Part shown: positions 1-64,000 of the stretch, piece after piece | How the letters are laid out: each line of letters starts with the position of its first letter | Numbering within the stretch: the stretch's first letter is position 1 | Origin: Setoptus koraiensis | Lineage: Eukaryota > Animalia > Arthropoda | Length of the DNA stretch: 64,000 bases | Direction of reading: 5' to 3' | NCBI GenBank assembly: GCA_048013815.1 | Contig: CM106585.1 | Span: 2,542,001 to 2,606,000, forward strand | Notes under the pieces: generated by a model | What the model saw: the letters and a program-made list of their open reading frames with translations, nothing else | The model's database searches: none | Told to the model about the DNA's origin: nothing | Position numbers and translations under genes: made by a program

Positions 1-628
1 TTTCAATCGAAGCGCTTCCGCGCTCCCTGAAACTTTGTAGTTAAATCTCTCACCGAGATTCATCGCTCGAATGGATCTTCTGTTCTTAACATCACCGACT
101 AACACGCTGAATTCAAGAAGCGATTTGAGGTAAATTCTTGCTCAGCAAAGTAGAAAAAAACAGTTGCAGCGGAAATGCAAGGCGAAAGCTTCCTCTCTGA
201 GCGATGTAGCTACGCGCTGACCTTGACTTGACGCAAGTTGCGTGATTCTTTACAGCATTGGAAGTTTTAACAAACTGTCTCAACAAAATGTTGTTAACTA
301 ACCATTTGAATGATACGATCTGCCTAGAAACAGATTGTCAAGTGTAATTAGAGACTGGCTGGCGCATCAAGAACATCATGTTCCCATTACAATGTGAAAG
401 TTACAGGTAAACATCAACTTCATGTTGCGACTGTCGATGTTTTTCCTTCTCATTTGAGCTGTCTGTTTACACTGCTGCTTCAGATTTACATTGCGTGTCT
501 TTTTGGGCTTGCTAATGAACCGTCAGCTGATTTAGACGTGAACAATTCACGACACAGAATCGCGTTGTCTCACAAAACAACAAAGAATCGCTCTCTTTGA
601 CAAACCAGATAATTGTTGTACTGAAAAT

Positions 629-1459
629 ATGTCTAAATCCCCCAATGAATCTATCAAAGTTGAGCTTGCTGTCAATACTTTTGGCCTCGATGACGTCAAA
701 AAATTGGAAACTCTACTAACCAAGGTAAGCAGCGATACAAGGATACGCCCAGACTACTCAGGAAACTTCCACATAGTACAATAAGTCGATTTGTGTTTCT
801 TTTTTCTATTACAGATACAAGGACTCACCATTTATGATCTAGACCCCAGCAGCAAGACTATCACCTTGGATATCACTAAATCATGTCGATTGGGTATCAT
901 TGATATTCAAACAAATATAGAAAATAACACTGGAATAACAACCGTTGTCAAAGGCGTTGGTACATCCCAATCAGCTGTCTCAGAGCTCAGACCATCGACT
1001 ATCGATCCAACGTCGGATGAGAATATCTTTGGTGTAATACGATTTAGCCAGTTGGGCAAAAAATGTTTTGTAGACGGCCTCATCGATGGATTCATACCTC
1101 ATTCTCAGAGTAAATTTTATTCTGTTGGTATTCATGAATATGGTGACTTGAGTGGTGAAAATTATGAAAATATTGGTGATTCAATAATAGAATTGGAAAA
1201 AGAGCTAGAAATATCGAATCAGGATAATGTGAAAAAATTAGCCATTCCTTTAAAGACAGAGATAGATGGTTGCAATTTAGGCACACTAATCGGACGAGCT
1301 GTAGCCGTTTGTGAAATCGGCGACGATAAGACTTGTGAAAAATTTGTCAGCGCCGGAATCATCTCTAGAGCTTCCACCATCAATAGCAATACCAAACAGA
1401 TCTGTGCTTGCTCTGGAAAAACAATTTGGCAAGAAAGACTAGAAAAGACTGGCAAATGA
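629..1459 (+). CDS. CCS: Copper chaperone for superoxide dismutase; exons 629-724 and 815-1459
   Basis: ATG at 629 (MSKSPNESIKVELAVNT...), GTAAGC donor at 725 and ttacAG acceptor at 814 join in frame. SOD-like domain (IHEYGDLS, LIGRAVAV) and C-terminal CxC motif QICACSGKTIWQER are typical of CCS. Confidence 0.88.
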
Positions 1460-1818
1460 TATTGTCACTGGCTAAGGATCCAACATAATTATGGCTCTGG
1501 TTTTTCTTGTTTTTCTTGTAAATTGGCTTCGAAGGAGTTGAGCTAGATTTCTGTTTCATCTGCTCTTTACAATCAACACTCATTGTACTTTTAGTTTTCC
1601 GTTTGAGGTGAGGTCAATCGTATTGATTCATACATGATAGAGAACTAGATTGTCTGCAAAGAATAGTGCTGCTGGCAATACGCTCGCCTGCTTGGGCCAC
1701 TTCTCAATGGTTGGTAGCAAAGATCAAGTTCCTCAAGTTAGAATAGTTACTCTTTGGGATTATTAATGTTTGTAACAGTAGCTAGGCTAATTTAATGAAA
1801 ATAACTAGGTACAGCATT

Positions 1819-4188
1819 TCAATTGTTAGTATTGTGTTCGGAGTTGAGCTCTATCTCGATATAGCTTGTCGGCACAAAACCAATGAAATCTTTGTCGTCT
1901 GGCTCAAAGACAACTCTGCGGACTCTGGTCCACCCATCACCCTGGTCTAATTCTATCACATCAAATATTTCACCTTCTGTCATGGAGATAGATCCCTCGG
2001 GCTCGGCTATAAGAATAAGTAGAAGGAAAAAGAAACGAGTTTATCATGTTAATGACATCTATTCCTCTTTCTTAAGTGGTGGTTAACTTCAAATTCAGCA
2101 ACTTTTTTTGGGAACATGTGACCAACCTTTGAAAGCATATAGTGCTTTAGCTGTGCCTTGCTTTGGTATTTCAACGGGATCGCAACCATCACTTGCACGT
2201 GTCTTATCTACATCATCGTCAACGTAATTGATGTCATCGGTATCTTGATTAGCATCAACTACATCACTGCATTGGATAAGAACAGAGGACCGAGAGATCA
2301 GTATGAGCGAAGTCATAGAAGAAATCATTCATGATGAGGATTTTCATTTTTCATACCTGTAAGTAGGAGGAGCATTAGATATACTATCGCTAGTGGAATC
2401 GTTGAAGGAATTCTCAGTGTGATTAGTGGCACTACTTTTAGTAGTTTCTCTGTTTGGGTCCTGCCTCAAGCTAGTGTCTGAATTGGTTGACTCTGCACCA
2501 GATGAATTCCTGTGATTAAGGTTAGGCTGAGACTCTGATTGTAAATTATTCAGATTGCTACGATCAGAATTCGCGGGCGATAGACTGCAATCGATTTCAT
2601 CTATCAATAATTGGTATTTGTCAATCTCTGACTTAAGACTCTTCAAAGCTATTTGATTTTCTCGTAGCTGGCCTTCTATAGTCAATGGATCCCCGAAATT
2701 ACCGTTCTCCATGTAAGCTTGTCTCATAGTTATAAGGCCCTCTCTGGAAGAAAAGTGTTTTGAGCAAAATGATAGATGATAATGAGTAAAAGTTGTATTT
2801 ATAGATAGATGAGAAGCACAATAGAAAAAGTCCAGATCAGTAACTCCAAATTACCTCACAGCATTTTCTTGGTTGTATTGGTTTCTTAATTGATCCAATT
2901 TTGACTGCAGTCGCTTTCTTTTTTGGTTGGGCGGTAGATCAGATAGATCTTGCTATTTGTACGGGAGAAGTAAAAAGAAAATTTCATTCAGTTGACCTCA
3001 AAATCGGCGAAATGAGTTTGGAATTTGTATGATATTAAAATACTACCCACCTTGTTGCCAAATAACCCGAAAATCTTACTTCTTTTTTTCAAACCTCTTG
3101 CCGAAAGGGTATGCCTCAATGAGTCAGATTTCAAAGAACGTGAATAAGCTAAATTACTTCCTATAGAATGATTTGAATCTGTTTCTCCATTTGGTTTTGA
3201 TATACTAAGATCTTCGAAAGGTATATCGTCCGGTGGTTGCATGCCAGATTTATATCTATCTATCACCAGCTGAGTATCACCATGAGAATCGATTTTGTCT
3301 GCAGAATCGACAATACCTTGCAGACACTTGTCAATAATTGGGGCCACATTTCTTTGCACAACCGCGCTTAGTCTTATAAAGTTACGAGTGCATTCTATTC
3401 TTCGGTCTTCCATATCCTGCAATTGTTGAAATATCCTGGGCATGAGAGTGTGGTAATGCTCACGCTGACAGTGTATTGCCGTCTGAAGCTGTTTCGCATA
3501 CTCTTTTTTGTAATCTTCACAAGCCCTATCCTTGGTTATGGAAATTGTCCTGGACTTCTCAACTTCGGCTCGGCTTAGATTCAGATCATCATCGGCTTTT
3601 TGAAAGTTTTCTTTAGCTTTTTCTGACTCTTTGAAGGCTTTGTCATAAGCCTTTTTTGATTTGTCGAGTTGATTCAGTGAAGAAGTGAGCATATTTTGAT
3701 TTTTGACACCGTCGTTGAGATATTTTTTCCTTTCTTCTCGTAATTCTTTGGAAAGAATAGATATTTCCTTCACTATCTGAGATGACATATTCTCTGCTAT
3801 AACCTCATGTTGGCCTGCCATGTCCGATATCTCGCGGAGCATCTGTCTGAAAGCTTTACAATATGAAAATCTAAGATAAAGAGTTTGATATCAGAGTTAG
3901 ATAGCTGATGGACGATAGTTGATTGCGATTGATAGATCATGCAAAAGATACTCACTCTTTTTCTTCGTCATCTTTCTTTTTGAGGTCGTGATTTTTTACA
4001 AGTTTTCTTAATCTACTAGCATACTCTACTTCGATCAGACATCTTTCCTTAATGAAGTGACCAAATTTGTCGAGAAATTCGACGCCTTTGGATGTATGAC
4101 TAGATATCGTGTCGAATTGATCCTTTAGGTGTGAACAAGTATGAGAGGTTAGTATGTAATTATTTGAGATCGCATTTGCTGTATTCAT
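1819..4188 (-). CDS. Cip4: CIP4/FBP17/Toca-1 family F-BAR-HR1-SH3 protein; exons 4188-3956, 3870-3051, 2952-2855, 2743-2357, 2266-2127, 2006-1819
   Basis: Five GT-AG introns give one continuous frame with exon lengths consistent with the phases. F-BAR ([30 protein letters not shown]), HR1 ([21 protein letters not shown]) and SH3 (AKALYAFK...[21 protein letters not shown]...GFVPTSYIE). Confidence 0.9.
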
Positions 4189-5736
4189 TCAATGAGGTGT
4201 TTTGTAAGCCTCCCGACAACTTACCCAAAGTTCTGTGCTCCAGCTCATGCCTTGAGAGTTTGATTATGGCCTCTTGGTTGAATAATAAAAATGGACTAGT
4301 CATGTGCAACGCGACGGTTGTGTTACAACGGAAGACTAAAATTGATGGTCGTTATATTTCTTGTTGTTGTTTAAACAAATAATAATATCGGTTGAGTTGT
4401 GAGATAAAAATAAAATTTAAGCTTCTGAATAGTTTGTATCTTATCAGAGTTTATAGAATCTTTGATCATCTTGTCATAGGGATTTGCATCGAATAACTAC
4501 GGTTGATGGCTACAAGAATGCCAATGATGCAAGAAGAATGTATTGCTATTTGCAGGGTACAAAAGAATATGATGCAAGTGTTGTAATAATACTGTAATGA
4601 TGGGGCAGCTAAGTAAATGTAGGAAGCATATCTAAAATTTGATCACCATCAATGTATCCTCTGTGATTGTTGTTATTGTTTCCTCTGTTGTATAAAAATA
4701 ATAATACTAATATGAATTAACAGTAGTAATGATGATGATGATAATAATGTGATGTCGATGGTGATAGTGATAAAAGGTTCAACCAATGTGACTAACAACC
4801 AATGTACGATGATGATTCGACAAATTTGACAGACTAACAGGAGCGCCTATTGTGTGTGTGTGTAAGTGTATTAATGATGATGATGATATTAGTTGAGATA
4901 ATAGTAATAAATTCAATGATAGTGGTAATAATATTAGTAATTAATAATGATGATTATAATTGTCCAAACAATGTAAGTATTGTTGTTGGTCTTGTTAAAT
5001 ACACAGCGTTAGTGTGTGTGTTGTTTTAGTATAAAAACAATCATGAATCATAATGTACATTAATAATAATAGCGTAGAAAGAAAAAAGTAATAAAGTAGT
5101 TATGTACAACAGATGATGCCGATGGTCTTATTTGGAATTGAGTATTTTAGGTGGCTCCGCACGCTAGCATACAATATAAATTGCCATTTAGTGTGAGTAT
5201 GTTCTTCTGACTAGCCCACCGATCGTGTGCACACTCGTTGGCGCAATCTGGCACAAGCGTAGAACAAATGCGTAAAAAACAAACCCGTCAAAAGGGCACA
5301 GTTTGTGCTAGTTGCACAGTGCGAAGGGACATTGAATGCGGGCAGCAGAAGAATGCAGAATGAAAGCACGCTAATACACTACTAATGCCAGTGCTGGTGC
5401 AAGAGCGATAGAGAGAACAGACGAACACACAGACAAACAAACATTCTTCTCAAACACTCTGATAATCGCGTCGTCTTGTGCTGTGTGACCTGTAGTGTGT
5501 ATACATGTAAGAATTCTCTCCCTCTTCTCTCTACATTTTCGTTGTTGATAGCCGTTCCTTTCGACCAACAACCGTAAATAAGTCGTGCTGAGAGCTGTAG
5601 GCGGACACTAGTATACTAGTGAAATAGATGGCCAGTGGCCATGCTCATCGCCGGCTGTGATTCACGAAGATCGGCTAAACAGGGTGGCACTAATGCGTCA
5701 ATCTTATCTACATCTTCTCAACAAAATCATCACTAA

Positions 5737-5762
5737 CACACACACACACACACACACACACA
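5737..5762. repeat. (CA)n microsatellite
   Basis: Run of acacacac... in intergenic DNA. Confidence 0.9.
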
Positions 5763-7140
5763 TCCACATCAACGAAGGACATTTGGGAGAACGTTGGCAT
5801 TTACACACCTATAATCCAGATATGCCAAAGCTGACATTTCTAGTGTAAAGCGCGACAAAAGATTGCACCGTACACACACATTTCCAGTGACACATTGGCA
5901 ATGATGAAATTAATTTACAATTGTCAGTGAAATTGCCCACTCAATCATGGAAAGGCAACCAAGTATTGACGTTGAGAAACATAGCGAGATGTGACCAAAA
6001 TTGATCTAACTAAAATTGATGTCCCTCGAATCTACTTGTCAAAGTTAAAAAACGTTGTGAAGGGGCCTTTCACACAGTATCAGGTCGGCTGCGGACAATG
6101 ATCCTGTCATGTGGCGTTTCGAGCAATGATCGCCTGCCATCGGACAGCATTCCACACTACTTTTGACACCAATTACTTCATGACTATTTAGCTCCGCGAC
6201 GTTTTGAGGAAACTGATTCCAAGTTGAGCTCACAGTTATTGTCCGCTATGACAGCTATACTAAATTACGTGAACATTATAAACATGTGTATTTCAATGTA
6301 GACTGAGATACCAGATTGAGGACTCAGTCATAATGAGCCGCAACCTGTGTTTCCGGAAATGGATCAATTCTTGCTCTACCCGAGAGTTTGTTCTGAATAA
6401 GAAACAACCGTGTCAGGGCATATTATCCGCTGTTTTGTACCGGTGTAATCGAGCGGCGAATCCTTCAGTATGGTCATCCAGTTTTTTTAATGTGCCGGGA
6501 AGAGCTGATGGTCCTTGATGATTCAACATTTCATTCTTACTGATTCAGGATTAACAATGACAATTATACTCACGAGCACAGATTAGAGCATCGTCCTATT
6601 AGTGTCGGGTTCACTTTAGATTAGTAACCTACAATATATGGAAAAGACGGACCGGTCGAATTTTGTGTGTTGCTTTAATTGCTTGGCTTTGCTCAACATT
6701 GAATTCCAAAATTGTCCAATGATTTGATACTGTGATTATAGTCCAACTATTGATAGAGGATAATGATAGCAGATTCGCAGAAAGTTGTGGTGACGATCCG
6801 TGCCCGGGTTGACACTTACAACTTGCAACACCCCCATATGAACAGTTTTTAGTTGAAAAACTCATCATTTATGCCTGTTGCGCATATGGTAATCAACCTT
6901 TTTCTCGCACATTTGTCTAGATAAAGTTTGTGGAATGTGAAGAACTACATATAGTAAGATTGAAGCCTACCATCATTGTCCACAATTGAAAATATCATTG
7001 TAAACAAAAAATTGTCCACATCTCTCCAAGTTGATGATAAATCATGATAACTACTATATTAGTCCAGTTTAGCTTTAGTCTCATCAAGTTCCCAATTGCA
7101 GATTAGAGAGCTTGTCACAAATGCCTGTTGCGCTTACCAA

Positions 7141-7345
7141 TCATTTAAGACTTTGGGGGATGCAGAGAACTAGAGCTTGAGGCAAGATGGTAGAGCCACA
7201 ATGTGCCCACAGTGGAACATACCGGTGCAATTTGCACCGTGAAAATAAGAAATTATTGAAAACTGTATACTGCTGATGGTATGCAGTTCTATCGATGATT
7301 ATAAACACTGTTTTTGTCCAGCATACCAACGTTCAAACAATATCT
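7141..7345 (-). mobile_element. Decayed Tc1/IS630-like DDE transposase fragment
   Basis: Removing one base from aac agt gtt t ata atc atc gat aga act gca tac cat gives NSVIIIDRTAYH, resembling the NSVIVMDNASYH second-Asp motif. A downstream shifted frame reads GHIVALP, like GHTVLRLPP. Frameshifts and stops present; no TIRs found. Confidence 0.4.
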
Positions 7346-8221
7346 AGCGAGCATATGAAGAATATCTGCTTACACTAACACTTGCTATGCTCCGTTTGTG
7401 GGTAGCAGCACACTTCCACAATTCTTCCCTGTGAGTTAGTTAGTTGGTTAGACCATGTGACATTATCAAGCTTACTAATTATATCTTTTTGAGCGGTTGA
7501 ATATGGTTGGTATAAAGTTGCTTGTGTCGCTTTATTAAGCAGATAATCCCTGAATGATAGAACGCTCACGGAGAAACGCTCAAATTTTGATGGTATAAAA
7601 TAGACATGGAAAATCACGTTGCTGTTGTGACGAGCGATATGAGATCTAGCAAACAATAAACACTAGACACTGCTTATAGTGAACGTTCTTCTGGCCCTTT
7701 CCATATTTCTCTGTGCAATCAATTAGTTTTATCGAGAGCCACTGAATAAATAGACTTATCACTAATGACTAATTGTTAGTAATGCTGGCAAGCAGATATT
7801 GGCTAGATACCAGATGCGCGACTTGTTAATTAGTCGCTGATAATTAGTGAGAGAGAGTGTGTGTGTAAGCTGCTTGACGTGTCACGCCGCGTGCACGAAG
7901 AATAATGTGACAAAGAATATTTTCTTGGCACGCATGCGCCTTTAGCGATGTCTTGGCACGCCTGCTTGTTACAGCGCCTGTTAACAAGTGCATTTACACC
8001 CACTTTGAGTTCAATTGTGGCAACACGTTGAGCCTTACACCCGTCCTCGCCTCGGTGCCAATAAAACTCATCTATTTTTGATATAATTAGTGAAAACAAC
8101 AATCAGAATTTTATTGAAAGAAAAACAAAACAATATATCCACGATTCAACGGTAAATACTGCGACACCAACAACAATTATTCTCGCCGACACAACAGCAA
8201 CAACAACAACAATCCACGAAA

Positions 8222-11200
8222 ATGCTGCATGGCGCGCTTTTGCTCGAGAATGGATCCGTCTACTTTGGACAACTGTTTGGTTGCACCAGCAAACAAGTTT
8301 CCGGTGAGGTCGTCTTCCAAACAGGCATGGTGGGCTACTGTGAATCATTGTCGGATCCGTCATACAACAAGCAAATATTAGTGCTGACATATCCACTCAT
8401 TGGCAATTATGGCGTACCAGACGAAAATGAGCGTGACGAACATGGTATACAGAAGAACTTCGAGTCGCACAAAATATGGGCCCAAGCGTTAGTTTGTTCA
8501 GAATTGTCAAGCCACTACAGTCATTGGAGTGCCAAATGTTCTCTAAACGAGTGGATGGTCAAGCATGACACTGTCGGAATTCAAGGAATCGACACCAGGC
8601 GCCTAACGAAAGAACTGACAACAAATGGAACAATATTGGGAAAAATCATCAATTTAGGCTCGCAATTTGATGCTGGCCAATTGTTCAATGTGAAACTCTT
8701 GCATCAATTGAGTGAGTCACAAGCGAAAGACATCGATGCTAAAGCCCATCAAGTAGATTGGCTCGATCCAAGCACCATGAATCTTGTGGAGCAAGTTTCC
8801 ACAAAACAAACTAGACTTTACAATGCGGAAAAATTCCCTCGCATTATGCTCATTGATTGCGGTGCTAAGAATAATATCGTTAGATGTTTGCTACAAGAAA
8901 AATTCAATGTCCAAGTCCAAGTGGTTCCCTGGGATTATGACATTGTGGCAAACGTTGGCGAATTTGACGGTCTCATGATCTCAAATGGCCCTGGCGACCC
9001 GATTAAATGTGAGCTACTCGTTGAGCGCTTGAGGAAACTCTTGCAAGACGACAGCTTCTTCAAGCCTGTTTTTGGTATTTGTTTAGGCCATCAACTCATG
9101 GGTCTGGCGGCGGGATTCACAACTTATAAAATGAACTTTGGTAACAGAGGCCACAATCAACCATGCAGACTTGTTGGGTCTCAGAGATGCTTGATAACAT
9201 CGCAAAATCATGGTTATGCATTGTCAAATCATTCGCCAAGTGACATACCCGACGGATGGACAGAGCTATTCGTCAATGCTAACGACAAATCGAATGAGGG
9301 CATTGCACACGTTAGCAAACCGTTCTTTTCTACTCAATTCCATCCCGAACACAATGCTGGACCAGATGATAGTGAATTTTTGTTCGACATATTCATAGAG
9401 TCAGTTCTACATTCCATCGAAGGCTCAAACGGGTTTCCCGTTTCTCAGATTATAGGCGAGCATCTGAGCAAGAACGCATCGGCCATTCCAACAAATATCA
9501 AAAAGGTTCTAATATTAGGCTCAGGAGGTCTTTCTATTGGTCAAGCTGGCGAATTCGACTATTCTGGCTCTCAAGCAATAAAGGCTTTGAGAAGTGAGAA
9601 AATCTTCACCATATTGATCAATCCTAACATTGCAACTGTTCAAACGTCACCATCTCTGGCGGATAGAGTTTATCTCTTGCCAGTGAATAGTCATTATGTG
9701 GAGAAAGTGATAAAAAATGAGCGACCAGATGGATTGATGCTCATGTTTGGGGGTCAAACAGCACTGAATTGTGGTATTGAGCTTGCGAGAACAGGAGTAC
9801 TCGATAGATACAATGTCAAAGTTTTGGGGCCACCTATAGATTCCATAATCAACTCTGAAGATAGAAAGTTATTTGCTGAAAAAGTTGCAGAGGTAGGTGG
9901 CCAGGTAGCTCCTAGTAGTGCTGTTAGCTCAGTAAGTGATGCGATACATGCCGCGCAAACTAAATTGGGTTATCCTGTTCTTGTGAGAGCGGCTTATGCT
10001 CTCGGTGGACTAGGCTCGGGTTTTGCCGCAAACAAAGCCGAGTTGGCAACACTTGTCAGTCAGGCTTTGATTTACTCGCCTCAAGTACTGTTGGACAAAA
10101 GCCTCAAAGGATGGAAAGAAGTGGAATATGAAGTGGTTCGAGACGTCTACGACAACTGTGCCACCATTTGTAACATGGAGAATGTCGATCCATTAGGTAT
10201 TCACACTGGCGAATCAATTGTTGTGGCTCCCAGCCAGACTTTGAACGATTCAGATTACAATACGCTCAGATCTATGGCCATAAAAATAGTTCGCCATTTG
10301 GGCGTTATAGGAGAGTGCAACATACAATATGCATTGAATCCACAGACAAATGATTTTTACATCATTGAGGTAAATCCCAGACTCTCTAGAAGTTCCGCGT
10401 TGGCTAGTAAAGCCACCGGCTATCCATTGGCATATATTGCTGCTAAGTTGGCCCTTGGAAAGTCTTTGGTAGATCTAGAAAACTCCGTGACTGGGACCAG
10501 TGCTTGCTTTGAGCCAAGCCTAGATTACTGCGTTGTCAAGATGCCCAGATGGGATCTTGGTAAATTTGCCGGAGTCACTCACGAAATCGGTAGCTCGATG
10601 AAGAGTATTGGCGAAGTTATGTCCATAGGTAGAAACTTCGAGGAGGCATTCCAAAAGGCGCTTAGGATGGTTGACGAAAATGTTACTGGATTTGATACAG
10701 ATGTGAAACCGGTCAATGAGAATGAACTGAGGTCTCCCACCGATAAACGCATATTTGTGCTGGCGGCAGCACTAAAAGAAGGCTACGAAATTGGCAGTTT
10801 ACATGAGATTACATCAATGAATACATGGTTTCTTGCGAAAATGAAGAATATAGTGGATTTTCAAAATACCCTTGCCAAATTCAAATCTTCTGATTCAAAC
10901 CTGAACTCTCTCGAGTTCAAAGAGTATCTTCTTCAAGCTAAGAAATTTGGTTTCTCCGATAAACAGATAGGAAATCTAATTGAAAGGACAGAATTGATAG
11001 TTCGTAAGGCGCGTTGCGACCATCATAAGCTTACGCCTTTTGTTAAGCGAGTTGACACAGTCTCTGCAGAATGGCCTGCCAAGACAAACTATCTATATCT
11101 CACCTACAATGGAGATGAGCACGATGTGGAGTTTTGTAATGAAACTCCATCTACTTCGGCGCATAACTCTCCTGTAAAAAGACTAGCTAAAACCGCAGAA

Positions 11201-14200
11201 ACTCCATCAACTGCACCTGAGCCGATGTTGTGTGATAGCCAACAGGTGATGGTCTTGGGCTCTGGTGTGTACAGAATCGGAAGTTCGGTCGAATTCGATT
11301 GTTGTGCCGTCGGTTGCGTCGAAGAACTTCGACGTCTCGATAAGAAAGTTATCATGCTCAATTATAATCCCGAAACTGTTAGTACTGACTTTGATGTTTG
11401 TGACAAACTATACTTTGATGAGATTAGCTTCGAAATAGTTATGGATGTTTACAAATTAGAAAATCCGATGGGTATAGTGATCTCTATGGGTGGCCAACTT
11501 CCAAACAATATAGCAATGGAATTACACAGACAACAAGCCATAATATTAGGAACATCTCCTGATAATATAGATAATGCAGAGAACAGGTTTAAATTTAGCC
11601 GCTTGCTCGACACGTATAATATTGGTCAGCCTGTTTGGAGGGAACTGGTGGACTTGGAAGCCGCCTTCAAGTTTTGCAACCAAGTAAAATATCCATGCAT
11701 TGTTCGGCCATCTTACGTACTCAGTGGCGCAGCCATGAATGTTGCCTACTCGGATAAAGATTTGGAGAAGTACTTGAGTCAAGCTTCAGCTGTATCCAAG
11801 GAGCATCCGGTTGTAATTTCCAAATTTTTAACAGATGCCAAAGAGATAGACATCGACGCCGTTGCTCAGCACGGAGAGTTAATTTGTATGGCAGTTTCAG
11901 AGCATATAGAAAATGCCGGAGTGCATTCGGGCGATGCCACGCTCGTCACACCTCCTCAGGACCTCAACGTTGAGACCATGGCACAGATTCGTCAAATATG
12001 TGGGCAAATTGCAATGGCACTGGAGGTTAATGGGCCATTCAATTTACAATTGATAGCGAAAGACAACCAGTTGAAAGTGATTGAATGTAACTTGAGAGCA
12101 TCAAGATCATTTCCTTTTGTCTCAAAGACGCTCAATTACGATTTTATCGCTATTGCCACAAAAGTTATCATGGGAGAGGAGGTGAAGCCAATTGATGTGA
12201 CATTCGGTCAACTACAGCCCAGTTCAAACTACACGGAGAAGGCTTCTAGAACTAATCGTGTCGGTGTTAAAGTACCTCAATTTTCATTCAGTAGACTCAG
12301 CGGTGCTGACATAAAGTTAGGCGTTGAGATGGCCAGCACAGGTGAAGTAGCCTGTTTTGGTGACAACCGTTATGCCGCATACCTCAAGGCCATGATAAGT
12401 ACGGGTTTCCGGATACCCGAACGAAAAGTTGTTTTACTTTCTATTGGAAGTTACAGACAAAAGGAGGAATTTCTACCGAGTGTCATAACACTGGCCAAAA
12501 TGGGCTACAAAATATATGCCACTCAAGGGACGGCCGACTACTACAACATCAAGTTGACCGAACTGCTTAAAGAAAGGGGCATAGATTTCAAATTGGAATT
12601 CATTGACTGGCCCTTTGGAGATGTCGGAGTTAACTTGACCACTCACGATGAAATAGATGCAATTGCTGCATATCTGTCAGCCAAGGAATTTGATTTGGTG
12701 ATAAATTTACCAATGCAAAGCGCTGGAGCGAGAAGAGTATCCACTCTTGGGTACAGAACGAGAAGGTTCGCTGTAGACCATGCTGTCCCGTTGATATCAG
12801 ACATCAAGTGCGCCAAGTTGCTCATTGAGGCCCTCACCCTTTATGATGGTCCACCGGATGTATCCGACTTGGACTGTTTGACCGCGAGCAAAATAATAAC
12901 ATTACCCGGTCTAATAGACGTTCATGTGCATGTCAGGGAACCCGGAGCTACTCACAAAGAAGATTTCGATACGGCCACCTCAGCAGCCATCGCTGGGGGC
13001 GTCACTATAATCGGCGCCATGCCAAATACTACGCCGCCAATCACCGATTTGGACACATTGAGATTAGAGCAACAATTGGCCCAATCGAAAGCTAGATGCG
13101 ACTACGGTCTCATTTTGGGTGCAACACCCACAAATGCAGCGTCTGTTGCAAGCCTCGCTCAGACGGAACCCGTCATGGCCTTAAAAATGTATCTCAACAA
13201 CACATTTGGAACGCTTTGTATGTCATCCATGGTCGATTGGCAGCAGCATTTCCTCAATTGGCCCAGCAACATTCCTATTTGTGTTCATGCGGAAGGACAA
13301 ACCGCTGCCGCGGCTATACTATTTGCTCAATTTTATAACAAACACGTACACATATGTCACGTAGCTAGAGAAGAAGAAATCCTTTTAATTAAGCATGCCA
13401 AATCGATGAACCTGCCCATCACCTGCGAAGTAGCACCTCATCATCTGGTGCTGTCCGATGATGACTTGACCACTCTAAATCTCGGAGATAAACTTGGCGC
13501 TGTTAAACCACCTTTGATGCCTAAAAAAGATCAAGACGCTCTATGGGATAATCTGGATATTATAGATTGCTTTGCTACGGATCATGCACCTCATTTGTTG
13601 AGTGAAAAAACGAGCGATAAAGTGCCACCTGGTTTTCCAGGTTTGGAAACTATGTTGCCGCTTCTACTAACTTATACACAGTCAACGGACCCCAAGAGGC
13701 AATTAACACTGCAACAAATTATTGAAAAGCTGTACACAAATCCTAAAAGGATTTTCAAAATACCAGATCAGCCAGATACATACGTTGAGGTTGATATGAG
13801 CAGACAGTGGTACATCGATGACCAAACTCATACTTATTCAAAATCTAAATGGACTCCATTTAAAGGGATGAAGGCAACAGGTAAAGTTAGTAAGGTTGTC
13901 ATCAGAGGGGAGGTCGCTTTTGTCGATGACAAACTGATTGTTCAACCTGGTTTCGGTCAAGACATTATGACCGACAGGCAGCAAATCAATTCATCTATTA
14001 GAAATAATATGCTCACGCCGACAACGTTCGGCTTGTTGAACACCCTTGACACAACATTCAGAGGCCGTTCCGATAGTTGCGTATCAACATCGAATGTGCA
14101 ACAACCTCAACAGTTACAGCAATTACCACAACCCCAGCAAATGCAACAACTTCAACAGCAATTACAGTTGCCTCAACAACTTCAACAACAATTGCAACTG

Positions 14201-15283
14201 CCTCAGCAGCTTCAACAACAATTACAGTTGCCTCAGCAACTTCAACAATTGCAAATACCTCAGCAGCCTGTCATTGTGACTCCTCAACCTGACACTGCTA
14301 TCAACACGATCGCTGCTATGCCAACTAGCTGGCCAATCAAGAGCTTCATCAAAACCCCCTGGACCACAAAGGCTGTGCTTCGTGTTGAGATGTTCGAGCA
14401 TGATGGCTTACATAATCTTTTCACCCTAGCCGAGCAGTATATGAAAGAGGTCAAAAACCACCGTGCCATCAAACCAGTGATGGCTGGAAAGATTATGGCC
14501 TCAATATTTTACGAGGCGAGCACTAGGACCCAATGCTCTTTTGCAAGTGCTATGTTGCGCTTGGGTGGTCAAGTCATCAATGTCAACGAATCATTTTCAT
14601 CGGCCAAGAAAGGCGAAAGTCTGGAGGATACCATACAGGTTATGAGCGGCTATTGTGACTTGATAGTTTTGAGACACCCGGAACCCGGGGCTGTCGACAG
14701 AGCTGCCACAGTTTGTCGCAATAAGCCTGTCATAAACGCTGGCGATGGGGTAGGCGAACATCCAACTCAGGCCTTGTTGGATATTTTCACTATAAGAAAA
14801 GAAATCGGTACAATCAAGAATTTAGTAATCGCGTTAGTGGGTGATCTCAAGAACAGTCGCACAGTTCATTCGTTAGCTAAATTGCTGACCAATTATGAAA
14901 TGGCCGAGCTGAGATTTATTTCTCCGCCAGGTTTAGAAATGCCGGATGAGATTTGTACCTATTTGAGCGATAGAAAAGTCAAATACACTAAATACTCAAA
15001 TTTCGATGAAATAATACCTGATACGGATGTCATATATATGACACGTATTCAAAAGGAGCGTTTCGATAACATTGAAGAGTATCGAAAATGTTGTGGCTTG
15101 CTCAGGATAACTCCACAAATAATGACCAAAGCCAAAAAGAAAATGATTGTCATGCACCCGCTGCCTAGAGTGGACGAGATTAGCCCCGACTTTGATAATG
15201 ACAATCGCGCAGCCTATTTCCGTCAATCAGAGTACGGAATGTATGTTCGTATGGCACTTATAGATATGGTGATGCGAAGATAA
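8222..15283 (+). CDS. CAD: CAD trifunctional protein (GATase/CPSase, dihydroorotase, aspartate transcarbamylase), 2353 aa, intronless
   Basis: GATase PVFGICLGHQL and QFHPEH; CPSase GPPIDSI..EDRKLF and IEVNPRLSRSSALASKATGYP; DHOase DVHVHVREPG and ATDHAPH; ATCase FYEASTRT, HPTQALLD and HPLPR. Confidence 0.98.
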   Translation: MLHGALLLENGSVYFGQLFGCTSKQVSGEVVFQTGMVGYCESLSDPSYNKQILVLTYPLIGNYGVPDENERDEHGIQKNFESHKIWAQALVCSELSSHYSHWSAKCSLNEWMVKHDTVGIQGIDTRRLTKELTTNGTILGKIINLGSQFDAGQLFNVKLLHQLSESQAKDIDAKAHQVDWLDPSTMNLVEQVSTKQTRLYNAEKFPRIMLIDCGAKNNIVRCLLQEKFNVQVQVVPWDYDIVANVGEFDGLMISNGPGDPIKCELLVERLRKLLQDDSFFKPVFGICLGHQLMGLAAGFTTYKMNFGNRGHNQPCRLVGSQRCLITSQNHGYALSNHSPSDIPDGWTELFVNANDKSNEGIAHVSKPFFSTQFHPEHNAGPDDSEFLFDIFIESVLHSIEGSNGFPVSQIIGEHLSKNASAIPTNIKKVLILGSGGLSIGQAGEFDYSGSQAIKALRSEKIFTILINPNIATVQTSPSLADRVYLLPVNSHYVEKVIKNERPDGLMLMFGGQTALNCGIELARTGVLDRYNVKVLGPPIDSIINSEDRKLFAEKVAEVGGQVAPSSAVSSVSDAIHAAQTKLGYPVLVRAAYALGGLGSGFAANKAELATLVSQALIYSPQVLLDKSLKGWKEVEYEVVRDVYDNCATICNMENVDPLGIHTGESIVVAPSQTLNDSDYNTLRSMAIKIVRHLGVIGECNIQYALNPQTNDFYIIEVNPRLSRSSALASKATGYPLAYIAAKLALGKSLVDLENSVTGTSACFEPSLDYCVVKMPRWDLGKFAGVTHEIGSSMKSIGEVMSIGRNFEEAFQKALRMVDENVTGFDTDVKPVNENELRSPTDKRIFVLAAALKEGYEIGSLHEITSMNTWFLAKMKNIVDFQNTLAKFKSSDSNLNSLEFKEYLLQAKKFGFSDKQIGNLIERTELIVRKARCDHHKLTPFVKRVDTVSAEWPAKTNYLYLTYNGDEHDVEFCNETPSTSAHNSPVKRLAKTAETPSTAPEPMLCDSQQVMVLGSGVYRIGSSVEFDCCAVGCVEELRRLDKKVIMLNYNPETVSTDFDVCDKLYFDEISFEIVMDVYKLENPMGIVISMGGQLPNNIAMELHRQQAIILGTSPDNIDNAENRFKFSRLLDTYNIGQPVWRELVDLEAAFKFCNQVKYPCIVRPSYVLSGAAMNVAYSDKDLEKYLSQASAVSKEHPVVISKFLTDAKEIDIDAVAQHGELICMAVSEHIENAGVHSGDATLVTPPQDLNVETMAQIRQICGQIAMALEVNGPFNLQLIAKDNQLKVIECNLRASRSFPFVSKTLNYDFIAIATKVIMGEEVKPIDVTFGQLQPSSNYTEKASRTNRVGVKVPQFSFSRLSGADIKLGVEMASTGEVACFGDNRYAAYLKAMISTGFRIPERKVVLLSIGSYRQKEEFLPSVITLAKMGYKIYATQGTADYYNIKLTELLKERGIDFKLEFIDWPFGDVGVNLTTHDEIDAIAAYLSAKEFDLVINLPMQSAGARRVSTLGYRTRRFAVDHAVPLISDIKCAKLLIEALTLYDGPPDVSDLDCLTASKIITLPGLIDVHVHVREPGATHKEDFDTATSAAIAGGVTIIGAMPNTTPPITDLDTLRLEQQLAQSKARCDYGLILGATPTNAASVASLAQTEPVMALKMYLNNTFGTLCMSSMVDWQQHFLNWPSNIPICVHAEGQTAAAAILFAQFYNKHVHICHVAREEEILLIKHAKSMNLPITCEVAPHHLVLSDDDLTTLNLGDKLGAVKPPLMPKKDQDALWDNLDIIDCFATDHAPHLLSEKTSDKVPPGFPGLETMLPLLLTYTQSTDPKRQLTLQQIIEKLYTNPKRIFKIPDQPDTYVEVDMSRQWYIDDQTHTYSKSKWTPFKGMKATGKVSKVVIRGEVAFVDDKLIVQPGFGQDIMTDRQQINSSIRNNMLTPTTFGLLNTLDTTFRGRSDSCVSTSNVQQPQQLQQLPQPQQMQQLQQQLQLPQQLQQQLQLPQQLQQQLQLPQQLQQLQIPQQPVIVTPQPDTAINTIAAMPTSWPIKSFIKTPWTTKAVLRVEMFEHDGLHNLFTLAEQYMKEVKNHRAIKPVMAGKIMASIFYEASTRTQCSFASAMLRLGGQVINVNESFSSAKKGESLEDTIQVMSGYCDLIVLRHPEPGAVDRAATVCRNKPVINAGDGVGEHPTQALLDIFTIRKEIGTIKNLVIALVGDLKNSRTVHSLAKLLTNYEMAELRFISPPGLEMPDEICTYLSDRKVKYTKYSNFDEIIPDTDVIYMTRIQKERFDNIEEYRKCCGLLRITPQIMTKAKKKMIVMHPLPRVDEISPDFDNDNRAAYFRQSEYGMYVRMALIDMVMRR
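14098..14270 (+). repeat. Coding Gln/Leu/Pro tandem repeat (LQQQLQLPQQ units, 30 nt) in the CAD DHOase-ATCase linker
   Basis: Translation PQQLQQLPQPQQMQQLQQQLQLPQQLQQQLQLPQQLQQQLQLPQQLQQLQIPQQP. Confidence 0.9.
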
Positions 15284-15433
15284 TCCGACACATTACCATA
15301 TCGTTACGCGAAGGAAATGATGAATTCTATAAGCAGTGACCAGTTTCTATTGACTGTATAATATTTATTAAGCCAGCACAATTGTCCAAGTTAAGCTATA
15401 AATTATTACCTATAAATGCTCAACGCTATATTA

Positions 15434-15879
15434 TCATCGACGACCGTGGTGGTGGTGTTTCTTATGTTTCTTAACGTGGAATCCTTTTTTTGGGTCGGCC
15501 TCATAATAAAATTTTATCATTTTACCATGTGGGTCCTTATAAGAATACCAGCCTTTTACATGACCTTTCTTGTCCGAAACTTCGTGCCTCTCTTGGGGAT
15601 TCTTATGGTCACCTGTTGTATAACCGAATTTGTAACTTTTTGGTCCGTGAACGCCCTTAGTCACAATTGATTATTAATTTATTTTTATTTATTAGGCCCT
15701 ATTTATTATTATGATGATTACACAACATTATATGTATGATAGATTGGATCTTGACTCACCTGTTCATGATATTGGGTCCGATGACCATGGCATTGTACTA
15801 GCACAACGCAAGCCAGAACAAAGGTAAGGCTAAATATGAGGGACTTGTAGTTCACAAAGGTGGTTGTGATGGGCTTCAT
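15434..15879 (-). CDS. Secreted chitin-binding (Rebers-Riddiford-like) cuticle protein with His/Lys-rich tail; exons 15879-15760 and 15655-15434
   Basis: Exon 1 encodes a signal peptide (MKPITTTFVNYKSLIFSLTFVLACVVLVQC) and ends at a GTGAGT donor. Exon 2 reads SYKFGYTTGD...RHEVSDKKGHVKGWYSYKDPHGKMIKFYYEADPKKGF, an R&R-type consensus. Confidence 0.85.
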
Positions 15880-18830
15880 GATGTCGTTGCAAACTGTTTC
15901 TTGTTTAATTTGATTGGTTCACAACTGATGGGTAATATCGAATAACTATAATATGTTTAACATTCAAGACTTGTACCGATTTGCATTTGATGACAAGATG
16001 ATATAGACACTACTTTTGCAATTGGTTAATCAACTATCGTGCAAGTTCTATAGTTGCGAATGTATAAATAATGATTCGCAAAAGTTGGTTGTTGCTAATC
16101 TTGGATTTGATAATAGACTTCAATTAAACTCGATGAACGATAACCCTTCTATCACTAATATTCAATAGTTGTGTATTTGCTTTATTTCAAGCATAAAAAT
16201 GAAATATCTAGCACAAATTATGTATACAAGTTACTAAATAAAACTTCAACTATGGGGCAGTCGAAAAGATAGATATTGGGGTAGTACCATTGTTTGTTTT
16301 GGCCTTATAACATTGACTTGTATATAACTTAAACAATTCTCTATGATACATTTATTACTACTATTACTTATGCGACATGATTACACAACACATTTGGAAT
16401 TACGTAAGATCGATATTGTATGTTTCGAAAAGGTAGCGACCGAAAAGTAGTAGTTGGTCCTCAAGTAAGTTTAATGCTTTACTGCATAGTACTGTGATAT
16501 TTTTCATGCCATTTGACTTAATTATAACACACATATTACCGTCTGGAGACCATCTCCAATCGCTTTGAAGAAAGTTATTCGTATTCGAAAATCATATCAC
16601 TCCCATGAGAATGACTACTGGTCTGGTTGATACCAATCTAATGTGAAGCTGTTCTTAGATCAACTAGAAGGCTGACTATGACGGAATCCATCCATTGATA
16701 GCATACCCGAACATATAATGTTCTATTGAGAGCTTTAAAAATTGTCGACTCAAATCACTTAGAACGACAACTCCTACATAGACTTAGATAATAATTTGCG
16801 GTTTAGCACAACGATTTGACTTGTTCCACTATCTAGAAGATGATCAAATGGATCGGAAGAATGTTGTTGTTGTCAACAAAAGTTTTCTGGAGTAGTAGTG
16901 TTTTTTCATTCTTTCTCTTTCTTCATTTCACTCAACTAGTTGACAAAATGTCCTTTGTTGTTGATACGAGTCTCTCTTTGGCTTGTACCGACGATCGCCA
17001 ATTATCAAGGGGAGGAGATGGAAAGAGGCAGAGGTAAATAGATGGAATGGTTTTGATCATTGAAATGGAAGTTTATCTAACTTTAATAACCAACAACTAC
17101 GAGATAGAGTAGGCAATAACGAAAGTTGTTGTTTCCTACTCTCAACAGAAGCTACCCTGATGCTATCTTATCCATATTGAGAAAAACCACGATCACGAAC
17201 TCTGCCAGCAACCACTCTTTCAACACCCATGTTTATCTACAACACGACACATGCCATAACAGTAGCCGTAAAGTTGGTTGATACCTGCACTGGTTTGTTA
17301 GGCAATTTACATTCTCGTTACATAATAAACCGATTTCCCTCAATGTCCATCTGACAACCTCCATTTACAGCTAAGAAGAACCTAGTTCAATGAAAAAATT
17401 CGTTATTAACGATGATAATGAAGTAAATCTTCAGTGTTAAGTTGATACCGAATTGATCGAAAATTTTGTTCAACAGTAATTGTTGAACAACTGTCATTTT
17501 ACTGTTGTCTTGTCAGTCAGTGGCCTTTCATGAATTTATCAAATTTACATGCTTTTACAATCCTAATCCCGCGAGATCTCATTAGTTAATAGAAGACTGA
17601 CCTCAGAATTGTTGCATTGTGAGAAATGAGTTCAGAAAAATGAATAATACTTTCTCTTACAAGGTCAAATCTTAACTGTTCTCACGGCCAATACATTGGA
17701 CAACAATGATCGCAACAAGTATTGTGATTGCGGTACTCATAAACAAATATTCTATTCTATTGGATTAAAGTAAAGTAACATTGTTAGAGATGAGACTTTT
17801 CTGCGTCCATGCGCTCTATCAGTATTATATCTACAGTAATCATGGTTTTTTATTTATCAAACAACTTGTCCGAGAGCCTTAACAAACCTGATTTAATTGT
17901 AGTGAAATAGAATTGTATCAATAGTGTGTCTCAAAGTGTCATTCTATCAATTCTTTCAACTTGATCCTGTCTGGCAACAAAGATGAAGCAGACTGTCAAA
18001 GTTCATACCACCATTCTACCTTGTTCTACCCAGTTACCTTGTCGAATGAAGAATTTTCCAGTTATTCACTTGAGTGAAATTCACCCACATTTGACTCATC
18101 ATAATATTGGCTCTATTGACATAGTCTCAACAACACAACAATTCTTTGTCTGTCTGCTGTCGTTATTCTTTGTAATTAGATAACTCACATAGCATTTCTT
18201 CTATACCAAGGTCAGTGGTTGTAAATGGAACGGATCTGACGAAAGGAGTTTTCGTTCGTTCGTCCGTCCGTCAACTCAAAAGATTGCGGTTAGGTATCAT
18301 GATCTAGTTGTTTCAATTTCTAGTTGTTTAGTGCGCTATAGAAGTGGAGAAGAGAAAAAAATTCTACCACTTGAAAACAAATACCAGACGGCGTAGTGGA
18401 TGAATGAAAACTGGCCTAAAACAAAGTCGATCCCTGCAACAGCACATACATATTGTCTTTTATTGGTGTGAATGGCCCGATCAAGTGTAAATAAAATTCC
18501 ATGAACCTCAAGGTTAAGTTTTATGCAATACTCAGTATGCGTTTAATTGTTCGCGACTCAATCAGAGTTGTAATCAAGGAGTTTGGAGTCGGCAACAGGC
18601 AGCAAAAGCAGGTTAAAAGTAGAACAAAGCGTTGCACTTGGGATAAAACCAAGCGAGTAACTAGCGGAGTTCACAGTGAGAATAGTTAATCTAGTTCGAT
18701 CAATTCATTTACCTTTCTAGTGAAGCATCTATAATTAAAACTCACAGACACAGTGATTGCTGGGCTGTCGACGACGATTGGTCTTGAAGCGACGGCAGAA
18801 TTTAGATTTAATGTCAGTATCAATCTTGCC

Positions 18831-18832
<2 letters not shown>

Positions 18833-18916
<84 letters not shown>
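18833..18916. repeat. (CT)n microsatellite, about 40 units
   Basis: Uninterrupted ctctct run. Confidence 0.97.
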
Positions 18917-18920
<4 letters not shown>

Positions 18921-19392
18921 CAATTATCACTAAAACTATTGTACTAGTTTCGGTTTAGAATCCCTAAAGCCGACAGGTGCGTTAGGTGAATTATTATTAT
19001 TCTTCAAGAGAGACCCTCTATAGGCGAACGGTTGCATTGATTGCGCCTTTATTTTGCCCAAAGTTCTTCTGTATCAGAGGACAGAAGACGAAGAAAAAAG
19101 TAGTCTATTACCACTTTTACGCCTCTTTCCTATTTCGCTTTATTTCCCTTCTTGTTTTACTTTTCGTTTCTTTCATTCAGACTCTGGTCAATAATTATAG
19201 CTTTGTCAACAGGTATATCGGTTTTAGTTGAGATCCTTGCAAAATCTTGGCCAAAAAGCATCTTGAGTGCAAAGTTGGCACAGTTGAAAGAGATGTTCCA
19301 CTCAGGCATGATATCTCCAATATGGTTGGATATGTTAATATGAATGGAATATAAAGTGGGTTTCTTTCTTTTTGATTCGGAAAAACGAAAGC

Positions 19393-19445
19393 AAAAAAAT
19401 TTGAAACGCTTCGCAGATTTTGCGTGTCATCCTTGCACAGGGGCC

Positions 19446-19479
<34 letters not shown>

Positions 19480-19501
19480 TTATGTTCTGCCGGAGCAGAA
19501 C
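19393..19501 (-). ncRNA. U6: U6 spliceosomal snRNA
   Basis: Minus strand reads GTTCTGCTCCGGCAGAACATAAACTAAAATTGGAACGATACAGAGAAGATTAGCATGGCCCCTGTGCAAGGATGACACGCAAAATCTGCGAAGCGTTTCAAATTTTTTT: 5' stem-loop, ACAGAGA box, AGC triad, ISL and T-run Pol III terminator. Confidence 0.98.
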
Positions 19502-19519
19502 GACAGTGAGGTGGTGCTC

Positions 19520-19562
19520 ATCATTATATAGTGGTAGAGCGTGGGAGGGTACATGAAAAACA
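19520..19562 (-). promoter_or_regulatory. U6 type-3 Pol III promoter: TATA box (TATATAA, about -29 to -23) and probable PSE upstream
   Basis: Minus strand ...catgtaccctcccacgctctaccacTATATAAtgatg... lies directly upstream of the U6 +1 G. The PSE assignment is positional only. Confidence 0.6.
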
Positions 19563-19910
19563 GTTTGCGGCGAGCTTTGATGCGGAATATACACAATTTG
19601 TCGTCGTTTAGAATGATTTTTCTCTTCCCTGAGCGTTTGTCAGACCAAACGCAAGAATAAAATTCATCTTACTATATGTCGAAAGACAAATCAAAGAAAC
19701 TACAGGCGAATATCATGCAACTTTCAGGAAGATCTTCACATACCTCGTGCGCGCAACCATTTTTCCAAAGTTCATACTTTACTATCCCAATGTATACTGG
19801 GAACATGCATGTATTTGATCGAGTTTACCTGTGGCGAGAGAATTTATTTATTTAATTGGACAACGAGCATAACAGGTATCCGACAGGTTGCCCTGGAAAA
19901 ATTCAGTCCG

Positions 19911-20661
19911 TCAGGCGCTCAACTTATTGATCCGTGTGTAGTTTTGTCTACTCGGATGTGACTCGTCGATGTTCAATCGTGAGTATGGTGTCCAGATTGG
20001 TTCGCCCACAAATAGTCGCAGAGCCTTGATGTAATTCTAGAAATCATCGATTGAGAAAAAATAAATAAATATAAGAGTTGCCAACTAATGGTTTGACATA
20101 AAAATTTGCCAGCAATAGACAAAAGCTTGTTTCACTCACATTGGTGTCCAAAGTGAATCTGTGATAAATTCCGGCAGGCAAAACTATCATGTCGCCTTTT
20201 TTCATTTCAATTCTGATCCAATTATCCTTTCTATCGCGAACATCAAAATATCCGGTTCCGTCCAAGACAAATCTTATCTCCTCGTCTGTATGAATGTGTT
20301 CATCATAGAAGGATTTTATCTTGTTTTCATAATCTGGCAATTTCTCAGGACAGACCTCGATTAAATCCTGGTAAGAGTAACCCCTGGACAATTTCAATTG
20401 CTTATAGTCTTCATCTGTCTCATAAGTGTTCGGATCAAACTGTCTCAAGCGGAGAAATCATTTTTGCGTTAGTTTGTGGAATCACATCAAGTTGAAAGAA
20501 TTTCATTTGTGTGCCAATTACACCTATGATCGCCTAATTACCTTCCAATACAAAACACCCAATTCTTTCAGAACGTCCAATTCAACAAACTTTGGAGGGT
20601 CTAAATGATGACATTCTCTTTGGTCGACAGTCTCATCATTATTCATGAACCAGGCGCGCAT
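19911..20661 (-). CDS. ADI1: Acireductone dioxygenase (methionine salvage); exons 20661-20542, 20439-20140, 20036-19911
   Basis: MRAWFMNND...LGVLYWK | FDPNTYE...[26 protein letters not shown]...[15 protein letters not shown] | [20 protein letters not shown]. Metal-ligand motif H-x-H..E..H intact; GT-AG introns. Confidence 0.95.
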
Positions 20662-21099
20662 GTTGCAGGCAGGCAATACAAAGGAATTATATTATGGAAT
20701 AACTATACAAAGTTGGCCTCTTTTTTTTGTTGCTGTCAAAGCTTCCGTTTCCCAACTTGAAAAATAACAAATTCGCTGGCTACTATTATGAAAAATGTTT
20801 TCAGCTGTGCGACAATTATCACTTTTGTGCATGAATCTCTCATGAATAAACTTGGTGTAAAACCAACAATAAAACAACGAACAAGAACAAGTTGTGTTGA
20901 TTGGAATAATCTGAAAGCTCGAGCGCTAATTCCAAATCTATATTCACATGTGGATAGAGCAGCACACTAGGGATGCTCCTCTACTGGTTAGAGAGAAAAA
21001 TGGTCAGGCAAACCACTTTTTGTTGTAACTCAAACATTAATCCGATTGTAGCATTATTTATTAAAAAGTGTCAATATAAGCAATGCTAAAAATTACAGC

Positions 21100-21717
21100 T
21101 CAATATGTTTTCTGTCTGCAGAAATCAATTAATTTCTGACAGTAGGCATGATACATTCGCGAAACATTGACCTCACGAATGTAGCTCTCACTGTTATATA
21201 GTGTCAAGAATTCATTTATCAAAATATTCAACTCGTTCAAATTTACTTCTGTCTGGGGACATCTGTAAATGGACTTGTAGATTTGTTCCATTTTCTTGCC
21301 TAAAGTAACTAAACGGCCTACTTTTCTCACGGCATTCTTAACTAAATCCGTTTCTCCCAGTAAAGCCACCAATAGCTTCGATCTGTCTAGATCGTCGTTT
21401 GTTCCAGTGTCTGTAGTTGAGCCATTGGATCCAGACTGTCCAAATAGATGTGTACGATTTATATTTACAGGTTTGAGGTCGTTCATAAGAGATCGTAGAT
21501 TGGTCATCAACTCGGAATCATCCTTTATGGCTGAATCTTGATTATTTGAGAGATGTTCATTCAAGGGGTTGCAGTTATTTGGCAAAGATTCCAGACTGCT
21601 CATGTCATCGTCATGGTTGGAATTTGCATGAGCGGCTTCGCAGTGCTTAGTGGCCGACGCAAGATCGGCCGATCTCAGACTCAGTTCCTCTATTGCCTTA
21701 AGCAGGCTTAGATCCAT
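21100..21717 (-). CDS. Hypothetical 205-aa protein, no recognised family
   Basis: ATG-initiated, stop-free 615-nt ORF in AT-rich DNA with normal amino-acid composition, located between two genes. Confidence 0.6.
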   Translation of the reverse strand: MDLSLLKAIEELSLRSADLASATKHCEAAHANSNHDDDMSSLESLPNNCNPLNEHLSNNQDSAIKDDSELMTNLRSLMNDLKPVNINRTHLFGQSGSNGSTTDTGTNDDLDRSKLLVALLGETDLVKNAVRKVGRLVTLGKKMEQIYKSIYRCPQTEVNLNELNILINEFLTLYNSESYIREVNVSRMYHAYCQKLIDFCRQKTY

Positions 21718-22621
21718 TATTTAACTTGCAGCGATTAGATCTCTATCGGATCAACATGATATTGATACAGGTTCCTCGTGGATCTTGTTGAAATTCTATA
21801 TTGATAATTGATGTTGGTGTGATGCTTTTGGAAGTTAGTTGCAAATGAATTGTTTACGATATAAAACATTGTTAAAAGCAGTATTGGATGTTGAACGCTA
21901 TTGCGATTGAAGATTTTATTTCTGCGTAACTAACCGATTGCTCGCGCACACGTAAACAACTAATGAACAATGTGAATAACAGCTGATTGGGTTAGTACAT
22001 TTAATGCAAAAAACTGTTGAAGAGCTCGACTCTACCTAGGTCAGCCAAAGTTTGTCATCATCAGTCACACTCCGTATTCGGCATAAACTGCAAATGTCGG
22101 TAGAGGCAGATTACCGTTTATCGAATCGCTTATAAAAGATAGGCAAACGTGTTCGCTTCGAAAGATAAGATCACCTGTATGTTGCTATACTTGATTTTGA
22201 AATGCGCCTTTTATGGGAAGTTGTTAGTTTGTGGTCAAGTTAAGTCCTCGTTGATATATGTAGCTATAGGGACTGTGATGGTGACACAATATGTGGATGC
22301 ACAGAGTCAGCTTACTATTTGGATTGATGGAAACCTCATGAAGCTGCATCTGAAGAGACGATGAAGCTTGTGAGCATTGGTGAGAGCGGACAAACGAAGA
22401 TGTTGACGAAAACTAAACCACCTTGCCAAGACCAACTTGGAGTGTACAAGGAATTGTGCTGTAAGTGTACGCTGCGCAAAGCACTCATCTCGCTACAATT
22501 TCTAAGAGTCTGCACTTTATTCTAGCTGTCATAATGAACACAATGGTCAATAACAAAGAATGTAGTTTTATCATTTATTTATAACCTCCTAACAATTTAT
22601 TCATCTGAACGCGAAAGAATC

Positions 22622-23811
22622 ATGGATCTGAGGAGTAGAATTTACTTGATCCTATTCAGGATATATTATGATTTATTCAATTATGCCATAGCCTTCAAAA
22701 ATCTATTCATAGAAATAATGTACAAACTCCATCTTATAAGACATCTTGATGTGCATAATGAACTTCCAAAAAGACTGGAGGATGATGTCGCCATAGTAAC
22801 AGGTGGAACCAGAGGTCTTGGATTGTCAGTTGTTAGAGCACTTGTATCAAAAGGATGTTACGTTTTTGTAGCATCATCACAATCAGATGACAAATTTCCC
22901 ATGTTGATTGAGAAAATCTATCATAATATTCCAAAAGTATCAGAATCGGGTGTTCGTAGAGGAACAGTAAAGCTCGAACATTTAGACTTGTCGTCGATGG
23001 ATTCAGTTAAACGATTCGTCAATGCATTCACAAGAACTAAACGTAACTTGAATTATTTAATTTGTAACGCTGGCATAATGTTCGCTCCGCTATCTTTCAC
23101 CATTGACGGCTTTGAGTCGCATCTTGCCGTCAACTACTTGGGTCATTGTCTTTTGACGATGGAACTCTTACCAATAATGAGGGCGACAGCAGACTCTAGA
23201 AAAATGAATTCCAGAATAGTGAATGTTTCATCTGTAACTCACTTTAGTACGGGATTCAGATTCCACGACATCAGAGGAAACATCTATTCAAGCTCCCAGG
23301 CTTATGCTCAATCCAAACTAGCTCAAATAATGTTTACCTATAAATTAGATAGATTTCTGAGAAATAATCTAAATTGTAACAATGTTCAGGTTTTCAGCCT
23401 TCATCCCGGTGTGATACTAAGTGATCTCTATGAACATGTCATATTGCTAAAGTTATTCCCTTTCTTAAAACCAATTGTGAGAATGGTTCTTAGGGTAAGT
23501 TCCTCATATAGCCAATGTGTTAAGTTTGGAAAGATATCAGAATCTCGCATACTCATCCTAGTGACACAAAAAATAATACCGATAGTCTCACTTTTTCTTA
23601 GGATCTTGATGAGGGCGCAGAAACAACTTTGTATGCTACTCTATCCGAAGAATTGGGGAATGAATCTGGAGCTTACCTGGAGGACTGTACCATTAAGACA
23701 TCTAGTAGGTTTTCATTGAAGACAAACAACCAGGAACGTCTGTGGGGCGTAACAAATAGTCTCCTCGATAAGTGGATGCCCGATACTTGGAGAAACGCTC
23801 TCGATAAATAA
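22622..23811 (+). CDS. DHRSX: Short-chain dehydrogenase/reductase, DHRSX/RDH12-like; exons 22622-23494 and 23602-23811
   Basis: TGGTRGLG cofactor motif, NAGIM, VNYLGH, YAQSKLA catalytic YxxxK, LHPGVI. A GTAAGT...ttAG intron restores DLDEGAETTLYATLS...GAYLEDC. Subfamily call from recalled similarity. Confidence 0.8.
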
Positions 23812-23968
23812 AGTCTATTCTCGGGATATTCAAATGTTTCAAAGACGGTGAATAAAACTATCAATAATAGTAGTGATACAGATTTTAAAAAAATGCGCCG
23901 TTTTCTTTTGGATAAAAAAATCGCAAATCAGGTCTTCCTATTGTAATACCTAAAGATTGTTTTGTTCG

Positions 23969-25999
23969 ATGGAAGATTTTCAGGACTTTGAAGATTTAAT
24001 ACGTCGTGTAGAAGCCGACGATAGCCAGGTTCTCCAGGAGAACCTTAAGGGGGATAGATGCCAGGAATGTGATGGACAGCTGATTGAGCGTGATGGGTTG
24101 TATTATTGTGACACGTGCCAAGTACAAGCTCAAGACGTCAAATACACTGTGGAGGCAGAGTGTAATTTCGATGAAGACGGAAACTTCATACAGACTCAGA
24201 GAATTGCTCAAGAAAAAACTGATCCTAAATCCTTGGTTGATTATGGATCTGCTTGGACAACAAGTCAGGCTTTCAGTCTCATCTTGAGGGAACAAGTCGA
24301 AACACTAAAACGTAACCGAGATCGCATCTTGGTCTCACCGAAATATTATGTCCAAGTACAGGAACTATGGTCCACCTATTTCAGAAGATTTCTCATGAAT
24401 CCAGAAATGCCTCGGGAAAGAGACCTGAGTATCATGAAAGGATGCACGAAAGTTGATATACCATCAAGATCTAAACGAATTTCAAATAAGCCATTAGGCT
24501 ATCGTTTTGGACACCATAGTTTAAGTAGGCCGAGATCAAATCCTGATAATGAAGATAGAGATATGATTGTGTCGATTTTCGAACCAATTACGGAGCTTAT
24601 AATTGATGAAGAACAATCAAAGATAGAAATAATTGATGAGGAACAATTGAAGGAAGAAATAATTGATGAGGAACAATTGAAGGAAGAAATGATTCATGAG
24701 GAACAGTTGAAGGAAGAAATAATTGATGATGAACAATCGGAGGTAAAAAATACACACATGACATTAGGTAAAACATTAGGTTTTCTCGAAGCTATAGCCA
24801 GGCTTAGGTGCAATCTTATATTTGCATCAGATTTGGCCCGATGGGCTGATCAAGGAGTTTTGCCATATCATGATAGCGTGTCTTACTTTCCTGCCGATTG
24901 GAAATTGAATTATAAAGACCGTTTAATGTTTTCGCAGACAGTTTCTCCGAAACCTACCTTTATAACTAGAATAGCATCAAATCTCCTCAATGACCTATGT
25001 GATTCTTTCCAGTTATCGATACCCGATCCAAAAGATATCCTAAGAAGGATGCTCATAGACATGAATATGCCTTGCACTGATCATGGTCTAGTTGATCTAG
25101 TTCTTGACACGGTCTCGTTTGACGATCTCAAGATGAAATTGTCCGTTACACTTGGATCAAAGAAAAAGAGAGTCCAAACTATACCACAGTATGATCGTTG
25201 GGCCGCGGCAATGATTATAATAACATTGAAAAAACATTTTGTCTTTGATAGCTTATATGAAAATTGCATAAGTTCTCTTGCAAACAGTCACAATGAAGAA
25301 AACTTTACAAATACGTTTGTTTTCAAAGACTGGTTTGAACAGAGCTATGCCAGATTTAGACTTATCGAGCAATATGATGTAGGACATTACAATCAGAATC
25401 GTGAAAAGATGGAATCATCAACTTTTTGTCGATTTTTTGCCTCCGAAGCTAACAAGTGGTTCAACGCAGCAACAACTAGAACGCCAGGCATTTACAGGTC
25501 AAAAAACGATGTCAATCGACAACGCGATCTCAAGCATTTCTTGATGTCTGCAATACCTTTGCCAGTAGACAAAAACGTAACTCATGTGTGGGAGAGACCA
25601 AATCCTTCTCTAACTCCTCTCACCGATGCTTACAATCGCGTCAGGGACACGGCCAAGAAAATATTCCCAGATGTAAATTTGGATAGAGATTTTAAGAAAA
25701 CCACTATGAATTTTTACACTCATAATGAGAAAAAGAATGATTTTTGTGCTATACGAGATGAACGACAATGGTCGTTGGGTATACAACGCAAAAGCATCCC
25801 TGTCAGGACTGCAGAAGATTGGCCTGTTACATTCAAGCATCTACTTCACATTTCCGGTTATTTGTGTTACTGTGATCCTCAAGAAATTCTACGCGAGTTG
25901 CTAATAGTAGAAAGGGTAGTGGCCTCCAAGACACTCACCAGATTTAGGAGAGGAAGAGTTAAAAATTTTTGTATGAATAAAGCATCTTTTCGTTCTTAA
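23969..25999 (+). CDS. TAF1B: RNA polymerase I SL1 subunit TAF1B/Rrn7, intronless
   Basis: N-terminal zinc ribbon RCQECDG...DGLYYCDTC, WTTSQAFSLILREQV, then TLGFL...ASDLARWADQGVLPY, typical of TAF1B/RRN7. First ATG is at 23969 (the track's 23957 start is TTG). Confidence 0.8.
   Translation: MEDFQDFEDLIRRVEADDSQVLQENLKGDRCQECDGQLIERDGLYYCDTCQVQAQDVKYTVEAECNFDEDGNFIQTQRIAQEKTDPKSLVDYGSAWTTSQAFSLILREQVETLKRNRDRILVSPKYYVQVQELWSTYFRRFLMNPEMPRERDLSIMKGCTKVDIPSRSKRISNKPLGYRFGHHSLSRPRSNPDNEDRDMIVSIFEPITELIIDEEQSKIEIIDEEQLKEEIIDEEQLKEEMIHEEQLKEEIIDDEQSEVKNTHMTLGKTLGFLEAIARLRCNLIFASDLARWADQGVLPYHDSVSYFPADWKLNYKDRLMFSQTVSPKPTFITRIASNLLNDLCDSFQLSIPDPKDILRRMLIDMNMPCTDHGLVDLVLDTVSFDDLKMKLSVTLGSKKKRVQTIPQYDRWAAAMIIITLKKHFVFDSLYENCISSLANSHNEENFTNTFVFKDWFEQSYARFRLIEQYDVGHYNQNREKMESSTFCRFFASEANKWFNAATTRTPGIYRSKNDVNRQRDLKHFLMSAIPLPVDKNVTHVWERPNPSLTPLTDAYNRVRDTAKKIFPDVNLDRDFKKTTMNFYTHNEKKNDFCAIRDERQWSLGIQRKSIPVRTAEDWPVTFKHLLHISGYLCYCDPQEILRELLIVERVVASKTLTRFRRGRVKNFCMNKASFRS
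24601..24750 (+). repeat. Five-unit 30-bp coding minisatellite (EEIIDEEQLK) in TAF1B
   Basis: aattgatgaggaacaattgaaggaagaaat repeated with exact 30-nt period. Confidence 0.92.
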
Positions 26000-26156
26000 T
26001 ATATCCGATCAATGAGCACAACGTAGTGTAAAACTTCTTTAATAAATAACCAAAAATACAGGTAAATTATCTTTTCAAATATTGTTTCTTGAGTGCGAAC
26101 TTTTTAATATGTCCGATCAAAGATTGGGGCTATGTTACAATGTTGGCCATCTGAGC

Positions 26157-28289
26157 TTACCACTCTTCGTCCACGGCTGCTACGGCATCATTTGTAACAC
26201 TAGCTGAGGTTTCATTGCCCCACCCGCCGTCTGCCTCTCCGTTTGTTTCTCCGTTTGTTGGCTGCATGTCGCTAGAGGATGCAAAAAAGTCTGGTATCTC
26301 TTGATTGGCCTCCTTCAACAGAGGAATGAGTTCTTCCAATATTTCTGTATCTTTGTCCTGATCATAAAAACTAACAGCTTTTCCCGGGTGGCCTGCTCTA
26401 CCTGTTCGGCCTATCCTGTGGACATATTCGTCGATATTGTTTGGTAAATCATAGTTTATAACTAGATATACTTTGGGTAGATCGAGGCCACGATTTCCTA
26501 CTGGGCTCGATATTAAAAATCTCCTTTCGCCTCTCTTGAATTGAAGTATAGCTTCTTCCCTTTGTTGTTGATGACGATCTCCATGTATACTGGTGGCACT
26601 TAAGTTTAGGGCAGTGAAGAAACCAGCGAGCATATCGGCTGCGGCTTTTGTTTGTGTGAAAATTATCGTTTTTTGATCTTCTGGCACTTGAGCCAAAATT
26701 TTTTTGAGCTCTCTTTTCTTTTCTGCCCGTGTCACTTTTATAAACTCTTGGGTTATGTTACTGTTGGCCGAACCGACTCTTCCAACGGTGATGAAGGCAA
26801 ATTTGTTCCCTATCAATTCTCTTGCTACCCTTTGTGTTTCAGGTTTGAATGTTGCACTAAAGAAGAGGATTTGCCTCTGATCTTGAGGAGGCATACTCTC
26901 GTGAGCGAGAATTTCTCTGATATCGTTGATGAAACCATCGTCTATGAGACGGTCTCCTTCATCCAATATGATAAACTTGATATTCTTGAATCCAATCCAA
27001 TTTCTAGCTACAAAATCTTTGAGCCTTCCTGGTGTGGATACAAGCACGTTGCAACCTCTACTGATTTGAGCTTTCAAGTGACCTGTTGATATGCCGCCAT
27101 ATATGACGTGACATTTGACAACTGTATCTCTTGACCACTTTAAGGTTTCGTTGTGTAGTTGCCTTGCTAGTTCACGGGTTGGTGCTATGATTAGGCATGA
27201 TGGCTCCTGAGTTTCCTGATCAGCATTATTCGGCAGATTTGAGTTTTTCGAATCATTCAACAAGGTCTGGATGACAGGAACTGTAAATGCAGCGGTTTTT
27301 CCTGAACCAGTTTGGGCACAACCAATAATGTTGAGTCCATCCAGCAGAGCTGGCATTGCCCACTTCTGGATTGGGGTCATCTTTTTGTAGTTTGCTTTCT
27401 CCAGGTGACTTAGCAGCAACTCACTTGAGATCACATCTTTGAATGCGTTTATGGGTTTGACTATTCCAGGTGGCACACAAGTGACAATCTGATCACAATA
27501 ATGATCAAAATGGACTCCCTCTTCGACTGCAGTAAGTTTGGCCTCCTCATCAAGATCTATCTCCTCAGGTCTGTATGGTGCGGGTCTATCTTCGTCGGGC
27601 TTATCCCTGGGTTTAGATGATTCTTCCCGGCCGTCAGCGCCTGTGGCTCCCCATCCGCCATCGCCTGTGGCTCCCCATCCGCCGCTATCTTTGTCGGGCT
27701 TATCCCTGGGTTTGGATGATCCTCCCCATGCGTCACCGCCTGAGGCTCCCCATCCGCCGCTATCTTTGTCGGGCTTATCCCTGGGTTTAGATGATCCTCC
27801 CCATCCATCACCGCCTGAGGCTCCCCATCCGCCGCTATCTTTGTCGGGCTTATCCCTGGGTTTAGACGATCCTCCCCGACCGTCAGCGCCTGTGGCTCCC
27901 CATCCGTCATCACCTGTGGCTCCCCACCCGCCGCTATCTTTTTGGGGCTTATCTCTGGGTTTAGATGATCCTCCCCATCCATCACCGCCTGAGGCTCCCC
28001 ATCCGCCGCTATCTTTTTGGGGCTTATCCCTGGGTTTAAATGATCCTCCTCGGCCGTTAGCGCCTGTAGCTCCCCATCCGTCATCACCTGTGGCTCCCCA
28101 TCCGCCGCTATCTTTTTGGGGCTTATCTCTGGGTTTAGATGATCCGCCCCATGTGTCACCGCCTGTGGCTCCCCATCCGCCGCTATCTTTTTGGGGCTTA
28201 TCATTGGGTTTAGATGATTCTCCCCATTCGTCACCGCCTGAGGTTCCCCATCCGTCATCGTCTAGTTTTTGTTTCTTGTAGGAGCTCAT
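26157..28289 (-). CDS. vas: Vasa/DDX4-like DEAD-box RNA helicase, intronless (alternative in-frame ATG at 28370)
   Basis: Q motif MTPIQKWAMP, AQTGSGKT, PTRELA, TPGRL, DEGD, SAT, HGDRHQQQRE, HRIGRTGRAG, plus the acidic C-terminus ending in Trp (VDEEW) characteristic of Vasa. Confidence 0.88.
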   Translation of the reverse strand: MSSYKKQKLDDDGWGTSGGDEWGESSKPNDKPQKDSGGWGATGGDTWGGSSKPRDKPQKDSGGWGATGDDGWGATGANGRGGSFKPRDKPQKDSGGWGASGGDGWGGSSKPRDKPQKDSGGWGATGDDGWGATGADGRGGSSKPRDKPDKDSGGWGASGGDGWGGSSKPRDKPDKDSGGWGASGGDAWGGSSKPRDKPDKDSGGWGATGDGGWGATGADGREESSKPRDKPDEDRPAPYRPEEIDLDEEAKLTAVEEGVHFDHYCDQIVTCVPPGIVKPINAFKDVISSELLLSHLEKANYKKMTPIQKWAMPALLDGLNIIGCAQTGSGKTAAFTVPVIQTLLNDSKNSNLPNNADQETQEPSCLIIAPTRELARQLHNETLKWSRDTVVKCHVIYGGISTGHLKAQISRGCNVLVSTPGRLKDFVARNWIGFKNIKFIILDEGDRLIDDGFINDIREILAHESMPPQDQRQILFFSATFKPETQRVARELIGNKFAFITVGRVGSANSNITQEFIKVTRAEKKRELKKILAQVPEDQKTIIFTQTKAAADMLAGFFTALNLSATSIHGDRHQQQREEAILQFKRGERRFLISSPVGNRGLDLPKVYLVINYDLPNNIDEYVHRIGRTGRAGHPGKAVSFYDQDKDTEILEELIPLLKEANQEIPDFFASSSDMQPTNGETNGEADGGWGNETSASVTNDAVAAVDEEW
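27590..28260 (-). repeat. Coding tandem array of 25-aa and 33-aa GW-rich units in the Vasa N-terminus
   Basis: Seven units of S(S/F)KP(R/N)DKP(Q/D)KDSGGWGA...WG..., alternating 75-nt and 99-nt variants. Confidence 0.95.
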
Positions 28290-28943
28290 TGTAGCATTGA
28301 AATGTTGAAAATTAGTTACTACTGATATCACGTGTGTAACAATCGCCTCAGCAAATGAAGAGCGTTTCATTCCAAACGCGCATTTGAACTAAAGGGTGTG
28401 AGGACCAATACAACAAGTTTCTACAGATGAAGCCACACTGCCTTCCACAGTTCATTTTCTGCACACAAACACAGAGCGCCGCTTGAGATTTTTCCAATAT
28501 ACACCGATATTTTAGGAAAGATCCACCAGAGGCGCTGCTCAGATATCGCTCATCACAGAATGGAGCGCAGCGCTGCCCTCGCGGAGTTTTCTCAAACTAT
28601 TGTCGGTGCATCAGAAAAACCTTACTCACACTGTGCTTATGTATATCGCACAGCTCGTACATGAATAGGTTTTTGAGCAAGCTTAGCGCCATAATACAAC
28701 ATGGGCACACAATACTACTTTGCGCTCTCTGTGCACCTGTGCTGCGCACGTGATTTTGTACTTACACCGCTTGCTCCTCACACCCTATAAAACACACTGT
28801 TCAAATTCTAGCACATGGTGCTTTTGTCAATTATCGAAAAATGGAGCACTGCTGAAGGTAGCCGTAGCCTTTTTAGTACTAATGCGCGTTTGGAACGAGA
28901 CACTCTCTAGAGCCGAAAGGGTTATACAATCGCTAACATGGAT

Positions 28944-29090
28944 TACGGTACAGGGGCACGAGCATTGCGTCTTGCCCCCAGATGCGCAGGATCGACATCT
29001 CTGGTGCCGACCAGCAGATGTTCTGCTGGTTTCAAATTCGCGCTCAGTTCTGCGCAGGGAAAACGTACTGTTCTACCCCCCTGTACCATA
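28944..29090. mobile_element. About 147-bp TA-bounded MITE-like element (Tc1/mariner-type ends)
   Basis: Left TACGGTACAGGGG and right CCCCTGTACCATA are inverted repeats matching at 12 of 13 bases. Confidence 0.5.
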
Positions 29091-29222
29091 ATTCATGTTC
29101 GCCATTGTAGAAGAAGTTTATTCAAAAAGAGCGCCCCTCTACTGCGCACAGAAAAGGGAAAAAATGCTTTCCCCTTTCTGAATGCTTATGAACGCGATTG
29201 TACTATTGTAGTATACCTAGTT

Positions 29223-29327
29223 GAGCTGGGAGACAGGACTTGCGTGCTCTGAGTCGGACTTGGCCAACCGCAGCGAACATTAAGTCTGATGGTGCAAGTC
29301 CTAGTCCAAGTCGAGTCCCCATCCCTA
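29223..29327. mobile_element. Degenerate hAT-like mini element upstream of PP1
   Basis: AGGACTTGC/GCAAGTCCT and GACTTGG/CCAAGTC inverted pairs. The right end reads TAGGGATGGG on the minus strand. TSD not convincing. Confidence 0.35.
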
Positions 29328-29448
29328 GCCGAGTAATATCAAACCATTTCTTATCATTTCTATATATATGTTTATTTATATATATTTATATTTATATATA
29401 TATATATATTCACATATATATCCACATTTAATCACATCAAATAAATAA

Positions 29449-30432
29449 ATGGCTGAGCAAGACAAATTAAATATTGACTCTATCATCGCTAGATTGTTAG
29501 AGGTAAGAGGTTCTAGACCCGGTAAGAATGTTCAATTAAGCGACCAAGAAATCAGGAGCTTGTGCGTCAAGTCTAGAGAAATATTCCTCAGTCAACCAAT
29601 ACTGCTAGAACTTGAGGCCCCTCTCAAAATATGTGGCGACATTCATGGTCAATATTATGATTTACTACGCTTGTTCGAATATGGAGGCTTCCCACCAGAA
29701 TCAAATTATCTCTTCTTGGGTGACTATGTGGACCGAGGAAAACAATCCCTTGAGACGATTTGCTTATTGTTAGCTTATAAGATTAAATACCCAGAAAACT
29801 TCTTTCTATTACGTGGCAACCATGAATGTGCTAGTATAAATCGTATCTATGGATTTTATGACGAATGTAAAAGACGTTACAACATCAAATTGTGGAAAAC
29901 ATTTACAGATTGTTTCAATTGCTTACCTGTGGCTGCTATTGTCGACGAAAAAATCTTCTGTTGTCATGGTGGTTTGAGCCCGGATCTGACTTCTATGGAA
30001 CAAATACGTCGCCTTATGCGCCCTACAGACGTTCCGGATACTGGTCTACTCTGCGATCTATTGTGGTCTGACCCAGATAAAGACGTCCACGGATGGGGCG
30101 AAAACGACCGAGGTGTCTCATTCACTTTTGGTGCCGATATCGTTGGTAAATTTCTGAGTCGTCACGACCTTGATCTTATTTGTAGAGCTCATCAAGTAGT
30201 GGAAGACGGTTATGAATTCTTTGCCAAACGTCAGTTAGTTACTCTATTTTCCGCTCCAAACTACTGCGGTGAGTTCGATAATGCCGGTGGAATGATGAGC
30301 GTAGATGAAACTTTGATGTGTTCGTTTCAAATCCTCAAGCCTTCAGAGAAGAAAACAAAGTATCAATACAGCGGCCTTAACTCTACTAGGCCAGTGACAC
30401 CACCAAGAGGCCCCATCAAAAAGAAACAATAG
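29449..30432 (+). CDS. PP1: Serine/threonine protein phosphatase 1 catalytic subunit, intronless
   Basis: GDIHGQ, GDYVDRG, RGNHE, HGGLSP, RAHQ, SAPNYC and C-terminal RPVTPPR. Confidence 0.98.
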
Positions 30433-30787
30433 GTTACTAGAATGGAGAAAGTATTATAGTTAACTCGAGCTTATCAACAAGAAGCAATTTTGAAGGAGGT
30501 TAATAGGAGGACATCCAAATTGTCGGTTAAAATAAACGATTAAATCAGTTCATGATGGTAGATTGAGATTCATACTTTACTAAGCCTGCACGCAAGCTGA
30601 TATTCGTCATTAAGACAGCAGAAAACGATTTAGCATGACCATGAGCACTGGCATGATTGATGTCGATATGAAGGTTTAAAAAACATTGCATATAATAACC
30701 TTTATTGCACCTCCAGAGCATGAAAAGTCTATTATTACACTTTCTTAACTCCTATCTAGTATTCCTAGTACGCCAATTTTGTTGATA

Positions 30788-33349
30788 TCAATCAACTCGT
30801 CTATTACCGCTTATTCTCATAGATCTTGATTGTCTCAGATTGCGACCAGACGCCCTGCGTACCATCGATCTGAAGTGGTTCTGTCCTGATAGATGTCCAT
30901 CCTTGGCCGGGGCGCTACTATTAGCACCTAGTTGAGATCCTTCTCTGTCCATCTCCATGGCTTCCAATTTTTGAGTTAGCATTACTTTTTGCTCGATAGC
31001 CATGCGCAATATACTGTTCAAGGTGTTCTTTTCTTGCTCGCTGGCTGCTAATCTAGATGTCAGATCATCTATTGTCGCGCTTAATTCCTCGCATCTATTG
31101 CTGAACATGGATCTCAAAGATGCGAAGGTGGCGGCATCCTCTTTTAAGGCTTTAAGTTCGCGTCTCAGCTTGTCCATTGTTTCCGTTACAACTCCTTTCT
31201 CCTTTTCGTATTTAGATTTTAGGATACCTAAAGAGACTTCAGCAGTTTGGCTGCTCACTCGAAGATAGTTACGGAGGCTTTTCAGTCTGGCTTCTTTAGT
31301 ATTCAATAAAGATTTCAATCGTTCCACAGTAGCGAGATCCTCTCCTTCACATACTATATTGCTGTTCACAGTCGGTTTATCAGTTTCAGATTGATCCTGA
31401 CCAAGAGATTGATTCTTTGGTGACTGTTTCTCCAAGGATTCTCGTAGGTATTTGAGTTGATCTTTAACTGTTTCGACCAACTTGGTTATTTCATAGGATC
31501 GCAAACTTCTGGAAGAGGACATGTTTTCAGGGTAATTTCTATGGTTGCTTTGATCATCACTGGAGTATTTCGAACGTATAGCTTCATATTTGCTTGTTAG
31601 CCTCTCCTGTTCTACAGCTTCTATCGAGTCTTGACAGAGCAAGTCGCTATCTGCACTCTTGAGGATCACTCGCTTAGGTTGTTCTCCGTTTAATCGACAT
31701 ACACGATTGTAAACGGAATCTATCTCAACGCTTACAGTCGTTAATTGTTCGTGAGTTAAAGAGAGATTATTTTGAAATTCGTCAAATAAATTGAGCATAA
31801 GCTGAATATCATCCTTCACTATATTCAGGCGACTCTCGTTCTGCTTGGAATTCATAATAATATTGCTCATTTCTTGGTGTGATTTGATATCCACAAGAAT
31901 ATCATTCAGGTATGCATAGATAAGCTTGAATTCGTCATTATCTTTGTCGTCAGAGTCGCTCATCTTTTGCTCCTCTTGTATGCGTGACTTGATTGATTCG
32001 GAGCAATTATCCTTAACGAGAGAACATATAGCATCCAACTTCTTCTCGATAGAACCAGCTTCTTTGATCCTTGCATCTAGTTTATGTTGAAGATCTTTAA
32101 TCTTGCAGTTTAGCTGATGGCGCTGGTCTTCGTTGTCATCCAATGTTTTCTGAAGCTTTTTTATTTCAGTTAGATGAACCTCATCGAACAAAGATCCCTC
32201 TAGACTTGGCATATCTAGGTCCTGCATAATATTATAGGCTCCGTCGTTCTCCGAGAACTGATTTTGAATTTTAACCGCCTCTATCGGTTCGTCAGACAAA
32301 ACACTATCGTCTTTAGGCACATTTTGATTGTTTTTCATAAGACTGGGTCCAGATCTACTGATATGGCCTGAGAAATGAGACGAACCTTTTAACGCAGCGA
32401 AAGAACTCCAGTTGACCAGCGAATCCGTGCTGTTTTTCTTGTCCAATTCCTTCTTTAATGCCTTCTTCTGCTCTATCTCATTTTGGAGAGCATCCAAAGC
32501 TCTAAGCTTCTCTCTCTCATTAATCCTCTGTAGCTCTTCAAAATCTTCCAACTGCTTATTCGCAACATCTAGCGCCTCTCTAAGTCTCTGATTATCATGT
32601 TTAGACGACTCGAATTCGATCTGTGATCTTTCTAAATAAGTGACCTGTTTTTGGAGTACGACATTGTGTCCCTCTAATTCATTGTTTTCAGTAAAAAGTC
32701 TAGTATTCCTATCTCTGAGATCTGCTAATTCTAATCTATATTGTTTTTCTGATACTTTCCTCTGCTCTTCTAGAAACTCTATCTTCTTGATTAATTCCTC
32801 GCGTTCATGGGCCAAACTCTCTTTTTCTGAGGTAGTTTCGGCTAGTTGGACACGGATATTTTTCAGATCTCGATCGAATTCTTGAATAGTTGTCGTGAAC
32901 GAAGCCTCAAGGGCTGCACTCTCATTGAGCAGACGCTCTTCTTGTTCTATTCCTGTAGTAGCAGATAATCTTTGATCTGTCCGGGATTTATTGAAGGCCT
33001 CTCGAATTTCTTGTAGTTCTAGTTTGGTCAGTTCATGCTTTGACTCCAATGAATCGTACTTCTCTTGGAGATTAACCTTTTCATTGAGCAATTCAAGACC
33101 GTAAGCAGCACTTGTGCTTCTTTCCTGTAAAGCTTTATCTAGTTCTCGATTGAGTCGTTCGACTTCAACTTTAAGGCCCTCGACAGTGAATAGGTCCGGG
33201 TAATTGCCCTGATTGGAATGCAGAGAATTGTGTCCAGATACTGTCGATTTTGCATGATCGTGAACGCTATCTGCATTTGTTTCATCTGGAATTGGTCCTC
33301 TATCCAGGGCAGGATTAGTTATATTTTTATTTTCTTCAGACAATTCCAT
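30788..33349 (-). CDS. BicD: Bicaudal-D dynein adaptor, intronless
   Basis: AAAYG-type CC1 box (SAAYGLELLNEK), long coiled coils, SLFDEVHLTEIKKL, and C-terminal LKEDAATFASLRSMFSNRC...EKNTLNSILRMAIEQKVMLTQKLE. Confidence 0.95.
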   Translation of the reverse strand: MELSEENKNITNPALDRGPIPDETNADSVHDHAKSTVSGHNSLHSNQGNYPDLFTVEGLKVEVERLNRELDKALQERSTSAAYGLELLNEKVNLQEKYDSLESKHELTKLELQEIREAFNKSRTDQRLSATTGIEQEERLLNESAALEASFTTTIQEFDRDLKNIRVQLAETTSEKESLAHEREELIKKIEFLEEQRKVSEKQYRLELADLRDRNTRLFTENNELEGHNVVLQKQVTYLERSQIEFESSKHDNQRLREALDVANKQLEDFEELQRINEREKLRALDALQNEIEQKKALKKELDKKNSTDSLVNWSSFAALKGSSHFSGHISRSGPSLMKNNQNVPKDDSVLSDEPIEAVKIQNQFSENDGAYNIMQDLDMPSLEGSLFDEVHLTEIKKLQKTLDDNEDQRHQLNCKIKDLQHKLDARIKEAGSIEKKLDAICSLVKDNCSESIKSRIQEEQKMSDSDDKDNDEFKLIYAYLNDILVDIKSHQEMSNIIMNSKQNESRLNIVKDDIQLMLNLFDEFQNNLSLTHEQLTTVSVEIDSVYNRVCRLNGEQPKRVILKSADSDLLCQDSIEAVEQERLTSKYEAIRSKYSSDDQSNHRNYPENMSSSRSLRSYEITKLVETVKDQLKYLRESLEKQSPKNQSLGQDQSETDKPTVNSNIVCEGEDLATVERLKSLLNTKEARLKSLRNYLRVSSQTAEVSLGILKSKYEKEKGVVTETMDKLRRELKALKEDAATFASLRSMFSNRCEELSATIDDLTSRLAASEQEKNTLNSILRMAIEQKVMLTQKLEAMEMDREGSQLGANSSAPAKDGHLSGQNHFRSMVRRASGRNLRQSRSMRISGNRRVD

Positions 33350-33928
33350 AGCGGCTCGGTGATTATATCATTCGTCAGGTCTGTGGCTTTACCAATCACG
33401 TTGGAATTGTTCATAATAGGACAGTGAGGATAATCATGTCATATTGGATTTCTCTCGAAGATGAGTGTGGCTAAATTTGATATGAATTTCAGTTATCGTT
33501 GTGTCGATGGAAATAAATATAATGAAGGCATTCTGGTGATGATTCAAATCAAATGTCGAAAAATATCTACATGCTTAATTTTTGCAGATATTACTTAGAC
33601 ACCACAAATGAGCACAATCGAGGCCATAATATTGCGTTCTTCATGCTTGTACAGGGCATTCTAAAAATAAATTTTCGCATGGTTAAAAGTGTGCTGTTAG
33701 CTGTGTGACCGACATAATCACACCGCACATCTGTGCTAGCGTAAGTTTACCTAAATGTATTTATATATTCCATCTTGATAATCAACACAGAATTTGTCGG
33801 TTTGTTTTATTGAATCTCTCACGAAAAGTAGAATAAATCATGTAAGATTCACTTGATACGGTAACTTTTCAGTGAGGTCAACGATAAAGCAAATATCTTA
33901 TTAGACAAAATACATCTACTAGAGTGAA

Positions 33929-34363
33929 ATGCTAGATGATAAGTGTTTTGAATTTTTAGATCACACAGCCGACGTACAAATTCACTCATGGGGTGATGAT
34001 CTTAAAGAGGCATTCGAGAATGCAGCTACTGCCATGTCCGCTTATATAACCAATATCGACCAAATCGAGATTCAAGATAAAAAGGAAATAACAGTGGAGG
34101 CGGAAGATTTGCCAGGGCTTCTCTATAGATTCCTGGACGAGTTTCTTTATTTATTTAATGCCGAGCCATATTTTATATCTAAGCGTGTGCGTATATTGGA
34201 GTTTGACAGAAGGAACTTTAAGATACGGGCCGAGGGCTACGGCGAAAGTTTTTCTCTGGACAAGCACACTCAAGGCACAGAGATAAAGGCCATCACCTAT
34301 TCCAATATGCAGATATTTGATGACGATAATAGACACGAAATTTACTGCATTGTGGATATATAA
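33929..34363 (+). CDS. ZBTB8OS: Archease (tRNA ligase activator)
   Basis: FEFLDHTADVQIHSWG, GTEIKAITYS, terminal IVDI. Confidence 0.95.
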   Translation: MLDDKCFEFLDHTADVQIHSWGDDLKEAFENAATAMSAYITNIDQIEIQDKKEITVEAEDLPGLLYRFLDEFLYLFNAEPYFISKRVRILEFDRRNFKIRAEGYGESFSLDKHTQGTEIKAITYSNMQIFDDDNRHEIYCIVDI

Positions 34364-34503
34364 CTTTTTGTTATTTGATCCTTCAATTTTTGCAAAATAA
34401 ATATTCTGTAAATAGCAGCAGACTAAACAAAATTTTGAGACTAAACCATAGATGAATCATGAGAGGACTTAGAGAATGAAGTGTATCGCATGATACAGTT
34501 AGT

Positions 34504-35445
34504 TTAATTCGGTTCGTTTTTGTTCTGGCGTTTTTGTAGGGCGTTGGCTAGGTCTGTACGTAGGGCCTCCTGTTGTTTCTGATCAGACAGAGGACTGATA
34601 GACCTTAAGCCATTGAGAATGCTATTCGTTTTTCCGAAGTATATTTCATTAAGTGTATTGCGAATCTTGTTCTCCATATCTTCAACTAGTTTACCTATAT
34701 TTTCAATGTGGGAATTGGGTTCTGTCACTGTCGCGTCTGATTCAATTTGTCTAGTGAGGCTACCGCCTAAATTCATAGTACCAGAGCTTTGTTTGTTGGT
34801 TTGTAACCATAACATAACAGTGGATATAAGCTTATAATGTACTATCCTACTGCCAGCCTTTTCCTATACATTTTTTTTTTTGATTATTGAGAAAACATAG
34901 GTTAGTAAAATTAGGATATGCAAAAGCGAAAGGAATAAGAAATCTTGTATTATGTTGCCAAAACCTACTGAGGTCTCAAATACATGAATGGAGTCCCAAC
35001 ATCCTTTAATTTTCTTGGAACCATCGCCTGATTTTTTAATGAGAATAACACCAGCGAAACTTTGATTTGGCATGTCTTGGTCCCAAAGATATACAGATGA
35101 GGTGCCACCTTCGAAGTACATCTCTCTGTATTGATCAAAAGCTTGATTAGCGTCGATCTCTAGTTGTCTTAAGCGTTCGTTGGGAACATTGCCATCCTCT
35201 AGAGGTGGATCATATTTATTACTCCATGGTGATCTCCAGGAATCTCCGTCCCTATTGTAGTCACACAACAAGTAGGATTTTCCAGTCTCTTTGTCATGGG
35301 CTATCTTCAAAGGTTGATCCACTGATGATAACAGATCCTCACAGTAATTTGGAATTAAGTCTATAAGATCGCTTAAATTTTTTTCAATATGTTGAGGTGG
35401 CAGACGTCTCATCAAGTCTAGAGCATGATCTAGCTGGTCACTCAT
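34504..35445 (-). CDS. cpb: F-actin capping protein beta; exons 35445-34969 and 34863-34504
   Basis: [37 protein letters not shown] | [22 protein letters not shown]; 105-nt GT-AG intron. Confidence 0.97.
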
Positions 35446-37162
35446 GATGATATAGGTGCTGATAAATAAATAAAATACGCAAAAACAACTTGAAGAATTT
35501 CCTCAAGGGATCAATAAACAAGACATATGGATCTTGAATGTTATTGAAGCAGTTGGTTCAAATGAGCTGTGTTTGCCATTCTTAATCGCGTAAACATCAG
35601 TACAGCAAAAATCCGCGAGGGCGGCTCTTTTTGCAGAAGGAGTGAAATGCGAGCTAGTGGGGTCTCAAAAACTTGCACCTTGCGTCAACAGTGGCGTGGC
35701 TCATATGATTGAATACTTTACATTTATAAGCGCATCAAGGTGGTAGTTTAGTTTCTTTGGCAAAAAAATTGAAATTTTTCTGTCGCATGCATTGTATACT
35801 TGGGGTCATGCTAGACACGATGGTGGAAAATAGTTTTCGGAATGACCACCAGGCAACGCTGCACCTGTATCAAATGTAACGCCAGCGTTAAAGTTGCTGG
35901 ATATTCACATGGCCATATTTGTACACGAACATATTCATACTCATGTATCCACTAGCCTTGCATATCAGCAAGTTGTACGACAAAACGATATTCACTCGCC
36001 GTATATGCAAGTTCACATTGAAAACCTTCAAGTGGCCATCTAGTCGCAGCTTGTATTATATTGTGAAGGCCAATGAGCTTTTGTGTGGGACAATTGTGGC
36101 AGTCAATTGCTGCAGTAAAGTTCATCCCAATGCGAAAAATCGGGGCCAACACATCGGCGCAAGTTTTGAATTACATTCGACCCACCGGTGTGAACCTAGA
36201 TCACCCATTAGAACATATACAACCCTTCTAGGTATGCCTCGATCTGTTACATGAACCGATTGTTTGCAAACTAACTTTAACAATCCCAAAGAGTCTGGTC
36301 GCCGGGTTGCAATATCATTAAAGAAGTTTCTGAGGCAGGGAAAAATTCCCCAATGTGTAGAAAACTTGAGTAGCACTAACTACTGCCTTATCTACTGGTC
36401 ATTGTATCAATACAGAGTGACTCGATTTTTAATCATGACACCCATCAACAACTCGTATTGGTATTTGATTGTTCAGTACAACTGTTGGCTCATCCAGATA
36501 CCTTACTTGTAGTAAATTACTACCAAACAGTGGCATGAGCGCGACCTATATTTATTTATTCTGTTATGAAGTACGCCCTATGAATGCGCAACGTGTCATG
36601 TGTGCTAGTCCAAGGAAGATCGGACCGGTATCATCGGGTAGCCGCCAATGCCCAACGGGTTTGGGCACTTGGCGCAATAAAGATGGCCTCGATATGTGTC
36701 TCAAAAGAGATCATAGAAATGATGTAACAATCTACATATCTAGTTTCGTAGGCATTGACCATTGCTGTTTCAACTAATTGATATAAACGATCCTCGTCGA
36801 TTCGTTTATTATCGAGTACCCTAAATTGATGCGAGTGGTAATGCCCGACTCCTGACCTGCCCACTCAAGGTGGTTAGCAGCGGAACTAAAGGAAGAGGGG
36901 CAGAAACTAAACAAGACAAGCACTAAAATAAATTAGCAGCACCTTGCATCACTGAATATAAATAACTATTTGTGCTTGTCATCCCCTCATATAAATCGTA
37001 ACCCTCGCCGCAACAACAGTCGCAATACATAACAACAATCGTTCTTCATCTTCATATTTTTGACTATTCCATCAAGGTAACAACAAATCATCACACATTT
37101 TAAATTGAGGTGAATTATCTCATCTATTCAGTATATTTTCCTTCTTATCAGCTACTGACTAA

Positions 37163-38518
<1,356 letters not shown>

Positions 38519-39209
38519 AAAAGGAAGAATCAATAAATTGAGTGGAACACCGGACCAATCAGCAGCTTGATAGCATTCCGGTTAGCAAAAAAGCCAGAAA
38601 TTATAACACAACCCAAGTACGCGCAACAACCCCCTTTAAGCAGCCAGCATCCGATTTTAGTATTAGAAAAATTTCCAGAGGGCTCTGTGTGAGCCTCATT
38701 GGGAATGCTCAAGTTTTCATGATAATAGAAGAATAGCTTTTTAACGACCCTAATACTCGTATGATGGATATTAAATGTAACAGCAATAACAACGATATGT
38801 TTTTTTTTTCTTCAACAAACACAATAATAAATACCCCAAGTGAAAATTCCAGATAACATAACAACAATAGGTGCCGCCTCATCTTGAATGTATAGTGCGT
38901 ATTGTTGTCTCTGACATGAACTTGGGCGACGGTGCGCTTTGTCCATGAGCGCAGGTAAGGATGAAGACCGGTGTGAATGGTTTTGTTGATAGCAGCAGCA
39001 GCAGCAGCAACAGATTGCTTGAAACGACACGCACACACGCGCATTCAAACGAACCGATAAGTTGTTGGTGAGGCTCTGATTGAGTGTGAATATTTGAAAT
39101 GCCAGCAGCAATCGATTGTTCTATCCATAATTCTTCACAAGTCGCCATTATTACTTTTGTGTTTATTCATGTCCAATGTGTTCGTGTTTGTGCACTGCGA
39201 GGGAGGAAC

Positions 39210-39462
39210 CAGAGGTGGGCCGAATGCCCGTCCGCGCGAATGATTCGCGCGGATATTCGACCCGCACGGACAAGGGTCGGGTTTGGTCTTATTAAAAATT
39301 TCGCGAATTATATCTGAAATGGAAAAGCTCGGCCATTGGTCGACTATTCGCGGATAACTCGAGAAGGGTTTGAGATATTTTTTTCATCAGTCGGGTAAGG
39401 GTCGGGTGCGGAAAAGAAAGAATTCTTCAAACGGGTCAGGTATTGGTCACGGGTATCTGTAA
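39210..39462. mobile_element. GC-rich ACCCG/CGGGT-motif repeat, probable non-autonomous DNA transposon fragment
   Basis: Starts CAGAGGTGGG; multiple gggtcgggt/cgggt motifs; perfect palindrome TCCGCGCGAATgATTCGCGCGGA at 39231-39253. No matching right TIR. Confidence 0.4.
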
Positions 39463-40214
39463 CCATTTCTAGGAGGAACGCATCGACAAGGGTGAGTCAT
39501 AGAGAGAAGGAGTAGAAAAGGAGATGAGATAGCCAGTCGAATGGCTATCTATGTTCGCTTCTTCTTGTTTTTCTTTTGCAAAAGGAATGCTCTTTTGCTG
39601 AGTCTCACGACCATGAACAAGAGAATTGTTCGATGCGGTTCTGCGTGTGTGTGTGTGTATGTGTATGTGCATCGAACAGCATTTTGGTGACCATACAATC
39701 ATTGGCATTATAGCAACGAAATGCTTGTAGCAATGTGCACACGCTCGCACGAACAAACGGTTTGTCCGTGCGACTTTGTCACTATTGGTCACTGCTGCCT
39801 TTCTGCTCGCTTGTTTCGTGAGTTCGCTCTCTCGCTCATTCGAATTCGAATTTGAGCCACACGAACACTAACACAGACTAGCAGTCGCTGTCCACTTGAG
39901 GCTGCAAACACACACACACACACACACACATACACACGCACACATCTTCAAGTCGCCAAGTAATGTTTGCCTCATTCGAATAGAACATCGAACAATTATG
40001 CATTCATTTAAATATTCTAATCACTATTATTATCATCATTATATTACATTAAATGACATATTATTTACGAATCTCTTGATAAACATCCATCCATGGTCAC
40101 TACATTTTCTCAGCGAACAGAAATAGTATCATCACTATTAATATTATCACCATTATCATTATTATACTATTATTGATTTTAAATGAATTGTCAGCAACAA
40201 TTGTCGTCCAACAA

Positions 40215-41306
40215 ATGTATCCCGTTCTGTGGAATTTAGTGTGCCTAATAATTGTTGTTATTGGCAGCAACGATTTGAGCACTTTGTTTGCTCAGGAAAT
40301 ACCTACTCTAGTGGACAGTGCCAATGATGAAAAAATTATTAATAACAATAATCAACACGAAGATCAGCACCAACAACAGTCACTGTTATTATTGCCTCCC
40401 AATTATGTTGAGGTTAGCCGCATAAATGGCACCTCTGTTATGGTGAGATGGGAGCACAGGGTCGAAAATCCTCTTGAAGTTCAGTTTTACATAGTTCAAT
40501 ATCGTTCGAAAAAGAAGAACGCTCAATGGAAAACGGAAAGCAAAGAAATATCAAGTCAAGCAAGAGCTCATCTAGTGACTGGCCTGAAACCTGGCAACTA
40601 TTCATTCAAGGTGACAGCGGTCTTTAAGACTGACGTACAAGAAAGTAAAGAAAGTGACAAATGTGACTACAAATTAACAGCGGAGAAGAATCTATTACCT
40701 GAAATAATCAAACAGAAACCAATAATTAAAGCACCCGTTTTCACACTATATGAGCCACAATCGGACTCTATCAGATTGAGATGGCAATATGAAGTTGGAG
40801 ATGCACATACAATTGTCGGCTATTTTATTTATTTTAGATCAAATCACGCAGTTACTGACTTTATCATTCAACATTTCACAGATGAGTCTTGTGATATTAC
40901 ATCACTCACGCCAGATACACCTTATGAATTCAAGGTGCAAGCATTCAATGATATAGGTGTCTCAAACACGAGCGATCTCCGAATTGTAAAAACATTGCCC
41001 TCAATACAAACTACTTCTCCACCAATATCAACTAGCACTAGCCAGATCGATGTAACAACACTATCGCCAGAACCGAAGCCTACCGACAAGCTTCTCATAC
41101 CTGTATTGTCGATCATCATTACTATTATTATTACTATTATAGTTATTATTATTATTATCTCTTGCGCCGTCGGATGTTTGCCAAAAAAAGAAAAAACCCA
41201 TGTCGATAAGCAAGTTAATCTACATGCCTCCTATTTTGTAAATTCATTTCCCGAGCACAGTCCTACTAAAGATATTGACGTAGATAGCGATAGTGTCTCG
41301 AAATAA
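40215..41306 (+). CDS. ihog: Ihog/Boi-like type I membrane protein with two FN3 domains, intronless
   Basis: Signal peptide MYPVLWNLVCLIIVVIG. FN3-1 (VSRINGTSVMVRW..IVQYRSKKKNAQW..VTGLKPGNYSFKVTAV) and FN3-2 (IRLRW..IVGYFIYFR..LTPDTPYEFKVQAFN) resemble recalled Ihog Fn1/Fn2. Ile-rich TM segment and short tail follow. Confidence 0.72.
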   Translation: MYPVLWNLVCLIIVVIGSNDLSTLFAQEIPTLVDSANDEKIINNNNQHEDQHQQQSLLLLPPNYVEVSRINGTSVMVRWEHRVENPLEVQFYIVQYRSKKKNAQWKTESKEISSQARAHLVTGLKPGNYSFKVTAVFKTDVQESKESDKCDYKLTAEKNLLPEIIKQKPIIKAPVFTLYEPQSDSIRLRWQYEVGDAHTIVGYFIYFRSNHAVTDFIIQHFTDESCDITSLTPDTPYEFKVQAFNDIGVSNTSDLRIVKTLPSIQTTSPPISTSTSQIDVTTLSPEPKPTDKLLIPVLSIIITIIITIIVIIIIISCAVGCLPKKEKTHVDKQVNLHASYFVNSFPEHSPTKDIDVDSDSVSK

Positions 41307-41588
41307 TATATACACACAACTATATATATACAAATGTATTTATAGAAAAAAATATAATTGTGAATAAATTTTCTCAAACTGTTACTTCTATAGTCGTTAC
41401 ACGCTTTTGTTTATTAATTGAAAAAATATGAGACATTCTTCAGTTTTAAATACAAAAAGTTTGAGATTAATTTTGGCGAGATTGAGTATATATTTTTGAC
41501 GCACCTGATTGATGGCCAATGGGTTTGAATTCCAACTAAAAGAAATTGGAATTCTTAGTAAGTTGTGTTAGTTGATGAGGATGAATGG

Positions 41589-42752
41589 TTATTCACTTAT
41601 GGCATTCAGGTCGCCAAAGGCGTTACTGTCTGTGCAATTTTGTTGTTTTTGTTGTTCGGTATTTGCTATTGTTGACACATCAACAGGTTCTGCCGAGGAC
41701 GGCGAGGGTGCTGAGGGTGGCTTGTCCTGTACGAGGTAGGGATGTTCTAAGGATTTTTTGGCTGTGATTCTTCTATCTGGATTAAAAGTAAGCATATTCT
41801 TCAACAAGTCTATGGCATCATGATCTAGTTCTGGAAAAAATTCTTCAAAATCTACACCAGTGTAACCGGCAAAACTTCTATACTCTAATCGAGTCCCTTC
41901 AGGCCAATCTGATTCTGGCGGTGAGCCAATTTTCTCTAGTATCAGAACCAATTGATGAAGCTCAGTTTCGCCTTTAAACAATGGCTGTCTTCTGGCTAGC
42001 TCTGCAAATATACAGCCGGCACTCCACAAGTCTATAGCGCTAGCGTAACCTTCGCGAGACGCTAATATTACTTCTGGACTTCTATACCATAATGTAACAA
42101 CTAAGGAGGTTTGTAAGGCATGAGGTTTATATAACCTGGCTAGACCAAAGTCTGCTATCTTGACTTGCCCAGAATTTGTGATAAGGACATTCTGAGGTTT
42201 GAGGTCCCTATGTATGATACGGTAAGAATGTATAAAACTTATCCCATCCAATAATTGATACATTATAGACTTAATAAAAAGAAAAAAAAAGAGAATGGGT
42301 AACAAAATATTTAGAAATTTAGGCATCCACATTGGGCATGAGTCTAGATTTTGATTCATAATAATACCTACTTTTATTTGGTCTGAGCTTAGTCCTGAAG
42401 GTGGTGCCCTTGATATATAAGTAGCCAAATCTTGTTCTATATGTTCGAATACCAAGTATAATTTATCATTGTGATCCCTAGAATCTTTGACTGTACATAT
42501 ATCGAGAAGTCTGACAACATTTTTATGATTATCATGACCTAGTTTCCGCAGTAGTGCAACTTCTCTTATAACGTTGGGTGGGATTCCATCCTCCTCGCTT
42601 GGCAGTCTAATCATTTTAAGTGCTATTATATTATCCTTATTCTGAGTGTCACGTGCTTTCCATACATCTCCATAGGCGCCTCCTCCAATCCTGGATAATT
42701 TCTCATAGTTTTTCTTCTTCTCAGTGAAAGCTGTAGTTAAAAAGTCGCTCAT
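41589..42752 (-). CDS. Cdk4: Cyclin-dependent kinase 4/6; exons 42752-42372 and 42269-41589
   Basis: GGGAYG, PPNVIREVALLRKL, LVFEHIEQDL (CDK4/6 hinge His), HRDLKPQN, DFGLAR, VVTLWYR. A 102-nt intron separates DQIK from SIMYQLL. Confidence 0.92.
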   Translation of the reverse strand: MSDFLTTAFTEKKKNYEKLSRIGGGAYGDVWKARDTQNKDNIIALKMIRLPSEEDGIPPNVIREVALLRKLGHDNHKNVVRLLDICTVKDSRDHNDKLYLVFEHIEQDLATYISRAPPSGLSSDQIKVGIIMNQNLDSCPMWMPKFLNILLPILFFFLFIKSIMYQLLDGISFIHSYRIIHRDLKPQNVLITNSGQVKIADFGLARLYKPHALQTSLVVTLWYRSPEVILASREGYASAIDLWSAGCIFAELARRQPLFKGETELHQLVLILEKIGSPPESDWPEGTRLEYRSFAGYTGVDFEEFFPELDHDAIDLLKNMLTFNPDRRITAKKSLEHPYLVQDKPPSAPSPSSAEPVDVSTIANTEQQKQQNCTDSNAFGDLNAISE

Positions 42753-44169
42753 TTTTTGTAGATAATAAAATACTACAAGTGAAGAAGTTATATCTACGAC
42801 TATGTTAGTTGAGTTTCTTTAGTTTGTGCGATGTACTAGTGTAAAAATTTGAATTGAATGATGTAATCTGTGTTATTTGATTGTGCTTTTTCAGAAAATA
42901 AACATCTTTTAGGTAATGTGAGGTAAGATGTTTGTAATGTACTGGACTTTTGAGGTAGTAAAGTTGCGTCAACTATTTGAGTTGAACTAGGTTAGTAAGA
43001 AGCGATCATTTTTGTCGCCCTCGATAATCAAGGTATCGTTCTTTTTGTCATGTTTGGGCTATTGTTCTATGATTCATTCATTATCACGTCAAATTTAGTC
43101 ATTAGAGCGGAACGGTTGAATCTCTATGCGAGGGGGTAATGTATTATTATACTAATGCCTCAGTGTTAAGTATAAATGTGTTAAATTATCTACAATGTAA
43201 AACAATTGTTGCTTTTCTATGTTGTGTTTTATTTTATCTCGTTCTGTTGTGCCTATGATGATGCATTCCTTACTTTACAATAGTCTGGTTTATACTGTTG
43301 CTGATGTTATGATCAATAATTTGCTGCATATTGATTGTGATACAAAATATCGTCGTTATTTTTTGCTGTATATGTCCTCAAGCCATCGCCATTACAATTG
43401 CTATCAATAATAAAGCAACCTAGTCAAGTATGTTTAAGGTGCCCCCCAGTATCAGTAGTGGAATTGGATGCAGCTGCTGTTATCTTCTATTGACTTTCTC
43501 TGAGTTTGTCTCTCTTAAGCTTTCAGTGAGTTATTATTGTTATTATTAATGATGTTGTTATATTGTTGCGGTGTTTGTTGTGGCTGTTGCTGGTGGTGGT
43601 GGTGGTGGTGGTGGTAGTGGCGGCATGTGTGCATATATGTGTGTCGAAAATTTTGTTTTGGTTCTCTATCTCGTCTCTAATGTTAATTTTTATGGCAACA
43701 GAACAATAGTGGAGCAATGAGCTGCAGCATTGTAATTATATTATCATCATTTATGATGTATACAATGATGATAAATACATGTATTTATCTCCTGATGTGT
43801 CTTCTTGTGGGCTCTTGATGATATTTATCTTTCATAATAGTACCTGTCTTGTGTGCGTGAATACAAGTTTGTGCTCTGCTTGGTTATTTGTACCAATTGT
43901 ATTATATTGGTGACGTATGTATATCAAGTAGTATTTTTAATAATTTCTTTTGTATGTTGTAAACATAATTAATTAAATGCTAGCTGCCCGAAGAGATTCT
44001 AATAATATGATTAGTTGCTATACATCAGCAACTATACCAGTGGGCGACAACACTGCGGTGAATTTGAACAAATGATGAAAATTTACTCACTACTTGTGGC
44101 ACTCACTATTGTGACGAGCGAGTTGTGTTGTGATCGTCTCACACAGTGGGCACAAGCACACACTCACAT

Positions 44170-44170
44170 A

Positions 44171-44205
<35 letters not shown>
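44170..44205. repeat. (CA)n microsatellite
   Basis: Run of cacacaca. Confidence 0.9.
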
Positions 44206-47200
44206 CACAACACAGTTGTTCGGTACGTGCAACTTGTTCTTTAATTTCGCATTACTCGTATTCACCGCCAGTATCGTCTTTATGTTTCAACTTGCATGTA
44301 ATTAAGCTACCAACCAACGTTGCCTGTTCTCTCGCGAACACATATAACTACTTGCATGCTGGTACGAATGTACAAATATATCTTGTCACTTACATCATTG
44401 CCTGCATTTGAGTATCCTGTTTGAATGAAGGCAAAAAGAGGCAAGACACAGCACTTCTGTTGCATGTGCTGCCGATTATCGCAAGATGGTTGCTAGATAC
44501 TGCGATTGATAGCAAGATTGTTGTTGGATACATCGGCGAAAGATTTTACAAAATTTCTACAAACAACAAGTTCCGTCGATCGTCACACAGTGCAACAATT
44601 CATATTGAACAGGCATGTGCTAGTGATACTATTACAGGTTAGTTAGTGGGAGAGGGGGGCAGGCGTCCGGAGTTCGAGACTAAAATACCTTTGGTTTGTC
44701 GATCTGTCATTGCACGAGAAAACAAAAAGGGCCAAACAAACAGCGATGCCATGGCTGCCATGCGCTGGTAAAAACAAAACAATCAACTGCACTATAACTG
44801 CAACAATAATACACATTACTACTCTTTATCAGTGCGCCATGGATGGAGAGAGAAAGAAAGAGAGCACAAAACAAGCGGTTTGTTAAGTTAAAAGGCACAA
44901 ATAGTGATATTCTTTTATTAATTTTTGCGCACGGTTTGCGAGGTTGCTGAGTTCTGAGTTCAGAGTCCAAAAGTGTATCTGCGGAGAGTTTTACACGCAG
45001 TTTGTGTGGCTTGAGACAACAAGCAAAAGAAGCCAGCAAAGAAGCGTTCTCTCGGCGGTCACTGGCATATTTGGTGTTGCCGCGCCATTAGAGCGCGGCG
45101 TCCACTTTCTTGTCATTAGTCATCATTCTTTAGTTTCTGTCTATCTGGCTCTCCTCTACTTTTTCTCGGTTCAATCACATGAGATACATATCCAAATGAT
45201 CACCAAGTAATTACAATGCTTCAATTGCTGTGCACCGTCCATCGGAGTGCATCGTGAGACGGACGGAGAACGACGCATTCCAACAAATTCATGTCCCGAT
45301 CTGACCGCGCCGCTAGGCTCATGCTGATACTGCAGCATTGTTATCTATGCTATTTCGTGCTATAGCTTGTCACACTTCCTGTATCAGTCCTTTATAGTAC
45401 AGAGTCTATACAGGTATCGTGTCACTTATGTAAAGTGGAGGGCGATTAGATCTACAAAACTACAGTGTCTCTGACGCAGAAGTGATGTGTCTTCACACCC
45501 TGGCAATTTTTTCGTCCTATCGTTTTGCTCGCTATCATAAGGATGATGGCCATGCATTGATGGATAGATAGGTGCTTGTATGGATAGTGTGGTTGGAATG
45601 CAAACATACAACTGTAGTGTTTACAGTTACCAGTAATGGTAACTTGAATCATGGTTTGTGCGCTCAAATTCACATCTCGGATGTGAATTTGAGAAAAAAG
45701 TCTCAAAATACAAACAACACGTTCCAATACATACATACTGAATTGAAAAAATAAATAAATTGATATAATTGTCGTTTATTGAACTCGAAAATCATGTTTA
45801 TTGTTGTCTGATTGAATCGTGTTGTGCCACACTTTCGTTCGGTCGAAATGTATAACTCATAGTTAATAAACAGTTGACTAGTACTAGTGGCACTAATCAT
45901 CAACAAACTAGCCAAGACGTTTGAGTTGGCTTCACTGAGTTTGCGTCATGCATCATCGAAGCACAAATTAAAAAATAGTATAGTTAGACGCATAGACAGA
46001 AAGATGGAATGAGAAAGAACAGATTGGCCAGCAGAAAATATGAGTGTGTGTGCCATGAAGAAAGTTATTATATATAATACATTTGGCCAATTACAAGATG
46101 TTTGTTCGGAATCTGTGTTAGTAGAGTTGAGCGTTCATCAATCGAATAATAAACAACAACGAAATTAACTTTGTCCTCAAATGAAGTTATATAATAAGTG
46201 TGCGGTAATAATGTCGATATAGTTGCCTCGAGAATTAGGCAACAGTGAGATCCAATTCTCTTCAACGACGACGTCAGCATAACTAATCACATCCAACCAC
46301 AGATAACGCTCAACCACACATATTTATGCATTGTGTGTGCAATGCAATTTTTATATCTGTCTATATAAATAAAAGACGCTGTACAGACTCTCACTATTAG
46401 AGTTATTAAGCCTTTAACTATCAATAGGCACGTAGGAAGCCGCTTATTTAGTAACATTTGAGACAGAAACAGATCTTTGAACCGTAATTGGTGTTACTAT
46501 GCGTTACACTTACTATTGCCTAACTGACTAATGTATAAGGTGGTTGAACTTTTTTCTTTCTCTCTTCTCTCCATGAACTTTTCTTGCTTGTCGATAAGTC
46601 GTAAGATCAATACAGTCAACGATATAATCGAGAAACGACACCGTATTCACACGTATTCTATTGCCAGCCAGAAATGCCTCCATTTGAGTCCGACTAGGCC
46701 ATCATGGCCAAATGATCACCATAACTATGCCATGTTTTATTTTGTGCAATAGCTAATATCCTCTTGTCTCTTCAATGTACATTGTGTATGTGATTTATGT
46801 CCTCATAACAATTAGATGGACAAATATGACAAAGAGGGCTCGATTTCCCTATCAAATGGTTATGGTTAGCGAGAGCACAAGCGAACAATTTTTGTTTGCT
46901 CACGACTTTTGATCTGTTCATTAGTTGCTGCTTAATTAACACGAAGTGAGAGCTTCACTTGCTACTCGATCAGTATCAGGCCAAAACCTTCGAAGCCCAT
47001 TTGATCTGTCCATTGACAAGTGTACACGCTCTAATTTAAGAGGGCGCCCCTAATGGCGCAGACGTATGTTTATACTTTTGATACTAGCTAGATCCTAGCA
47101 TAACGATCTCGGTGAAGGACTTAGCAAATGTTTGCCATTATGAGCATACAAGACCACCTCTAAAGGTCACCACTATCCCAATTTGTATTAGTAATGCGTT

Positions 47201-48078
47201 CGCGATTCATCTCTACAAAGAGTCATTACGCATTATTTATGAAATCCATTTTTGTCCCAAAGCTCACAACACTTGGTGTGCAGCTTAGACAAGAATGCAC
47301 GACCTCACATTGGTGTGTCAGTATCGTTCTGATGCTGCTAAAGAGGATATTTCCCTTACCACTCATTTAATGATTTATTTATATACACTTTCACTTCATG
47401 ACACACATTCTAATTTTGAATATTCTGCTAATGCTGCTGCATTGCACATGAGGTTATACATTATTTATATCAGAATACTTAGAATCTCTTTACACACATA
47501 AAAGAAAGCAACCTTTTTGTTTTTATCTCTGAAATGCAGTTATTCTTTCAGATTATCATCACGGACACTGTTGGACCCACTCATACTTAGTAATGACAAC
47601 CTGTGTATACGACCTGACCATCTAATATCTAAGAGAACATACCCAACACACAATATCCAAATTGTATTCATTCGACAAACATGGAATGAACTCGTCTACA
47701 CACAATCTTGTCATTTTCATCAACAACAATCGGACCTGAGGAATTTATATTTCGTTGGATTGCAAATAGAATCAAATTTTGTTTCTTTTTTATTGCTTTC
47801 AGATACATTATTGTTCAATATAACCAAGTAAACGAATGGGGATATAAAGGAAACCGTCCAGCTGTTTTGTTAGAATTTGCAAGATTGTAGGCATATATAT
47901 TATACTATAATCGAATGGCACGTAGCTCCCTAGAGGTGATTTAGAATTGATATCTAGTATTCCTAATACTGGGAAACCTATAGAAACATATTTGTAAATT
48001 AGTGTGATCCAGCAAAGCCTTTATAAATGTACCGTCGAAATCGTTATTTGAATAGAGAAATATTATTTACAATCTATC

Positions 48079-49428
48079 ATGACAAATAGTTCGTACTTCG
48101 CGAGTATTACGAAATTCGAAGCTGGACGTCAACATGAAATAATTGAAAGCCACAATAACACTAATACTCATACTTACGACCATTCTGATATCAGCAATCA
48201 TGAAATAAGTTCTGTGTATCCGTACAATCAGACTATTGATTTTGTAGAAAAGTTTACATCATTACCAACAGCAGCGACATCGGATATAGCCAAGAAACGT
48301 TGGTCTCTCTTGGCTCAAGCAGTTAGACATGGACTCACGAAACAAAATCTAGAAAAGTCTATTGTCAAGCAGGTAACTAGAACGAAATGTGAAGACGATA
48401 TTTCGTGTTTTTACAGTCCAGCTGGCCTGTTTACTTGGACCAAACTAAATACCTCACAAACAAACTACAATATCTCAACACTGCCTTTGGAACAGATGAC
48501 AGTTTATACGGGGCCGAGTAAAGGAATATTATCATCAACTTCTTCATCACTAGGTACCCCATCTAGCGATTATGACGATGATAATAGTGAAAAGTCTACC
48601 TTTGAGTCAGCAAACTCTATCAGCTCAGACTTGAGCATCGGCTTCCAGAAGCACGTTGGATTAGGATATCAGCAAAACCAGTCAAATAGTAATATTTCAA
48701 CGGAAACCTGTATTTGGTTCGAGTGCAGATATCCCAAAATACCAGATCTAGTCTTAAGAATATGCCATATAATTAAAGAAATGACCTTTACAGATTTAGT
48801 TGAAACATTCGACAACACAGGAAACGTGAAGATCTGGCCATCGGAGGAAGCGCTGGCTTACTATGCGGTCAATGATAAACAATTGTTCACCAACAAGACA
48901 ATTTGCGAGCTAGGCGCTGGGATGGCCGGCCTGGCGTCATTGGCTATCGCTTGCGTCACCAACATACAGAGTATTTACATAACTGATGGAAACGAAAGAT
49001 GTGTCGCAAATATTGAGCTCTGCATTGAGGAAAACGCTGGCAATCTTAAGAGGGGAAACAATGTCTTTGCTAGACAACTCAGATGGTCTAATAAGAGCGA
49101 CTACAACGATTTGATTGGTAAAATAGATTTAATAATTTGCTCTGATTGTTTATATCTAGATAAAAGTCGCTCCCAGTTAGTTGAAACTATATCTCATCTA
49201 TTAGCCAAAGATGGTGAAGTCATAATCATAGCTCCAAGTCGAGGTTCTTCGTTAGATAGATTCATCAATATTGCCGCATCGTCTGGATTCAAAGTGAAAA
49301 AAGTATACAACTACATAAACGAGCTTTATGAGACACATCAGAGTCTACTGAAGTCTAATCTCGGCTATCCAACAAGGATTGAGAATATTAAAGATAAGTA
49401 TCCTATAATGATTAGGTTAAAAAAATAG
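48079..49428 (+). CDS. CAMKMT: Calmodulin-lysine N-methyltransferase, intronless
   Basis: AKKRWSLLAQA, FDNTGNVKIWPSEEALAYY, SAM motif ICELGAGMAGLA, ITDGNERCV, LRW, DLIICSDCLY. Confidence 0.9.
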   Translation: MTNSSYFASITKFEAGRQHEIIESHNNTNTHTYDHSDISNHEISSVYPYNQTIDFVEKFTSLPTAATSDIAKKRWSLLAQAVRHGLTKQNLEKSIVKQVTRTKCEDDISCFYSPAGLFTWTKLNTSQTNYNISTLPLEQMTVYTGPSKGILSSTSSSLGTPSSDYDDDNSEKSTFESANSISSDLSIGFQKHVGLGYQQNQSNSNISTETCIWFECRYPKIPDLVLRICHIIKEMTFTDLVETFDNTGNVKIWPSEEALAYYAVNDKQLFTNKTICELGAGMAGLASLAIACVTNIQSIYITDGNERCVANIELCIEENAGNLKRGNNVFARQLRWSNKSDYNDLIGKIDLIICSDCLYLDKSRSQLVETISHLLAKDGEVIIIAPSRGSSLDRFINIAASSGFKVKKVYNYINELYETHQSLLKSNLGYPTRIENIKDKYPIMIRLKK

Positions 49429-51557
49429 AATATTAAAAGTAAAAATAGTCTTCTTTGTTGTCTACAATTTCAAGGTATTTAGCTCAATTGTTACAATTCG
49501 AATTGTAGTATAACTTTTTGCTAGGATATCGTCGTTTCCTAATGTCATGAAGGAGAGGAGAGTTCAAGATTGGCATTTCTACTATGAGGATGATGTCGAA
49601 CTTCAGAACAGTGTCTCAGGGTGACGGGTAATTTGAGGGACTGGAGGAGGCCCTCTCTGATCACGGCACTTCAATCGTTTTTCCTGTCTACATCTGCATC
49701 TCATTATTTCGAATGATTGCCCGCTCGATCTCACCAAGTCACCTCCTATGTCTTAGGAAGTATTTCACCCCGAAATGCTCTTGGGGATTATCGAGTTGGG
49801 GGCCCCAACTTTGGGAAATGGGCTTGTATTTGGCGCCACTGATCAATTAATGCGCATGCGTTTCTGCGGGTCTTTGTGTGTTCGACGAACACTGTTCTGT
49901 GGAGAGAGAGAGAGAGAGAATTTGGGATCGAGAGAACTGCATCGCAATGCACAGCTTATATAGGCGCACACAATGGGTAAGTATACCTAGGTTCGAAATT
50001 CGCCGTGGTTGTATGGTGTGTGCATTCTGCAACAGGTAAAACTACGTATATTGTTAGCAAAGTGGTAGTTATGACAAATGTATGCTCTATTTTTGTTGAC
50101 GGCCGGTGCCTTGATCATCATCGGGCGTTAGAATGTATAACGCAAGCCAGCCTGCATTCGGGCAGACAGGCAGGCAGCCGAGCAGGCTGGCACAAACAAG
50201 GTGCTGAGTCTGTGCTTACGGTACTGTTACACATTGAGCACCACTGTGAGTAGTGTACCATTGTGCCGCTCGTCGGCGAGCGTGGTCTTGTAAAGTCTAG
50301 ACTCTAGACTCTACTCACTGCACTAGTAATGCAGGTAGGAAGATAGAGCATAGTCCTGACGTACCGTTTATGAAGGCGCACACTAGCTAGTTTACGGGTT
50401 CGCATTTGCACAACATTCGCATTCGTCATCGTCCATTCGACGACTCATTCTCTGTGCGCAGAGAGCACACACACACACACACTCATACTAGGTTCAGCGT
50501 ATAGCCTATATGGTGAACACTGAAATGCAAAGAATGAACGAGAGAATCATACACACACAGAGATAGGGAGAGAGAATTGGTTTTTGTCATCGATTTTTTG
50601 CCTACTGCACCACAACCACCAGCGCTACAGCTACCACTGAAATTAACTACTCTGTAGTATACATCTTTTATTTGCCGTCTAGACTCTAGACTACTATCTT
50701 CCGACGCAATCTTCATCGTTTTTGTCGTCGTTGTTGCTATTGTTGTTGTTATACCATTACAACAAACCGATTGTATTATTATTACTATTATCATTATTAT
50801 TATTACCATTATCATCGGCAGCGACGACCATCGATTATTAATACTCATATTGTAATTTTTATTATTATTATAACTATTACTATTATTATTACCTCAACTA
50901 CTATTATCATTGATTTATTTCATAGATCTGATTGAAACAATTATTCTTCTATTATTTACAATTATTCACATTTATTCTCATGGATTCACAATAACTGCAA
51001 GCTCCATTTTCTTTTTATTAGTTCACTAGAATAGACCCAGATTTATACACACAGAGAGCCATCGAATAAATTGATATTATTATTATTGTCCTCTCGCCCC
51101 ACCACACAGCTTCCATCGTTCGATATACTATTGCAATTCACACAATCCGATTATATCCTTTTAGCGATATATTGTGAGCAACCATCCAAGCCTCTCACAG
51201 TCCACTATTCAGTTCACTTTGGCCAATCACAACTCATCAAATGAACCCCGTTTACCGAACATTGCCGAAACATTGATATCTTTGAGTGCCTTACAAGAGT
51301 CATAACAAAACATTTATTTACACACCATTGCTAGATATCATCAATACAACGTCATCTTAATTTACTCAACAACAACATCCATTTCAAACAGCGATAAACA
51401 ATCCTATCACATCGTATTCTTCTAAATACATGCTTTAGCCATAGACCAATTTCCAACTGTTGATATTTTTTCAATTTTTCAGTGCTTTACACACTCAAAC
51501 ACACACTCTTACACAACTTATAGATAAGAAAGCATCAAGCATCAACTTAGGTCAACC

Positions 51558-52923
51558 ATGAATAACAAATTTGAATTGAGAATAGACGGCACATTCAGGC
51601 TCGGACGCAAAATAGGATCGGGCTCATTCGGTGCCATTTATTTAGGAACGGATATTAACAGCGGCCGAGAAGTAGCCATTAAGCTAGAGTGCATGCGAAC
51701 CAGGCATCCTCAACTCCATATCGAAAGTAAACTATTGAGCCACCTAGCTGGAGGCCCTGGTATACCTCAAGTTATTTGGAGTGGCTCAGAGGGCGACTAC
51801 AATGTGATGGTGATGGAATTATTAGGACCAAGCCTCGAAGATCTTTTCAACTATTGTGCTAGAAAATTCTCTGTCAAAACAGTATTACTTTTAGCCGATC
51901 AAATGGTGAGTTTCCATGCTGAATTTCTTTCATACAAGCTGAACCAAAACAAATTTTTACCTATCTTGATATTTATCCTCTTTTGTGTATCTTCTTTTAA
52001 CTATTACAGCTCGATCGAATCAAATATATTCACAAAAAAAATTACATTCATCGAGATATCAAACCTGACAATTTCCTAATGGGTTTAGGCAAGCAAGGTA
52101 ATAAAAAGTCCAGTTCTTTATCTCTTATCCATCAGTAATCTTTAATGAATCAAAACTAACCTCTCTTCCAACTGTCTCGTCATCTTCCAGGCAACCTTGT
52201 CTATCTGATTGACTTCGGTCTGGCTAAACAATACCGGGACTCCAGACATCGCCACATTCCATACAAGGAAAATAAGAATCTGACCGGAACAGCTCGTTAT
52301 GCGAGTGTTAACACTCATCAGGGAATAGGTATGTAACAATGCCGTATATTTTCTTCACATATTCTAGCCTCGATAATATTAAACTAATTCTCTCTTTCTC
52401 CCTCTCTAATTGAACAGAACAAAGTAGAAGAGATGATCTAGAATCCCTAGGTTACGTCCTTATGTATTTCAACATTGGAGCTCTACCATGGCAAGGTCTT
52501 AAGGCTGGTAATAAGCGACAGAAATATGAGAAGATATGTGAGAAAAAATTATCTACTTCAATCGATGAACTTTGCCGCGGGTATCCGCCAGAATTTGCCA
52601 CATATATCAACACATGCAGAAATTACAAGTTCGATGAGGAGCCAAACTACGATCACCTCAAGGCCTTATTGAAAAATCATTTAGACGCATATTATGAGTA
52701 TGATTATGTATTTGATTGGAACATGATGAGGTTTGGAAATAATGACGGAAACAATCGAGATCAATATACAAGTAATAGAAGGGAACTACCGGTCGAACCA
52801 AATACACCCCACGAGCAGCACAATAACAATCACCACAATAATAATGTCACGAATCATCACGATCATAACCTCAGCATGACCCGTCATAGTACATTATCTA
52901 ACTTCTACAACCCACAATCTTAA
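51558..52923 (+). CDS. dco: Casein kinase I delta/epsilon (doubletime-like); exons 51558-51905, 52010-52097, 52191-52328, 52418-52923
   Basis: [76 protein letters not shown]. Three GT-AG introns restore the frame. Confidence 0.93.
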
Positions 52924-53075
52924 CTCATTCTGACATGGACGTATTTTTAATTTATATTGAGTAGTTTTTTAAATTGTAAAGTTTTATTCATATGAGACTT
53001 AAAGTGACTGTAGAATCAAGTAACCTATGCTAATTAGAACAAGTATAAGGAAATCTTATCTCATCAAAAAATTAA

Positions 53076-55822
53076 TTACGTTGTCCGGTTTTGTCTTTGG
53101 AAAAGCGAGTTAGTACCCTGGTCTGTATTCTTTCGTGTCATACAAGCATCCACATGATCTCGGCTGAAATGGGTGAACTTGACGCACCAAACAGATTCGT
53201 CTTCGAGGAATTGAATAACCTGTTCATTGGCGACCACTTTCACGGAACATATTCCTCCTATAAGCAATCTGTTGATCCTTTTAATACACACTCTTTCATC
53301 ATGCTGAAAATCTTCCAACCTACCGAGGACGTCGTCAGCAGACTCAATAGCTGAACTATCATGGTGAACACCTTTACCCTGACCAATAGTACGTTTCTCG
53401 TTACTTGATGTAGAGTTTGATAATAGATATCGTCCGTTAGTTGTTTTAGACTCAAAACAATTATTGCTCATCGAGTATGAATCTAGAGAACTAGTAGTAG
53501 ACATTGTACCAATGCTACATTTTGAACTATCTTGTGTATTTAGATATTCTTTGAATGTTTCAGCTAATTCCTTGATCAATTCATCCAATGTCAATTGGTG
53601 CAAATATATCGGATGAAAAACATCACTAGTCTCGTAATTGGCGTACAAAATGCGTCTAGGTCTTATTGGTCTATTATGAAGGCAATTATACAAGCGAATC
53701 CCATCTATGAGTCCACAAATTTGTATGAGATCTGATCTGAATAGACGTAGAATGTCTGAACCGCAATAATTGCTAAATGTTCGTGCTAAAAAGCCAAATC
53801 TATTTGTGTTCAGCCAAGAGATTAATTCATGGCAACTTGATGAAGCTAACACAAATTTTGGGCCCTCTGAGTTGTGGAGTCGATCATTCTGATGATGCAT
53901 CGTTTTTTCATCGTTCGTTGATCTTAGTTGGTGAAGTTTGCTCGTTGGCTTGGAGTATGGTTTTTCTCGTGAATTGTAAAGTGATGTTTCGTTGTCCTCG
54001 TTCTCTGAATTTGTATATGCATTAGATCCTGCGGAATCTGAGTGATTTCTGTTAATCGTTACATGATTGGAATACTCAAAATAGGATCCCTGATGATGAT
54101 TTTGCTCGTAGTCGTGTCCATTGTATTTGGACAGTTGTGAATTGTGATTGTCCATGGAAGTAAAAGTTTGATTTTTATTTAACTTTGAAAATAAATCATT
54201 ATTATTGAAGGATTGATTATCACTAAAGTTGTTGTGGTCGTTGCCCGCTGTGTGGTTGGTTTGGCAGTTAGCTATGGCATTGGTTGGATTGGGACTAGTG
54301 TACTGGTGATCATTTGAATTCATATTATTATTATTATTCATGGAGGATACTGAGTGGGGCCACATATTAGAATCGTAGTTGGATGGCAGCTCTCCATCAG
54401 ATGTCTCTATATCATCCATGGTATTATTAGTAGTTACTTTTTCGTGCGGCATAAGTAGCGAGTGATAAATAGGATTATAATCATTTGAATTTTGACATGT
54501 TTTACCTTTATGAATATGACTAGTTATTTGGTGCGATTGACTATGGTGGCGATGATTATGAGTCATGTCAGTATCACTGGTAGAACCTTCTCTAATTGAT
54601 GCTACTGTGGTTGGTGCAGTCGCGCAATTACGAGTTCCTGTCTGTTCTTCTCGATTATTGTTATTACTATTGCTACATCTACCGCTGCTAATAGGGCTAC
54701 TGTCACTATCATTGTTATCGTTATTACTAGTATCATTATTATCGCTGTTGCTGTTATTGATATTGTCGTTATTGCTACTGTTGTTGTTGTTGTTGTTGTT
54801 AGTATTATTGTTATTATTACTGTTGCTATTACTGCTGTTGTGAATAGGTGTGGTAGTAGTAGTGGTTGTTATTGTTGTCACTGGTGGCACACTACAGATT
54901 GTAGAGACAGGTGTGCTAGAAAGGCTGGTTGTGGCAGTGCAGATCTGTTTAGACCCAAAGTGTCCGTGACTGTGTCTATAAATGTCCATCGAACCATTTA
55001 CTGGATGTAGGGATATTATTGAGCATTCTTTAAATTTGGTCGAGTCACACGATTGATGATATTTCTCTTGTTCAATTGGAGGACGCTTGTGGACTTTATC
55101 GCGATCCGAGCGTATCTTCCTTTCGGCCCCCTTGGGTTTGAAAACTTTGATCTGACAACAAGCCGCCGATATAAAATAGGAATCATGTGTCTTGCTATTG
55201 TAGGAAAAAGTCTCTATGGCCAACTTGAAAGGTACGCCCTTCTCGCCACCATGTTTCTTCGGTGTAAACTCAGTACTTATTGAGTTAATTCGTATAAATA
55301 CGCCCGCAGTTTTACTTGAATCCCACAAGAATTCATATTTATTCAAACCATCGGATTCGACACCAAATACGTTGTAGGACAGCATCATATCAACAGAGAA
55401 TATTTTCTCATTTGGGTGTTGATGGCTCCATTGTTGCCATAATTCATTCTCTATTGGTTGCATATGTCTTTCATGAAATCCCATGTTTATTATGCAACAC
55501 ATGAAGCCACGTTTAGCCTCAGAAGAGTCTGTCACATTTTCCAATTTTATCTCATAGGCTTGACCTTGATTGAGATATGTCATTGTCTCCTCAGTTATTT
55601 TAGTCGCCATAGATGTTGGAGCCATGAGGGTATAATGAAACTTTTGTTTCGAATCTGCACCTGAATTACTTTCTTGGCTAGCGTAACTAAAGTCATTTTG
55701 TTGCGGTTGGTGATGCTGGTGATGTTGCTGCTGGTGATGTTGTTGCTGGTGATGTTGATGGTGGTGCTGATGTTGATGTTGCTGTTGCTGATGAGGTTGA
55801 TGCTGCTGATGAGGTTGATGAG

Positions 55823-55865
<43 letters not shown>

Positions 55866-56180
55866 GTGATGTTGATGTTGCTGGTGATGATGGTGTTGTT
55901 GTTGCTGCTGCTGGTTGTGGTGATTCTGGTGTTGTTGCTGGTGTTGGTTGTGGTGATTCTGGTGTTGCTGCTGGTGCTGGTTGTGATGATTCTGGTGTTG
56001 TTGCTGGTGCTGGCTGTGGTGGTTGTGATGGTGCGGTTGATGATGATAGTCTTGATGTTGATGACTTAACCTACCATTGGATTGATGATCACTATGGTGT
56101 TGACTATGATATTGATCATGACTACTAATAACTGCAAAATCTGTTGCCAATTCATCGTCTATCTCGTCCTGCCAATTCAT
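53076..56180 (-). CDS. gem: CP2/LSF-family transcription factor (gemini/TFCP2-like) with SAM domain, intronless
   Basis: CP2 domain TMTYLNQGQAYEIKL and STEFTPKKHGGEKGVPFK, CQIKVFKPKGAERK; SAM-like segment WLNTNRF...SDILRLFRSDLIQICGLIDGIRLYN; long Q/H and N tracts. Confidence 0.92.
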
Positions 56181-57706
56181 TTTGAATCCTATTTGAATGA
56201 CAATTTCTTCTTATGATGATGACCAACACAATATTTTTTTTTTCTTTTATGATCTGCGACTACCCAAATACTAGACGTTGTTGGGAGTCGAAAACTAGAG
56301 AGCACGAATTCTTTTAATCTTCTTTTGACTGATGGCGACCATCGAGAGAGAGTGCTCTAGACGTAGCATATCAAGAAATCTGTGTCTCCTTTGTTGAGGT
56401 GAATGATATGTTTGATGCTGAGATGCATTTTAGATCCAAACAATTGTAGATTTCATTGATAATTGGATACATATATACATACATACTCAGACGATATCAA
56501 ATTAGAGAGGCTGTAAAAGCAACTGACATCAAACTGAATTGTAGCCCTCGCTGCTATTTGTTCAGACGGACTCGACTAAAATAAGAATACATGACAGCAC
56601 AAGCAAATGTTTTTGTAGTTATGAATTCTGTCATACATTTATTTATACATACATATCTATCTGTTTATGACTTTGTTTGACTAAGAATATTAATGCAAGT
56701 ATATTGATTTGATTTATCTTTAGAAATCAGAGGCAGCACAACCAACGCCATATGAAGTGATTCAACTTGTTTTCGTTGTGCGCGACAATCAATGACTAAT
56801 TTGTAAATACTTAAACGCATATGCTCAAATCACGATACTTTAACAAATATGATACGAAAGCTCATCTCACTCAATACTAGTAGACATGTTTTATCTGATG
56901 TATCATCTGCTAGGATGTGGTGATAAATCAATGTATACAAAACGAAGGGAAGCAGAAATTTTGATCAGATAATTAACTGAAGATGATTTCCTAGCGGTTG
57001 TGAATGTGAGTACAGCGAAACATTCGTTTTGTGTCTGCCCATTGATATCGTATACTATATCTGGCTGACTAATTATCATCACTTCTATCATGCTAGTTTA
57101 GGTATCCAATTATTTACTTGTTGTCAAGATATCAATCGAAGGATGCGCCACCTATTGTCACCGATCATGTTACAGTTCTACAGAGTGGCATAGATCAATT
57201 GGAGGTGTGATAAATTATTATGATTGAATTCGATTGCGGTTCACTCCATGAAAGGTGGTTTACAAAGATGACCCTTCTCCTTCAATAGTTCAGTATTCAC
57301 TCTATCATTCACTATACTATCGTATTATCATTAATACAAACCTTTGAAATCAATTATATGAGCATGGTTTAATTATCGTGAAAACAATTTAGTGATAATT
57401 TAGTATTGTGGTAAATACCTGGTGGTACTCTCGCATGCATGTATAACCCAACCTAATTCTGGACTGTTCAACCAATCAAGCATCGAAGTATAGAATAACC
57501 AAACAATTATAATTTGACAGAGACAGAGCGGAAAATCATAGTCACAAGAGAATATATCAACGTCATGGTGAGCTAATCAAGCGCTCGATTGTTTGTCAGT
57601 TCAACTAGGCCAAAGATCATTTGTTATTGCAACATGGACAAATGTATTCCACAAATATATGATTGTTTTCAGTATCATTCATTCATGAAGAGCCCATGAT
57701 TTTATA

Positions 57707-58252
57707 TCAGAAATCAACTGATGAAACTTTGTGTACATTATGGTGGCTTTCTCTAATACCCAGCCTGACCTGAGTCATAAGCTCTACGACGATCTCGTGC
57801 AATTGTTGTCCATCAATTTCTGTTTCCAATATATTCTCTCTATCAGAGTCTTGGTAGTTGCGTTCAATGAGCTCCACCAATGCTCTGTACAGTCCTAACG
57901 CTTTATTCTTGAATGATGACATCCCTTGGAATTTGATGAACTTGTCTTCATGCGAACCCCTTACCAACTCCATTTGATGGAGAACACGCGAGTGAAAATC
58001 TATCCATTCTTGTTGACCAATGACAGACTCCGATAGGCCTGTCGTAACAATATCACCTATTTGTTTGTATAGCTTTGGGATGCTTTTTACATCTTGAACA
58101 TCATTTAATGTTTGTTCTATCAATTGCAATCCCAATCTGAATGGATCCCTACTAGCTTGTAGTGGTGAAATTCTCGAACCAGATTCGCACATCAACAAGT
58201 TGTGGAAGAAAACGAATACAACTATTGTCATTACCACATTCATTCTGGACAT
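57707..58252 (-). CDS. Hypothetical secreted 181-aa protein
   Basis: ATG-initiated, stop-free ORF. Hydrophobic N-terminus (VVMTIVVFVFFHNLLMCES) followed by an amphipathic, helix-like body; no recognised family. Confidence 0.7.
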   Translation of the reverse strand: MSRMNVVMTIVVFVFFHNLLMCESGSRISPLQASRDPFRLGLQLIEQTLNDVQDVKSIPKLYKQIGDIVTTGLSESVIGQQEWIDFHSRVLHQMELVRGSHEDKFIKFQGMSSFKNKALGLYRALVELIERNYQDSDRENILETEIDGQQLHEIVVELMTQVRLGIRESHHNVHKVSSVDF

Positions 58253-58761
58253 TTTGAGTTTACTTAGTTCTGAATTTGCACAAAATGTATTATACTTGCT
58301 AACTATTGGAGAAAAACGACAGTGGACAATTTGATATAGTCGGATGGCGGAGCTCTAAACCAATGATGACAATTGTGAGAATGCAATAGAAAAGTTCCGA
58401 CCACCCGTATGAGTTTGAGCTTTAGGACTAATTATTTATAGAAGAAAACACCTACATGATATTAAGTTCAGTCGTCTATCTTATCTTTCTATTAACTTCA
58501 CAGATATGAGAGAATGTTCGATCATGTGAGGCAGATCGTTATCTTCAATCGACCCCCACGAACTTTTGTAAATTTGTACCTTTCTGATCACTACTTGATT
58601 CTGTGAATTTATTATGACTAACATCTAAACCCATAGGCAAAATGAGTTTCGTCCTACTTTATTCATATGAATTATCTAATCCTTTGTTACAAATTGTGAA
58701 GACTTGTAATACAGGAACCTCGGAAAATATAATCGATCATACATATAATCTCTGTCTGTGA

Positions 58762-60696
58762 TCATTCGACCTTATCTACTGGGGTGACATTTTCCATAGT
58801 TTCTTGTTCATCTTCTGTGTATGATGGATTTTTTCGAGAGACTTCTGGGCTGGTTTGAGTAATCTTGAGTGACGTATTACTTGAACTGTGAGGCATCTTA
58901 ACGTCCTCAGGAATCTTTAAGAAGGCAGATAATCTTGTATCCGTGTTTAATTGTAGATATTGGACATCGTCGGCAGTTATAGGTGGTAACTCAGTATCAA
59001 AAGGATCTGGTGGTTCAACGGCGAATGGAGGAGGATAAGAGAAGCGCAATCCTGGAAATAGACTATAGAGAAAATGTGTATCTATTTTTTGGTCAAATTG
59101 TTTTCTCCTTTCTATTTCTTCTTCATATAACTTTTTTGACTGTTTGGCCAAACTATTGGACCACTCCAAAAAATTTTGCGAAAAACGTTTTCTTCTCAAG
59201 ACTTCAACGACTGATTCCAAGTAAAGACTAGGTGCTCTATGAACCTGATCCACTACTTCAAGTTGTCTATTAAGTCTTAGTAGGTTTTCTCTATAAATCA
59301 TTAATTTAGCATCTATGTCACTAAGCTGTTGCTCAACATACATTATCCACTGTAAGCGAGCGTGCAAATTCGCTGAAAGTTCCTCTTTTGCTTTGACACA
59401 ACGACTTCTATAATCAGCCATTTTTTGATGATTGCTCAACATCATTTGAAGCTGCCTTTTATGACTAGCAGAGAGCTCAGGTAAAATAGACATATCTCGA
59501 GTTTTGACAACCCTATCTTTGTTGTTGAAGAAACTTGCAGCCAATTGCTTTTGTTCCGCAACTACCTTCTTAGCATCTACCATGAGTTTTTCCAGACCAA
59601 ATAGTCTTTCTTCAAGTCCTCGAACTTCTTTCATATTATTATTGTTAGCCAGGACTAAACAAGATTGAACTTCGAGTCTAATCTGCTCGGAAGACTGGTT
59701 TGTGAACCTGTCAAGGCCTCGCAGACACAATTCTACCAATTGTTCGAGACTACTTTGACTATCGTGATAATCTATCCATTGGTGTAACGTGAGTGAGGGT
59801 CTTTGAGCTTCTTGCCGCGGTTGTTGTTCTTGTGCCTCATTGGTCGAAGAGGTAGGCTCACCACTATCTTCTACTTTCGATTTATCAAGAGAGACTCCAT
59901 CAGGCACTTCAGCCGATTGAGCTTGACTTTGCTTATGATCATCGACTGTACAATCGCCTTTATGTTGGTCATCCGTCATCTTTGTTGTAGAGGTAGAGCA
60001 AGCCGTTGGTTTTTCGTCACTTTTGAGAGGTACATAATGACAGGGGGGGACTGTTTGTAGTTTGTTGTGCTCAATCAGTGAAGGTAAGATAGGAATCTTA
60101 GATAAAAGTTGTATATCTAATGTGAATCTATCAATTAATTCTTGATGTGACGATTTGTTTTTCATGAACTCACTAAAGGCAGACAATAACAGTTCGGCTT
60201 TATTTTTGAATGCCCTGATCAAATCTTCTAGATTGGCAGTGACTGCGGCCCAGCCTTGTTGTTGCAAATGTTGATCATGGACGAGTCTTTCGCATATCTC
60301 CTTTTGTTTAGCTGCTTGTTCAAATAGGTTTGCAGCAAGCTCCGTTCGTGCCACCAATGTATCGTAACTGGGCTGCATGGCCATACAACTTTCAATCATT
60401 TCAGTCAAATCAGCATCGTTGCCATAGTCCACTTTTGGTGATGGCGCTTGATTAGATTCTAAATGAATTTTGGCAAATAAAAATATTGGACTTGTGTCAG
60501 TGCCAGCTGAGCTGTATGAGCAAACGCGTTGATTGGGATTCAGGTATTCGCCACCACTAATGAGCAGAACCTGTTTATCCTCGGGTATCGAGGTCTTTTT
60601 GGCTATGGCCTTCTTTAAGCCAGCCACGGACTCCATGGCTAGTTGCATCTCAAAGGTCATCATCATTCCTGTATCCACTTGAAACACGTACAACAT
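58762..60696 (-). CDS. RB1CC1: RB1CC1/FIP200 (Atg17/Atg11-like) autophagy scaffold, N-terminal part only, 644 aa
   Basis: MLYVFQVDTG...KQVLLISGGE (ubiquitin-like domain), LVHDQHLQQQGWAAVTANL, EERLFGLEKL, AKEELSANLHARLQWI, YLESVVEVLRRK, FDTELPPIT. Confidence 0.88.
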   Translation of the reverse strand: MLYVFQVDTGMMMTFEMQLAMESVAGLKKAIAKKTSIPEDKQVLLISGGEYLNPNQRVCSYSSAGTDTSPIFLFAKIHLESNQAPSPKVDYGNDADLTEMIESCMAMQPSYDTLVARTELAANLFEQAAKQKEICERLVHDQHLQQQGWAAVTANLEDLIRAFKNKAELLLSAFSEFMKNKSSHQELIDRFTLDIQLLSKIPILPSLIEHNKLQTVPPCHYVPLKSDEKPTACSTSTTKMTDDQHKGDCTVDDHKQSQAQSAEVPDGVSLDKSKVEDSGEPTSSTNEAQEQQPRQEAQRPSLTLHQWIDYHDSQSSLEQLVELCLRGLDRFTNQSSEQIRLEVQSCLVLANNNNMKEVRGLEERLFGLEKLMVDAKKVVAEQKQLAASFFNNKDRVVKTRDMSILPELSASHKRQLQMMLSNHQKMADYRSRCVKAKEELSANLHARLQWIMYVEQQLSDIDAKLMIYRENLLRLNRQLEVVDQVHRAPSLYLESVVEVLRRKRFSQNFLEWSNSLAKQSKKLYEEEIERRKQFDQKIDTHFLYSLFPGLRFSYPPPFAVEPPDPFDTELPPITADDVQYLQLNTDTRLSAFLKIPEDVKMPHSSSNTSLKITQTSPEVSRKNPSYTEDEQETMENVTPVDKVE

Positions 60697-60955
60697 CTTG
60701 GAAAGAATCTATAAGATTTAGAGGCTCTCAGTTATTAAGATATTCTCCTTTCATCGATATTCAATAGAGTAAAATGAGGCTTGGCAAATACGCTCTGGTT
60801 GTTTCCATTTAGCGCTTATGATAGTGTTAACTAGATATGTATCCAATTATATATGTATATTTATATTTGTTGCAATAATAATATTGATGAAATAATTATG
60901 ATAGTAGAGTAGTAGTAATAATAAATTGAGCGTTATACAGTTGTAATGCTGTTGT

Positions 60956-60959
<4 letters not shown>

Positions 60960-60995
<36 letters not shown>
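60960..60995. repeat. (CT)n microsatellite
   Basis: Run of ctctct upstream of RB1CC1. Confidence 0.9.
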
Positions 60996-61000
<5 letters not shown>

Positions 61001-61836
61001 TCTATCTCTTATTGTTTATTCGTTAGACGAACGTTTCGTTTTGTGCGTGCGTGTCCTCTCGCTTGCAGTCAAAGATCTTGTGCGATGTTTTATTTAAAAC
61101 ACATTCTCACACACAGCACATAGGCACGCTCACACTCAATGTCTGGGTATTAACATTGTTCGGTGTGGGTATTCACAGGAGGCAGCCATTTCCGCTAAAA
61201 GTTGGACAGAAAAGTTCAATAGTCGAGCTCAAAACCGTTACCATTCAGTATGACAAATCAACCATCTGTCTCATTGGACATCGAAACCAGCCTTATCACT
61301 GGAACAATAAAGCCCGATACCCCGAACGTACCTCAACTCAAATTAGGTAATTCCGAGCTGCACAAACGCAAAGTGTAAGCAACAATAAACAACATTTCAG
61401 TGCGAAATTATAAACAACTTTCTCTTTTTCGTTTATTTCTCCATCCCTCTTGTTTGTTCTTTCATTTCTGAGCCATGCAAGTATTTTCTTACTCGCTTGC
61501 CGCAGCCACATTTCTACGACTGCATCACAGCCAGCAATAGCAGAGACCCGTAGCCTGAACAAAAACGACACAACTTGAAAGTGGTTTGTTTAAAAACTCA
61601 CAATCTACAGTAATAACACTATCAGTATTGGTTGCGACACTCTGTATCGGCTAGCCATACCGATAGATATCTCAATTCATACACTCTTTTGGTCTACTAC
61701 AGGTATGACCCAATGACAGGCAGTATAAATATGAATTACAAAAGTCATGAGTACTTCTCAGAGTTGATTCCATATCCGAAAAGTATAGTGAAAATTTATC
61801 GCTCAGAAACTACTAGATACGACAATTCTAAGGCGA

Positions 61837-63165
61837 TTAGTTTTGGCAAAACTTAACTGCTAGTTTGGCCGCTTCATCGAGATCACTTGTAGAGTGTAAT
61901 TTCAATTTGCTTTCACTCAGTACTTTCTTCGCCTCATCAGCTCGCGTGCCCTCCAATCTTACGACAATGGGTATGTTGAGATCTAGTTTTTTAACGGCCT
62001 CGATAATACCCTCTGCTATAATATCACACTTGACGATTCCACCAAATATATTGACAAGAATGGATGAGACTCCTCGATCGTTGGATATAATTCTAAATGC
62101 CTCAGTGACCTGTGAAGCGGTGGCGGCACCTCCAACATCCAAAAAGTTTGCGGGTTTACCCCCATGCAAGCTGATAATGTCCATAGTTGCCATGGCCAAA
62201 CCAGCACCATTAACAAGACATCCAATATTTCCATCAAGGGCAATATAGTTGAGATTGTGTTTATGGGCAGCGTTTTCTCGAGGATCTCTATCAGTGGCGT
62301 TCATGGATTCTAGTTCGCCAAGCCATTTCTGTCTAAACTTTGAATTTTCATCGAAATTAATCTTTGCGTCGAAACTATACACTTCATTGTCATATGTGAT
62401 ACCAAAAGGGTTGATTTCGATTTGGGTAGCATCCAAGCGAACAAACATGTCGTATAATCGTTTGATTTGATTACCGCAACGATCCAATAGAGCTTTATCG
62501 TTTGGTTGTATGTTGAAGGCATTATGAGCTATCAATTGAGCCTGTTCTAGGCTCAAACCATCAGTTATGGGAACTATAAACTTTTTTATTGCTTCTGGGT
62601 TCTTCTCTGCCACCTCTTCGATATTCATTCCACCTGAAACACTTGTGACTATGACGGGTCCCTCATCGCAATGCCTGTCGAGTAATATTGCCAAATAAAA
62701 CTCATCTTTAATATCTAGTGCTTCGGCAATCATGACTTTCTCCACCAGTGCGCCTGAAGGTGTTGTCTGCTTAGTAACCAAGTAGTCATTGAGCATCTTC
62801 TCGGTAAAGTCCACAGCTTGTTCCTTTGATTTGGTCAATTTCACACCTCCTTGTAGCTCACTATTGATGAAATGGCCTCGACCGCGACCCCCGGCTAATA
62901 TTTGCGCCTTGATCACATACTCTTTACTATTGCTGATATCACCCTTGATTCCGGACCATTTTTGTTCCGTTCCACTGTCACCGCTGACATCACCATATAG
63001 CACCGATCGAGCTTGATCGATGTCGGAAACAACTTTGAATCGTTGAACATTTATATCATTCTCATGTAATATTTGCTTTGATTGGTACTCATGGAGGTCA
63101 AGGAAGCGCCTCTGGTTGTACTGTAATAGCCTGAGAATCGGTCGAGTAAAAATAAATTTGGACAT
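61837..63165 (-). CDS. SUCLG2: Succinyl-CoA ligase beta subunit, GDP-forming type, mitochondrial, intronless
   Basis: Targeting-like N-terminus then RRFLDLHEYQSK, KAQILAGGRGRG, AEALDI, DATQIEINPFG, FDAKINFD, NGAGLAMATMD, NFLDVGG, NIFGGIVKCD. First ATG is at 63165 (the track's 63171 start is GTG). Confidence 0.9.
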   Translation of the reverse strand: MSKFIFTRPILRLLQYNQRRFLDLHEYQSKQILHENDINVQRFKVVSDIDQARSVLYGDVSGDSGTEQKWSGIKGDISNSKEYVIKAQILAGGRGRGHFINSELQGGVKLTKSKEQAVDFTEKMLNDYLVTKQTTPSGALVEKVMIAEALDIKDEFYLAILLDRHCDEGPVIVTSVSGGMNIEEVAEKNPEAIKKFIVPITDGLSLEQAQLIAHNAFNIQPNDKALLDRCGNQIKRLYDMFVRLDATQIEINPFGITYDNEVYSFDAKINFDENSKFRQKWLGELESMNATDRDPRENAAHKHNLNYIALDGNIGCLVNGAGLAMATMDIISLHGGKPANFLDVGGAATASQVTEAFRIISNDRGVSSILVNIFGGIVKCDIIAEGIIEAVKKLDLNIPIVVRLEGTRADEAKKVLSESKLKLHSTSDLDEAAKLAVKFCQN

Positions 63166-63239
63166 GATCACACTAACATGAATAAGTGTTGGGGCTATTG
63201 TTTTTGCATAGATGATTTTATTGGTTTTATGGTTCTGTG

Positions 63240-63333
63240 TAGTGATGGGGAGAGATTGATCTTCCGACCCGGGAGACGGGAGAATTCTCCTGGGAGATCT
63301 TTACCCCCGACGGGAGATCTCCCCCCATCAATG
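63240..63333. mobile_element. 94-bp hAT-type MITE with 8-bp target-site duplication
   Basis: Left end TAGTGATGGGGAGAGAT; right end on the minus strand CATTGATGGGGGGAGAT. Flanks GTTCTGTG (63232-63239) and GTTCTGTA (63334-63341). Internal GGGAGA motifs. Confidence 0.7.
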
Positions 63334-63707
63334 GTTCTGTACAAACAATAAAGAACATTCAAAGTACACATGCTGGGTGGAAATCTGCCGATACCTTTGG
63401 CTGTAGTTCAAGAAAAAGGCGTCAGAGGCGCTCGCAGAGACTGACTCAGAGCTGTGAATACCGCTGTACATGTATCCTTCTTTGTCCAACTCCCATTTAT
63501 ACCTAATAGATCACCAAATGACAGTTGTACTCGTGCCAACATAGACAGCATTAGATAAGACACGGTAGTCGATGATTGACTAGTAACTTCATATTATTTC
63601 CCACACGTAAACACCAGATACTTATTACGGTAAATTTCAATTCCATCCTAGGACGGTACTATCAACATATAACATATTTATTTATACAAGCCCTCAATTC
63701 AATTGCC

Positions 63708-64000
63708 ATGGATCCAGGCGAGCAACAAACCAAAAATGAATCAACAACCGCACCTACATCTGACAAAGACAATGAAGGGTTTGACTTCTCAGCTATAATG
63801 AAGACATTAGCCAGACTCGAGAAGAGTACAGAAATATTCAGTACCACTAATGCTAAAAACGGAACAACGGATGAGACAACCAATCACAAACAAATCGACA
63901 ATCCAACCTCCAACAGAAATCACGATGAATCATCTGATGATGTCAATGTTCCTCTTGAAGAATTGCCCATAGAAACAAAAGATAATTTGCCGGCAGTCAT
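63708..64000 (+). CDS. 5' part of an unidentified protein running off the window
   Basis: ATG at 63708 (gccATGg context); frame open for about 97 codons to the edge (MDPGEQQTKNESTTAPTSDKDNEGFDFSAIMKTLARLEK...). Confidence 0.6.
   Translation, partial: MDPGEQQTKNESTTAPTSDKDNEGFDFSAIMKTLARLEKSTEIFSTTNAKNGTTDETTNHKQIDNPTSNRNHDESSDDVNVPLEELPIETKDNLPAV

What the first reader, a model, noticed from the sequence alone, without database searches (positions are those of the whole stretch)
27590..28289. Vasa N-terminus is a tandem GW/WG array: candidate Argonaute-hook helicase
Seen: about 215 aa upstream of the helicase core consist of seven tandem units (25-aa SSKPRDKPxKDSGGWGAxGGDxWGG and a 33-aa variant) plus a leader, giving 16 Trp, each in a WG and mostly GWG context, in G/S/D-rich disordered sequence. 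There are only two RGG motifs and no CCHC knuckles. Known: typical Vasa N-termini use RG/RGG (Tudor-binding after Arg methylation), FG repeats or CCHC knuckles, whereas reiterated GW/WG in such a context is the Argonaute-binding platform of GW182/TNRC6, Tas3 and plant NRPE1/SPT5L. Inference: this Vasa may have swapped Tudor/PIWI-mediated recruitment for direct multivalent binding to AGO-clade proteins, a rewired germline small-RNA system. This would be especially plausible if the lineage has a reduced piRNA pathway, as reported for some mites. Best candidate for a novel system in this window.
Basis: partly seen in the sequence, partly recalled or inferred. Interest (0 to 1): 0.8.

Follow-up and report, generated by a model that had tools for sequence, protein, structure and literature searches.

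The report
Vasa helicase with Trp-Gly repeat tail
A gall-mite copy of the germline RNA helicase Vasa carries a disordered front end with 16 tryptophan-glycine motifs. This looks like Vasa's own small terminal tryptophan motif multiplied, and whether it grips Argonaute proteins remains untested.

Summary
An intronless minus-strand ORF (26157-28289, 710 aa) encodes a Vasa/DDX4-clade DEAD-box helicase. Its first 233 residues are a leader, seven tandem units of 25 or 33 aa and a partial eighth. They hold 16 Trp, all W-G and 13 G-W-G, two RGG and no CCHC knuckle. AlphaFold2 gives pLDDT below 50 and no secondary structure for this stretch.

The gene sits in an eriophyoid-specific Vasa clade that has duplicated. 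All 16 proteins of paralogue A (which includes this gene) carry W-G-rich tails, N- or C-terminal, built from unrelated repeat units. Paralogue B has short tails, of FG/RGG type in the two read.

The W-G motif is not foreign to Vasa. Most animal Vasa proteins start with an acidic-Trp motif and end with one, and other acariform Vasa proteins have DDWG motifs flanking their knuckles. So the array is best read as an amplified Vasa signature motif forming a multivalent disordered tail.

Direct AGO binding fits the composition and most Trp spacings but was not testable. Published work reports a piRNA toolkit in an eriophyoid, which weakens the premise of a reduced piRNA pathway. No RNA evidence could be obtained. 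Earlier scan notes report a second vasa gene and other WG-array proteins in this genome; I did not check them.

The parts
26157..28289 (-). Intronless coding sequence of the Vasa paralogue A (710 aa plus stop). An in-frame ATG 81 nt upstream (28368-28370) would add 27 residues that have no counterpart in relatives.
   Evidence: ORF list and translation. Relatives start M-S-x-W-G-like. There is no Met between residues 1 and 304.
28218..28289 (-). Leader, residues 1-24. It holds the first two motifs (DDDGWG, GDEWG) and resembles the acidic-Trp start found in most Vasa proteins.
27621..28217 (-). Seven tandem units, residues 25-223, of 25 or 33 aa. Each is a basic SSKPRDKPxKDS block followed by GGWGA(S/T)G(G/D)(D/G)xWG. 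The 33-aa units add an 8-aa sub-repeat ending in GRGG or GREE.
   Evidence: TRF and the unit table. The W and the following G are invariant in all 14 unit positions.
27561..27620 (-). Partial eighth unit (SSKPRDKPDED) fused to the conserved pre-helicase flank RPAPYRPEE, residues 224-243.
   Evidence: The flank is conserved in alignment A1.
26832..27377 (-). DEAD/DEAH-box helicase domain (first RecA-like domain), residues 305-486.
   Evidence: Pfam PF00270, E 1.2e-43. pLDDT about 90.
26952..26963 (-). Motif II reads D-E-G-D instead of D-E-A-D, residues 443-446.
   Evidence: All 50 eriophyoid relatives have DEGD and the 11 outgroup proteins checked have DEAD.
26391..26720 (-). Helicase C-terminal domain (second RecA-like domain), residues 524-633.
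   Evidence: Pfam PF00271, E 3.7e-33.
26160..26264 (-). Disordered C-terminal tail, residues 676-710, with one more GGWG and the Vasa-type acidic end DEEW.
   Evidence: The terminal acidic-Trp motif is described as Vasa-specific in PMC4400588 and bioRxiv 10.1101/663641.

Best explanation
The array is the lineage-specific form of Vasa's glycine-rich disordered tail. It was built by repeated tandem amplification of the acidic-Trp(-Gly) motif that Vasa proteins normally carry once at each end.

It most likely works as a multivalent tail. About 16 exposed Trp residues sit on flexible G/S/D spacers that alternate with short basic K/R-P blocks, and they make many weak contacts with each other and with other granule components. 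This would concentrate helicase paralogue A in germ granules (nuage), the role played by FG and RG/RGG tails in other Vasa proteins.

Shown here: the anatomy, predicted disorder, Vasa identity, presence of W-G tails in all 16 paralogue-A proteins retrieved despite complete turnover of the repeat units, and the ancestral origin of the motif.

Inferred: the sticker or docking function, the germ-granule location, and that the array is translated.
For: - Identity. The gene has DEAD and Helicase_C domains. Its best solved relatives are Bombyx Vasa (383 bits) and Drosophila Vasa (361), ahead of DDX3X (345). It is nested in acariform Vasa in the tree, with SH-aLRT 99 and 100. It ends in DEEW.
- Disorder. 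Residues 1-230 have pLDDT below 50 and no secondary structure, while the core is above 90.
- Trp enrichment. Trp is 5.4% of tail residues in paralogue A, 3.2% in paralogue B, 2.5% in other Acariformes and 1.45% in other animals. The context shifts from D/E-W-D to D/G-W-G-S/A/T.
- Sticker make-up. Trp is nearly the only aromatic or hydrophobic residue in these tails.
- Turnover. Repeat periods differ in every species: 58/25/33, 34, 16, 9, 48 and 30 aa. Independent young DNA arrays exist in two other lineages. The arrays lie at the N end, the C end or both.
- Ancestral seed. An acidic-Trp start occurs in 38 of 56 other animal Vasa proteins and an acidic-Trp end in 50 of 56 (PMC9735842).
- Function of the ancestral motif. 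Deleting the acidic C-terminal motif, or the W660E change, impairs Drosophila Vasa function (PMC4400588, PMC10378496).
- Paralogue B tails are mostly short. The two longer ones read (P0046, P0029) are of FG/RGG type.
- A full helicase cannot be made without translating the array, because there is no Met between residues 1 and 304.
Against: - There is no expression, localisation or binding data. Three RNA runs gave zero reads, which is no test.
- Lys outnumbers Arg (26 to 10 in residues 1-233) and there are only two RGG. To my knowledge Arg is the preferred cation-pi partner in the human DDX4 tail, so a DDX4-like Phe/Arg mechanism is not simply copied.
- The strict W-G and acidic context looks more like a short linear motif for a defined pocket than a generic sticker.
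- Differences within the array are too few to show selection (43 synonymous against 91 non-synonymous).
- Three of six frames are open across the repeat, so openness alone proves little.
Confidence: 0.45

Rival explanations
1. Argonaute hook. The W-G motifs insert into the tryptophan pockets on the PIWI domain of AGO-clade, or possibly PIWI-clade, proteins. One Vasa-A molecule would then dock several Argonautes next to the helicase.
For: - Reiterated WG/GW in a disordered, low-hydropathy, charged and hypervariable sequence is the published signature of Ago-binding platforms (PMC4615383, PMC2910046).
- Inter-unit Trp spacings of 17 and 25 meet the rule for TNRC6 sites of two Trp separated by ten or more residues (PMC9262622; spacings).
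- Conservation of the Trp only, with free turnover of the flanks and of the position, matches such platforms.
- Vasa is a core small-RNA pathway factor, and loss of its terminal Trp lowers piRNA function in flies (PMC10378496).
- Argonaute-binding GW proteins include a helicase, SDE3, and GW-repeat partners of a Tetrahymena Argonaute (cited in PMC12477606).
- Unchecked scan notes report GW182 and several Argonautes in this genome.
Against: - Nothing here tests binding.
- The N-terminal 233 residues match no Pfam family above chance and no solved chain.
- The intra-unit spacing of 8 is below the stated ten.
- Trp pockets are reported as conserved in metazoan AGO-clade proteins but variable in the PIWI clade, Vasa's usual partners (PMC12477606).
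- G/S-rich repeats with GW are known false positives of hook predictors (PMC2910046).
- The motif's strongly acidic left flank is the ancestral Vasa context rather than a borrowed hook.
- The piRNA toolkit is reported present in an eriophyoid (PMC7738191).
Confidence: 0.25
2. The array is a multiplied copy of the specific, still unidentified, ligand motif at Vasa's ends. It raises avidity for whatever protein normally reads the terminal acidic-Trp motif, which is neither Argonaute nor a condensate in general.
For: - The repeat motif (acidic, acidic/Gly, Trp, Gly) grades into the start motif MSDDW(D/G) and the end motif (D/E)(D/E)xW of ordinary Vasa proteins.
- That terminal motif is needed for most Vasa functions in flies, and the papers read here name no partner for it (PMC4400588, PMC10378496).
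- The arrays work at either terminus.
Against: The partner is unknown, so the idea is hard to separate from the best explanation. In the repeats Gly follows the Trp, whereas in most animals Asp does.
Confidence: 0.15
3. CCR4-NOT recruitment. The Trp motifs bind the tryptophan pockets of CNOT9/CNOT1, as the W-motifs of the GW182 silencing domain do. This would couple the helicase to deadenylation.
For: W-rich disordered regions of GW182 bind CCR4-NOT as well as AGO (PMC4615383). The motif context of small residues around Trp is similar.
Against: Nothing in the papers read here links Vasa to CCR4-NOT through its tails, and nothing here tests it.
Confidence: 0.05
4. The array is a tolerated, selectively neutral repeat expansion, or it is not part of the protein because of a downstream start or an unseen intron.
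For: The units are young, at 80-93% DNA identity. The substitution pattern within the array is near neutral. Several frames are open. No RNA evidence was obtained.
Against: - All 16 paralogue-A proteins retrieved keep W-G-rich tails although the units are unrelated.
- The genes in the other two loci examined are also single uninterrupted ORFs that include their arrays.
- There is no alternative Met before residue 304.
- The genes in this window are closely spaced, and most of those checked read as single uninterrupted ORFs.
Confidence: 0.1

Closest known systems
Vasa/DDX4 terminal acidic-tryptophan motif (Drosophila Vas residues 655-661, GLH-1 terminal Trp)
   Same: Same protein family and the same motif type: acidic residues followed by Trp, at the very start and the very end. 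This gene keeps both (DDDGWG near the start, DEEW at the end).
   Different: Normally there is one copy per end. Here there are 16 in a tandem array, with Gly rather than Asp after the Trp.
Glycine-rich FG repeats of C. elegans GLH-1/2/4 and the FG/RGG tail of human DDX4
   Same: A disordered, Gly-rich, aromatic-repeat N-terminal tail on a Vasa helicase, used for granule association or perinuclear tethering (bioRxiv 10.1101/663641; PMC10378496).
   Different: The aromatic residue is Trp rather than Phe. Lys exceeds Arg, and the motif has a fixed acidic left flank.
GW182/TNRC6 Argonaute-binding domain and plant NRPE1/SPT5L WG platforms
   Same: Reiterated WG/GW in hypervariable, disordered, low-hydropathy sequence. 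Only the Trp residues are conserved, and many Trp pairs are ten or more residues apart.
   Different: No sequence homology, a more acidic context, and attachment to a helicase core. Binding to Argonaute was not tested.
Arabidopsis SDE3 (UPF1-like RNA helicase with a C-terminal Ago hook)
   Same: An RNA helicase of a silencing pathway carrying GW motifs (cited in PMC12477606).
   Different: A different helicase superfamily and far fewer motifs. For SDE3 the AGO binding was shown experimentally.
Tetrahymena GW-repeat proteins that bind a Tetrahymena Argonaute (cited in PMC12477606; details below from my own recollection)
   Same: As I recall, one of them (CnjB) combines GW repeats with CCHC zinc knuckles and binds the PIWI-clade protein Twi1p. 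That architecture is seen in other acariform Vasa N-termini and in the clade-A protein P0004.
   Different: It has no helicase and is not related. The window's protein has lost the knuckles.

Membership tests
Vasa/DDX4 subfamily of DEAD-box helicases | Two RecA-like helicase domains with the DEAD-box motif set | tested here: met
   PF00270 at 1.2e-43 and PF00271 at 3.7e-33. Motifs I, Ia, III and VI are present. Motif II is D-E-G-D, a D-E-x-D variant shared by all 50 eriophyoid relatives. The core is modelled at pLDDT above 90.
Vasa/DDX4 subfamily of DEAD-box helicases | Phylogenetic placement with Vasa rather than DDX3/PL10/Belle | tested here: met
   The gene is nested in acariform Vasa (SH-aLRT 99) inside arthropod Vasa (99), with the tree rooted on a plant DEAD-box helicase that I take to be DDX3-like. 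Nearly all of the named hits among the best 120 are called vasa/DDX4/glh; a few echinoderm and cnidarian rows are labelled DED1-like, three of them on the same contigs as DDX4 isoforms. Solved Vasa structures outscore DDX3X by 16-38 bits. Caveat: no animal DDX3 sequence was in the tree, and the eriophyoid stem is long (0.72).
Vasa/DDX4 subfamily of DEAD-box helicases | Acidic residues followed by a terminal tryptophan | tested here: met
   The protein ends in VDEEW. The feature is defined in PMC4400588 and bioRxiv 10.1101/663641.
Vasa/DDX4 subfamily of DEAD-box helicases | Glycine-rich repeat region in front of the core | tested here: met
   64 Gly in 233 residues, tandem repeats, predicted disordered.
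Vasa/DDX4 subfamily of DEAD-box helicases | CCHC zinc knuckles (common but repeatedly lost, so not strictly defining) | tested here: not met
   No C-x2-C-x4-H-x4-C pattern and no PF00098 hit. Among the 16 clade-A proteins retrieved, only P0004 has CCHC knuckles.
Vasa/DDX4 subfamily of DEAD-box helicases | Germline or nuage expression | not testable with these tools
   The three RNA runs laid gave zero reads, so the organism is probably not in them.
Argonaute-binding GW/WG platform (Ago hook) | Reiterated WG/GW motifs in a disordered, low-hydropathy, hypervariable region | tested here: met
   16 W-G in 233 residues. Only 5 Ile/Leu/Val/Met occur in the two tails together (263 residues). pLDDT is below 50. 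The units are unrelated between species.
Argonaute-binding GW/WG platform (Ago hook) | At least two Trp separated by ten or more residues per binding site (PMC9262622) | tested here: met
   Spacings alternate 8 with 17 or 25. Inter-unit pairs qualify and intra-unit pairs do not.
Argonaute-binding GW/WG platform (Ago hook) | Trp-dependent binding to the PIWI-domain pockets of an Argonaute | not testable with these tools
   No complex prediction or binding assay was available, and no Argonaute sequence of this genome was within reach.
Argonaute-binding GW/WG platform (Ago hook) | Sequence relationship to a known hook (GW182 family) | tested here: not met
   Residues 1-233 gave no Pfam family except one sub-threshold chance hit, and no solved chain at E up to 10. 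The atlas gave no usable hit. Known hooks are not homologous to each other, so this bears on family membership and not on function.
Phase-separating FG/RGG tail of DDX4 type | Disordered tail with regularly spaced aromatic residues | tested here: met
   Trp occurs every 8, 17 or 25 residues, and Trp is the only frequent aromatic residue.
Phase-separating FG/RGG tail of DDX4 type | Abundant Arg (RG/RGG) as partner of the aromatic residues | tested here: not met
   Two RGG; 10 Arg against 26 Lys in residues 1-233.

The most novel reading that the evidence does not exclude
Vasa's long-known but unexplained terminal acidic-tryptophan motif is itself a ligand for the tryptophan pockets of Argonaute-family proteins. 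In eriophyoid mites, after a Vasa duplication, one paralogue amplified it into a true multivalent Ago hook that physically couples the helicase to several Argonautes. The other paralogue kept an ordinary short or FG/RGG-type tail.
Probability: 0.15. Interest if true: 0.8.

Novelty: new variant of a known kind. Interest (0 to 1): 0.5.

Why it matters
Vasa is the most widely used germline marker, yet the papers read here name no binding partner for its conserved terminal acidic-Trp motif.

A lineage where that motif has been multiplied 10 to 20 times, independently in every species examined and in only one of two paralogues, is a natural gain-of-valency experiment. The tail could serve as bait to find the motif's partner. 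It could also show whether Trp can replace the Phe/Arg grammar of germ-granule tails.

If the partner proves to be an Argonaute, that would link Vasa directly to the GW-pocket system. If not, the finding is an ordinary lineage-specific variation of a rapidly evolving disordered tail.

Tried and rejected
- **RNA evidence.** The one search for runs listed no holder on record as RNA. Three RNA runs listed only by species label gave zero reads on 26000-28600, so they are no test.
- **DNA contigs.** Short-read contigs agree with the sequence but break inside the array, so copy number could not be checked.
- **N-terminal 233 residues alone.** Pfam gave one sub-threshold chance hit, the solved-structure sequences gave nothing at E up to 10, and the protein atlas gave no usable hit.
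- **Selection within the array.** There were 43 synonymous and 91 non-synonymous differences among units. That is too few and too affected by concerted evolution to be informative.
- **Homology of the repeat unit to other mites.** The match to the W-G...K-P-K...D-S...W-G unit of a Tetranychus-related protein (P0076) was marginal at E 0.002. It was non-significant to Tetranychus urticae and Fragariocoptes. This is a resemblance of design, not shown homology.
- **Microsynteny.** The closest relative's locus has entirely different neighbours.
- **Genome-wide composition habit.** I considered and set aside the idea that W-G richness is general in this genome. No other ORF in the window shows it. 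However, unchecked scan notes list several other WG-array proteins elsewhere in the genome.
- **Not possible.** An inventory or pocket check of this genome's Argonautes was out of reach, because their sequences lie outside the window. An animal DDX3 outgroup for the tree was also unavailable.
Full report
**1. The observation**

The region lies in a single uninterrupted minus-strand ORF, 26157-28370. Counting from the ATG at 28289, it encodes 710 residues.

- Residues 1-24 are a leader with two W-G motifs.
- Residues 25-223 are seven tandem units of 25, 33, 25, 33, 25, 25 and 33 aa.
- Residues 224-243 are a partial eighth unit that merges into the conserved flank RPAPYRPEE.

Tandem Repeats Finder reports periods of 75, 99, 174 and 249 nt at 80-93% match. 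It also reports a 24-nt sub-repeat, which explains the 33-aa variant.

All 16 Trp of residues 1-233 are followed by Gly, and 13 are G-W-G. RGG occurs twice. There is no FG and no CCHC knuckle.

No other ORF in the window is W-G rich. Contigs of a public DNA run match with no differences but break inside the array, so the copy number is unconfirmed.

**2. What the gene is**

- Pfam finds DEAD (residues 305-486) and Helicase_C (524-633).
- In a search with residues 235-710, nearly all of the named hits among the best 120 are called vasa, DDX4 or glh. A few echinoderm and cnidarian rows are labelled DED1-like, three of them on the same contigs as DDX4 isoforms. The closest named hits are from the eriophyoid mites Aceria tosichella and Fragariocoptes setiger, at 58% identity. 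The best hit overall is 64%.
- Solved Bombyx and Drosophila Vasa structures score 383 and 361 bits, against 345 for DDX3X.
- The protein ends in DEEW, the acidic-plus-terminal-Trp motif described as Vasa-specific (PMC4400588; bioRxiv 10.1101/663641).

I built a maximum-likelihood tree of 83 helicase cores, rooted on a plant DEAD-box helicase that I take to be DDX3-like. All eriophyoid sequences form one clade (SH-aLRT 100, stem 0.72). That clade is nested in acariform Vasa (99), which is nested in arthropod Vasa (99).

The eriophyoid clade splits into two paralogues, and Fragariocoptes is present in both.

- Clade A has 16 rows, including the window, and support of 98.
- Clade B has 34 rows and support of 97.

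Caveats: no animal DDX3 sequence was in the tree, and the stem is long. An unchecked note of this scan (s1-330753) reports a second vasa gene next to actin, 2.9 Mb away. That fits the duplication.

**3. The tail in relatives**

All 16 clade-A proteins have W-rich tails, with 4 to 22 Trp each (3.7-8.2% of tail residues). The tails lie at the N end, the C end or both.

Over 206 tail Trp, the residue after the Trp is Gly in 79%, against 18.7% Gly in those tails overall. The residue before it is Gly (41%) or Asp (30%), and the two before that are mostly Asp. Trp is practically the only aromatic or hydrophobic residue.

The repeat units are unrelated between species, with periods of 58/25/33, 34, 16, 9, 48 and 30 aa. 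Two other loci carry their own young DNA arrays, of 102 nt and 48 nt, inside single-exon genes.

Some members combine W-G runs with other modules:
- four CCHC knuckles (P0004);
- four RanBP2-type zinc fingers (P0011);
- many RG/RGG (P0002, P0008, P0013).

Clade B has mostly short tails. The two longer ones I read (P0046, P0029) are of classical FG/RGG type.

**4. The motif is not foreign to Vasa**

- Of 56 non-acariform animal Vasa proteins in the set, 38 have a Trp in the first 16 residues, typically M-S-D-D-W-D. Fifty end with acidic residues and Trp. The literature notes this too (PMC9735842).
- Other acariform Vasa proteins (Leptotrombidium, Dinothrombium, Oppia, Tetranychus and unnamed relatives) carry several DDWG or GGWG motifs on both sides of their CCHC knuckles.
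- Tail Trp content rises stepwise: 1.45% in other animals, 2.5% in other Acariformes, 3.2% in clade B and 5.4% in clade A. The residue after Trp shifts from Asp to Gly along the same series.

The simplest history is amplification of Vasa's own terminal motif. In this protein, and in most clade-A relatives, it is accompanied by loss of the knuckles.

A small detail fits this picture. The Arg of the GRGG/GREE ends of the 33-aa units is encoded by CGG or CGA. CGG is one transition from the TGG of Trp in the neighbouring sub-repeats.

**5. Structure and translation**

AlphaFold2, run with a 26-row alignment, gives pLDDT below 50 and no secondary structure for residues 1-230 and 676-710. It gives about 90 for the core.

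There is no Met between residues 1 and 304, and residue 304 lies next to the Q motif. A complete helicase can therefore only be made by translating the array, unless an intron removes it. Three of six frames are open across the repeat, so openness alone is weak evidence.

No RNA evidence could be obtained. The only RNA runs offered were listed by species label and held no reads of this stretch.

**6. How it most likely works**

I commit to a multivalent disordered tail in which Trp is the contact residue. The Trp residues sit on G/S/D spacers that alternate with short basic blocks. The tail would concentrate paralogue A in germ granules, as FG and RG/RGG tails do in other Vasa proteins (bioRxiv 10.1101/663641; PMC10378496). 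I give this a confidence of 0.45.

The Argonaute-hook reading stays open at 0.25.
- For it: the composition, hypervariability and most spacings fit published criteria (PMC4615383, PMC2910046, PMC9262622).
- Against it: nothing tests binding; the intra-unit spacing is 8; G/S-rich repeats are known false positives; and Trp pockets are reported as variable in the PIWI clade (PMC12477606).

Published inventory of the eriophyoid Aculops lycopersici lists expanded PIWI/AGO3 plus Zucchini, Armitage, Maelstrom and SoYb. It found no AGO2, R2D2 or RdRP (PMC7738191). The premise of a reduced piRNA pathway is therefore weakened for this superfamily.

The other rivals are:
- an avidity array for the unknown reader of Vasa's terminal motif (0.15);
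- CCR4-NOT binding (0.05);
- a neutral or untranslated repeat (0.10).

Unchecked notes of the scan mention, in the same genome, a GW182 with a duplicated Argonaute-binding half, other acidic WG arrays, a stand-alone CCHC-plus-DDGWG protein and an Argonaute with its own WG repeats. If real, W-G tails may be a shared grammar of this mite's small-RNA proteins. That would suit both the condensate and the hook readings.

**7. Novelty and verdict**

In ten full-text searches I found no paper describing W-G arrays on Vasa.

The finding is a new variant of a known kind: a Vasa disordered tail built from Trp-Gly motifs, carried by every protein retrieved from one eriophyoid paralogue. It is not a new system. 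Its interest is moderate, and its main value is as a natural handle on the unexplained terminal Trp motif of Vasa.

Noticed in passing
window 26952-26963 (minus), and proteins P0001-P0049: Motif II reads D-E-G-D in all 50 eriophyoid Vasa-clade proteins of both paralogues, whereas all 11 outgroup Vasa proteins checked have D-E-A-D. Motif V is also altered: SPVG(N/E)RGLD against T(S/A)VAARGLD.
   Followed up: partly
proteins P0001-P0049 (tree): There is an eriophyoid-specific duplication of Vasa. Clade A has long W-G tails. Clade B has mostly short tails, and the two longer ones read (P0046, P0029) are of FG/RGG type. Fragariocoptes has one of each.
   Followed up: partly
protein P0011 (unnamed clade-A relative): This Vasa carries four RanBP2-type zinc fingers (PF00641, E 8.7e-31) in the place where other Vasa proteins have CCHC knuckles, flanked by GWG runs. 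I have not seen this domain combination described.
   Followed up: no
L001 8040-8339 and L002 750-978: The Vasa-A genes of two other eriophyoid lineages carry independent young coding tandem arrays, of 102 nt and 48 nt. Both genes are single-exon. The gene neighbours in L001 differ completely from the window's.
   Followed up: yes
window 27538-28281 (+) and 27557-28258 (-): Two further ORFs of 247 and 233 aa are open across the array in other frames. This is a by-product of a repeat unit without stop codons, not evidence of genes.
   Followed up: yes
window 28290-28370 (minus): An in-frame ATG 81 nt upstream would add 27 residues (MKRSSFAEAIV...) with no counterpart in relatives. The true start could not be settled without RNA data.
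   Followed up: partly
window 8222-15283 (+): The complete CAD gene (carbamoyl-phosphate synthase, dihydroorotase, aspartate transcarbamoylase; 2353 aa) is one uninterrupted ORF. It shows how few introns the genes in this window have.
   Followed up: no
window 23957-25999 (+): A 680-aa ORF immediately downstream of vasa, convergent with it, has no Pfam match at E up to 1e-5.
   Followed up: no
window 29370-29431 (+): A short TA/CATATA-type microsatellite lies just upstream of the PP1 catalytic-subunit gene (29449-30432).
   Followed up: no
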